Source: Novakomyces olei (Eukaryota). Taken from it: 64,000 nucleotides of DNA. This document shows positions 1-64,000 of this stretch, in pieces. The stretch lies in assembly GCA_016906335.1 (NCBI GenBank), contig JADEYG010000015.1, forward strand, positions 806,001-870,000. Reading direction: 5' to 3'. The notes under the pieces are model-generated. The model saw nothing but the letters and a program-made list of their open reading frames with translations. It made no database searches and was not told the origin of the DNA. Both the position numbers and the translations under genes were made by a program. Every line of letters starts with the position of its first letter. The first letter of the stretch is position 1.

Positions 1-384
1 ACCGACCGGGACCAGGTTCATCGGCAGACTGCTGCCAGTGTGGTAAAGCACATGTCTCTCGGCTCAGCGGGCCTTGATCTGGAAGATGCAATGCAGCACC
101 TACTCAATATGGTCTGGCCCAACATCCTCGAGGAGTCGCCCCACGTTATCAATGCTGTGCGCGAAGCGATTGACGGTATACGCAACTGTGTGGGTGTGGC
201 TGTCGTCCTCAATTACTTGCTGCAAGGCCTTTTCCATCCGAGCCGAAAGGTTCGGCATTCGTACTGGATGGTCTACAACAATGCGTATGTGCAGCATGCG
301 GACGCAATGGTCCCCTACTACCCAACTGTGCCGGACGACGACAAGAATCAGTGGGTGCGGCACGATATGTACATGGTTTTGTGA
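1..384 (+). CDS. prp10: Splicing factor 3B subunit 1 (SF3B1/Hsh155/Prp10), C-terminal end, partial
   Basis: Frame 1 reads TDRDQVHRQTAASVVKHMSLG...HLLNMVWPNILEESPHVINAV...QGLFHPSRKVR..YWMVYNNAY...MVPYYP, the conserved SF3B1 C-terminal HEAT region. Confidence 0.95.
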   Translation, partial: TDRDQVHRQTAASVVKHMSLGSAGLDLEDAMQHLLNMVWPNILEESPHVINAVREAIDGIRNCVGVAVVLNYLLQGLFHPSRKVRHSYWMVYNNAYVQHADAMVPYYPTVPDDDKNQWVRHDMYMVL

Positions 385-466
385 GGTCCGCGTAGACTGT
401 GCCGTCGTAGGATGTGTGGGTCATATGGACGGTGGTGGATCTGCTAATAGTGAATTAATAGCAGTA

Positions 467-591
467 AATAGCAATAGCAATAGCAATAGCAATAGCAATA
501 GCAATAGCAATAGCAATAGCAATAGCAATAGCAATAGCAATAGCAATAGCAATAGCAATAGCAATAGCAATAGCAATAGCAATAGCAATAG
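467..591. repeat. (AATAGC)n hexanucleotide microsatellite, about 20-21 perfect copies
   Basis: Uninterrupted AATAGC array downstream of the SF3B1 stop. Confidence 0.98.
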
Positions 592-876
592 AATTTATTG
601 TATAGTAGTAGAATTGTATAGTAGAAAAATGCAGTAAACATATGAAAGTCTTGTCCACAAGTCTTGTCCGTATACTGCACAATAGCTTACTTGTGCATCC
701 GCCGCTTTCTGGCGGAGCACCCACATATCTTACGCTATGGCCCAAGTAGTATTACCGTTAAATGGAACACGATCTCAAACCCCAATAATATCGAATAAAT
801 ATATCGAGAAAATAGATGTGTCGGTGCTCAGGACTCTTTAATCTTTTATTTACTCCATCTCACGAAAAGTATCGCA

Positions 877-1912
877 ATGTCTACTTCGCCGGCTGCCGAC
901 AAGAGCACAGAAAAGCAGGAAGCGCCTGCTGCGCAACAAGACGCAAAAGAGACGCGTGAAGAAGTTGCCTCCGCCGGCGAAAATGGATCGCCGACAAAGG
1001 GCGACGGCGATGCGACGCCAGAGCCGACGGCAAATGGGAAACCTCTAAAGAAGGGGGTCGCAAGGTCCAACAGAAAATCGATCGGCGGCGCCAGTGAGCA
1101 GGCGCAAAAAAATTTTGAGCCTGGCGCTGTGGTCCTGTGCAAGATGTCTGGCCATTCACCGTAAGCTTGATCTGTTAAATTTATACATTATTTTTCTCTA
1201 CACTGATTTCAAATTTGGGCTGAATCGCGCTAACGGATATGACAGATGGCCAGCAATGGTATATTGTCGCTCGTGCTTGCAGCAACAAGGCTCTAACGTT
1301 TGTTTAGGTTATGACGGAAGACCTCTTGTCCCCAGAGGCTATTGACGCAAAGAGAAAGAACGCTTTGCCCGTCATGTTTTTTCCTGACAGATCCTAGTAA
1401 GTTTCGTTGCCCCCCTGAATCTCTTATTTGCTCTTTTTATTTAATTAATTAATTATTTGTTTTTATTTATTTATTTGTTTATTTATTTTTATTTTATGCA
1501 AGTGATGCCCCTATATTTTTGATGGATCGTACTGGGTATGGAAGCATGCGTGAATGCTTTAATTACAATGAAAGATTGAGTACTCAAGCGTACAATGAGG
1601 GAGGCTCATAAATTGGTTTACGACAATTGGCGGTTCAAGGGACGATTGATGGATTTTCTCTTTTATTGGTCTTTATTTTGATACTTTTCAATGTAATCGG
1701 TAGCAAGCTGACCACGCAGTGCTTGGCTGCCGCCTAAAAGCATCAAGCTGCTCTCGCGTCAAGACATCCAAAAGTACTTGGATAAGGCGAACCCCAAGAA
1801 AGAGATCACTTTGGGTTACCAAGCGCTCTTGGACCCGCCAAGCCTTGAAAGCTTAAAGTATGTAGAGCCGGAAGAGCAGCTGGTGGAGGACGCAGACATG
1901 GAAGAAGCACCG

Positions 1913-1946
<34 letters not shown>

Positions 1947-2911
1947 CTGCTGAGCCTGAGGATGAAGCCGATGTTGACGAAGCTGAAGATGAGACTCCTC
2001 GGAGAAAGAAAGCCAGGTCTACACCAAAATCAAAGCCCAAGAAGCCGGCTACTCCAGCCTCGGAGAAGGCAGAGGCGCAGACAAAAGGCTCTCGAAAGCG
2101 TAAAGCCGAGACCAGTGCTTCCAAGCCAGATGCAAAGAAAAAGAAAGAAAAAGTGGAAGAAGGTACTCCGTCACGCCCTGCAGTTCCAACTCCTACACCG
2201 GAGGAAAATATGCAAAAGAAATGGGAGCATCGCAAGGGCTCTATACTGTTTATTCGTCATAAGATTCAAAAGACTTTGCTTAAAAAAGAGGAAGAGCCTG
2301 TCTCCGATAAGGATATTGATGCCTTGAATTTGTATTATGTCAAACTGGAGCATATCCAGGACATTGACATCTCCTTACTACGCGCGACCAAGATTGGGAA
2401 AGTGATGAAGCGAGTGGTACAGCTATCGTCTGTTCCAAAAGACGATGTTTACAATTTTCGTTCTCGCTCAAAGAAGCTTATAGAGTATTGGCAGGAGATT
2501 ATGGGTATTTCATCTGTGGAGGCCGATGAGACACCAAAGGCCACTAATGGATCTGCCGACAATGGGAATGAAAACGCTGAAGCGGAAAAGCCGGCTGTAG
2601 CTGACGAAAAGGATGCTCCTGAAAAGAATGAAGCAAAAACGGACGAACAATCTGTAGAGCCGACTCAAGAGGGAGAGAAATCGACAGAGTTGGACGATAA
2701 GCCAAAGAGCGAGGAGCCAACAAAGGAAGTAGAAAAAGCAACTGAAGCCGATGAAAAGAGTGAAGACGAGCCGGTTAAAGAAGTAATTGGCGAGGAGTCT
2801 GCCAAAGATTCCAAGACAACCGAAGAAAATGCTGAGCCCCAGAAATCTGAGCCGGAAAACCCTGGTACTGGAGATACTGGTGAAGACACTACAAAGGTTG
2901 AGGCAGCTTGA
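877..2911 (+). CDS. PWWP-domain chromatin protein (Pdp3-like) with acidic linker and TFIIS-N-like helical domain
   Basis: Exons 877-1160, 1246-1258, 1308-1396 and 1720-2911 join in frame: FEPGAVVLCKMSGHSPWPAMV...PVMFFPDRSYAWL (PWWP), later LLRATKIGKVMKRV...FRSRSKKLIEYW. Confidence 0.85.
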
Positions 2912-3168
2912 GTTTTTAGATTCTACAATTTAGCCTTGGGGGATGCCATTTTTGATCAAAAATTGGTGTGTGCGGGTTACGTGCGACTGTGCGTGGAACT
3001 TGTCGAGTAAACTTAAAATTAAAAAAGAAAGCTGTTGAACTTTAACCGTTGAATTGGACTCTAAAGTAGCCTAAAATTGTACGTTATTAATTATGCAAGC
3101 ACCTGGTTTAATATACTAAATAATTTATACTAATACTTTTCTTTCACGATTATATTATTTGCTCAAGT

Positions 3169-5062
3169 CTAATTTCTCCTCTTCCCATCTAGATTTGTCA
3201 CACTTTCAAGTGTAAACTCACTCGCAGCGGGACTGTCGAGGATATCTAATTCATGCTTTGGAATCAGCAGAGGTAAAATGTATGTGCGGACTGGAATAAG
3301 GGCGAAAATAAGTACGCTGAAGCCAATTGCCGCGATTGTTTGGCTGATGGCGATAGTAATAGCAAACCCAAAAAGCTGAAACCCAACAAAAACAACGATA
3401 CTTCTTCGTCTAACCTGCATCAGTGGGTCATCCTGCGAGGCAAGTGACCGTTGCCGGAAAAGAAATAAGAGCTTTTGTGTAATTCCGTTGCCCTCAATAG
3501 CGCCCCAACCAACAAAAGCAAACACTCCAGCCAAAACGCCTCGACGGATCAGTCCCAGTACAACGAGCAGGGGACGGGTCATTGTCCCCAGAACGAGGAA
3601 GCCTTGAGCCAAGTTTGATACTCGCTGCTCAACAACGAACGAAACCTGTCGTTGGCCAGACGCAGGTAATAAACTATTGGCCTCTACATTATTTGAATTA
3701 GTTCGATCTGAATCATGAGGGCCTGAGAATTTGCCTTCTTGTGACTCGGTCAATGGCTGTTGCAATGCAGCAGCTTCTCGGCGAACAGCCAGGCTGTTCG
3801 TATGCAAAGGGGCCTGTGGAACAAGCCCATTGGGCGGAGGAATCCCTAAAAATCCAGCAATTAATGTGACCAGGCCAAGTAGGAAAAAATCCCAATGGAA
3901 CCCGGCCGGTTTCCGTAGAGGAAATTCTGTGCCCTGGGCCGCCAGGGAGGAGACGTTATGATCATAGTAGAAAAGCACAGTCATTAAAAAAGCAAAAGGA
4001 ATGGCAATAAAGATCCACCTTGTTTCAATATTCCAAAAATGAACGAACCAGGGCCGATCAATGGTTGGGAACCACGATCTGGTAACGGGCAAAGTATCCA
4101 GATCAGTAGTCCTGAGTGGACCAGGAATGTAAGTGAAACCGGTGAAAAACAGGACGCAGACTGGCAGCACGTAGTCCGCTGCCACTATACGCAGAAGACG
4201 ATGGGTATAAAAGGAACGAGAATAAATTGTAATGCTCTGGGCAGCAACACAAAACAATACTGCTAGTGCAATTGAGCAGTACATTGCCTCACGTGAAACT
4301 TGCAATTCGTATACCAGCGTACGGATTCCGTACTGAATATAGACAACGCCGACATAAAAACCAAAAGTGTCCACACTGAACTGTGTGATCTCCTTTGTGT
4401 AACTGACAAGGTTGAAAATGGCGATAAGCCAGTGCATAGCGCACGACCATATCCCGACCCAGGCCATAAAGGGGAGGAAGGCGACTCCATAATGCGAAGT
4501 GACAATACGGTAAGTAGTAAATGTGTACAGGTCAATCAGGCCTGTAATACCCACGATGGTAAGCGGCTGGCAAGCAAAGAATCCAAAGATAAAAGCCGCC
4601 ATAAACGTTCCCAGTAACACCTCGTTAACCCCGTACTCGCCGTTTGTGTGCCTGTGCATGTCGAGTGTATATGCCATGGCAGGAATAAGACTGGCTGTAA
4701 GTAGAGGCTTTTTGTGAATTGTAATACGAGACTAAAGTCTGTCCGAGGAGAAGAGCAGTAGCGTGGTATACACAAATTGTTGAACAAAATAAAATAAAAT
4801 AAAATTAAATTAAATTTAAAGCAAGCCAGCAGAGACAAGAGTGATCTAGTACATGGAGAGGCTTCACGTACTTTACAAAATAAGTTTGAATGATCCCTGG
4901 GATCATTCGAGGATGCGATAGGCCGTCAACAAAGTCGGATCTGTAGAAGGGCAGCCGCCGACGAACATCATTCAGCATGCCCTGAAACGGTTTGAGCCGT
5001 TTCAGCCAGCTCTCTTTCGCCGCCGGTAAATCTGCCGAAAAATCTGATGCGGAAGACGGCAT
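3169..5062 (-). CDS. bor1: HCO3-/borate transporter, SLC4/Bor1 family
   Basis: Exon 1 contains GMLNDVRRRLPFYRSDF. After intron 4691-4871 the ORF has QPLTIVGITG, LFYYDHNVSSL, PLRKPAGFHWD, NGLVPQAPLHT, VVEQRVSNLAQG and many TM segments. Confidence 0.92.
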
Positions 5063-5476
5063 TTTACACGGTAATCGCACTGATCAAGCCTCGGCATTAG
5101 CCTCTACCGTCTGGCGCATCCTTATTTATGGGGTAGAGACGGTGAATAAATAGGTATAAATATTTAGTAGTCGAAAATATAGGAGAAATCATAGGGGATA
5201 TGAGATGCTACAGATATTATCGTAACAGTTTTATGCATCACTTGTTGCTTATAATAAACCATATCCTATATAATTTGGTCCCAATCTTATCGTGCCAAAT
5301 GCTGCTCCTGATATAATGGTACAAATGTAATGTAATCGCTCGGTAACACAATAATTATATGCAAGTAAAATAAAAATAGCAAAAATATTATACAATTGTA
5401 AGAATAAAATAAAAAATAAAAAATAGAAAATAAAAAAAAAGATTTAAAAATTAAAAATAAAAAAGCCAACACACAA

Positions 5477-7469
5477 ATGGCGGCTCCGGCAGAGCGACTT
5501 GAGCCTATAAAGTTGGCTCCTCGCCCAGGAGGTCCTACTGCAGAAGCTCGTTCGTGGCGCAAGTATCGTAATACTGTGATTCTTAAAGAATTTGGTCCAG
5601 TCGTGCATGTTGCGTTTCTCCCAGTCGCACCTTTTAATATTGCAACATGCAGTTCTGCTCGTGTGCAAATCTATTCGAGCTTGACTCGAGGCCTTTTAAA
5701 GACGATATCCCGTTTTAAAGATGCAGTAACCTGCTTTGATATTCGGTCGGACGGCAAATTGCTGATTGCAGGCGACGCGAGCGGACTGGTTCAGGTAAGT
5801 TTAGAAGCCAGACAAGTTTTGGATGAATGCAAAGAGAAAAGAGGATGATAAGCAAAACGAATAAACAACGAGAAATGAAGTTCATTTAAGTGAATGAGAG
5901 AGAAAAGGACATGCAACTCCATTAAAGGATTGCAAATGAAAGATCAAAAGAAAAGATAATGGTTATGAACAAATAAAACTAATTCAAGATCTTTGATCTG
6001 GGAAGCAGATCTATTCTTCGCACAATGCACGAGCATAAACTACCCGTGCGTGTTGTTCGTTTCGCTAAGCAGTCAGGAAAAGTATTGACGGCCGGGGACG
6101 ATGGCAATATCGTCTTGTGGGATATAGCGACAGGCGATGTCTTGACACGCTTACAGGGCCATACGGATTATGTACGCGATGCTCAGTTCTATCCACGTAA
6201 CTCTGATATCATCGTCAGCGGCTCTTACGACGGAACTTTACGTGTCTGGGACACACAGTCCCCGGCCTCTACTTCCTCTTCTATTCAGTCTACCCAAAGC
6301 TTCCGACACGGCCACCCAATTGAACAGATATTTGTCTTTCCCTCTGGCACTCTCGCCGCATCAATTGGCGGACAAAAGCTTAAAGTATGGAACCTGTCAT
6401 CTGGACAAAGGCGACCACTGCGGTCGATCAAAAGCCCGGGCAAAGATTTTACCTGTCTTGCTAGCAATCGCGATAGCTCCAGACTCTTATGTGGAGCTTT
6501 GGACGGGCATGTGCGTATTTACGATATTGAGACCTGGCGAGTGGTTCATATAGTCAAGTTTCCTGGGCCAGTTCTTTCTGTTGCCTTATCTGTAAGTATC
6601 GCAGAGATGATTTGGGCCGTAACCAAACGAAGTTTAGCTCTTAAAAATGTTTTAGTTTAATTTTTTGGTCTTAACCGCTTTGATTGGTATTATTACTTTA
6701 CATTGAGTCTAATCGTTCGCAGCCTGACGAAAACCATTTTGTCGCTGGAATGGCAAATGGGCTACTTTCTATTCGTTCACGCACTGCCCGCTCCGAAACG
6801 GGTCGCACAGCTCCGCGTTCAGAAGCTCGAGCGAAGCCGGCAACGTTCCGTCGGTTTATGCGTGGAATGGACTATCGAGGTAACGGTACAGAGGAATATT
6901 ACGTCGAGGAGGAGCGGCGGCAGAGGCTTCGGCCTTTCGATAGAGCGCTTTTGCGGTTTAACTATGGTGATGCGTTAGACTTGGCGCTACGTATGGTACG
7001 TGTATCGAATATAAAACGACAGATTACCGTTTCATTCATTTGGTTTTCTTTTCTTGATTCTATTTTATTTAGGCAACTTAATTTGTGTCTTAATTTACTT
7101 TTAAGGTTTTCTCGATTTATATACTTTTGTGAGTTTTTCCCTAACAGCCAGGGCGATCCTATAACATTTGTGACTGTCGTACATGAGCTGCAACACAGGT
7201 CGGGATTACGTCAAGCTCTCGCTAATCGTGATGATGTTGCTCTTGATCCTGTATTGCGTATGATTACACGGCATTTGTCTAATCCCGTGTACGCAAGGCC
7301 CATGTCAGAGTGTCTCTTTACAATTTTTGATATCTATGGACCGGCCGTTGCAGGATCCGCACTGGTAGAGGCGACTACGGACAAGCTCCGAGCTAAACTG
7401 CAGCGAGAAATTACCAACAGCGAAGAGTCGTGTCATCTCATTGGGATGTTGGAGATTTTGTCGTTATAG
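5477..7469 (+). CDS. utp15: U3 snoRNA-associated protein 15 (WD40 repeats plus UTP15_C)
   Basis: KTISRFKD..IRSDGKLLIAGD, GHTDYVR, SGSYDGTLRVWD, HGHPIE, LDGHVRIYD and C-terminal ELQHRSGLRQALANRD; three GT-AG introns. Confidence 0.92.
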
Positions 7470-7779
7470 ACATGTCTAGAAACGAAAAGGCATTTTGATT
7501 CATTTAACGAGAGCAAAGTAGGACGTATATTATAAAAATAATAGTCGATTAGAATTTTTGCTTGCATTTGAGCTAATGAAAATAAAAACGTAGCCCGTCA
7601 TTGGCAAATTATTAGACATTATTTTTCAGATTCAAAACAGATCTTAATTCAATGCTCAATTTTATCCTCGATGAACTGCCCTAAGCAAGACTATAGTGCA
7701 AGCGAGGATCGGACGAATAAGCCGCCTCTTTGCGAAGATTCTCGTTCATAGCCAAACTCTAAGCAAACGCTTGCGTCGT

Positions 7780-8174
7780 CTAGGCATCTGCAAAAATCTC
7801 TGGACGCTTTTGTGAAATGTCAACAAGCTTATTGACGACGCTGTAATCTTCTAATTAGCCCAACTTAACATATGATGGCTTACCAATAGAAGTTCCAAAA
7901 TCGATAGCTGAGAGAGTATTCACAGACAAATCGGGGTTGATACGGCCCAGTATTTCATAGTCATGGCCTTCTGTCATACTAAATCCCTAGATAATTAGAG
8001 CAGCTTTCTTTACGCGAAACAATATACCTGCTGAATAGTTACAGAAACGGGGCCGGATGCATCTAAAGTCGCCACACCCGCCCCGACAGAAGTTGCACGT
8101 CCGACAATACGGACAGTACGGCCTGTATACTTTTCACGTAAAGCCGCCGTTATCCTTGGCGTCGCTTGCTCCAT
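7780..8174 (-). CDS. ssb3: Replication protein A small subunit (RPA14/Ssb3/Rfa3)
   Basis: Not in the ORF track. Introns 7987-8027 (41 nt) and 7848-7883 (36 nt) give MEQATPRITAALREKYTGRTVRIVGR...YEILGRINPDLSV..LSAIDFGTSIDYSVVNKLVDISQKRPEIFADA*. Confidence 0.92.
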
Positions 8175-8182
8175 ACTATTTT

Positions 8183-8233
8183 ACGCGTCGCTGTCGATTA
8201 ATCGTTAAATTAATAATAATAATAATATAAATC

Positions 8234-8299
<66 letters not shown>

Positions 8300-8322
8300 G
8301 GACCAAACCGAGAAGAACGCGT
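8183..8322. promoter_or_regulatory. Two MCB elements (ACGCGT) in the ssb3/psf1 bidirectional promoter
   Basis: ACGCGT at 8183-8188 and 8317-8322, both followed by CG, between two divergent DNA replication genes. Confidence 0.75.
8234..8299. repeat. (TAT)n trinucleotide microsatellite, about 22 copies
   Basis: Perfect TAT array, preceded by a short (AAT)n run at about 8211-8227. Confidence 0.97.
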
Positions 8323-8362
8323 CGTAATGAGAACCGGAGCAGCACGATAGCCCGTCGCTTCA

Positions 8363-8962
8363 ATGATTGGTGACCTTGGACTTAAACTTTTATCAGACGC
8401 TAAACGAACGCGTGGTCTTGATTACCTTCCGCCCTATGAGACTGAACTAGTTCACTCTGTGCTCCATGAAACAAGGCTTCATGATCAAGAATTTACACAG
8501 ATACTAGAAGCCGCTGGTGGACCAGAAAACCTACAACGTGAGCGGGAAAAATATTCGAATGCTGCGTGTCTTTTGCTTGTGCATCATGTGGCTATTCGTC
8601 GTAACAAGCGCATTGCATTGGCTTATGTTAAGACAAGAGCAGACAAGATTCTTGAGTGGTGTTGGTCTGGAGGCGAGAAAATGGATCGTTCTGTAATGAC
8701 GGCCTTGACTTCAGGGGAGCAGGACTATCGCAATCGCTATTCTGATCTATTAGCTGCTTATCGCAGCCGTTGGACGGATGTAGATCTAACAGGATCACTT
8801 GATCCGCCCGATGAAATATTTGTCGACGTGAGAGTGCTTAGAGACGCTGGAGAAATTCAAACGGAATACGGAACACTTAATCTTACAAAGAATAGCCAGT
8901 TCTTTGTAAGACAAAGTGATGTAGATCGGCTGATCAGCCAGGGGTTTTTAGAGAAGCTTTAA
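8363..8962 (+). CDS. psf1: GINS complex subunit Psf1
   Basis: MIGDLGLKL...LPPY, IRRNKRIALAY, DVDLTGSLDPP.EIFVDVRVLRDAGEIQTEYGTLNLTKNSQFFVRQSDVDRLISQGFL. Confidence 0.96.
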   Translation: MIGDLGLKLLSDAKRTRGLDYLPPYETELVHSVLHETRLHDQEFTQILEAAGGPENLQREREKYSNAACLLLVHHVAIRRNKRIALAYVKTRADKILEWCWSGGEKMDRSVMTALTSGEQDYRNRYSDLLAAYRSRWTDVDLTGSLDPPDEIFVDVRVLRDAGEIQTEYGTLNLTKNSQFFVRQSDVDRLISQGFLEKL

Positions 8963-9446
8963 AGTGGATATTTGGCCAGCGTCTATTTGCCGTGACAAAC
9001 AAACTTGATCTGATCGAATCAGAGTATAGATTTTGGTCTGGTCAGATAGCAGGCCATTGCAGGAATGCTTTCCTATGACCCGACTCTTAATATTCGGTTT
9101 GTCTCTACACAAGGCAGCAACAAGAGCCGTTCTCACAGGACGCTTGGTACATCGGATCAGTCTCATAATCGCGCATGGGCACTGCGGGTATACGAGCATT
9201 ATATATGCCTCACTAGTCGCCACTGACAGGTGCTTTTGGTCTATCAGTATAGCACAAATATAAATTGTACATTAATTATTAAATTAAAATTATTGAATTA
9301 AAATTATTCAATTTAAAATATTCAATTTAAAATATTCAGTTTAATTATACAGTTTAAAAGCAAACAACACTCCAGATTATGCCGCACGATTAAAGAATAA
9401 TCAAGTAGACATATACCCGCTCCGTCGGCCAGACGGTACCATAAAT

Positions 9447-10623
9447 ATGCAGGGAGACGTGTTGCAGCAGCACCAAAGCGGCCTTGACGTCAGTCTGGCC
9501 TGTGCACTCGTGCTGCTTAAACACAAGCCGGTAACTTTATCGCTGTCAGGTACGTACTATACTTGTTTACTAGCCCAACAGATAAGAGTATCGCCGCTCT
9601 GTCGGTCGTGCTATTGCCCGCCACGAGTCTGTGGGACGGAGGAGCGGTGAAGAGGGCGCTGTCCACGATCGGGGCGCGCGGACTCTCAGACTTGCAGACA
9701 AGACTACCAGTAAAGTCTTGGATACGCTTCAGCAATACGTGAAAAAGATTTATAATATGGAGGCGGAGTTTGATATTGATCCTGAAAGGCACACAAAGTT
9801 TACGAAAGCGTTCCTAAACCTGTTACTTGAGTACTTTAGTATTGGGGCAGAAAGTGATTACGCGTCCACATTGGAGGCAATCACGCCCGGAGTAGAGTCT
9901 GGGCCGTTTGCCCATGCGAATAGTCTTGTGCGACTGCTATGCAATGTTTTGCGTCTCGCGCCAATAGGGTTCAAACTAGAATGCTTCATGGAAGATTTCA
10001 CGTTTGGTTTGACGAATCTGTATATGCAAAGGGGCTTTGGCTCGGATGATTGTTTATTCACAATGCTCGTACTTGTACTGGAGAACTTTTCGCCTTTTAT
10101 CAGGCACAAGGACTCTTTGCTGGAAATAATTCTACTTGAAATAGAGCTAATCTTGTTGTCGCTTTGTCAGATGCCGCTTTTGTTGAAAAATTTTCTTTCA
10201 CAAATATCGGAAAATGATTTGTCTCATCTTTCACGTGGCTTAGAGTGCAGAGGTCTAGCAAGCCGTGAAAAAGATAAGCTCAAAGTCCGCTATACATGGA
10301 AGCTGGACGGCCAACGGGCACATAAAGCTACGGTACTGGATAGAATGCATGAACGTCTTCGCCAAAGGGTGGCTTCATACTCGGTGCAAGACAATGAGAC
10401 CCTTTCCTGTAAAGTAATACTGCGTTTAAAGCTTGTGGAAATCATATCTCTTATGCGCGAAGATAACCGGTGGGCTTGCAATACCGGATTGCGAAAATAT
10501 ACATACGAACAGCTGGATCGAATGTTACATCGCGAACCCGCTACTGCTCTTTATGGTGAACGTATCTCAAATTTGATGATACACAAAGTTACTCAACGCT
10601 TAAAACTTACGCTTGCCAAGTGA
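9447..10623 (+). CDS. Hypothetical helical protein, unrecognised
   Basis: 330-codon ORF (9631-10623). A probable first exon 9447-9549 joins in frame through intron GTACGT...ATAAG (9550-9586). The 5' model is uncertain. Confidence 0.6.
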
Positions 10624-11381
10624 AATGAAGCAAGCTTTCCATTATTTGAAGGCAGTCTAGGCTCTCTTGTCAGATGATCTTTTGTGTCTACTTTTTGTTT
10701 TTATTGGATTATTTCGGTCGTTTGCCCCTCTTTTTCATTCTCTGCTAAGCTTGAAATTACAATATTTGCCAAGGATTGCTCGATTGTCTGTGCTTGCGTT
10801 ATTCTCAGCTGAGTTTCGGTACATACTTGCTTCTAACCTCAGTTCGATTTAAGAAAGACAGGAACCGACGATCTGATATAATGTGTACATGTGTATGTTT
10901 TGACGGCAAGGCTCCTGGAGATTTAGATGATTTAATTATCATCAATTTAATCGAAATTCAGTATTATCTCTGCTCTAGCAAAACGCGGTAGATACTAAAC
11001 GCAATAGTCATAGTTTCTCTGGGTTTCATTTGTGGTTTCTTGCCACAAAAAGTGGAAATATTGCAAGTCGGCTACTGCAATTTACAGTATATTCGCAGGA
11101 GATATTAAACGCAATATTAAAGATAATAAACGCACTAGATATTATTACCGTGGCGGCATGCAAAATATGAGCGGAAGTATCGTACCAGCCACGCCAAATA
11201 TACACGTAATGCTACGGTGGACCATTGTAAGAGTTTTTAATGAAATAGCAATAGAAAAACCGGTACATTGTAGTCCTGTGATAATAATAATACAGAATGC
11301 GAGATAAATAATAGAAAAACGATAAAAACGTGGAAAGCAAACGTACTCCTTCAGACCACAGCGACACAGCCAGTGCCCAAC

Positions 11382-11978
11382 ATGGTAGGCCGTGCTTTAC
11401 AATCTTTTCTTATCCGATCTAATGCTAACGCATTCTAAATAGGCGGCAGGATGGGTGTTCTACCTCTTCATGATGATTGGCGACATTTTTCCCCTAGGGA
11501 TGCATCTTTTCTTTGTCATTTCTTACACAGACCTGGCAGACGACTTCATTAATCCTATTGACTGTAAGCCGGCAATCACAAAAGAAGCGTGCTCATTGAT
11601 TTTAGTGTGTAATCGGCTGAACCCATGGCTTATGCCTGTGATGGCTTTTCATGCGTAAGTATTTGTCCGCTCGGGACTTTTAGGACGCTTACAATGACAG
11701 TATCGTGTGCTTCCTGTTTGCCATCAAGGCCTGCTGGATCTCGCTACTTATCAATTTACCCATTCTCGGATGGAATGCGAAAAAGTAAGGCAAATCTGTT
11801 ACAATCCGTTCAAAACTAACTTTTAAGAATCTTGGATAAGAACTACTTGTTGGATCCAACAGAGATCTTTCGAACTCTTAACAAACATCAGCGGGAAGCT
11901 ATTATCAAGCTCGCTTTCTATGTTGTTATGTTTTTCGTGTATCTCTATGACTTTGTGTACCAATTGGCCAGCGATTGA
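11382..11978 (+). CDS. erv14: Cornichon/Erv14 family ER cargo receptor
   Basis: Five exons, the first coding only ATG: MAAGWVFYLF...YTDLADDFINPIDLCNRLNP...LINLPILGWN...LLDPTEIFRTLNKHQREAIIKLAFYVVMFFVYLY. Confidence 0.92.
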
Positions 11979-12720
11979 TGTGGAGCTAGCTATACACACC
12001 CAGGTATATAGTCCTGTGCACTGTCTTGTATATTTGTGCTTTTCGAGACTGTATGAAAGTCAGTTGAATTATTTGGTACATAAATCTGTAAGAGGGGGAG
12101 AATTGAATGTATATGAAAAAGAGTTGTTTGTTTATGGCTTCGGCATATTCATCAACATTCAACATGATCTATTGGGTAATGGCTTTACATTTCCCAATTT
12201 TTATGCTAATATACTTTTGGTGTCTCTAAATATTCAAGATTGTAGACTTCTCTGTGGTTTCCTTTGCCAATGTCACATATCTGATTTGCGAGTAGGATGA
12301 AAACTGGCTACAAATACTTTGCGGCTACATAAAGGCAGCTTTGTAAGATTGGATGATCAGTATTCAAGTCGAGTGATATTTGTCTGGTCGTTCATATAAT
12401 AAATTCACTTTTCTAGTAAGGAGCGCGCTTGCCAGCCCGCGCGTTTGTCCTTTGACGGCAGTTTTATTCCGATTTCATGCACAAAATTTTTGTAAAACAT
12501 GGCTCTGATCTTTTCAATACCCCCAAGCAGCTATATTAAAAATTGATTGCTGCAGCCTCGAGTCTCCACGCCCATATGGACGCTGCGCTTTTACAGTCAA
12601 AGTACTATTATATTTTTACGTATTTCTCTTTATGCTTACATGTACTGTAATCGCTCTACGTATATATCGTACTACATAGCTATTTACCTTTATACGGAGC
12701 CGCACCATCGAGCTAGCGCC

Positions 12721-15092
12721 ATGGCAGAGCCAGCGCAGCTGCAGAATAGCAGTTTTGGTGCCGAACTGCCGGTAAACCGTGTTGTTTAGTTTTTGCTTTA
12801 CTAAACAATTCTAGGATGCATTCAAGCCGGTCGATAAATGGGTATTCTTCGTTTGTACATGACAATGTGACTTATACGCGCAAAAGGTGGATCATGGAAT
12901 ACAATTCCTCGACGATGTGCAAGCTTTCTACCGTGAACGAGCAGACCTTGGTACGGCCACTTATCCTACATATAGCGTATCTTGAACTAAGCGTAAAGAG
13001 CGGGAGTACGGTACAAAATTGCAAACGATCGTTCAGAAATACCAAGACAAAAAGTCGAAAAAACAGATAGTCTTATCCGTCGGTGAAGAACCAAAGATGA
13101 CTCCCGGGTCTTTGGAAAAGTGAGCATTTTATAAGATTACGTTTCGGTGTGCTTACTTGCATTTTTCTAACTTTGAAAGCGCGTCTTCGACTACATGGAG
13201 CCGAATTTTAAACGAAGCCGAAAATGTAGCACGCGAAAAACTAACACTAAGCCACGAATACAATCTGCAAGTGTGTGATAGAGTAAAGACGATAGGTGTG
13301 GTTGATGAAGAATTGCGCAAAAAGCATGTGTCGTTCTCCGAAAAATTAGTCGAGGAGCGAGATGCCATGTACAGCGAGCTTAAAAAGACAAAGAGCAAGT
13401 ACGATTCTGTATGCCAAGCTGTCGAGAATGCACGGCAAAAAACAGATAAAAATCCAAGCGATTCCCGGGCAAAGCGCCATTACGCCAAGAACACAATGGA
13501 CATGGACAACCAGAAGAACATTTATTTGATACAAATTAGAATTGCTAATGCTATTAAACGGAAATACTACCACGAGGATGTGCCGCGGCTGCTGGACGTA
13601 AGTAGAATAACTGATCAGTCTGACCTTTTAGAGCCTGCAAGAGTTAAATGAGATGAGGGTGTCAAGTCTAAATGAAGTCTGGACACTTGCTGAACACTTG
13701 GAAAGAGCATGCTTCGAGAGGTCTATATCGCATAAGGATTCTGCCCTTGGCTTTATAAAGCAAAACAGACCGGAATTGGACTCGGCTTTTTTTGTTAGCC
13801 ACAATTCTGGCGGTTGGGTCGAGCCATCTGACTTTGACTTTGAACCAAGTCCGATTTGGCACGACACAAATGCCCTCGTAACAAATGACTCGGCTCTAGT
13901 GTATTTGCGAAATATGATTACAAAAACTCGGCAAACTTTGGCAAAGATTGATTCGTCCGTGGAAGATAGAGAGCGCGATTTGGCTGGTCTGGCGGATATG
14001 AAAAAGTCTTATTTGGAGAACCCTGCTCTAGGAAATGTTTCTTCTGTCCTACACGTACGTCTGTCTTTAAGCTTCCAGGTTGAGACTTGTTTATTTTTCA
14101 GCATCTATTCTAGTACATTTGATTTTTTTGATTTTGATTTTAACTTAAAGAAAATCCTTGATTCGGAGCGAGCATGTGCGACTTTAGAAAATGAACGAGT
14201 AAAGCTTCGAGTCGAGATTGAAACAGTGACCTCAATTGTGGGGAACATCGACGAAGGCTCGTCCCCGCATACGTTCAAATCGACGTCATTTGCAATACCT
14301 ACTTCATGCAACTATTGTGGACATTCTATTTGGGGTCTGACTCGGCAAGGCCTCGTTTGCCGCCGTTGTGATTACACTTGTCACGCAAAATGTGAGATGA
14401 AAGTACCCGCAACTTGCCCCGGAGTGAAACAGCAAAAGAAAGGTAAAAAAGACACAAGTGATCAGAATCTTGGCGTTGAATTAGACCGCACTCAAACTAC
14501 TTCAACTATGGCTAGTGATGATGCTTCTAGCCCTTATGGATTGGAGACAGGTAGCCAGCATTCGTATAGTTTTCTCGATGGCGGAGCCGGAGCCGGAGCC
14601 GGAGCCGGAGCGGCTGCAGGAGCATCAGGATTGGGTGAAGAAAGTATGGCTACTGCCAAGTATGAGTACAAGGCAGGCGGCCCTGGAGAACTAGATCTCG
14701 TCCCTGGAGATTCTATGCAGGTTTTAGAGCCGGATGACGGTGCAGGATGGGCTAAAGTTGTAATCGATGGCGATACCGGATTGGTGCCTTTATCGTACAT
14801 TGAAATACAAGACTCGCCCCGGTCCGCCTCTGTATCTATGACATCTTTAGCACCAAGTAGCGCTTCAAAACGCAGAGGACCCGCAGTACCCCCTAAACGC
14901 GCGAGCCGGAAGCCGGCGTATGTTAGAGCGCTTTACAATTACGATGCGCAAAGTGATTTAGAGATATCTATACGGGAAGGTGACATGATTCTGCTTAAGG
15001 TTGGTGATAAAGGCGATGGATGGGCTGAGGGCGAATTGAACGGAGTGACGGGGCAGTTTCCCGCTAACTATGTCGAGCCGGCAGCCCGGTAG
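12721..15092 (+). CDS. bzz1: F-BAR / C1 / double-SH3 endocytic protein Bzz1
   Basis: N-terminal SFGAEL..., FYRER..LEREY, LSVGEEPKMTPGSLE; C1 domain HTFKSTSFAIPTSCNYC...C.RCDYTCHAKCEMKVPATC; two SH3 domains (DDGAGW, ALYNYDAQ...GQFPANYVE); several short introns. Confidence 0.93.
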
Positions 15093-15402
15093 TTTAATGT
15101 TTAAGCACAAAAATTAGAAAATAAACCAAAAGACAATCGGAAAGTACCGTCCGTTAAATGGATCAGCTCACAGTATAGACAGGTTTACCACGACAGGGAC
15201 CCGTAAGTATTTAAGCATATATATATATTCGGTGACCAGTGATTTTTTAGCCCTTGGAACATAAAAGTTTGTGAGTAGCAGGCACAAATTAAACGCAAGA
15301 CAAATTTGAATTGGGTAATCGGTAATCATATTATGCTCATTTCATCAAGCTCTCAAGATTTAGTAGTAGAAGCAGGTTGATTCGTAAAAGTCTTTACAAA
15401 GC

Positions 15403-15712
15403 CTAGAGAGCACCGCCTTCAGAAGCATTAAACTCTTGAAACCGTTGCCCAACACGTTCCGAATGCTTAAGGAACTTTTCCGCACACTTTAGTACGCAGC
15501 TTTCCTCCTTAGCCGTAAGTGAGCGGCTCGTGAAATCGTTAACGCAGTCCATGAAGCAACGTTGCGTAAGATTAGAATACATCTGGAGGCTTTAGAAGTT
15601 TTTGATCAAGTACCCCAAGACTGGAAACCCTTACCTGCATATATTCCTTCATTTGCTTGGCTTCAACGATCTGTTGCAGCGCTTGCTGCTCTTTCGTATT
15701 GAGCCGGTCCAT
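15403..15712 (-). CDS. tim9: Mitochondrial intermembrane-space chaperone Tim9
   Basis: Not in the ORF track. Intron 15583-15634; [76 protein letters not shown] (twin CX3C). Confidence 0.95.
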
Positions 15713-16823
15713 CGTGAATGTCTTGCTGGTCGCTGCTCACGAAATATGAAATATTCTGATCGTCGATAATTAATATATTTTTTTATATATTCTTTTTATG
15801 TTTTATTTTATTCATAATTTTATAGAGACTTGTGGTATATTATACAGGTAAGATCTGGTTTATCCATCATGTATTTGATCTCATAAGCCTTAATCGGCAC
15901 GAAACTAAGGCAGACGGGTACCCGTCTGCGTAACGCGATCCAAATTCAAATAGTCGGTCGTAGAGACAAGGAGCCAGCAAGCACAATTTTTCTGTAAGGC
16001 TATGCACTTTTTGGTGTTTGGTTTATTCCTACTATCCATAATATATCTGCTCTGCTGCGTACAAGGGATCTGGTACAAGGGCATTATGGATGAAAAATGT
16101 GTTTTAGAATGGAAATGATATCAAACCAGTCTAGTCAATATATTGCGTGCACCACGCGCTAATAATAGTACCAAACCCAAATTTTCCTATTTATTGTAGC
16201 ATTATATTAAGCCCGTTCCGCAGATTGGTTATGATACAATATTTGTTGTCGCTACGATATAGCTGATTCGATAGTCAAAAAGATGTGCGAGCACAATGTA
16301 ACAAGCAATGGAGCAATGAGATGAATAGACGTGTTTAGATTGGCTAATATGTAGAGTAAGATTAGGGTCCGGCACTAGTGCTGTGAAATATTCCCTGAAT
16401 CAAACAACCATTCTTTCCCCATAGTTACAGTCTTGCCGCGACACCCCGTACCAGAAAACCCTGGGGTACACGTATTAATATTATAATTAAAATGAATTTA
16501 AACGGGTTATTTGGGGGCAATTAGAATATTACAAGGTCGCAACCTCTTTGTATCTGCTGAGGATCAGCAAAACTCGTTCAACGGCGGTGAAGGCTTTAAC
16601 GGCTGCTCGCAGCACGGCAAGCTTGTCTGCACGTGAGCGATTGCTGCGACTCTTGTCTTTATTTTTCTTCCGGCCCGCGTCTAGACTGGCAAGTGATCGG
16701 CTGTAGCGGCTTGTCTGCGACAACGCATCGGCACCGAAATATATCTAAATACATTCATCGGCATTGATATCATACTCATTATAATCGACTAATTATTCAA
16801 ATTGACGCGGTGTATTTTCGATA

Positions 16824-19120
16824 ATGCAGGTCTCGTCGCCGCATCGCATTGAGCTGCGTGCTGACTCGCCACCTTCGAAATCAACGCTCGTCAACTGGTG
16901 GAAGCATCTTAAAGCTCGGCCAGTATCTCGCAAAGCTCTAGAGAGCAGTGGTACGTCTGGCTTACGTGTTTTTGACGCCGTTTATTCGAAATCAGTCTTT
17001 CCACAGATCTTGCGTCGATATGCAATATTTTTGTTAAAGTTTTCTAATTTTTTTTTCCTGTTTTATTTCTTCGTTTGATTCCTACTTTTTCTTGACGTTT
17101 TTTATTCTCCCTACTCCCATAAATATTGTCGCTGGACTATGACCAATATTCTTACAATACAGCCGTGTTTGGAGTCCCGTTGTCGGAATCTATAACGTTT
17201 GCGAATGTGGCAATCTCCGTACTAGACGACCGTCAGCAACTCGTACTCTATGGCCATATTCCTATTGTAGTGGCAAAATGTGGAGTATTTCTGAAGGAAA
17301 GTGCTACGGATGTGGAAGGCATTTTCCGGCTTTCCGGATCGGTTAAACGCGTAAAAGATCTGCAGACAGTGTTTGATCTCCCACCCACGTATGGACGGTA
17401 CCATAGTTGGGAAGGCTATACGGTACACGATGCGGCAAGTGCTTTAAGGCGCTTCATAAACCAGTTACCTGAACCAATTATACCACATGAATACTACTTT
17501 CGATTCCGGGAGCCGTTGGTTGATCCTGAATTTGCTGCCCTGCCGGCCAAGGTTGCACGCTACCAGTCATTAGTTCTTCAACTAGCTCCAGTTAATCGTC
17601 AGTTACTACTCTACCTGCTTGACCTGCTGGCTCTTTTCGCCAGTAATTCTGATATTAACCGTATGAACGCGGCTAATTTAGCGGCTATCTTTCAACCGGG
17701 TATCCTTTCACATCCGCACCACGATCTTTTACCTGCCGAGTACCGTCTTTCCCAGTCTGTGTTGATCTTTCTTATTGAACAGCAGCATCATTTCTTACTA
17801 GGCATGCCTGGGTCTGAAGGTATTGACGCTGCATTACAGGCAACACATGCATCTATTGCTCCTAATACCGCACCTCAATCCGTTGCGAATCCAAATTCTA
17901 AGACCGCATCGACCGCGTCTCCAAAAAACTCGATTATCAGGCGGCGGCAGACGGTACATCGCGCTTCTTCCAAGGACAGCAAGTCTATGCTTTCAGATTC
18001 TCATTCGGCTTCTTTGGAAAAGAAATCGGCTGCCGTTACCGACAATAATAATGACGCTAATTCTACGGAGACTAATCTTTCATCCACAGCAGATCAAAAC
18101 ATCAATTCCGACGGAGAACGGAGAGTACCGAAAGCTCTTTCACGTGTATCCACTGGTCTGGGCCGTAGTAATACCCTACCCTCGTCACCGACGCCAGGCC
18201 GGAATTTCTCTTTTGCCAGGAGAAAGGAACAGAGAACTGCAGAGCCAGTTGAACAGGATCCAGAGCGGCAAACACAGCGGAATGATATAGTGCAGTCGGA
18301 GCAAGAGGGGATTAAGAATGGAAGAAAAGCACGTGAATCAGTGACTGTACCAAGAAACGCTGAAACCGGAGACGCTGAAACCGGAGACGCTGAAACTGGA
18401 GAAAGTGAGATTAAAGAAGCCGATACTGAAATTGAAATAAAAGACGCTGAAACTAGAGAGCAAGGGCAAGAGCAAGCGCAATCAGATCCTCGGCAAGTAT
18501 CTACAGATAAAGTTGATACCAATGAAGAAACAGAATTAAAGCTGGAAGACAAGTCTTCTGAGCTCCCCTCAAAAGTCGCAACGCCTCAGTCGTTAGAGCA
18601 TCTCAGAGATGAGGGCAGCTATAGCGTTATTCTTTCAGAAGCAGAAGGCTCACGACGTCCCCGGAGCGGAACCGCTGGCGGTTCTGTAGTCGGCTCTACT
18701 TCCGGTCCTACTTTAGCTAGCGGCATACGAAGCCGATCTGGAACGAACGAGATACCCGAGTATTTGAGACTTGTGCCCCAGCAGCTTAACGCTGAGAGTA
18801 CAGGTGTCGACGAAAAGCCAGAAAAGTCATCGCGGCATCCGACACCAGAATTTTTAAGACCCGGATCTCGACAAAGCAGCCAGCAATCAATTCCACGGAG
18901 TTTCGATGACTCGAGCCAGCACCGTCTGAGTCCTGTGAATAGTAGTCACGCTATGGAACACTGCCATAGGACATTAACGCCGCGGTCGATTGAGACAAAT
19001 TTAAGGGAATCTACTATGCGATCGCCCTCGCCTATTGGGAAAATAGGGGCCTGGTTTCGGAAGAAACGTAGCGAGAGAGGATCGCTCTCGAGCGTGGGCT
19101 CACACAAGTCTTTTGACTGA
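16824..19120 (+). CDS. Rho GTPase-activating protein (Sac7/Bag7/Rga5 type)
   Basis: Exon 1 SPPSKSTLVNWWKHLK, then intron about 16950-17162; VFGVPL.ESI, GHIPIVVAKCGVFLKE.ATDVEGIFRLSGS (Arg finger), NRMNAANLAAIFQPGIL; long disordered tail. Confidence 0.92.
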
Positions 19121-19931
19121 GGGGATAGGGGTTTGGGGGAAAAAAACGTTTTAAGTTTTGTGTGATACCTAAACAAATTGTCATATTTTGTTATTTCTTG
19201 GCCCAATAAAGTGCGTAGAGAAATGCTTAATAGGTGAATGGGACTGGAGGCATTGTAGGGTATATTTTCGAGTCACGGCTAGCTGGCTTTGATACGCAAG
19301 GATAGTGTAGGAATTTAATAACTGTCGATATAGTGGCTTATGTCGGCGCCTGTATTTAATTTATTTATTTTTATTTTTCATTATTTTGGGCTTTTCATAC
19401 GTTCGTATACTCGACAATCGTTGTATTTTGTTATCGTGTATAGGATTCACCACAGACAGATGCTCATGATTCTGTATTGTCCATGGAAACATTTATTTTG
19501 CAATTATTGCATCAGGGTCAGTCCTGACTGTTTAAGACCTCATTGTCAGAGTAGAAAGGCTCTAAATATGATCAATTTTTATGCATTTCCTTGTGTAACC
19601 ATGACGGAGGAGTAGAAACAGCCAACCTGATCATATGGCTCTATTATTACTGCTGCTGTTTAATTCGCGTCCGCGTCTATAAATTTTAACAACTAACCCT
19701 AACCCTAATCAGATAAGCTCAATTTGCAATAATCGCATGCCTAATGATCCGGATGATCTTCCTTACCGATAAGCTCTTCAAAATTGCCGTTTTGCGATAT
19801 GAATCAAGTTAAAGTAAGGCTTTAATGCTCATTGTGCATAGCACAATCAAGAATCTTATATCTGACATTTTTTAGTGCGCAAAAGCTATGGCTCAAAATT
19901 TATTTGAATAATTGCAAAAGGCCGATGCGAC

Positions 19932-21346
19932 ATGCCGGCGTCTCTAGTTCGTCAGCTGCATTCTCGCGACCTGCGACTTGACCAGAAAGAGCAGCGCGTC
20001 GCCCTATTATGCTCGACTGGAGCAGCAGTAGCGCTCTTGCTTTACTTTATATACCCGCGACGAGCCTTCGCTCCAAAACGAGCTCGGGACCGCAGAGTTA
20101 GAGGGCTATGGAACCCTGGTAATCTTTGCTTCATGAACTCAGTCATTGAGGTATGCATACAACATTGAACACGCGTCTCCCAGTTCATGCTTGAGAACCC
20201 TCAATTAACTTGGACTGTAAGGCAATTGCGGATTCCGAGTGTGTACGCCAGCTGCTTGTCGATAACGTAAACTCTGGCCGACGAGACAGGTTTCACGATA
20301 CACGAGTGTCGAGCGAGTTGCTCGCCTTATTACATCGTATTTCTTATTTCTGTTAAATGCTCCCTTTTAACTCTAGAACTTTCCTCCGGAACCAAAGTCT
20401 GCCATGTCTTTGCTTTACGGACCAGCTTTGAGAACGTTCTTGGGGCTACAATGTCCAGAAACCAGCAGGATGCTCAAGAATTCTTTCAACTCGTCCTTGA
20501 GCGGATCGTTCACGAAAAAGGGGCCCTTGGTGATATAAGCACTGGACCTGTCTCCGTTTTACGAGGAACTAGGCCCGGCTTTGTCGGTACTTACTGCACA
20601 CAAAACCAATGTTTGCGTTGCGGACATACGTACCGTTGGAGGCTGCAAAACTTTAATATGCTGACTCTTTCGCTCCCTGAATCGGTAAATAATTAAAGAT
20701 TAAAATGTGGAAGAAGAAAAGACCAATACAAAAATTTGATCATAAATCAAAAGCTAATCGTCTGTAATAGATTTCATGTACGTTGGAAGATTGCTTTGAT
20801 CTATCGTTTAAAGATGACCAGATTGACGGCTATGCTTGCAGAAATTGTACCTTTTTGCATATCAAGAGAACGACATCGGAAGAGCAGCAACCAAATTTTA
20901 TACGACAAGGTCCGTCTAGCGAAGAATGGGCCAAGGCTCTTTATGACGATAGCTCTGATGCAGCAGTCGTGTCGCGGACTACAATAAAGTCGTGGATAAA
21001 ACGAAGACAGGGCGTTTACCAGCTTCCACAGCAGACGCTAATTCTTCATCTGAATCGATCTCTGTTTAATCAAGTCGTAACTGCCCGACGTAATTCGTGT
21101 CGTGTCGAATTTCCTGAGCATTTGCATTTGAGAGGCGAAATTGGAGAGTCAAAAAGCTATTCCCTCCAGGCTGTGGTGGTACACTTTGGCTCTCACGACT
21201 TTGGACACTATATCTGCTATCGTAGGGTGAAACGGGGGCACAAGTTTATTTGGCTCGAGTGTAATGATGAAAAGGTGTCTATAGTCGAAAGGTCACATGT
21301 GCTGGATCAGCAAAAGGCAGCTTATATTCTTGTCTACAGTTTGTAG
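19932..21346 (+). CDS. Ubiquitin C-terminal hydrolase (USP) with N-terminal TM segment; USP30/Ubp16/Ubp11-like
   Basis: TM AAVALLLYFIY, Cys box GLWNPGNLCFMNSV, QQDAQEFF, LILHLNRS, His box VVHFGSHDFGHYICYRR, WLECNDE; three introns restore the frame. Confidence 0.88.
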
Positions 21347-21819
21347 CACTGTTCAAGATGTATAGTTTAGTAGATATTTTTCTTTTAGGCATTGTTTTTA
21401 GGAATATTAAAGCATTTACTTTGCCCAGTATGGGGTATGACTTTTGTTTTAGTATAATCCCGAATTCGCCAGTAGGTGGCGTAGGACGAGACATGACACT
21501 GCATATCTCGTTACAGAGTATTTACAAGACTAGTGAACATAAATACCCAAAATTGAACACGCGTCTGCGTAGTCGGAGCATGGTAAAACATACGAGTTGA
21601 CGCATACATTTCGAGACTTATACCTGGCATTTATAAACTAGATGCGAAGGGCTGATAGGCTGAGCAATGAAGTTTTGATCACGTTGGCACAAATATATTT
21701 ATAGATTTAAAACAGAGAGTAAATAGTAAAAAAATCGACTTCAAACCTTGACTTGAAGGAAATATTAAGTAAATAAAAAAGCAGGCAAAGCTATGGTCAC
21801 AAGTTGGATTTGAATCCGT

Positions 21820-22263
21820 TCAAGCAGCTGCATTCTTGGGCTTGCGACCTCGTTTCTTCTTTGGCGGCTCTGCAGACTCGGCTGCTGGTGCGTCGGCTTT
21901 CTGCGGAGACTCGTCACTCGTGGCCGCGGCAGCAGAAGCTGCAGGCTCTGCTTTTCCCTTGTCCTCTGCTGCTGCTCCATTTTTCGCGGCAGGTTCAGGG
22001 TTTTTCCGTGGTCGCCCGCGCCCACGTTGTGTAGGAGGCTTCCTCACAATCACAGGATTACCATTCGCGTCCAGTTTTCGCGGTCTGCCGCGTTTACGTG
22101 GCGCATCGCCGCCCGCAGCTGATTTCGCTGGCGCGGACGTGGCAGCCGCTGGTTTCTCTGACTCTGCTGCTTCTTTTTTCTCGCTCGAGCCTTTTCTTTT
22201 ACCAGTTTTGGTGCCATTGTTAGCCGGCGGCAAGCTTTCGCCGCTTTGAGGTTGTGCGCTCAT
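21820..22263 (-). CDS. Small AT-hook protein (HMGA-like)
   Basis: About 147 aa, rich in Ala/Lys/Pro, with PRKRGRPRK, RGRGRPRK and KKKRGRKPK. Confidence 0.8.
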   Translation of the reverse strand: MSAQPQSGESLPPANNGTKTGKRKGSSEKKEAAESEKPAAATSAPAKSAAGGDAPRKRGRPRKLDANGNPVIVRKPPTQRGRGRPRKNPEPAAKNGAAAEDKGKAEPAASAAAATSDESPQKADAPAAESAEPPKKKRGRKPKNAAA

Positions 22264-23630
22264 AACCAGAGATTGCGTTGTCAATGTACGGTAATTTTAG
22301 CGAAACGTCTTTCTCGACAATTGAGACCGGATGTGTCTGACAAAAAGATCAAGAGTCTTCGAGTTCGCGGCGGCAATAACACGCGTAAAACCGACTAGAC
22401 TTAATCAGCACTTTTGTTTAATCTCAGAAAAAACGCGTGCCAGTAGGAAAGGCAAAAGTTGAATTTCAGCCGAATCGGCTTTGCAAACAATGCGCGAGTG
22501 ACTGATTGTATAGAACTGACGCGAAATATAATTATAAACAAACAAAATAATAAACAAAATAATAAATAAACAAACAAATGATAGAGTAAATAATAAATAA
22601 ACAAATAATAAATAAACAATATAGGCAAATAAACAATAGAGCATAAAAAGATGGATAATATAGAAAATTTTAGACAAGTACAATTGATAAATCTGCATGC
22701 CAGCCATGCGTAAATAACACGAAGAGATTTCAGTGCATCGTTCAATAGAGTACACAGCCGACGACTCTGGTCTTTATTCAACAGCCAGTCAGTTTCGCAC
22801 TCTATTAATACGACTGCACATATTATTATTAGCTCATATATATGTATACGCATAAATACATATATACTTTAGCCGACAATGAAGTAAATTAAAACCAGTC
22901 AGTCATCCACGCAGCTGCGGGCACTTACATCGGGTCCTCAAGGCCTCTAAAATTGTCTTGAATGACGCTTTTTGCGTTGGTGAGAAAGGTAGATTGATGA
23001 GACTACCCGCCGATGGTTCAAAACAACGAGGGAATTTAGAAAATAAAATTAAAAAATGCGGAATTATTATTTAATTTTAAAAAATAAAATAAATTTTATT
23101 GTTAAGGTTGTGATATTGTATATGTAACATAAGTATCGTATGTACTGGGTAATAACAAGAATGCTGTCACAACATGCACAAAAATAATTAATTGTCCAGA
23201 ATTACAGGAATAATATTTTTATATTCACACTAGAAGGTATGGCGAGTAATTTCTTGGTATATAATAATTTAAATAAATCGTGGGCAATACTCGAATGTAC
23301 AAGAAGCGCTTGCATTTCAATTAAGTCGTACTTCCAGATAGATGGCGCAAGAAGCTTTATATTCAAATTACCGTAATCAAGCTGGCGGGGCATATAATTG
23401 GATTTGAACGAGTTTAAGAATAGATTTGACAGGAAGCAATTGCCATGACTGACCGCCAGGTTGGTGCAATTGCATTCAATTATACTTGAATTACACTTTT
23501 ACAGCGACAAATAAAAACGAGTTGAAAATCTACGGAAAAAGAAAACCCTAACCATTGAATAACAGCAAATACCAAGCTCATTCCACCCAGCACATTACCG
23601 AATCGTCTGATCCAATTTCTCGAATTGAAA

Positions 23631-24137
23631 ATGCCTGTCGACTCGACTACTGTAAGTGTTTCAGGCTGCTAGATGCTTTGACTGTTTCGTATGGGCACTT
23701 GAGCAGGTTTCTGAAAAATTTGTCGCTAACGAACATTAGCCAACTGGAAAGGAGGGCGCTAGCATGGTGACCTCCCGCCTGGCAAGGCTGCGCAGAATCC
23801 CACCGGAGTTGCTTCCGCTAGGTACGTTTTCGTTTGGCGGTGTTTGAATATGCTTCTAGTTAAATTTTAATCCTTTGGCCTGGTCTTTATACCATTCATA
23901 TTTTGCTTTATTTAGCGGCATTGCCATTTTCTTTTCGTTTACAAGATGGAACTAGTACTGGCCGGAGGCGGCTGGCTAGTTGGTGACTGCTCTTACAATA
24001 ATACTAATATGCAAAAAGGTGTTGCTGTCGGTGCTGGCGTAGTATTCGCTGTTTTTGCGGTCGGCCATAAGCTTTACACAGACAGCAATCTTCGCTTGTG
24101 GCCCGCGGATAAGCCGAAGCCTAAGCCCGCTCACTAA
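23631..24137 (+). CDS. B12D/NDUFA4 (MLRQ)-family small mitochondrial membrane protein
   Basis: Exons 23631-23651, 23740-23821 and 24019-24137 give MPVDSTTPTGKEGASMVTSRLARLRRIPPELLPLGVAVGAGVVFAVFAVGHKLYTDSNLRLWPADKPKPKPAH*. Confidence 0.82.
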
Positions 24138-24504
24138 ATTTAAGTTTGGTTTAATTCATGTGGACCTCTGTTGTTTATATACTTTATGCTACCTCAAGAA
24201 ATATTTCAACCACAGTTAGATACAATCATCGCTATCTGCATGTAATATGCTGCCCTACAGCCTATGAATAATGCATAAAGTTAAATCCACAACACTATCC
24301 CGAACCGAAAGCAATCGAGGCCTTTACCCACAAATACAAATACCCTCATATCCGTTCAAGCCGGCTTTCAAACGTCAATGTACTCGTCTTGACTCGCCTA
24401 GACTCGCCTAGACTGTGCATATAAAATGCTCGTATATAAAGCATTCGTATATAAAGCGCTCAATCATGACGCTACCATTTGCTAATGCAACAATATCACT
24501 AGCT

Positions 24505-25340
24505 TTAAAAAGCGTCCGTCTCTCCCCTTTCACTAGCAAACATGCTATGGATCAGCTCCTCCATTGGTGCCATATCCTCTGCACGAATCAGGCTATTATT
24601 AGCATTGAGCAGTTGAAGAAAAAGCAGTAACTCTAAACTTACTCGTATGCCTTGCTGAAGAGCACGAAATGCTTGAAACTAGTGTTTAGATGCGCTTCTT
24701 GTCCCTGCCAGTTAGAGTTGCGGTTCAGTACTCGAGCTTACCAGAGCCTGTACGATATTGTAATGCGACCAGTATATGTGAGCATACACACGAAAGAGTC
24801 TGCTTCATTAGCCCATGAAATCCGCAAAAGAGCCAACCTCTTCCACAGAACGCGGACAGTGCGCATAAAATCTTGTGGAAATTCACACCCGATATCCACG
24901 GGGAAAACTCTTGAATCGTCGAGGACTGTTTGTGCCCAGGAGACTAGCGAATTGATATATGCAGGAGCAGCCAGCATTTGCGGTGTTTCTGGTACGCTGC
25001 CTGGAACGGCCCAGCCATAGCGAAAATGGGGTCCTGCTGTCATTGCAGGGCAGGATGCCTCTGTACAAAACTCGCTCACTGTTCCCCAGAGCATATTGAT
25101 CTGTGTGTAAAACTCGACGGCTTATAGTTAGTAACAGTAACAGCATAATCGCGTACTATTAGACGCAATCCATTCATTGCGGTTCTCGCCCGGTGGCAAC
25201 TGCACGGCTTTACGCAGAGACCCACTGCCTAAAGTTGCTTCTGCAAACTGACGGAGCAGGTACTGCTTAGATCCAACAGGTTCCTTACGCGGCCGAAACG
25301 TGTTTACATTAGACCGCTTGCCCAGCGCAAAGAAGGACAT
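24505..25340 (-). CDS. mob1: Mob1 kinase co-activator
   Basis: TFRP, LRQFAEATLGSGSLRKAVQLPPGE..NEWIA, INMLWGTVSEFCT..SCPAMTAG, KRLFRVYAHIY..H, EAHLNTSFKHF; four short introns. Confidence 0.95.
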
Positions 25341-26489
25341 GATTTGGATTCAATCAGATTTGATGTAAAGTTTCACCTTTTAAGGGCACTGTTGTTGGTG
25401 TAAACAAACGGTTGTCAGCGTATATGCGTAAAGGTACAAAGAGTTTATAGTGGACGTTTAGTATATGGATAAAAGCGTACTTTATTTCACGTTCAAAATT
25501 ACGATTGATATATTATATTGGAAACAAGCTAAATTAAAGTAACACAAATGTCTAATTAAAATTAAATAAAAACAAAAGTTGAATTACAGGTAGACCCGCG
25601 CTTTTAATAAATTATATTAGAATAATAAAGAATAAATTAGTCCCCTATTACTTTCTAGTCGGTATATATATATCCATGATGTATATTGGCTTGTATAATT
25701 GTCTGCTGTACACGAACAATAAATATGAGATGGTGTATGTACAAAATCAGTATGGAGCCGCCGGCGCCAGACTTCACCGCAGAACCGATCTCTACTCAAC
25801 CAAATAACCGCAAAATATTGGCGATCAGTACTGTGGATCCGAAAACCAATAAACAGAGCCCTTGAGCCCAATAAAGACAGCGTACCGGCGGTCGTGAAAG
25901 TTTGAAATTAATGTTTATCTGAAAAATAGTACAGACTGCAAACCGAGAAAAGAAACGCCAAACGCATTATAACTTTATCGCACAGAACAATCTGTAAAGC
26001 CTGCGGGCAACTTTCGTAAAAGTCCACACTTTGATACCGCGCTGATGATTTATGAGCCCCTCCTGAACAAAACAATAACGATATAGATCCCAAGCTTCTG
26101 TACCAGTCTCAAATCTCGACAAAAGGCAATTAATCCGGTACCAAACCCCCAAATCCTAAGCCACTCAAAACACGAATTCACAGTAAGCCCATTATGTAGT
26201 GTATAATAACGATTGTACAATGTTAAAGCAGTGTATAAAACAGACAAACAAAAAATCTGATCTGTCGTCAATTAAAAAAATAAAAGAGCCAACGATCCAA
26301 TAAATAAATGGGAAATAAATAGGTAAACAGAAAGAACTAAACAAAATTCATCTCCCGTCTGTCGAAAATGATGGCCTCTATGGCGAGGCGTAGCCTTATT
26401 TAAACTAAACCCAAAAACTTTTCAAGTCAAGTCGAGCACCGCAGACGATACGGAGCTTGATGAAATATTCAAACAGAACTCTGAGCAGT

Positions 26490-29270
26490 TTAAGGAACTC
26501 TCCGAGAGGAATTTGGGCCAGTCGTGCCTGGCAGGGGCGAGTACACTGGGCTGATAGGCGGCTGCATCATGTACGGAACAAATTGGGACGACGATAGCTG
26601 TAATTGCCGATCGCGGAAATACTCATGCCTTTGTGCAGCGTGAGACCTTTGCGCAAACGATGACTGTGCATCTGCATTAATCGAACTTTGATCGTGCATG
26701 CCTACTTGTTGCTGGTAAGGACTAAAAGGCGGCTGAGGTAATTGATGAGCCAGCTGATGCTGAGAAGCAGACATAAAAGGAGCAGGAGGCTGATGCTGAT
26801 GCTGATGCTGATGCTGATGCTGATGCTGATGCTGCGGAGGAGCAGGCCTGAATCCAGAGGGCCAAGTCTGCAGTGTGGGACCAGTGACTCCAGAGCCAGC
26901 ATTGGCAACGCCAGCAGGAACGTCTCCAGAGGCAGCGACACTTTTCCCACCCGGCGGAACAGAAAACGAATCGGCTATCTGTGTTGTTGGATCTATAGCA
27001 CACATCCAGATACGCGTCTTATATATCTTGAACAGGTCACGTACAAGTTCCCTGAAATCCACACGGACATTGCTCGTGTAGTAGAACGTAAGCTTACGTC
27101 TGTCCCACTGATACTCGCCGTCAACGGCCTCCATCGGCAATCCCCGTTGCCTTACTTTTGTGTTGCAGACCATCGTTGCCTGTGCTTCATCCTGTCCTTT
27201 GTTGATCAGCATAGCTACTTCGCTTGGGTGAGCCAGCCTGTAGATTTGTTTAAGCGAAAAGTTCCCCAGTCCTCCTCCTCCTCCCCCACTACCTCCTTCA
27301 GCCCCGTGTAGATGCTGTTGGGGCTGCTGTTCAGACTGAAGAGCTGACTGGGAGTTCAAGATCTGTTGCTGGGCGGCATGCTGCCTTTCCTTGGCCTTCA
27401 CTACACTTTCAAAGGGTAAATCTTCAGCAATTACTTTCCCAAGATCACGGCCTCGGTCGGCTTCCACAATAACAAGGTCTCCCGTATGCACTGCTAACCC
27501 TGAGCTCTCAGGGACATAGAGAACGTCCGAACGGCAAGCTTTAAATTCGACCAGGTAAAGTTTGCCTGGAGGATTTGCGCCTCCGTGCTTGGTGGCGTTG
27601 GCACCTGCAGCTTTGCCGTTTGCCTGGTGCTTGGACTGCTGGTGCCTCTGAGCCTGTGAAGATTTCTGCTGCTGCTCTTGCTGCTGTACAATATCATTCA
27701 ATGAAGCAGACAAGTTTGGGTCTGCTGCGGAATTAATACCAGCAGGATTAACGCCAGCACGTGCACGTCTATGCTCGTCATTGGAAAAGTACCGGTCAAC
27801 CTCAGACATTACTGCACCGAAATTAGGGGATCCAACAGCATGAGGGTCGACGGCGGCGCCGGTGCTACCATTGGACCTCTGCCGAGACAGTTCGTCATTC
27901 ATATTCAAAGACCGAAGGCTGTGTGCGAGATCGTGAGCGTTTGTTTCAGAAAACGCCAGACCAGAAGGCCCGGTAGAGTCCCCATTCAAATCCTGGGCGT
28001 CTACCATCTTTGATTGCTGTTGTTGTTGTTGTTGTTGGTGCTGCTGAGTGTCACGGATGGTGTTGGCCAGCGAGTTCTTTCCCACTGAAACCTGTTGTGC
28101 CGCAGCATAGTTGCTCTGCTGGTTCTGTAAAAGGCTGCGTGACAGGCTCAAGTACGTCTGCTGCTGCTGCCTATGGTGCTCGAGCTGGCCGAGCGAGAAG
28201 GAGAAACTGCGCTGCTTGTTCCCCTCTGTACTGCCGGCGTAGGGCAGCTGATGGTGGTCGGAAATAAAACTGCCTGTGCCGGAGCCATTGCTGTTGTTGT
28301 TACTACTAAGCTGCATCGCTGGTGCAGTGCTTGCCCAAATGTTTGGGCTGCCACCGCTGGCGGTATCGCTGCTTCTGGCTCCCGGCGAAGTTGGGCCTGG
28401 AGCGGGCAGTCCACCGGGCCACCTGATGCCATTATTGCCCGCAGAAGTACCGTTATTCGCTGCATCAGCAGGCCAACCATTCGTTGCTTCCGCAGCGGCC
28501 TTTTCGCTTTGGAATAAAGCGGGGTTTGCGAGTGAGGCGTGACTGTCACCGAACGGATCAGTGGGCCTTCCTCCGCTGTTTGAAAAGGACAAGCGCTCTG
28601 TGTTTCGATGGTCTCCTACTGCGCCAACTGCGCGCGGCCTAATTTCCGCAGCATAACTAGGCCGGCGAGAGGCCAATGCTGAGGACAGCCCGTTTCGAGC
28701 TCCCTCAGGCGAAAAAGACCACCGTATTGCATCTTGCTCATTGGCAAAAACAGAGGCAAAAGAGTGTTTCAGGCTCTGCAGAGCTTCGCCGTGGTCAGAC
28801 GTTCGAGAGGCTCTAGAGTTGCGAAAATTTCCAGCATTACTCAGCCCCGCTGGAGGACCTGTCTGGTCTCCCTGGGCGCCTCCTGTACTACCAGCGTTTG
28901 CTAAACTGACATTTGCTAAACTGCCCACCCAGGGCTCCTCCCCATCATCCTCATCGTCCTCGTAAAACACGTCCGAGTGGTAAAAAGTAGGCGATCGCAT
29001 GGCTGTGGCCGAAGGCATTTCGCCCAGCGACTGGTGTTTCCGTGGGCTGTTGAGCGCCTGTGATCCTACTGTCGAGGCAATAGTAAAAGGCGCCGCCGAT
29101 GAAATATCGCTGCCGGCACTTTCAAGCGGGAGCGAGAATCGCGCAGCAGACTGCCGCACAGATCGTGGTTGGGGAGCACTGCCGTCGCTGCTCCCGTCAC
29201 TGCTAAATTTATCGGCGTCAAAGTACTGAAGATGCGTGGCCGCTGTGCCAACGCCACGACCCCGATCCAT
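26490..29270 (-). CDS. PSP1-family protein (PSP1 C-terminal domain) with Q/H-rich low-complexity regions
   Basis: LYLVEFKACRSDV, GDLVIVEADRGRDLGKV, KQIYRLA, EYQWDRRKLTFYY...RVDFRELVRDLFKIYKTRIWMCA. Confidence 0.92.
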   Translation of the reverse strand: MDRGRGVGTAATHLQYFDADKFSSDGSSDGSAPQPRSVRQSAARFSLPLESAGSDISSAAPFTIASTVGSQALNSPRKHQSLGEMPSATAMRSPTFYHSDVFYEDDEDDGEEPWVGSLANVSLANAGSTGGAQGDQTGPPAGLSNAGNFRNSRASRTSDHGEALQSLKHSFASVFANEQDAIRWSFSPEGARNGLSSALASRRPSYAAEIRPRAVGAVGDHRNTERLSFSNSGGRPTDPFGDSHASLANPALFQSEKAAAEATNGWPADAANNGTSAGNNGIRWPGGLPAPGPTSPGARSSDTASGGSPNIWASTAPAMQLSSNNNSNGSGTGSFISDHHQLPYAGSTEGNKQRSFSFSLGQLEHHRQQQQTYLSLSRSLLQNQQSNYAAAQQVSVGKNSLANTIRDTQQHQQQQQQQQSKMVDAQDLNGDSTGPSGLAFSETNAHDLAHSLRSLNMNDELSRQRSNGSTGAAVDPHAVGSPNFGAVMSEVDRYFSNDEHRRARAGVNPAGINSAADPNLSASLNDIVQQQEQQQKSSQAQRHQQSKHQANGKAAGANATKHGGANPPGKLYLVEFKACRSDVLYVPESSGLAVHTGDLVIVEADRGRDLGKVIAEDLPFESVVKAKERQHAAQQQILNSQSALQSEQQPQQHLHGAEGGSGGGGGGLGNFSLKQIYRLAHPSEVAMLINKGQDEAQATMVCNTKVRQRGLPMEAVDGEYQWDRRKLTFYYTSNVRVDFRELVRDLFKIYKTRIWMCAIDPTTQIADSFSVPPGGKSVAASGDVPAGVANAGSGVTGPTLQTWPSGFRPAPPQHQHQHQHQHQHQHQPPAPFMSASQHQLAHQLPQPPFSPYQQQVGMHDQSSINADAQSSFAQRSHAAQRHEYFRDRQLQLSSSQFVPYMMQPPISPVYSPLPGTTGPNSSRRVP

Positions 29271-29675
29271 GTGGGGAATGCAGTGTGCTCTCTAAAGTGT
29301 GAAATTCATACTATTGCGTAGACCACTATATAATTAATCTACAGTGAGAATTTAAGGCACTAATTGCGGAGACGCTTGCTTATAGGTGCGTTGGCGTAGC
29401 AGATATTCGCGCATAGTTATACGATATTCTTAAATTCGATGGCTCAATGAAATGATTCGCTGATACGGATTCGCTTATTTCGGTATGAGATTCTACCATA
29501 TTGTGCTCATACTCGAGTTTGCGAGGAAATAATGTGTGTCGTGTGTGTATAAACCGGTTCAAGTCTGCTCTTGCAACGACGCACCTAATTCGCTTTTGCG
29601 TCGTGCTTTTTTGCCTGCTGAAATTTGGCGTACGTTACACCTCTGAGGCTCGAGGTGTTTTATGTCACACGTAGC

Positions 29676-29775
29676 ATTGAATACTGTTAATATTATTGAA
29701 TACTATTAATTTTGTGAATACTGTTAATTTATTGAATACTATTAATTTTGTAAATACTGTTAATATAATTGAAAA
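29676..29775. repeat. Degenerate 18-bp AT-rich minisatellite (GAATACT[AG]TTAAT...), about 5 units
   Basis: Repeated units such as ttgaatactgttaatatta, ttgaatactattaattttg and tgaatactgttaattta. Confidence 0.8.
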
Positions 29776-31075
29776 TGATTGCAACAATGAATACTTTTGC
29801 ATACATTTGAATACTATATATTGTAAGAATCACAATAGTGAAATGTACATGGCTTCTCGTTGTCAAGTGGCCGGCTCGCTACCCTAGCACACTCCATCTT
29901 ATTTTCGATGCCTAGTACATTTTCATGATTTGTTTTTATTTTCGTTTTTATGTCTGGATTCTCGTTGTTTTGGGGTGGACTGGGCTTTTAGACTACAAGG
30001 GACTAGTTAGGTGGTCCTTGCCTCAGCCTATTATTCTATTCGTTTAGATGGCACGCCAAACGACTCTTAATGCTTACTCCTCATTTTTGATATTGGGCAT
30101 TGAAGCTGGTTTGGGTTAGTCTTACGTGATGAGCTGGTAAAGGGGACAAGTTTGGCTGTCATTGTCAAAAAGCATACTTCGAGCGATCATTTGCCCGTAT
30201 GGACGATTTTCATTACAGGCATAAACACACCCCGCCCTTACTTGAATTCACTTTTATTTGATTGCTTGCTTACAAGCCAAGTCATGTTCCTGCCACCCCG
30301 CCAAATTAGCCACGTGGAAATCAGGCGCGCCTTACGTATCCCCTTTTGTATGGCGTCAACTTGACCGAACCGTGGCTTTTGAAGTGTAATCAGATAATAA
30401 TCTAAAAAGGATTCTTTTCTCCAATTTTGAGTATACGTAAACTGATAGGGGCATATCACACAGTACTGTTTCATTGATCGCCGTATCGGCAAATCAATGG
30501 TAATATTCTATCGGTTTTACTAGTACTTCAATTAGCCTGTACGCTGATCGGTCTATAAAATCTTGGCTGTATGCCAGATGTATCGCTGTATTGGTCTTAA
30601 ATATATTATTTTCTGCTCGGTGATATACACCGCATCTCTCTTTACAGGATATCGTCATTAAGTTTATAGGGCAAAGACCCTTTTATTCTTTCCGCACTAT
30701 TATGGCTGTGGGTGCGGGGGATTAAGTTTTAAAGTTGAGTGAGACTGTCAAAGATTGATAATATGAGGAAACATTTATGGTCTGAGTTTTCGTGTCCATA
30801 ATAGCCTTGTGTCCCGCTCTCTGGGAAATGAGTATGCTTGTGATACGCTTCGTATCGAAACGAAAAACGCGCTGGAATTGTAGTACATTATATACTGCGA
30901 CTTGAAGTATTATACAATTGACATATTACTGACTCTCTCAAGGCTGTAAGGTAGTCCAGTACATGCCGCTGATGACCGATTGATTATTCGCGTAAAGCAT
31001 GCTAAAATAGTTTGAAAATGTAAAGACCAAACCCCCAATGTTCTTCAACAATGTATTCATTCAAGTTTCATAATA

Positions 31076-31588
31076 TTAATGAACGTTCGCAGTCGCCCAT
31101 GGTTGCGCGAGTGCCGCCGTTTCATTCGCGGATTCTACTTGAGCATAATGAGCAGATATTGCGGACATTGTGCCTTGAGCCAAAATGTTTACACGTTTGG
31201 CAGAATTTGCTTGTCTCTGTGCAACCGAATTGAGTCTTACACTTGTCTCGTGGCTCAAAAGAGACGATGTAGCCTGGCCATTACCCTCCTTCATCCATTG
31301 CTGTGTCTTTTGCCGCAGCTCTTGCAGGATATCATCCCCGCTAGATAGTATTATAGCTTCCTTTTCCTCCAACGACAAATCTGGCAGCTCTTGTTCCGCT
31401 GCTACTTGCCACTGCAGACCAAAAGATGTGTAGCCATTCAGGTACGCGTCGACCAACGGCTCTTGTTCGCGTAAACGTGCCAATTGCGCATTTAGTTGGT
31501 TCACGCGTGAAGCAATGGTACTAATCCAAAGGTCCACCCTTACGGCCTCCAGTCGAGCTATGCGTGCCGCTAAATTGAGCTCGTCCAT
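31076..31588 (-). CDS. Coiled-coil protein, probably dynactin subunit 3 (p24/RO-10)-like
   Basis: MDELNLAARIARLEA..., LSLEEKEAIILS and a C-terminal coiled coil. Size and motif layout recall DCTN3; the family call is tentative. Confidence 0.5.
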   Translation of the reverse strand: MDELNLAARIARLEAVRVDLWISTIASRVNQLNAQLARLREQEPLVDAYLNGYTSFGLQWQVAAEQELPDLSLEEKEAIILSSGDDILQELRQKTQQWMKEGNGQATSSLLSHETSVRLNSVAQRQANSAKRVNILAQGTMSAISAHYAQVESANETAALAQPWATANVH

Positions 31589-31769
31589 TGGCACACGTAT
31601 CGTCCGCTCGATGAGAGCGTTATACCTTTTATCAGACCGTTGTACGGTGGTCACGTTGTACGTGTGGCCACAATAGCACTCTGATAAGAGTATAATAAGA
31701 GTATACTATATAGTATAGAATAAAATAATAAAAAAGGAGGAAGAGTACAACGGTATACCGTAGCAACCA

Positions 31770-32620
31770 ATGGCGCCGGCTCGTACAAAGATAAAGCTGG
31801 GCCGTACTCTGCAAGACGCGTCAGTACCGCTTTCGTACTTTGCCATTCGCTGTATGAAGTGTAATTGTGTTTTATTAACGCGCAGATTCCTTTATCCCAC
31901 CGTCTCTCAACGACCAGGTGGGTATTTTGCACCGGCTGGAAGGCGGCCAGTGTAGTATAGACTACCCGAAACCAGAGGTAAGTGCAGGCAGATTTACGGC
32001 AGCTAAATGGAAAGGTCGGCCACTATGAAGGGAAACTGGATCCGGCTAAAGACGAGTACGTACTGCTCCACGACGCAAAGGAGCAATGCTACGTTCTCGA
32101 ACGGTTACAGGCAGTAGCACGTCTGCGTATGATTAAAGTGCCTACTCGGAGACAGCCACCGCATCAAGCGAATACTGTTAATGGTCCTGCAGTCGGGGCA
32201 GCTTCTACCCCGGCTGCTGCGTCACCGACGGCTGAAGCGAAACCGGAGCCAAAGAAGCGGCTACGCAACTCGGCAGCCTCACCCTCTACAAGTACGAAAA
32301 AGCGGAAAAGTACTGGGACTAGCGCTCCACGGTCTGCCAAGTCTGCTTCTACGACTAAAAGTTCGGCAAAATCGGCATCCAGTGCAGTAAAGTCTGCCTC
32401 TAAAACCGGGTCTTGTGCTAATGTTGGACTGGATGCTGAGGAGGAAGACGACTATGATATGGAGTCCTTTACACAGGAATTGACGCAAGAACTAGAGCAG
32501 CAGCAGAAAGAGCAGCCTCAGCATCCTCCTCCATCTGTACCCCGCCGCAATTCTTTGCGCTTGCGTACGCTTGCTCACGCTGCTTCAAACGATTCGGAGT
32601 CGAGTGAGGACGATGCCTAA
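31770..32620 (+). CDS. eaf1: ELL-associated factor (EAF) domain protein
   Basis: Two short introns give IKLGRTL...YFAIRYSFIPPS...HYEGKLDPAKDEYVLLHD...YVLERL; acidic Ser-rich C-terminus. The symbol is used in the S. pombe sense. Confidence 0.75.
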
Positions 32621-32716
32621 AAGTGTTGAACTGTTGGCCATTATCTTCATTATTAAAGTAGTATATACACAACAATTGTCTATACGCACACTATAGCTTA
32701 TCCACTGCCTCTTTGA

Positions 32717-33777
32717 TTATGCTGGGGGCTCCTGTACCGACGGTGCACCTCCCACGCTGCCGTTTGAAGCAACGCTGTTTCGTGCCGCGAGAGCACGTAC
32801 ATCAAATTTGACTCCACAAGTAAGACAGGAATCATGTGGCTCACAGAATATAGACAAACATACAGAACACACGAATCCGATTTCGATCACTCGCTTATGG
32901 CAGAAACATGCAGCTTGAAAATTTATATCGCTTCCACGTTGTGCAATAAGATGCTTGCGAAGCGCCTGCTCCGGCAGAAATTTCATCTGTTCCATTTAGC
33001 ACAGAAATCAAATACTCTTATCATTACCAAGAGATGTTGCAGTAAAGCTCGAATAGAAGCCACAGACTCGTATATCCCAGACGTTGTATCTGCAGCCTGC
33101 TGCAAAAATACAGTCTTGCCCTTGAGCTTACACACGTCGATAGGAATACGCTATTGATCAGAATACTATTCATTTTACAAATATGCCATTAAAAGCATCG
33201 AATAAAACTAGGGGCATACCTTCTTTTGTGCACAAAAGATGGCATTCATTGTTGCCACATACTGATCAGCCGCATCCTCACTCACACTAAGAACCAGTAT
33301 CCGAGAGTCAAGCGCTGCGGATGACGTATTCCCACCAAGGCCACTGGCAATCTGTTTTCGATGTATAAACGAAAGAGCCAGCGCTAACGCACCGGAAATT
33401 TTGGGCCGCGAATCTGCCGATACCTTGGCTTCTGATTTAAGCAGTACTTCCAAGCCACTAATGACTCGCTCATCAACAGTTCGAAACGCACTGTACCCGT
33501 GCATGTGCGCAGCACTGGCCTGATGCTCATCCGGTGCAGGATAAAGGTAGACGGCACGATCAGTGTGCGCCGCAATAACAGCGCACGTATTCCTGGGCGA
33601 TATTGCTAAATGCGCATTGAGAAAAACACACAAGTCTGCGGCCGCCCGTCTTAAAGTCTGCGTTTTATCATCTGAATCTGGTTCGAGAGCGAGCCAGGCC
33701 AGAGGATTGGTGTCAATCACCACAACTAGTAGGCTCGGGTTGTCGTCTATTTTTTCTGTTAGAATACGATCAGTCAT
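32717..33777 (-). CDS. tfb4: TFIIH subunit Tfb4 (p34)
   Basis: PSLLVVVIDTNP, VFLNAHLA, ISGALALALSFI, QYVATMNAIFCAQK; intron about 33152-33219; IPIDVC, FLQQAADTTSGIY, AACFCHKRVIEIGFVCSVCLSIFC zinc finger. Confidence 0.95.
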
Positions 33778-34536
33778 TCAGCGTACCTTCAGAGATAAAG
33801 TCGACTCGCTCACTCGGTCGCAGTGTGCGGAATCCGTCCATGCTATAGCATGACGATTAGTACTGTGGCAGGCAAGAATTGTATGCTTTAATTTATCCAT
33901 ATACTCTGCGACTGCAGTACTATTATTACCAGGCCCACCGTTCCATTTACTATATAATATTATAGTATGACCAGTGGTATGGCCAATCATACGCTTCTAG
34001 AGACAAGACCGTTCTGATGAAGAAAGGGCAAATGGGGTTTAGAAGTGCTTTTCGATGATGCATTGAATTAAATATTGTACATAATGCGAACAACGTTTGA
34101 CAAGGCAATTGAATGAACTTATGCAACTTTAACAGATGGGTTGTACGGGGACGAATCATTGATTCATTTGCTTAACGATAGGCTTTTTACCAATTTGTAT
34201 TATATGAAAATTAAATTTCTAGTGTCGTATCTCAAGACCACGAGTAGCGCAAAGTCAAGTATTGGAGACAATCGACATAAACATAAATCAGAAATACTGC
34301 ACGAAAGGCGATTGAGCATACCTCTAGGAGCTGTCATTTGGTCTAGAGGAGCTGCGTTGAAATAGTTTCTCTAGCAACTATTGGCCTTGTAGAAGATGGT
34401 CAATATGATCTCCAAAAGGCCGAGTCTGCCTTTCTTTACCCCCAAGCATATATAAGTAAATAAATAAATAAATAGAAAGAAAGAAAGAAAGAAATAATAT
34501 TTTACTACATTCGATCTACTCTTCCTCTTAATTGGC

Positions 34537-35059
34537 ATGGACCCACCGCGTAAGCGGCGAGCGCTTTCGCCTACGTCGCTGCAGCGAAGGCAACTGGAAG
34601 CTTTGATTAAACGACCAGAACTTGCAGAAGATCGGCCACCACCAAAAGTGAAGAAGGTAAAAGAATATGTGGCACCTCCGCCGGAGTTTATCAACAATAT
34701 TCAAGGTAAGGCTTTGATAGACATGGTTTTGTACTCATTGGAAATGCTTATACCGCTCAGGATCGTCTGCAGGCGCTGGATCTGGAGAATTTCATGTGTA
34801 CAAAAATAGCAGATTACGGGAGGCAGAGAGGCTTAAAACAATGCAATCCGAAATTGACGCCCAGGCAGCTCAAGAGGAGTTTGAAAAGAAGCGCTTAGAA
34901 ACGCAACGAGATGACGAGGGGCGTACGGAAAAGAATCGTGCAAAAAGACTAAAGAAAAAACTAGCAGCCGCACGGGCAAAGCAGGGTGTGCCTATTAAAC
35001 AACATAGCCAAGAGCCCATTTCGACTGACTCGATGAATACGATTGTCGACGCTCCATGA
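34537..35059 (+). CDS. PRKR-interacting protein 1 homolog (DUF1168)
   Basis: [30 protein letters not shown] across one intron (about 34706-34759); TEKNRAKRLKKK. Confidence 0.92.
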
Positions 35060-35564
35060 ATTGCTATTAGAATGGAGCAAACATTGAGCGAACTGCAAAG
35101 CTCTTTTAAAGCTTTTTTTGTTGAGTGCTATGACGCATTTTAACGTTGTCCTTACAGCATTTAATTGGACGGAAAGAGATCCAATGCCTGTAAGCCTGTA
35201 TAACGTTACAAAGTTTGTGCGGCGATGATAAACGACAGTCTAATGGACAGTCTGAACATCCTACACTGGGCTTATAGAACGGCAAGATGCTACGTTGGCT
35301 GTTCGTTCAGCATAGAGGATGACAATTTACGATGGCTTTGGCATGGTTACGACGGGGTGCACAAAAAAATGGTGCATATGTGTCTTTCGTGCCGGCAGCA
35401 CCAAAACTACGTGGATGTGCATTATCTGGCTTTTAATGCGGCTGTCAAACAGTTGATAATAATTCATTCCTGATACTCACTCTAAATTCATAAAGTTAAA
35501 TAGTTTGAATATCCCAAGGTGTTCAATTCCATGTTCGATTTCATGCCAGTATCTGTATCAAACG

Positions 35565-36227
35565 CTAAATATCCGCATCAATTTGGTCTAAGAAGCTTGC
35601 ATCTTCGGACTCTATCGTCTCCTGCTCTGCATCTTTAAACCAGAGGCGGTCGCCATAAGAAATAAATAGTTCACTGTTAGCCTCAATGTCTTGCAGCGCA
35701 ATGATACGCACTATTCTCTGGTCGTAGTCCTTAACATATCCCACATTTTGCCTTTTTTTTGAATGGTTTAAAAGCGAGAAGCGCCCAAGAACTAGAGCTT
35801 GCGAGCCATTATTCCCCCAGTTTACGGTATATTCGTTTAGAACTGTATGACGCCCATGCTGATTCCATTCTGGAGCCAAAAATTCTATCACCGGACACGT
35901 GTCGATAATGGTGCTTTGGGCTATAAATTTACCTGTGAAAAGGCCACGACCTTTCCCGTCTGTTTCTTGCACAAACAATGCATCGCTGCACCGCAGCTCA
36001 ACACGCTCCACTTTGCCGTACTCTAAATAAGCGATTTTACAACCAACGCGTATAAGACTACGATTTTGTCGTTATAAAAAAAATAATCAGCCAATTAATT
36101 AATATATTCGGGAGGCAGGCTTCCTACATACAACAAAATATTGACTAGTTTACTGTGAGGAACGGAGAGAATGGGTCCAAAATGACTTTGATCGATCAGC
36201 ACTATTGATCTCTGGACTCGGCGACAT
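35565..36227 (-). CDS. Minimal stand-alone SET-domain lysine methyltransferase (S. pombe Set7-like)
   Basis: GKGRGLF, LLNHS, IEANSELFISYG..LWF. The 5' exon (ATG 36227, GTAAAC intron) is inferred; the core ORF is 35565-36011. Confidence 0.8.
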
Positions 36228-37910
36228 TTTAGAAATACGATTACCTGCTTGATGTTTTACGTATTTGATTATATATGTTCCTTAAAGCCGACTTCCTTAC
36301 CACAATTATTGTGACTTTACACTATGCTGGCACATTTTCTAATGACATTTGCGCTACATCTCGTTGCCTCTAATGATACCTATTGCCTTGCTGTTTCATT
36401 TTGCTTGCACGCTTGTCAAAGCTCGCTACCGCTGAAAAAGATTGATCCTTTTTTAACTCGCAAGTCTCCGAACAGCCTTAAATTGCACCGGGGCCACCGT
36501 TTGAATAGGCACTTATCTCTCCCTGACGACTTTGCACCGTGAGTAGCATCGAGAATTGTGCATGGTTCATTGTAATGAGATTAGGGCATAAAATTATGTT
36601 TCATATCCTGTTTGGAGTTTGCTCATCCCAGAGAGTTTTGAACTCAGTTTGGACTTGACAATTGCATGTATCGTTAATGTAACTTTTGCTGGCTAAGATT
36701 TCTGATATTCACAACTTAAATTTGACATAGAGTCTGTGCAGAGCTTGATATTCTTCAATTGGATCTGACCTTTTGCTGTCTGATGAATGCTAAGATTGAT
36801 ATTCCCTTCTTTATGGTTCACACATAGTTTGATCTGGGCTAGTCGAACTGCTATAGACCCTGGATATTTGGGGCTAGACATTTAGGAAGCTTTTTAAAGT
36901 TACTCGCTGCTTTGTGCTCTCTATAACAAAGAGCCATTAGTTCTTTCATGTCTTCACCGGCGTGTAAATGCTTTGACTTTGATGCTGCTATAATGCTGGA
37001 ACTGTTTATGTACTCTATCGTACATTGCAACTGGCATTGAGAAGGGCATATGCTTCCCACCAACTGGTTCACACTATGAGTTTCAGCACACCTCCCCACA
37101 AGGGATACCACGGAAGAGTCATAGGAAAATCCCATACTACGATCGCTTTGATGTATTATTGGGTTATTTTCTTATGTGTTTTTAATATGCGCGACGATAT
37201 AGATGAATTTCACAAGTGCCGCATTCTGTATTTACACATCTGCGTTCACATCTGATTTATACGGGACAGAACTGCCGTGGATCTGAGTGCAGCTTGTTGA
37301 ACAGGATCTGGAGCTGGTCTGCGCCTTCATTTCGACCGATATCATACATCTATTTTGTGTCTCTGCTATATTTTGATTGTTTTATTATTTAATACTCATT
37401 TTTTTTCTTTTACATTCTTATTGCGAGCTATCAATTAATTGCCGCAAGCATCAACCCACGGATATACTCAAAACTGAAGAAAAAAAAAAAGTCCCTCTCT
37501 TTGCAAAATTGATATATAAAGGCGAGGACGAATACTTTGTTGATGCTGGTAACCTGAGATATCTCGCTTTCACTTGAGACGTACATTTTCTTAGTGTTTC
37601 CAGCTGTTGATCCGAACTTATCTGCTACGTATTTCTGTGTCTAAACTTGATCAATTCAAGCGCACCATATACGAAACAGAAACACGGCCAGACTACTCGG
37701 GCTAGAGATATTTGTGCAGAGCAATCTCTGGAAAGTGAGCAATTGTTCCGTTGCGGTACTTATTCAACATACATACTGTTGCCAAGTTTCTTTGGTTGGC
37801 TTTTGTACAGAACATTTGTGCTATACTATCCAGCGTCTGTTTCAACTCTATCTTGGAGCCTCTAAAATCGTTACGCACAAACTTGGATCGCTTCTTATTT
37901 ACAAAGCTAT

Positions 37911-40459
37911 ATGATGGCGAAGACTGCGGACTTTACAGCTTGGAACAAAGTCAACGGCATTCCGACAAATATAAAGCCTTCGAATACTCTGCATCGCGAG
38001 AATAGCATGGATATTCGCACAGTTGCGCAAACCGAAGTGAGAGGGCCTGATCCGTTAAAGCATGATCACAATCTGGGCTCAATCTCCAACGAGTTTACTG
38101 ATTCTGATTATCATCTGCGCTGTCAGTATGATGTCGGCCAAGTTTTGGGCGAAGGAGCTTTTGGCATTGTGAGAAGAGCGATACCACGTTACCCGTGTCG
38201 ACAACAAGTGGTATGCTTTTTATTTGTAAATTTTTGGTTAACATAAACAGGTGGCAATTAAAAGCATTTCGCTACAACCAGAAGTCAATCCGCATTACTA
38301 CATTGCTTTTGACGAAGTTGAGGTATCACTTTCACATACTTGTTCCAGCTTCTTTTTACGTTGTCTATGCATCCAATCTGCTTTGCTTGCCTTTTTCTTT
38401 CACCGTTGATTTTTTGTTTGTTTTTTTATCTCTCGTCCTTCAAATTTTAACGTCCATTTTCATTTTTTTTAATTTACTACGCCTCTGTTTTTTCTCTTAG
38501 CCGTTTGGTCTATTTTTGTCACACTTGTCTGACGTACAGTACTTGCAAAGAGCACCGGCTCACCCCAATATTATCCAGATGGTGGACTGCTTTATGAATC
38601 GGAACAACACGTTTCTCCATATGGTTCTTGAGTGTATGGATATGAGTCTCGATCATGTTATACGTCGACGTAAAGGCCGCCGTTTTAGCGAGAGGTCCAT
38701 ACAAGACATCTTGTACCAGCTGATAGATGGAATCAAGCATATTCACTCCTGCGGGTACTTTCACCGCGATATCAAGCCCGACAATATTCTGGTGACATTC
38801 CAGCGAGGCACAGAATCTTTACCATCCTCAACATCTTCTCGCTATTCGTCAAATCGAGCACTGACGCCTCCGCCACCAGTTCACCAGCGGACAAAGTATC
38901 TCATCAAAATTGCCGATTTTGGACTCGTTCGAAATGATAGAGACATTCGTCCACTGACTACTTATGTCTCCACTCGCTGGTACCGGGCTCCAGAGCTTCT
39001 TCTACGGAAGCCAAATTACCATCATCCTATCGACATCTTTGCTTGGGGTTGTGTTGCCTTTGAGCTAGTGCATTTAACTCCTCTTTTTCCCGCGCGGGAT
39101 GAACGTGAAATGGTTAAATACATGGTTTTGCTGTTGGGATCTCCCGGGCTCAGCATTAATCATCCATCAAACCCGGGGGACGCGTGGGATGAAGCGTACA
39201 CACTTGCACGTAACTTAAAACTGCCAATTTCGGGGTTCCCCGGACGTCTATCGGCCATCTTTGACCCGAGGTTCAGGGGCGAATTCTATGATCTTGTCCG
39301 GTCTGCCTTGACTTGGGATCCTGCGAAAAGAATAGATGCTGCCAGTATTAGCCATCACCATTACTTCGAAAAGATTTGGGGCACGAAGGCTTGCCATATG
39401 GGTGGCGATGCGGCGGATAATAGTGCAAATTTTGCAAACAGCAATTCGTATTACGTGCAAAATACTTTGCCTTCACCCAAGAGTGTGGGCATTTTGAGAC
39501 AAAAGCCTTGCCGTCTACTGCAAAGTGATGAGCAGCCTCAGGACCAGTCCTCTTTCTATACTCGTGTTCGAGTATCTGAAAGTTTTCCCGCTGACAGCAA
39601 AGACAATAATAATACTAGCAAGAACAAACATAGATTCGCAAGTGGTCAAATCGGGGCCAAAATTAGGGGTGAGAGCCATCGATCGGTGGCTGAAAGTGAT
39701 AGCTTGGCAGCCGCTTGTGGGCCTTCATTTGACAAGTCTACTATTTCGTCTACCGAGTTCCATAAAGGAGACGAAAAGGAGGAGGAAACAAACAGAAGCG
39801 ATCACTCTAGTCCACTGCACTTTAAGGTTCCTCTTCCTGCACATTTGAGAAAGCCTCAGCCTCAGGATTCAAAACGTCCGTCTCTTGCTGCTGTCTTTGG
39901 ATCTAGTATTGCAAACTCGCAAGCTGCACGTGCGGAACGGTACAGCCCGTCAGTGAGTCTCAGGAAATCGTCAACAATCAACTACTTTGAAATGCGTCAA
40001 ATCGAAGAGGCCAGAGCCACAAATCAGGGACGCAAAGCGGAGCGGCCCGTACAGAATGAAAGCGAGCTTTGCCATTCTGGAGGTCGAAGAACTCACTCGC
40101 GCCTCAATTCTTTTGGAAAATTCTTCCGTAATTTCAGTCGTCAAGTGCGAGATACAAGCAAGGAGCCACCTGCAGACTTGTTGCCAACTAACTTTGCGTG
40201 TAAAGAGTCTTCCTGCCGGCAAAAACAGGATAATACTTCAAAGTATACGCAACAATATATCCAAGACGGGAAAATAAAAGAAACTACCTTGGACCAGGAG
40301 ATTAGAGGTGGGCCAATCGACGAGCTTGTTTCGACTCGCACCAAGAAACCGTCACCTCAGGGCAATTTACCAAAGCCTCCATATACTAACAAAATTGGAG
40401 GGTACCCGATGGTTCGTTCTTCTGCGAGGCTGTGGAGTCAGATTAGTGAGACGTTTTGA
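37911..40459 (+). CDS. Ime2/Mde3/Pit1 (MAK/RCK) family Ser/Thr kinase
   Basis: LGEGAFGIV, VAIK, HPNIIQ, YFHRDIKPDNIL, KIADFGL and activation loop LTTYVSTRWYRAPE; two introns; long disordered C-terminus. Confidence 0.92.
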
Positions 40460-42629
40460 GGCTTTGAGAACCCATTTCATATCGCAAATGAACCCTTGGA
40501 TGAGACAAATGTTGCTTGACATTGACTTTTTGGAATAAAGAGGGGCAAAATGGGCGAGAGGGAACTGGGAACACTTTATTTTATTTTCTTGTTGAAATTT
40601 CATTGGCATTACAGCAGCTACATTATTCTATATATATTAGTAGCAATGCATACCAATAGGCAAGCTCCATAATGATATTTATTGTATATACAAACAACTA
40701 ATCTGATCTATATTCTGATACAACTTAAGCAAAGAGGACCTTTTGTGTAGAATTAAGCAAGTTAGATGAATGCAAATACTGCTCGACAATAAGATATCAA
40801 GCAAAAATGGAAGCGAATATGAAATAAATTTGTTGTGCTGTGTTTAAAAGTCTTACAATCTACAGTCTACTGGAAGATTTGACAGGCAGATTTGGGGGAA
40901 CAGAAATACATTAACAAAAACCCAATACGCAAAAGCAGATATAATGATACGTATCTTTTCTCGTGTGTTGCAACGCCATGATCGACAAGAGGCTCGTCGT
41001 CATGGCGTTCTGCGCTCAAGGGCACTGGCCGAAACCAGGCAAAGTCATCTCGACGAGCTAAGCTCGCCCAGTGGCGTAGTGCGTTCAAAAAGATCAAAAT
41101 AAAGCTTTGGGTGAGCCTAAAAGGCCAGGAAGTTTGTAAGCGTTTGAAGATGCCCCAACACATCGTAGAGAGTTGTTCGTCACATAGCACACATTCAGAG
41201 TCACGAGGTATGTCAGACCGTTGGTTTTGGGCGAGGATCAAAAAGCGGGGCCCCGCCTATTTATACTTTAATGGGGCGGCCGCCAACGGCTGCTTACTAA
41301 TAGACGTTGGGATCTAGATTGCGGTCTATTAACGGCCGAAACCTGGGATGTCAGATGCCCGTGAGAATCCACAGCACATTGACTGGAATGCGTGAATCAC
41401 AACACGGTCACGTGACTCAAAGAGTAGCAAACAAGTATTGATACATCCAAGACCATATTTTACGTTCAAGAGATGATATGGAGTATTGAAAATCAAATTC
41501 CTTTTCTCATCATATTAATCATTCTGGTGTCCCGCGTGTACTTGTTAGCATTGTTCAGACATAATTCACCAAAGGACACCAAAAGATACGCAAATGTGGC
41601 AATATACGTAGGCATGGTCCTTTCTAAATAGAAAAAAAATAGCAATATGACCTTTCTCTGTAAAGCAGTTGAGTACAATATGTCACTTTTCGATGGGGGC
41701 ATTTGTATCTGTGGATAATTTCTGATAATGATCCGGCAAACAATTCAGCCTACAAGACTTGTCTACGGACAATGCATTTGCGTAGCTAATCGTAATTGTT
41801 TGGTGATCATTAGCTCCTTTATTTATTGTACCAGATTGGATAGATTTGCGCGAGCGCACTCATAAATGACTGACTGCACTTTTTAAATTTTTCCGCAGCG
41901 CGATAAGAATACACTTGATTATGACTTCCCATCCGAATTCAGTGCCGCTGGTCGCCAGAAGCCGCAGGATTCGGAGTTGGCGGAGCAGAAGTCGAAGCAC
42001 TAGAAGAAGTGCCAGCTTCCCGTTTCAAAAAGCTAATGAATTGGCTAGATACCGATTCGCCTCTACTATTGTCTGACAGAACCGAATTAAAATTCAAGCG
42101 GGTATTTTGTATGAAGAACCGAACAGGTAGAGGCCACTTTCAATTCCCGTATCAAGGCCAAAATGTACATATACCAACTAATAGAACGATAGCAATTCGA
42201 GAAAGCTGTTCATCTATTAGGCTTTTACACATCTACAGTAGCTTAGACGATAGGATTTGGGGAGAACAGAAATACATTAACAAAAATCCAATACGCAAAA
42301 GCAGATATAATCTGTATTGGACACGACTACTTACCAAATAAATTACTGTCTAGGCCACGGTCCGGTCTACTAAGGGTGCTGTCCGGAATGATAAAGGATG
42401 TGTGAGAATTGCCCGGTCGCGGGATACAACGCGTTCAATTGCAGATTGGTTGCTATAATATATGAACAAATAAATAAGTAAATAAATAAATAAATAAATA
42501 ATTGAATAAGAGCAAAATAAGCATCAAATTTACACAATAAAAATATATGGTATGATATGATATGATATGCATCTACTGTAGTTGTTCACCAGGATCAGTT
42601 TGGTCCACCCAGTTCATTGTATCCTTTTG

Positions 42630-44152
42630 TTATTGCCTTCTCTTTCTTTGGTGATATAGCCGTGAGCCCGCAATCAAAGCAGCTCCAACGAAGGTAATGA
42701 CAGCGTCGTAGGCAAGTAATGCTGTCCACCTGAACGAGTCATCATTTTTGTGTCCCATGACACCGCTACTAATAGGCAGGCCAATGAGGCAGGAGAAGGA
42801 TACGATGAAGAAGGCAGCACCAATGCGGCGCCCATACAGATCGATATCATCTGTGAATAAGACAATACTTGGCGTGAACAGGCAGCCAAATGCGCTAGAT
42901 GTCATTCCATAAACAACGGAAGATACAAGAAAAGGTATCGGCTTTTCCGTCCGATTCCAGCATATACCGAGTACTGCACTGGCGGAAATGCTCAGGGCTA
43001 GAGTATATATCGGATCAAACCTTTAAACAAGAATCAGAATTGGAAAAGAAAAGACATTGATCAAAACTGCAAATTAAGAAGCGTACGGAAACGCAAAGCG
43101 TGATAAACGCGGAAATGTGCGTTATACTCAAGCAGGAAAATGGAATAAAGTGTTGTTGATTTCGGTCTTACCATTGTGCCGTTGGACCTGTCAGTAGTCG
43201 GCCCAGGAGGGCTCCTCCGTTAGTAGCAATTACGACATAGTTTGTCGTGTACGTCGGAAACTTGTGAGTATGCGAATATACTTCAGCAAGAAACACGGGA
43301 CTTGACGCAAATTAGAAAAATAAATTGCTTTATACGTACGCACTTGAAAAGAGCAAGAAGAGCTATGAGAGAGCCAAGGCAAAACATCAGATAAGGCATG
43401 TCGTGGAATATAGTCTTGTCGATCACCGGTGAAAGCTTTACAGGAATATGTCGCCGCCGCATTAGACAACCGGAAACAAAAAGGATGAGCCCATTGGTGA
43501 GGGCCAGATAGCGCATGGAAGTGCTCCATGAAAACTTGTGGAAGAAATGATGGAGCAGAAACGGATAAAAAATTCCTCCAAGCGAAGAGCCCGTAGCGAC
43601 CAAACTGGAGGCCACTGAACGTCTCCGACGAAACCATTGGGATAAGAGAGAAAGCGAAGGCGATACGAGAAGTCCGTTTGCAAAACCGACACATAATCCG
43701 ATTGTGAAGAAAAGGGGGATAAACCCGCTTAAAAAGGAGGCGAGAAAGAATCCCAGGACGTGTAAGATGGAGCCAGCTATAAACATATGGTAAAATTTGC
43801 CAGAATCGAAAAGCCAGCCTGCATACAACCCTGCTGAATATACAGCAAAGGCCTGCATTGAACCCACCCAAGTGACAGATGAAGAGGACAAATTATGTAA
43901 TTCATGGCTGATCAAATAGTTGTAAAATGTGCCAAATGTCATGAGCAATCCCAATGTTGGTATCATTACCATGGTCGCCCCTATCGCAATGACCCAAGCA
44001 TAGCCCTGATCGCAAACAAGTTCTGGGACCTCATTTTCTGGCCTGGGATCAGGGGGCGCTGCACCGACGGCATCATCTTTCTCATTCTCAATGGTCACGG
44101 TTACAGTCTGCTCTTCTTTTGACATTTGGCCAGAAACACTAGGCGAAACCAT
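42630..44152 (-). CDS. MFS monocarboxylate-porter family (Mch-like) transporter
   Basis: DQGYAWV, TFGTFYNYL, SSVTWVGSMQ, GWLFDSG, SQWFRRRRSVA...GSSLGGIFYP, LLGRL, YGRRIG; two introns join in frame. Confidence 0.9.
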
Positions 44153-45534
44153 TTGCGTAAGAGTGTTGTGTGTGAGGAGGAAGCTACTGACGGGTTTGAA
44201 TATCTCGGAAAGGCCAATGCCAATTTTGAAATTGATTTAAGATTTGGTAAATCGTCTAGTGATACATTGACTATTATTTCTATTTTGTCCTTATTATTTT
44301 AGCCTGGTTGCAGTGGCTAGTTGATAAGTGCATACAATCTATAGGGGGGCATTAAACTTTTGATGTTTTCCTATTTGAGTCGGTTTTGGGAAGGCCACTC
44401 GCTTAATTTAAGCGAAAAAGTGCATAAGCCAAATATAAGTAATCAAATACCCGATGATTACATAAAAAAGCCTTATGTTGGATTTAACCAGACGAAGAAC
44501 AAGAATAGCACTATGCTGATTATACACAGTGACAGAGAGACAAGCGGTCGCACAAAAGCTATGTTGATCGTATACACAACACACCTCTTAAAATTTTAGG
44601 ATTATTAAACATTTAAATGTTTCAGTGTTTTAGCAATAACAAAAATGTCAACATAAGTACAGATTTATTCAATATTTTAAATACCCTGCAATATTAGTTA
44701 TAAAACTGGTGATTTTTTATTGACCAAGGCATTTTAATGAAAGTAATGTATAAATTACAATAGGTTTGTGTTTATCATTAGGTAGTGTGGCAAAATCGGT
44801 TCTAGTTCCCTTAGATAATGGCCAACAGAATCAATGGTAGCACCAACACCAACGTTTGCTTTATAAGATGCAACAACTCCGGTTTTTGCTAGTGTATGTT
44901 TCTTAATGTAATCTTCATAGATAATAGAATTAAATTTTGCTCTTAATAATAATGGCTCATTGGTGGTTCAGTAGGAGTTTAACGAAAAACTATGAATAGT
45001 ACTTGTAGCAAAAGGTTACATTTGGGTTGCTTCAGTTAGCACATCAGAATAAAATTGGTCAAGTCCAGTGTCAGTCGCATATATTGTCACTATATTTTGG
45101 ATATAAACCTCGCCAATAACAATCAAAAATAACTCCTCGTGGTAGAAGATAATGTTTGCCAAGTCCAACAATTGGACTATAGAATATGATGTAATCCGTT
45201 TATTTATAAAATTTTACAGCTATCTCACACCACGAGGCAAGTGTTGAACTTTTTTTATTATAATATAAATGCAGACGTAATTCATAGGAATAACGCCCCT
45301 ATTAAGCACAAGTGCAACCGGAAACCACCGTAAAATGTCCGCAGAATACTAAACCGCGGTCCACAGATTATTCTTATGTATGTATAAATAAAACAGATTA
45401 AATAACAAGCAATTATCGCATGTTGAGAGGCGACGAGTTTTGGAGTCATAAACTTCAGAACAGTGAAACGACGAAGCAAGATCAGCAACCGGCAAAAGTA
45501 ATATAACGTTCACCAATTCTGCAGTAAACTCCCT

Positions 45535-46996
<1,462 letters not shown>

Positions 46997-47284
46997 TCAA
47001 AAAATTTTGTAGTTATTAGTAGTCTTAGGAAAACTTCGTTTTAATTTTCCCCCTTTGAATTCAGTATAGACGAGATCAGCACCTTATTCAAGTAAAGCTT
47101 ATAGTTAGTAAAGGGCGGCTTTAATATGTTCAAATAATTCAATTCTATTTATCAACTAATAATAATAAAAATAAATAATATTAATTGTTTATTATATAAA
47201 GATATTTAATATAATTAAAAGTGCAAAAAGCAATCAGAGGTGCGTATCCTTATATGTTCTTAATTACATAAGAAAAAAAGGAGA

Positions 47285-47366
47285 CGTCAGTAACAGGACT
47301 CGAACCTGTGAGGGCAGAGCCCATGAGATTTCTAATCTCACCCAGTAACCACTGTGGCACACTGAC
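47285..47366 (-). tRNA. tRNA-Ser (anticodon AGA), intronless
   Basis: Minus strand GTCAGTG-TG-CCA..TGG-G-TGAGA TTAGAAA TCTCA-T-GGGC TCT GCCC-TC-ACAGG TTCGAGT CCTGT-TACTGAC-G: all stems pair, long variable arm, G73, T-run downstream. Confidence 0.93.
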
Positions 47367-47819
47367 ATTATTTAGTTGGACCATCCGACCCGATATTATG
47401 ACAGAAAACGTTTGATTTAATTTATAGCGGATATTATTTTGCTATTTCAAGCCTATCGCTCTATATCATTTTAGTCGAAGTCGACGTGCGGGCGCACAGT
47501 CTATAGAAACATCAACCAAAGATCAATTATAATTTAATGATTGCAATTGCGAGCCCTACAAGCCTGTTTTAGCCCGTTGTATAGCTCAACCGGTTTAGTT
47601 CAGATTGTCTGCTTAAAGCGATACTCAAAATGAGCGCCCAAGATAATCCCTATAGTTTAATTTGTAGTAATGCAAAATACGAGCTTTGCGAAAGCATTCC
47701 AGATGCTTGCAAATTTTAAAGTTAAGAGTATGCTTTTCATCGTCCGATTGAGAGCGGCCATAAAAGCCGGACCAAATTTCAACAAAATTGTGAGCCGAAC
47801 CATACACAAAGTCGCGAAA

Positions 47820-49882
47820 ATGGCATCTAATTTCAGCATAGGCTACCCAACAGCGCCTCAAGACGCGAGCGCGTTTGTGCAATACTTTCCCGATCGCAGT
47901 GTGCCAGACCCTTTTCGGCCTTTAGAAGATCTAAACAGTGAAGTGACGGCGGCGTTTGTGGACGAACAGAATCGCATCACTAGTCGGAGTGATGATAACG
48001 CGGACGCTAAACAGAATTCTGGATTGTATTTTCGTCGTTTAGGTGACGAACAGAGTAATGATATTTCTGATTTAAATCTTGAAATAGATGCGCCACGCTC
48101 GGTTTTGGTCTCACATGATGGAGACTATGTCGTGGTAACCGAATGCCAAAGGAAAGAAGCGAACTGCCGGCTTTATATAGCAGACTTGCGCGGGAAACAG
48201 GACCATTTATCTGAAGAAAATCTTAACTTTATCCTTCTCGCTCACGGTGACATTCACTCATACATTACGAATGAAGGTTCAAAATTTTTTTTAGGACCAA
48301 AGAAGGCGCCCCAAGATCGAAACTAGTAGTTATAGATTTCCAAAACATTGAAGAGGTACAAATCGGTTTTAAATTATCCTCTAATTCTCCTATGAATTTG
48401 GCTCCTTGCGATAAATTGATTGTGTGCCTGATAGGATAACTGACTTCGACAGGGGGTTTCCGACGTTATCCCTGAGGACGAAATCCGTGTGCTGGACGGA
48501 CTTTATTGCGTGCGTGACAATATTTTGATTGCGCTCTATGATCATGATATCAAACACAAGATATCTCTATGGGACTTGAATGGGAATGAGCTCGAGTCTC
48601 CGATCTCCCCATCGGCATCATGAGTGTCACGGCAAGGCACAATGCTTTCATTTTTTTCATCAGTGTTGAATCTTTTCTTGCGCCAACCGAGATATATAAA
48701 TACGAGTTTGCAGAGAGAGAGCAAAATAGCCTTCTTGATGCACGACCGGGTTCACTAAGTCTCTTCAAAAAAACCAACGTGAAGGGCCTTGATTCTCATG
48801 ATTACGTTAGTAAGCAGGTAAGAGGTTTTTACACAAATGTACTCTGACTAGCAACAGATTTTCTACGAGTCAGCAGACGGTACGAAGGTGCCAATGTTTA
48901 TCAATCATCATAAGTCAATTTCGTTGGATGATAATTCTCCTACCTTACTCTATGCTTACGACGAATTCAGCCTCAATCTTTTGCCGAGTTATTCTCCTTT
49001 ATGGTAAGATTGCCCTTTAAACCAAGATCATTAACCCAAGCAGGACCGCATGGATGAAATATTTCGGCGGTATTTTGGCAGTGGCAAACATCCGCGGAGG
49101 TGGCGAGTATGGCGCGGATTGGCACAAAGCAGCAAAAAATTTCAAACGACAGAATGAATTGTATGTGTTGCATTTATTCTTTTGCCTTATATCTTCATTT
49201 GCTGTTTCTGGTTTTCTAGTCTAATTCTAATTCTAATTTAATTCTTTTTTATTTTTCATTATTTTTTTTTTATTTTTCAAAAATATATTGGGTAAGTCGC
49301 TAAATGTCAGTGATGATTTCCAGTGTGCTTCCTGCTATCTTCAATCAAAAGGCTATTTAATCCCGAAACGTACGGCCATCAATGGTGGGGGCCTACTTTG
49401 CGCTGTTTGTTTGAATCAAGCTCCGGAGCTTTATGGATCGGTGACTACAGACGTGGGCGTAATGGATGCTACGATTCCAAAGGCATAGCACTGGATGTAC
49501 AAGTACAAGTACAAGTGAGTTTGGGAATCCGGAAGAATCAATAGAATTGTTTGATTTATTCAAAGTATGCCTATCTCTTGTATTTGAGAAATTAATGATT
49601 TAAGGTTATTCGCCGCTGCACAATGTATCACCTACAAAGGAGTACCCAACGGTTGTGCTAATGACTTCTGAGCACGACGACGACATGGTTACTGCGCACT
49701 CGCTCAAGTTTATTGCACAGCTCCATCACACAAAGCCAAATAATCCAAATCCTCTATTTGCTCGAATCAGAAAGAACTTCCTACATTGTAAGGTAATGCA
49801 GAGAAATTTTGGGTTTGAAGCAACAGTTGAAAATTTGGCTGTTTTATCACTGGCTTTAAAGGCACAGTTTAAAGATGCTTAG
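47820..49882 (+). pseudogene. Prolyl oligopeptidase (S9A) pseudogene
   Basis: POP motifs VPDPFRPLED, QIFYESADGTKVPMFI, ANIRGGGEYG..WH, FDDF, YSPLHNV and SEHDD...HSLKF. Lesions: GxSNGG reduced to NGGGLL, frameshifts near 48290, 48600 and 49467, and a shortened beta-propeller. Confidence 0.85.
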
Positions 49883-50436
49883 ACCTATAAAGTGAATCCC
49901 TAATGCCTCAATGCACTAGACGGTGTGCTCTGCATCTACATCTTATTTTAGTCGCAATAGACATTTCATTGCGAATTGAATAAGTTTACATCCGTCGCTC
50001 TCAGTCTGAACTTTTGAAAGCGCAGCAATGACTCGCGCGGATTGCAAAGATCGATTAAGCAATGCAAGCATGAAGATTCGCATAACGTACTTTTTACCAC
50101 AATATTCAACGTGACGGACAAGATTAATAGTGCTTTGTCATATTATTATGACACTATCTCATAAGCGCTCGATTTTTATATGATAATACTATTCTCTCAA
50201 GTAAGCAGTGCACGCGTTCCCGGTCCTCGGTAATAAGCGAAAGAAGTTACGCACTCTATATTACAAGTAAACGTTTTGCCTCGTGATAATACTATTATAA
50301 ATTGAATAAAGTCAGACATCCCCGGAAAAATGAATATTCAAAAAATTTGACATGTATGGTAAAATTCCCATAAGATTTGATTTGAGCACCTTTTACTATA
50401 ATATATGCATTGCGCCGACGGTAGATCGCATCTGCA

Positions 50437-53400
50437 ATGGACAAGATCGAGTCGCAGAGCGATACATTTTCAACTGTTGATTTAAAAGAGTATGATCAAC
50501 AGCAAAATGTGCCGCTGGATCGGCCGACCTTGACTGTTTTGCTTATCGATTTCCACGACAGGTATGGCTTTGGTTATGCTGGCATCTTCCTCGTCGACGC
50601 ATGCTTTTTTTTTTTTTTTTGCTTTTTTTTTTTTTTTTTTGATCTTTCGACACATTCAGCCTTTGAGATTCTCATAATTCAAACAAAATCTCATCATTCA
50701 GCTACATATGGAACGTTTACCGGCTCTTGAAAAGCTCTGACCCCGAGCGCGATGTCAACGTAGTCACGATATACATTGATCAATTATGTGTGGAATGGCT
50801 ACGGGACAACTCACCGTCGTTCGACGCTATAGTCATGTCGCCCGGACCAGGTAATCCTCAGCAATATGCGGTCTTGGCGAATACGATCTGGAGCCTGGAT
50901 CCGCCTGTTCCAGTGCTTGGAATATGTATGGGTTACCAGTCGCTGTGTCTATATCTCGGAGCCAAAATCGAGGAGCTTCCCATGCCCGTACACGGCCATG
51001 TTTCCCAGGTAGTAAGCGACGCGGACGACGAAGGCGCTACTGGAGCACGGCTGTTTCGTGGAATAACTAAACTCGATGCAATGCGGTACCACAGCCTGGT
51101 AGCCCGCGATATTCCTACGGACAAGGCGAAAGTCGTTGCTTGGTTAGAGGATGATCCTACGATTGCCATGGCCGTTTCCTGCCTCTCACGTCCCTTTTAT
51201 GGTGTACTGTTTCACCCAGAGTCTGTGTTTTCCTCACACGGAGAGCAATTAATACAAAACTTCTATGATTTAGCCTCGCTTTATAACGCGGAAAGAGCCC
51301 CACCTCAACCTCTTGCTCCCAGTTGGAACGAACTTGATTTAAGGCCAAAGCCGTTACTACGGTCATTTGATGAGAGCAACAATGAAAGGACTATCAGTGC
51401 CGTACGCACTTCAGTGATAGAGCTGCGTTCAGCCAATGATATTGAAGCCATAAAATCTCACCTTTGTGCGGGCAAAAGCGACTATGTTCTGCTTGACTCC
51501 TGTCGATCTTCCGAACGATGGATCATCATTGGCCTATATGGCGGTCCCAAGAGCCAGATTGTGCGGTACTTTAAATCCGATTCCACAATCGAAATAACGG
51601 CACCTTCTGTACTTTTACGGAAATTCTCGCGTAACATTAAAGGTGACTTTTGGACGTATTGTGCAGAGCATATGGCTCGACAAGAGATATTTGTCGGCGT
51701 AAACGATGTACCTTTTTGGGGTGGGTTTATCGGCTCTATTGGCTATGCTTTGGGGTCAAAAGAAATGGGCGATTATGGCGGCAAAGCCAACCCAAAAGAC
51801 CCAGACTCTGCTATTTTATTTGCGGATCGTAGTGTTGTTATAGACCAGCAAAACCAAGTTGCCTATCTACAATCGCTCAACCAAAATGACCAGGCTTGGC
51901 TGGAGGGCATGCAGGACGAATTGGCAGAGGCAGTGGCAGATTACGAGAGCAAACCTAGGGACAGCACCCATGGTAACAAATTTACTGCACAAAAAACGGG
52001 TAAATGCGTGTCCTATCCAGACAGAGCTCAGTATTTACGCAGTGTTGAACGAATTCAGCAGCATTTACACGCTGGTGACTCGTACGAAGTGTGTCTGACC
52101 ACACTGACAAGCGTGCGACTGGACCCGGATCGATTGGAGGACGCCTATGTCCTTTTCAAGAGGCTGCGAGACCACAATCCAGCCCCGTTCGCCAGTCTTG
52201 TAAAGCTCAAAGATTTGTGTGTGATTGGTGCCTCGCCAGAGCGGTTCATGAGCTGCATTGATGGCTCTTGTACTTTTCAGCCGATGAAGGGCACTTTAGC
52301 CAAAAGAGATTACAAATACGAGGAAGCGGTTGAAAAGCTACAGAATCCTAAAGATTTAGCAGAGTTGCGGATTATTTGTGATCTGATTCGGAACGATCTG
52401 CATCAGATCGCGGACCCAGTGGTTTCGGTGCGCGTTCCCTCTCCCGCTGTTATTATACAAGAGTTCAAATCTGTGTACCAGCTGATCAGTAAGATTGAAG
52501 GCGAAGTATCCCACCCGTTTACTGGCTGGGATGCGCTATTGCATAGTCTTCCGCCAGGGTCGATGACGGGTGCACCAAAGCCGAGAACACTGCAAATTAT
52601 TGACTCGGTCGAGTCTCAACCACGAGGGCTTTATTCCGGTGTTGTTGGGTACTGGAGCGTTAATCAGCGTCATGATTGGAGTGTAGTAATTCGCTCTGCT
52701 TACCGTCTCCCGTCTTTTCCAGTGGGACAATGGAAAATTGGTGCCGGAGGAGCAATTACAGTGCTGTCGGATGCTAATGCAGAATGGGAGGAAATGGTTA
52801 CGAAATTGGAGTCTGTTTTGCCTGCATTAATTCCGCATACACGACATTTCAGTCTTATCAAGCCTTACAAACTGTTGGAAACTACAGATTTCGATCCCGC
52901 GAAATTAGGAGCGAAGCGCTATTATTTGCTTGAGCTGCATATTGAGCGCATGAAGGAATCGAGCTTGGTCCATGGGTTTGTGTTTCCCGGGAAAGATTAT
53001 ATCGTATCTGAATTGGATAGAATAACGCGCGCAGCTAATGAAAGAGGAAAGGTATGTAAAACTGGTTTTCGTCAAGGGTTTTTATTTATTCAAAGTGTGT
53101 AGTTCTACAATGCGTTTTTGAGATGCACTTCTAACCGTCAGCTGCGATGGACAATGGACAGTATAGGCAACGTCGACGGTAGCGTGAAGCCGCTTGAATC
53201 GAATTCCAGCGCAATTTGGACCGTGTTCATTGACGAAAAACCATCTGATACCCGTAGCAGTTTTATTAGCTGCAAAACAACTCAGCGCGATATTTATAAT
53301 CGCGCACGACAGCGATTAGGAGTCGTTGAATTGCAAGACGTGCTTTTGTGGAACGAAGCAGGCTTCGCCACTGAATGCTCTGTCTGTAATGTCGCGTTTT

Positions 53401-53642
53401 ACCGCGGCGGCAAATGGATAACTCCAAGTTTAAAGCATGGGCTTTTGAAGGGAACTCTGCGGCGAGAATTGCTGGAAAAGGGATTTATTTGCGAGGGAGA
53501 TGTTTCCATTGGATCTATTGAGCACAATGAACAAGTGATGCTCTTCAATTCTGTACGGCACGTTTTCACTGGCGTGATCTGTGCGGTAAAAGACGAGTCT
53601 GAGCGCCGTGATGCCATAGATAGCGACGCTAGTCAGGCATGA
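50437..53642 (+). CDS. abz1: Trifunctional PABA synthase: glutamine amidotransferase (PabA) + ADC synthase (PabB) + ADC lyase (PabC/Abz2)
   Basis: Introns 50562-50701 and 53052-53141. PabA: LLIDFHDSY, SPGPG, LGICMG, MRYHSL, FHPES. PabB: GDSYEVCLT, SPERF, PPGSMTGAPK, GAGGAIT...EWEEM..K. PabC follows without a stop: LLELHIERM, KTTQRDIY, VLLWN...TECSVCNV, TPSLKHGLLKGTLR, FNSVR. Confidence 0.9.
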
Positions 53643-54193
53643 TTTGCCTTTACTCAGCATCAGTGATAGAATAATACTGTAATATTTGCCTAAGCTGCAA
53701 GCCTTTCAACTTTAATATGATACTAATATTACTTTACAAGTTAGCGCGCAAAATAGAACGGCACGTAATTGAATCGGAAAATAAACGCAAATCTGTTGTG
53801 GAGTGCAGTAAGGGAACATGTGACTTGCACGATCACAAGCTCTGCAGAATAAAAACATGAATACATAATCTGAAAACAATAAAAATACAAATATACTTTT
53901 GGCGCGAGTCAGAGCTCTGCAAATTAGTACACCACTTCCGCGCTGGCTAAAACATGACTAAAATAAGAATTCTCAATTTAATTTACCATCAGCTACCCAA
54001 TGAATCATTTGTCACCACAATAAACTCTATTTGAAGCTTCCACCGAAAACTTTTAGCATACTGTCCACGCCTCCCCCGTATGTGACATCATTCCTTCCCT
54101 GACATGTACGTTTTAGCGCAAATTGGACGGAAATATATTAGAATATTCGTTGGCGTCACACCCTCATTTTATTTCCACCAATCACTATCAAAG

Positions 54194-54277
54194 ATCAGAT
54201 AATTTTCCAACCAATATTTTATTATCAGATCAGGTTTTATCAGATCATTATAGATCGAAACTGAAATTTTATCTGAT
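54194..54277. promoter_or_regulatory. Cluster of four ATCWGATAA boxes (Fep1/SreA/Urbs1-type iron-responsive GATA repressor sites)
   Basis: ATCAGATAA 54194-54202, TTATCAGAT 54222-54230, TTATCAGAT 54237-54245 and TTATCTGAT 54269-54277, about 230-310 bp upstream of the NRPS ATG. Confidence 0.85.
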
Positions 54278-54506
54278 CTTTTTCCTATTCCCAAAATGCT
54301 ATTAATTCGCGCCATCTTTAACGTACCCTGGGTTTCAAACTTTTAGCCAGCAAATTGGCATGAATTGCTGCTAAAAGGTACAGAAGAGCAGTGACACCCA
54401 AGCGGGTTGGCCTTACTTTCCCAAAGAACAATTTTGCGGAGGTCTTCTTTGCGAACTCTGGTATCTATACACTGTAGCACTCGTGACGTGATTCTGGACA
54501 AACGTA

Positions 54507-57500
54507 ATGTCGTTGTGGCGGGCGTTTGCTGATAATGAGCCCGATAAACCCGCACTTTTATGGTACACGTCAGCGGATACGCTGGGCGCAAGCTTTACGT
54601 TTGGCCAGCTTTTATGGGCGGCACAAAAGTTAGCAGCACGTATCAAAAAGAGGCACACTGTCATCCCCATAATTGTCCAGCATTCTCCGTTACTCTACGT
54701 TAGCGAGCTCGCAGTTCTCTACTCCGGCAATGCCTTTTGTCCCATCTCGGTAGACTCGCCGCCAACACGTTTACGCGATATTCTCGGCATTGTTGATGCT
54801 GAGTATGTAATTCACGACGGCAGCTTTGCCAACATTGACGCTGTTGCCCCGGCAACAACTATCCTTGTAGGCAGCTCTGTCTTTGATGAACAAGGACCAT
54901 CGAATCTGTGCTCGCAGTCTGCTGCAAGTATAGACGCGTCTGCTGCCTCTGATGACGATGTTGCTTACGTTCTCTTCACTTCTGGATCTACCGGGATTCC
55001 AAAAGGCGTTCCCATAAGGCATTCGTCTACACTATCTTGTCTAAAAGCGCACGACTGGATCTACAGTCACTACAATCTTGGACCGGGATCTCGTTTCCTG
55101 CAATTTGCCAGTGCCACGTTTGATGTTTCCGTGTTTGAGATCTACTCCTCCTGGCGACATGGCTGTACACTAGTGTCTGCCGATCGGCAGACACTAGTCA
55201 ATCATCTGCCAGAGCTAATTGCCCACAGCAATGTTGTTGGACTCGAACTGACACCGGCTATGGCCGATGTCATTTCTCTAGCGCAGTACAAGCCCAATTA
55301 CCGAAACATACGCGTCATCTTATCTATAGGAGAAGCCATGACGCAACGTATGGTAGACTTTTGGGACGAGAGGCTGTTGAACGCTTACGGACCCACAGAG
55401 GCCACTATACACGTGTCCTTGATGCCCTTCAACAAACGGCTTTTACCCAATGCGATTGGCCGACCATTGGAAGGGGTCACATTTTACATCCTGGATTCTC
55501 AGCAAGCAAAAGTCTTGCCCGACGGAGCTGTCGGAGAGCTGGGAATTGCCGGCCCATTTCTTACACCGGGGTACATTCGCCGGCCAGACTTGAACAGCCA
55601 GCAGTTCCCTGAAATAGATGGGGTTAGGGTTTATCGTACAGGCGATTTGGTGCGTCGATCGCCCCTGCATGGCTACTATGAGATCATGGGCCGGGCAGTT
55701 GAGGGTCAGGTAAAACTGAATGGCCGGCGTGTTGAACTGGGCGAGATAGATGCTGCGATAAAGCCGGCAGTGCGAGAATGCGCAGTTGTTAAGATAGATA
55801 CAGGCACGGGGGGAGTGGTTGCCTTTGTAGTCGGAGACCGGCAGGCCGCTATAGCATCGGCTAAAAGCTTACTGCCGGCCTGGATGGTCCCCGAAATTGT
55901 GGAGTTGCCGGACCGTCTGCCCAAGCTGGACTCGGGTAAAGTAGACCGCAAACAGTTGGCTTCGTTATACTGTGAAAGGCAAATTGAAGATGACAGCGAT
56001 GACGCCACCGTACGCGTGTTTAGGGACTGCTTTCCCCATACAAGCTCTGCATTAAGGCGGAACACGGAGATCTCGGCTTTAGGGGTTGACTCCATCTCGG
56101 CGTTAAGGCTGAGCGGACGATTAGCAGAGGAATTAAGCGGTCAGCCGGTGAGCGCGGCACAGATCCTACGTGATTGCCGAACAATCGGAGATGTAAGCAA
56201 TCTCATTATGGCTGGCAATAATTCCTCCCAGCTGCGTCAGAGTCGAGAGTGTACTCCGTTACAGGATATGCTACTAGCCCAGACGTTAAAAAGTGGAGCG
56301 TACTTTAATAAGGTGCAGTTTCTAGTTAAAGCGGGTGTGAGTCAAGAGCAAGTAGTAGAGGCAGTTGAGCAGGTCTTGTCTCTTGATCTACTGAGCCGCA
56401 AGATCGTACAAGGCACCAGTTCTTCAGGTGCACTATTTGCCTTTGGTCCTAAACAAGAGTGCAAAATACAAACGAGCCAAAAGCCTGATGTTGATTATAG
56501 TCGAGAGATGAAGACAGCAGGCCGTCTTGTATTTGCCAAAGTATTTCCTTCTGAAGCAGGAACAATGGTGGAGCTAGTACTGCATCACGCTGTCTACGAT
56601 GGCTGGAGTGTAGAAATCTTGCGTGAACAACTGCATCGTGCGTTGACTCATACCAGTACAGAATCAACTTCCTTTTTTACATTTGTTCCAAAAATTGCAG
56701 AGCTCAGTGCTGCCCATAGGGACGCTGATTTAGCCTACTGGACTAAATATTTGGCCCAGGCGGAATCAACTAATCTGCCTATGCTGTACCCAAAGTCGAG
56801 CAGTGACGTCACTACTGATGTGGTTGGAGAGCAGTTGAGTTTTGGATTATCACAGTTGACGGCTTTTGCTGGCCGGTTTGACTGCTCACCACAGTGCGTA
56901 ATTCAGCTGGCTTGGGCTGTTGTGCTTAGCAAACTCGTAAGAGCCAGCGAAGTTTTGTTTTGCACTACGTTTTCAACTAGAGCACTCTATGCGGGATCGG
57001 AAGATACTGTAGGGCCTTTTATAGCGACAGTACCGACACGTGTTGGCCTCAGGCGATCAGTCAAAGAGCAATTACAGTCTATACAGCAGGACAACATGGC
57101 AGCTATGGATCACATTGGGCTGCCTATGTCAGACATGGCCAGCTTACCGGCCGTCAACAGCCTGGTACTTTTCCAAAGGGATTTACGGCCCAAACTGGCG
57201 GGGCAGGATGTTGATTTGGTAGCGACGAGCGATTTTTGCGAGGTAAGGATCGAGTCTGTTCATATCAAATTGTTTTTTGATTATTCTTTTTTATTTTATT
57301 CGTTTATGCTGACAGCATTTAGTATGACGTTCTGGTAGAAATGGAAGCATTCGACGAGAGCGATAGAGTGGTGGCAAGATTGACATCCTCACGAATTGCG
57401 GCTGAAGAATTAAAAGTCTGTTTGACCGGCTTAATTAATGTCCTTGACGAGTTTGTTGTTGGAAGGACTACGCAGATTCCAGCAGAAATTACACCGCTCT

Positions 57501-60500
57501 CAGTTTCTAAGCTTGTGGTGCCGTCCTTGCCAGCTCCCTTTGAAAACTTGGTTCAAATGGTATCAGATTCCTGCTCCAGGCTCGGAGACAAAACGGCCAT
57601 CGAATTCACTGATGATCTGCGAAATATTGTCCGCTTAAATTATAGAGAATTGGACGACTTGTCCAACAACGTCGCCGCCACTCTGAGCCAGAGTTTTGGT
57701 GCCAACGACATTATACCAATAATTATGAAAAAGTCGGCGTTTGTTTATGTTTTTATTTTGGGAATTTTGAAAGTAGGAGCATGCTACCTTCCGATGGCAG
57801 ATAATGTTCCGTTGGAGAGACTGAAGCTTACATTACAGTCGGTTCGCACTAATCGTATCCTGACTGACGATGCTTCTCGATACCCCGGCTTTGAAGCAAT
57901 CGTTATCGATCCTCGTAAAACGGCCGCAGCTCCGTTCAAGCCAAGGAATATTAGCAAACAGCAGAGGGCCTATATTATATTCACTTCGGGGACTACAGGT
58001 ATGTTATATCGCAAAGTATTTTAAATGGATTGTATTTAAGAACTGCAACGAGCTATTTCGTAATGTTTTGTTTTCTTGCCCCTTCTTCTCTTCAGTATCG
58101 CTTAAATAGCTCTAATCGTACCCAGGAACACCAAAGGGATGTGTACTGCCACACGAGAGTATTGTTTCAAATGTTTACAAGCTATCCAAAATCTACAAGG
58201 GCGATAAATGGTCAAAGATTCTCCAATTTTCTGGTCTTTCCTTTGACGTATCTGTTTTTGAAATATTCTATACCTTTCTAATAGGCGCTACATTGTGTGC
58301 GGCACCAAGAACGCTGCTTATCGAATCACCAAACGAAGTGGTCAATACTCTGCAAGTCACGCACCTTTCATCAACGGCCACGGGACTCAGTCTCTTCTCC
58401 CGTCAGCGGTGCCCGCGAGTACAAGTCGTGATTACTGCTGGCGAAAAGATAAACGAAAGCATCATGGACGAATGGGGTGCAGCCAGTGGATGCATCCTTT
58501 ACAATTCCTACGGTCCGACGGAAATGACTAATGTATGTACATGCAAGCCCAATTTTAGTCCTCGGGATAGGACGTATGATATTGGATGGCCTTTACCCGG
58601 CATTGTTTGCATAGTCGTTGACGAAAAAGGAGGGATTGTTCCAAAGCTCGGGGTGGGAGAGCTTTGTTTCCGAGGAGACCAATTGGTAAGTTTTTGTCTA
58701 TTTAAATAACTTTGTTTATTGGCTTGCATATTGTTTCATCTGATTCGTTTATCTAACTATGGCTCTAGTTTTCCGGCTATATTAACAACGAAACTCAAAC
58801 TGAGTCTAGTTTGATTCAGACTAAATATGGGGTGTTTTACAAGACTGGTGATCTTGGTCGGTTGATGCTGGACGACCAAATCCAAGTATTGGGCCGAACC
58901 GACGATCAAGTTAAGCTACGTGGGTTCAGAATCGAGCTTGGAGAGATCAATGTTGCCCTTCAAGACTACGTTCACAAAAGCTGCGCTACCATTGTTACAG
59001 AGGGAGAATCGCCGGCTATTGTTTCCTTTGTTGCATGCAATAGTAGAAAAGAGTTTGAAAACGCTGGTATCATCGGTGATTTTGATTACAAAGGAGCCTA
59101 TTCCAGACTTAGAGAGCGCTTACCCGAGTACATGGTTCCATCGTACATTATTCCGCTGGACTGCGGACTGCCTATAAACCAAAACCACAAGTTTGATCGC
59201 AAGAAGGCTCTTTATGCCTTTGAAAAGCTATCAAAGCAACTACTTGAGACCCGACGGCAGGATCCAAAAGCAGATGGGAATGAAAGTTTGTCTGCGCGTG
59301 AAACGGAGGTGAAAAATTGCATTGCTAAAGTACTAAACGTACCTTCCAGTGTAATTTCTAGGAATACTACGCTTATTTCCTTTGGCTTGGACTCGATCAA
59401 GGCTGTCCGATTGAGCCGAAAACTAGCTGCCGACTTGGATATTGCTCTTCCAGTGTCCAGTTTACTCGGTGGCTTATCGCTTTCTCAGCTATTGGCTCAA
59501 GCCGACGCAGCCGAGTCTCGTGACTTGCAGGCTCAAGGAGCGGGCGGCAAGTTTACTCACCTTGTTGAAGATCTGCAGTCTTACTTGCCGAGAATTTGTG
59601 AAAAGTATGGCTTACGACTCGCCGATATTAACCAGATTTTGCCCTGTTCGCCCATGCAAAACGCAATTCTAAGCCTCTCTACGGAGAACGCAGAGGGATA
59701 CTTGAATGACGTATCCATTTCGCTGCCTTTAGATTGTGATCTGCAACGGTTATCGTTGGCATGGAAATCACAAATTCGGCAGCTTCCGATTTTGCGCACA
59801 GTGTTTAAGCCGATTGATCATAAAACAGTTCCATACGCACAGCTCGTCATCAAAGAGTTGCTGTTCCCTGTGGATGCAAAAGTTCAGATTTGTAATAGTC
59901 ATGATAATAAAGATTCATTAGCAGCCTTTTCGAACGAAGGAGCATACAAGGTCCTTCTTCTACATTTTGAAGAGCAAAAAGTCATGCGGCTTCTCTTCCA
60001 CCATGCTTTATACGATGGCTGGGCGTTTGAACTTTTGCTGGCTAGAGTATGGGAGGCGTATTTGACAGGAGAAACAGGATGCAAGGCATATACCAATACT
60101 GGATTTGAAAATTACTTGGCCCAAGTATACGATCAAGACTCGACCAGAAACGAAGAATACTGGCAAAGATTGTTAGAGGGCTTTGCCTTTGGTAATCGCC
60201 TGCCTTGCCTGATACCTCTTGAAACCTCATTAGTCAATGCCGTACCTATAGTGAAAAGGAGGGCAGTTCCGCTTTCACTTAAGGTTATTGAGAACTATTG
60301 CCAGCAGAGTTCAGTTACACTTTTGTCCCTATGCCAATACTCGTGGGCCCGTGTCCTTTTCATGCTGTACAACAGCGACGATGTAGTTTTTGGTAACGTT
60401 GTTAGTGGTCGGACGGAATTTGTGGACGATGTGGAAAATTTGATTGCGCCCACATTCAACACGATACCCGTTCGTTCAAAGAAAACGGGCAGTGAAATGG

Positions 60501-63500
60501 CAATGCTCCAACAGTTTGTCAAACAAAATGCCTCATCGCAAAACTACCAGCTATGCTCGCTCAGAGATATCAAGCGCTATTGCCATGTGGATTCAGTGAC
60601 AAATTTGTTTGATACTGCTCTTATTCTACAACCCCAATCGAAGCTGCAAGGTAGATACGGCCTTGTTTTGCAGGACAATAACCCCTTTTCAGAGTTTGAT
60701 TATCTCATCGAGTTTATTGTTTGCCCTGACCGTGTTGACGTACAGCTGACGTCGACTACTCGATTGCTGGCAAAAGAACAGGATGCTGCAGTTATGGTTG
60801 ATATGGTGATCGAGTCTTTTACAAAGACAGTTGATTCTGCTCTGGATGGATCTCGGCCTTTTGACTTCCAGGGGCTGTTTGCCAATCGTCCAGACCTTTT
60901 AGCCTGCTCACAAAGTTTACAAGAGCCTGTGGATGACAATTGCTCAGTGCTGCAAAACCTTGGTACTATTGTTGCTGAGCACGGATGCAAGCCGGCAGTA
61001 TTGTTCACTGCGCCCAACTTGTCTTTGCAGGATAGTATCAGCTTTGCTGAGTTGGACCGTCAATCCTCTACGATTGCCTCTAGAATTCCGAGCTTGATCG
61101 ATCATGCGAAAAAGTACGTCCCGGTAATGATGGAAAAGTCTGTATTCTTTTACGTAATAGTGTTGGCAATTTTCAAAGCTGGTTATGTCTATGTACCGAT
61201 TAGCCCGGAAGTTCCGCGTCAACGGCTCTCTGTAATGCTACAGAATCTGCATTGTTCCCAATTAATTGTGGACGAAATTGCGCCTTTAGAAATAGAAAGT
61301 CTGCGCTCAATACGTGCCAAGGACCTTCAGGTGGGCGATCAGAAAACTCTTAGTGAACCCTACGAACTCCCTCGGCAAGGTCCAGCCTACATTTTCCATA
61401 CGTCTGGGTCGACGGGTACGCCCAAGGCGGTGCAGGTCTCTCATAAAGCCGCCTGGAGCTGCATTATTTACGCAAGTCAAGTATTCACCACTGGCCAGGA
61501 CTCACGATGGCTCCAATTTGCTGATACAACGTTTGATATGTCAATGTTTGATATGTTGTTTTGCTGGTACACTGGCACTACAATGGTCAGTGGCCGTCAA
61601 TCAACGCTTACGAGCCGTCTGAACGATATAGTCAGGTCTTTTCGTGTAACCCATTTGGACCTGACTCCATCAATGGCAGCTATTCTGCACGAGACGAATC
61701 GTGCAACTGTGGAGCTACTGTTTTGTATTGGAGAGCAGTTGTCGGATTCTGTGGCCAAAAGATGGGGAGACAAGTGTGTAAATAACTATGGGCCGACGGA
61801 GGGAGCAATGGCGTGTACGCTGCGCCGAATGAGCACTAATGGCAGCATGAAGGCTTCTAACGTCGGGTTTCCATACAAGTATACAACTGTGTACGTTGTT
61901 GACGATCGACAAAGGCTTTGCGCTAAGGGAGCCATTGGTGAGTTGGCGATTGGAGGCTCCCAGCTGGCCGATGGGTATGTGGGAAATGAAGAGCAGACCA
62001 AGGAAAAGTTTAGGACGCTGCCTTTTGCTGGAGAACGCGTCTATTTTACTGGCGACTATGTGCGAATGTTGCTGGACGGGTCTTTGGAGTATATTGGAAG
62101 GGAAGACAGTCAGGTAAAGCTTCGTGGGCAACGTATTGATCTACGGGAAATAGATCATGCTATTGCAAGGTTTGAGGAACACCATGATCATGGTTTACAG
62201 GTTACAAGCTCACATACATTTGTCCTTGAGCATCCTACTGGCAACTCACAGCACCTGGTCTCCTTCGTGGAGACGAGTAAAAGGCCAGAAAGAGAGAAGG
62301 ATATGCGAATCATGATTCGTGATTGCTGCAAGACGTCTTTGCCGTCGTACATGATGCCAGATTATATCGTTTTTATCGAATCTTTACCGTTGAGTGCGGC
62401 TGGAAAAGTGTTGAAATCCAAATTGGAACTTGTGTTCCGTGAAGAGGCTGAGAGGGCCAGCTTGCCGGACGACTCGAGTCCGGAAGGTAATCAAGAGGCG
62501 TACTCTTACGTTTCCGAATGCTTTGCCAGATTTTCCGGCAGACCAGTAGGCAAAATAAGGCCAAACATGACGATGCTCTCGTTGGGTCTTGATAGCATTT
62601 CTGCTATTCAGATGGGAGCATGGCTTCTTGAAACACAAGGCCTAAGTATCAAGCCCATTGATCTGTACAAGAATGATACACCCAGAAAACTGTCGCGCTA
62701 CATCGATACAATCTCGCGGCACAATCAGGGCAGAGACGTAGTGCCTGCCGAGTTTGCGTCTGAAATGAAAATGTGCGCACACAAACTCTTGAAACAAAAT
62801 GACGCAGCGTGGGAAGAAGAAGGCGTTGACTATGCTCTTCCCTGTACCGACAGCCAAAAGGCCTTTTTAAGCGCCTTTTACCAGAGCAACGCTTCAGCAT
62901 ACGTAAATTATAGTGTGTATGAGATTAATCAGGGGGTGGTGGATACTTTAAGTGCTTCATTAAAGAGTCTTGTTGACAACGTGCCTATGCTGCGCACTAG
63001 ATTTGTGCAGACTGCTGACTTTAAAATACCTTTTGTACAAGTCTGCGCCAGCAAGGAATCCACAATTGCTTTGCAAAAAAGATGCATTAAAGACGCTTCT
63101 GAAATAACTAGCGTCTTAAACCAGTGTCGTTCGGATTTGGCGAAATATATATGGCGGGATACGTCGGCGCTGCCTTACTCTGTTGTTCATGTTGCTTGCG
63201 AGCAACACAATTACCTCGCGTTTATTGGCCTTCACGCTATTTTTGATGCGTGGTCGTTGGATATAATGCTGAGGTCAATTATGGCATTTGATGGCAAGTA
63301 CAGTGCAAGGCTGGATACTCAAGTGACCACCGAATCTGCGCTTTTATGGATCCTTTATGAAGAAGCCCGGTGTGCCTCTGATGAGTGTAGATCGTTCTGG
63401 GCCGATCACGTTTTACCGGGTATGGGCAGCGTGCCCTCGCTGAATCCTGACAAGTCTGATACGGGAAAGACCGTTGTATCGAAATCAATTTGCGACATAC

Positions 63501-64000
63501 CTTTCTCTCGACTTGAGAGCGAGTGCAGAGCTATCGGTGTGCCATTCCAGGCTTTAGGTCAACTGGCGTGGGCTAAAGTGTTGGGCGCTTACAATGGAGA
63601 GAAGCACGTCACTTTTGGAGACGGTAAGTTGGTACCTTGTAATTGAATTTCACTTCCAATTCCATATATTTCACCGTCGATTGCTAACAATGCTAGTCCT
63701 GTCTGGCCGTCTGGGAATGTCTGGTGTAGAAAATACTCCAGTAATATGTCTAACGACGGTTCCGATAACTGTGACTTTGGAGGGAAAAGTCGGGAGTATC
63801 CTGCAAAGGATAGCTGCATTTGAAACAAGAGTTAGTGACAGGCAGCACACTCCTCTTCAAAAAATCTCTGCCTGGACGGGCGCCGGATCTGAGCCCTTGT
63901 TTGAGTCTGTGTTTGTATACCAAAGAATCGCGCGAGAGACCTCGATTGCTTACAAGCCTTTTGCCGACGATGCGACTGCAGCGGTATGGCTCTAATTATT
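54507..64000 (+). CDS. sib1: Ferrichrome-type siderophore NRPS (Sib1/SidC-like), 3' end runs off the window
   Basis: Three A-T-C modules. A: YVLFTSGSTGIPKGV, YIIFTSGTTGTPKG, YIFHTSGSTGTPKAV. T: GVDSISA, GLDSIKA, GLDSISA. C: HHAVYDGWS, HHALYDGWA, LHAIFDAWS. Introns 57243-57322, 57999-58125, 58686-58768, 63624-63696 and one starting at about 63984; GATA boxes upstream. Confidence 0.88.

Follow-up and report, generated by a model that had tools for sequence, protein, structure and literature searches.

Analysis of the window (i.e. the whole stretch of 64,000 nucleotides of Novakomyces olei DNA under study) indicated that a single, twice-spliced gene probably encodes a trifunctional p-aminobenzoate (pABA) synthase of 991 aa. 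As far as can be judged from sequence, the three-domain fusion looks real: a single spliced reading frame, approximately 990 aa long, unites a glutamine amidotransferase (GATase), a 4-amino-4-deoxychorismate (ADC) synthase and a class IV PLP lyase. This anatomy is supported by the domain scans, by the uninterrupted open reading frame (ORF) of a 63%-identical relative and by the conservation of the predicted catalytic residues. This part of the initial annotation, which had proposed a PabA-PabB-PabC fusion, was thus upheld, while its strong claim of novelty was not. All three activities are presumably functional; any hand-over or channelling of ADC between the domains is speculation.

Gene structure and splice junctions

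The gene comprises three exons, whose joining yields a CDS of 2976 nt with a single, terminal stop codon. Its exons and introns are arranged as follows:

50437..50561, + strand: exon 1, starting with ATG, 41 2/3 codons, ending in ...TLTVLLIDFHD plus the AG of a split Ser codon
50562..50701, + strand: intron 1, 140 nt, GTATGG...CAG, phase 2, with two long T runs at about 50604-50641
50702..53051, + strand: exon 2, 2350 nt, with the GATase, the ADC synthase, a linker and the first 77 residues past the end of PabB (start of the lyase domain)
53052..53141, + strand: intron 2, 90 nt, GTATGT...CTAAC(53131)...CAG, phase 0
53142..53642, + strand: exon 3, the C-terminal 166 residues of the class IV PLP domain, with the stop codon at 53640-53642

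The ATG at 50437 is the first in-frame start after a stop at 50422-50424. Joining exons 1 and 2 gives LLIDFHDSYIWNV, which in the alignment matches L(L/I)IDxxDSYTxN, the motif at the N-terminus of the full-length homologues, and the presumed junction of intron 1 is placed solely by homology. Neither a canonical CTAAC nor another obvious branch-point motif was found in the 140 nt of this intron, and the Logan contigs of both DNA runs are interrupted at its T runs.

Further downstream, the frame 50667-53102 stays open through EWEEMVTKLESVL into PYKLLETT...YYLLELHIERMKESS, exactly as the initial annotation had described for the passage from the PabB C-terminal motif, and the phase-0 intron which it had placed behind this stretch was confirmed, with its CTAAC located 7 nt upstream of the CAG ending at 53141. 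Intron 2 interrupts the class IV PLP domain and contains an in-frame TAG at 53100-53102. At the corresponding point the closest relative (P0001) has ...GKGRLRWTMD where the window has ...ERGK|LRWTMD, the two being ungapped across the junction and P0001 remaining in one open frame; the splice junction is fixed to the residue because P0001 reads uninterrupted through this point. Conversely, the homology of a second relative (P0002) ends at the alignment column of intron 2, as would be expected if its gene call entered an intron there. Neither a stop nor a frameshift occurs at the lyase junction, and across positions 52584-53800 the window is identical to contigs of two DNA runs, each from a different study; one of these runs may be the source of the window itself. 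We infer that intron 2 is removed and that a single mRNA covers all three domains. A separate start of the lyase domain had been disputed, and indeed the first Met past the end of PabB is M792, approximately 30 residues into this domain, while the only in-frame Met codons near its start (M792 and M830) are both within the fold.

Amidotransferase and ADC synthase domains

Domain scans located the first two activities within exon 2:

50754..51266, + strand: glutamine amidotransferase class I domain (spliced aa 60-230; PF00117, E 5.2e-28)
51471..52805, + strand: ADC synthase (PabB) part, composed of Anth_synt_I_N at 51471-51869 (PF04715, E 9e-07) and Chorismate_bind at 52023-52805 (PF00425, E 5.8e-66)

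The predicted GATase triad is formed by C117 (50925-50927), H213 (51213-51215) and E215 (51219-51221), a Cys-His-Glu set which we take to be that of an amidotransferase, and the motifs LGICMGYQ and FHPES are aligned in all shown homologues that cover the region (12 of 15 rows). The PabB part carries a Lys (K571) in PMKGT (52287-52289) as well as PPGSMTGAPK, both aligned with the homologues; a Lys in P(I/M)KGT presumably separates this type of ADC synthase from anthranilate synthase. C117, H213, E215 and K571 all align with the corresponding positions of 14 homologues. Furthermore, exon 2 alone reaches 558.2 bits with TIGR01823 (cutoff 442.55) over model positions 17-741 of 742, so that the PabAB part passes the same 'PabB-fungal' equivalog as Abz1 of Saccharomyces cerevisiae, and among solved structures the one nearest to the closest homologue is an ADC synthase (8hx6, 702 aa).

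Class IV PLP domain

The third domain is divided between exon 3, which contains SCKTTQR and TPSLKHGLLKGTLR, and the end of exon 2:

52821..53051, + strand: linker, followed by the N-terminal portion of the class IV (ADC lyase) domain, PALIPHTRHFSLIKPYKLLETT...ANERGK (local lyase HMM positions 6-47)

Exon 3 matches Pfam Aminotran_4 (PF01063) with an E-value of 2.4e-22 (80.3 bits against a gathering score of 28.5; profile positions 98-217 of 223). In P0001 the stretch matching 52821-53051 falls within the Aminotran_4 match (profile positions 11-217 of 223), and its lyase region aligns with residues 13-216 of the 221 of Mlr3007 of Mesorhizobium loti (3qqm), the exon-2 stretch from residue 13 onwards. 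Additionally, a local lyase HMM was made from 18 such domains taken from other fused proteins, with the window and its two closest relatives excluded. The spliced lyase domain gave one continuous match to this HMM (141.9 bits, positions 6-238 of 242), exon 3 alone scored 125.2 bits, and none of the window's 791 background ORFs exceeded 4.2 bits. The exon-2 tail alone was weakly recognised by the local HMM (15.9 bits, E 3e-4 among 794 sequences) and matched no NCBIfam family. Given the Pfam E-value and local HMM scores far above those of the background ORFs, the lyase domain is not a chance match.

The candidate Schiff-base Lys in SCKTTQR, to which the initial annotation had drawn attention, was located in exon 3 as K870 (53274-53276), and it is accompanied by E903 (53373-53375), T919-P920 and R932. 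We take K870 to be the Schiff-base Lys, E903 to pair with the pyridine N and TP..G.L.G..R to be the phosphate loop. E903 and T919-R932 are kept in nine of the ten lyase-bearing rows shown, the exception being P0002, whose homology is lost before them.

The best PDB match of exon 3 is the aminodeoxychorismate lyase 4k6n (E 3.7e-15), i.e. Abz2 of S. cerevisiae, in which the Lys of FKTT lies opposite K870 of the window's CKTT, and the next is Mlr3007 (3qqm, E 9.7e-13). A profile of ten fused proteins likewise found 4k6n (7.3e-22) and 3qqm (4.5e-21, residues 14-219 of 221) with no class IV enzyme above them, and the sole other one among the 60 matches listed was 3ceb (1.5e-11). The FKTT Lys of Abz2 was reportedly identified by Dai and colleagues in 2013 as Lys251, forming the Schiff base with PLP, and in the same work Abz2 is said to be monomeric, a state that would fit well with its being part of a fusion. 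The lyase region of the window is considerably shorter than Abz2 (approximately 243 residues versus 383 in the 4k6n chain). In length it resembles the compact class IV proteins typified by Mlr3007 and PRK07546 (about 200-225 residues); unlike the window domain, these are stand-alone proteins with names that give no function, and exon 3 falls far below the PRK07546 cutoffs, its best NCBIfam match being NF005730 (PRK07546) with 71.8 bits versus a cutoff of 222. The cutoffs of the curated NCBIfam ADC lyase models, which are bacterial and were compared with exon 3 only (166 of about 243 residues), were also missed (TIGR03461 pabC_Proteo, 27.8 versus 176.85; NF004761, 23.9 versus 260).

Relatives and known fusions

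The closest relative, P0001 (63% identical), carries all three domains and is 66% identical to the window in the PabAB part and 57% in the lyase part. GATase, Chorismate_bind and Aminotran_4 occur together in 10 of the 13 top relatives scanned, and a word-based search of longer proteins, with exon 3 as the query, returned four matches in 479 candidates, namely P0001 and three PabB-class IV proteins. The same architecture was found in uncharacterised fungal entries from Polychaeton citri (KAF2721759.1, 956 aa, 'ADC synthase'), Coniocarpon cinnabarinum (KAL9057469.1, 1005 aa) and, as a partial sequence, Alyxoria varia (labelled 'Protein phosphatase PP2A regulatory subunit B'), as well as an amoebozoan entry from Planoprotostelium fungivorum (PRP81151.1, 1082 aa). 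These four share GATase, Anth_synt_I_N, Chorismate_bind and Aminotran_4 and the catalytic motifs of the window gene; they are 29-33% identical to it in either part and fall in separate clades. None of them is annotated as trifunctional, nor was such a description found in the literature searched. The ESM Atlas holds three actinobacterial clusters (58-197 members) and one eukaryotic (protist) cluster (65 members) with all three Pfam domains. When prokaryotic genomes were searched with the fused profile, none of 78 loci (from the best 80 of 401 relatives) had a match extending past residue 674 of 879, i.e. into the lyase part. This result carries little weight, as other PabC types may escape tblastn with a fungal-type lyase and the Atlas lists actinobacterial three-domain clusters. 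A Corynebacterium MAG locus (L022) considered as a triple fusion was rejected, its ORFs being split.

According to the initial annotation, Abz1 and Abz2 are separate genes in Schizosaccharomyces pombe and S. cerevisiae. For S. cerevisiae this is confirmed by a published description (PMC7187267), in contrast with the one gene of the window. The nearest characterised parallel is DIP1790 of Corynebacterium diphtheriae (PabAa-PabAb-PabAc), which is reported to convert chorismate and glutamine to pABA (7.0 nmol/h/mg, no PabC being added) and to complement E. coli mutated in pabA and pabB (de Crecy-Lagard et al. 2007, PMC1971073). By its published description, it resembles the window gene in uniting amidotransferase, ADC synthase and ADC lyase in one polypeptide (PMC1971073); unlike the window gene, it is bacterial and intronless. 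Bacterial PabB-PabC fusions, described as a common arrangement (PMC1971073), are similar in that the class IV lyase domain follows directly on the PabB C-terminus and starts, as in the window gene, with an xxLET motif; however, they lack an amidotransferase domain and their PabB part lies on a long, separate branch. A PabA-PabB-PabC fusion is therefore already known from bacteria, and it is already present in a few fungal database entries. In view of the DIP1790 precedent of 2007, the Atlas clusters and the existing fungal and amoebozoan entries, the gene's designation as the best candidate for novelty in the window was overstated, although the accompanying remark that no characterised fungal example was known agrees with the literature searched here, in which none was found.

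Proposed mechanism and alternative explanations

In the proposed mechanism, the N-terminal class I amidotransferase (C117/H213/E215) would hydrolyse glutamine and the ammonia would pass to the fused ADC synthase domain, in which K571, the lysine of PMKGT, and the Mg-site motif PPGSMTGAPK would serve to exchange the 4-hydroxyl of chorismate for an amino group. The C-terminal compact class IV PLP domain would then take up the resulting 4-amino-4-deoxychorismate and, with K870 as the PLP Schiff base, eliminate pyruvate to give pABA.

Two other readings of the gene were weighed against this one. It is very unlikely that the product is only a bifunctional PabA-PabB, with intron 2 retained or the transcript ending early, and with exon 3 as a decaying remnant or a separately expressed fragment. 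Retention would produce PabAB with a 77-residue stub and 16 intron-encoded residues, since the intron carries an in-frame stop, and the P0002 gene call loses homology at exactly this point. However, exon 3 is open for 166 codons, keeps the K, the E and TP..G.L.G..R, and is 57-62% identical to P0001, i.e. near the 66% of the PabAB part. Furthermore, the splice signals of intron 2 are canonical and in phase 0, P0001 has no interruption there, and the sole Met codons near the lyase start lie inside the fold, all of which speak for the full three-domain product. Similarly, there is very little probability that the C-terminal domain is not an ADC lyase but a PLP enzyme of another kind, such as a transaminase, or a domain without catalytic function. 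This notion draws on the missed equivalog cutoffs in the exon 3 scan, on best NCBIfam matches named 'hypothetical protein', on a PDB title for Mlr3007 that assigns no function and on the reported difficulty of distinguishing PabC from branched-chain aminotransferases (PMC1971073). Against it, the top solved relative, both by single sequence and by profile, is a named ADC lyase, and lyase activity is reported for the same layout in DIP1790 (PMC1971073). Moreover, this domain type is recurrently fused straight after PabB (ten three-domain proteins and several PabB-class IV proteins), an arrangement that is sensible only if it catalyses the next step of the pathway. The trifunctional pABA synthase accordingly remains the preferred reading.

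Phylogeny, neighbourhood and possible role

In a tree of the PabAB part only, the window gene, P0001 and P0002 form a clade (100/100) that stands beside, and not within, the unfused fungal Abz1-type clade (95/94), which holds every unfused fungal gene sampled, including a member of the Saccharomycotina. The branching order of the three subclades is not fixed by this tree. The amoebozoan fused gene, the window clade and the fused clade of Polychaeton/Arthoniales (three named species and further sequences) all lie outside this unfused clade. Forcing the Polychaeton/Arthoniales fused genes to group with unfused Dothideomycete genes was rejected (p-AU 0.0005), in an AU test with LG+G4 on a quick tree, a more liberal setting, and with groups named after inspection of the tree. 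A tentative proposal, which we consider rather unlikely, is that the fused PabA-PabB-PabC did not arise by a recent local fusion but represents an ancient eukaryotic line beside the ordinary fungal Abz1, since one gain and one loss of the lyase domain is a more economical account of the tree than three independent gains. In that case, gene fission of a trifunctional ancestor would have produced the two genes, Abz1 and Abz2, that are familiar from yeasts and mushrooms; alternatively, the fused gene was transferred between distant fungi.

With regard to role, the fused gene may be the sole pABA route in the organism of the window. A doubtful suggestion, compatible with the trifunctional reading, is that the enzyme is an extra supply of pABA for NRPS-linked secondary metabolism and not part of the housekeeping folate route. 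A multi-module NRPS gene (A-T-C-A-T-C-A-T...) starts at about 54507, 864 nt downstream and on the same strand, and extra PABA synthase copies occur in bacterial gene clusters, e.g. in candicidin producers. The position of the window clade and of the other fused fungal clade outside the unfused clade is also what one would expect if the gene were a paralogue or had been transferred, and the rejected grouping with Dothideomycete genes counts on the same side. On the other hand, the two of three NRPS adenylation domains that are readable keep the Asp of the FD(V/M)S motif. This Asp binds the alpha-amino group, and neither readable domain therefore looks like an activator of aryl acids. Additionally, the remaining neighbours are housekeeping-like (SAH hydrolase, tRNA-Ser and prolyl oligopeptidase), the Rfam and tRNA scans yielding one tRNA-Ser only.

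Significance

The knowledge of how pABA is made stays unchanged by these findings. In practical terms, one eukaryotic gene for the whole branch from chorismate to pABA would represent a compact part for pABA production. Annotation pipelines label such fusions as 'ADC synthase' only (Polychaeton citri) or worse (Alyxoria varia), and anyone looking for a separate ABZ2 gene in these genomes would consequently gain the false impression of a pathway gap. The main interest of the window gene is evolutionary, in that the fused fungal genes lie outside the ordinary unfused Abz1 clade; the tree hints that fused and unfused forms may be old, parallel fungal lineages, which bears on the origin of the Abz1/Abz2 pair.

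Gene model and domain content

The PABA gene was modelled from open reading frames (ORFs) and splice signals, yielding three predicted exons and two introns.

Predicted structure of the PABA gene
50437-53642, +, PABA gene, three predicted exons
50437-50561, +, exon 1; ATG at 50437 after an in-frame stop, GTATGG following the exon
50562-50701, +, intron 1 (140 nt), GTATGG...CAG, phase 2
50702-53051, +, exon 2; amidotransferase, ADC synthase and start of the lyase domain
53052-53141, +, intron 2 (90 nt), GTATGT...CAG, phase 0
53142-53642, +, exon 3; stop codon at 53640-53642

The predicted spliced coding sequence comprises 2976 nt (991 codons) with a single, terminal stop, in agreement with the product of approximately 990 aa proposed in the initial annotation, all of whose quoted sequence motifs were located in the window. 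The join of exons 1 and 2 yields LLIDFHDSYIWNV, and this aligned where full-length homologues have their N-terminal motif. The phase-0 intron claimed at 53052-53141 (GTATGT..CTAAC..CAG) was borne out by the sequence, with CTAAC positioned 7 nt upstream of the terminal CAG and an in-frame TAG inside the intron, and the claim that the lyase domain lacks its own start Met also held, the first Met beyond the PabB part being M792, approximately 30 residues into the domain. Intron 1 showed no branch motif resembling CTAAC; it carries two long T runs (approximately 17 and 19 T, with GC between them) at 50604-50641.

Pfam analysis of exon 2 identified GATase (E 5.2e-28), Anth_synt_I_N (E 9e-07) and Chorismate_bind (E 5.8e-66) matches, and this exon scored above the cutoff of the curated NCBIfam equivalog TIGR01823 'PabB-fungal' (558.2 bits vs 442.55). 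Exon 3 matched Aminotran_4 (E 2.4e-22, profile positions 98-217 of 223); in NCBIfam its best scores were to the short PRK07546 class IV models, with ADC lyase models matching weakly behind them, every one of these scores being under cutoff. Among solved structures, the best match to exon 3 was 4k6n (titled aminodeoxychorismate lyase; E 3.7e-15), which we take to be yeast Abz2, followed by 3qqm, the 221-residue Mlr3007 protein. The CKTT of exon 3 aligned opposite the FKTT of 4k6n, the Lys of which is presumably the PLP Schiff base residue Lys251. Alignment of the PABA protein with 14 homologues revealed that all three domains keep their catalytic motifs: Cys C117 of LGICMGYQ, with His H213 and Glu E215 of FHPES, for the amidotransferase; Lys K571 of PMKGT, together with PPGSMTGAPK, for the ADC synthase; and K870 of CKTTQR, E903 of TECS and TP..G.L.G..R for the lyase. 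The roles given to these residues are those usual in PabA, in PabB and in PLP enzymes of class IV.

The exon 2/3 junction

Searched alone, the exon 2 tail (77 residues, after KLESVL) matched no NCBIfam family, and the junction was therefore tested in three ways. P0001, the closest relative (overall identity 63%, with 66% within PabAB and 57% within the lyase), encodes the entire three-domain arrangement in one unbroken ORF on a Logan contig, and it aligned without gaps across the junction (...GKGRLRWTMD in P0001 against ...ERGK/LRWTMD in the window). In P0001, Aminotran_4 is matched from profile position 11 to 217, starting 37 residues past Chorismate_bind, and the lyase region aligned to residues 13-216 of the 221-residue 3qqm. 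A lyase HMM trained on this region in 18 further fused proteins, with the window, P0001 and P0002 all excluded, matched the spliced window domain continuously over positions 6-238 of 242 with 141.9 bits, as compared to 125.2 bits for exon 3 alone and 15.9 bits (E 3e-4) for the exon 2 tail alone, against a top background score of 4.2 bits among 791 window ORFs. In the other close relative, P0002 (approximately 50% identical), homology ends exactly at the end of the window's exon 2, as would be expected of a prokaryote-style gene call entering an intron at the same place.

Logan DNA contigs from two runs of two studies (X1 and X2) listed no differences, insertions, deletions or joints over 50300-53800, and one X2 contig spans 52584-53800 with zero differences. 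The window may itself derive from X1, which is thus not an independent check. An assembly error at the exon 2/3 junction is therefore unlikely. At the T runs of intron 1, the contigs are broken in X1 as well as in X2. Within the ADC synthase part (51696-51786), 60-nt X1 contigs with depths of 3.5 and 6.6, relative to approximately 1100, each carried one differing letter and represent either minor variants or errors.

The domain matches, the unbroken ORF of P0001, the lyase HMM and the retained catalytic residues uphold the initial proposal of a PabA-PabB-PabC fusion in one frame. We consider this triple-fusion anatomy very likely to be real, and a fully trifunctional protein appears probable from its sequence.

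Distribution of the fused layout

Among the best 120 matches to exon 2, PF01063 was also present in three (P0001, P0056 and P0060). When 1.84 billion representatives were searched with a profile, 46,312 proteins were retrieved at E <= 0.001, and the top-ranked proteins among the best 150 of these matched over the full profile. When 13 profile matches were scanned with Pfam, ten contained GATase, Chorismate_bind and Aminotran_4, two contained only Chorismate_bind and Aminotran_4, and P0002 was without an Aminotran_4 match. Three of the ten three-domain proteins were species-named.

Species-named three-domain proteins
Polychaeton citri KAF2721759.1, 956 aa, labelled 'ADC synthase'
Coniocarpon cinnabarinum KAL9057469.1, 1005 aa
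Planoprotostelium fungivorum PRP81151.1 (P0150), 1082 aa, with an additional HMG box at residues 1012-1075

The C-terminal HMG box of P0150, an amoebozoan protein, may reflect a merged gene model. With the Polychaeton lyase part as query, eight matches were obtained among 2952 candidates, Alyxoria varia being the only named species besides the query. The Alyxoria varia MAG protein (P0272, 832 aa) carries Anth_synt_I_N, Chorismate_bind and Aminotran_4 domains under the source label 'Protein phosphatase PP2A regulatory subunit B', probably through a mistake in naming or in the gene model. P0001 possesses an acidic, Ser-rich, low-complexity tail of approximately 250 residues past its lyase domain (residues ~875-1119), a tail absent from the window protein, which ends ...DSDASQA.

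In the ESM Atlas, which covers clusters of at least 50 members and gives leads rather than alignments, there are four clusters of which 99-100% of the proteins carry the three Pfam domains together; one is eukaryotic (65 members, most commonly Perkinsozoa) and three are bacterial (58, 114 and 197 members, most commonly Actinomycetota). Retrieval with the fused profile of 78 prokaryotic loci, from the best 80 of 401 relatives, gave none that matched into the lyase part, a result of little weight since a fungal-type query may miss other PabC types.

Evolution of the fused genes

A tree of 43 sequences was constructed from PabAB columns only (689 columns, lyase columns removed) using IQ-TREE (LG+C20+F+G4 PMSF, careful search). 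The eukaryote-type clade (support 98/96), from which an amoebozoan fused gene branches first, contains a fungal-type clade (100/100) of three subclades, the order of which was unresolved. The first (100/100) unites the window with P0001 and P0002, all fused; the second (100/98) comprises P0056 and the Polychaeton/Coniocarpon/Alyxoria group, all fused or N-truncated fused; the third (95/94) holds every unfused fungal-type gene sampled (n=17, 12 species-named) and spans Saccharomycotina, Taphrinomycotina, Basidiomycota and Dothideomycetes. A quick LG+G4 tree placed the window's clade weakly (support 61) beside the unfused clade. On that tree, forcing the Polychaeton/Arthoniales fused genes together with unfused Dothideomycete genes was rejected (lnL difference 58.5, p-AU 0.0005) and forcing the two fused fungal clades together was borderline (lnL difference 9.4, p-AU 0.029), these groups having been chosen after the tree was seen and LG+G4 being the more liberal model.

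By this topology, gaining the lyase domain once and losing it once takes fewer steps than gaining it three times. Our reading is that the fused genes would represent old lineages alongside ordinary Abz1 rather than recent fusions of it. The placement of Polychaeton conflicts with the species tree, and therefore paralogy, transfer and rate artefacts are all possible.

Genomic neighbourhood

Features surrounding the PABA gene
upstream of the PABA gene, MFS transporter fragment
45535-46611, -, S-adenosylhomocysteine (SAH) hydrolase ORF (Pfam E ~1e-85)
47283-47367, -, tRNA-Ser(AGA), the single Rfam match in the whole window
47661-49882, +, prolyl oligopeptidase (S9) gene in pieces, upstream of the PABA gene
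54507-64000, +, multi-module NRPS (AMP-binding, PP-binding, Condensation), running past the window end

The prolyl oligopeptidase gene (beta-propeller N-domain at 47661-48326, catalytic domain at 49604-49882) is evidently interrupted, either by introns or by changes of frame. On the same strand as the PABA gene, 864 nt downstream of its stop, begins the NRPS (module order A-T-C-A-T-C-A-T...), in which frame changes at ~57339 and 58025-58768 suggest introns. The Asp of the A4 motif FD(V/M)S, which binds an alpha-amino group, is kept in the two adenylation domains readable there, which therefore look like amino-acid rather than aryl-acid activators. The PABA gene may be linked to the NRPS, but nothing observed here supports this.

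Comparison with published systems

Abz1 and Abz2 are separate in S. cerevisiae (PMC7187267), as the initial annotation stated, Coprinopsis Pab1 is a PabA-PabB protein with a separate lyase (PMC7552465), and plant ADCS is described as bifunctional, ADCL being handled as a distinct enzyme (PMC6451014). The PABA gene, in contrast to the S. cerevisiae arrangement, joins PabAB to a predicted Abz2-like lyase. PabB-PabC fusions, noted initially for some bacteria, are termed common by De Crecy-Lagard et al. 2007 (PMC1971073), who describe DIP1790 of Corynebacterium diphtheriae as a predicted PabAa-PabAb-PabAc triple fusion that rescued a pabA pabB mutant of E. coli and produced pABA without added PabC at 7.0 nmol/h/mg. 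The initial claim of novelty is therefore overstated: the layout itself was published for DIP1790 in 2007 and fungal database entries exist. No description of a eukaryotic, including fungal, triple fusion was found among full texts in a limited literature collection searched with chosen wording, consistent with the earlier statement that no characterised fungal example was known.

The PABA protein probably works like DIP1790, combining a fungal-type ADC synthase with a compact, Abz2-like ADC lyase; channelling of ADC between the domains is speculation. Judged from the tree, the PABA gene is from a deep lineage in which its only relatives are P0001 and P0002. The significance of the fused gene is modest, and chiefly it poses an evolutionary question.
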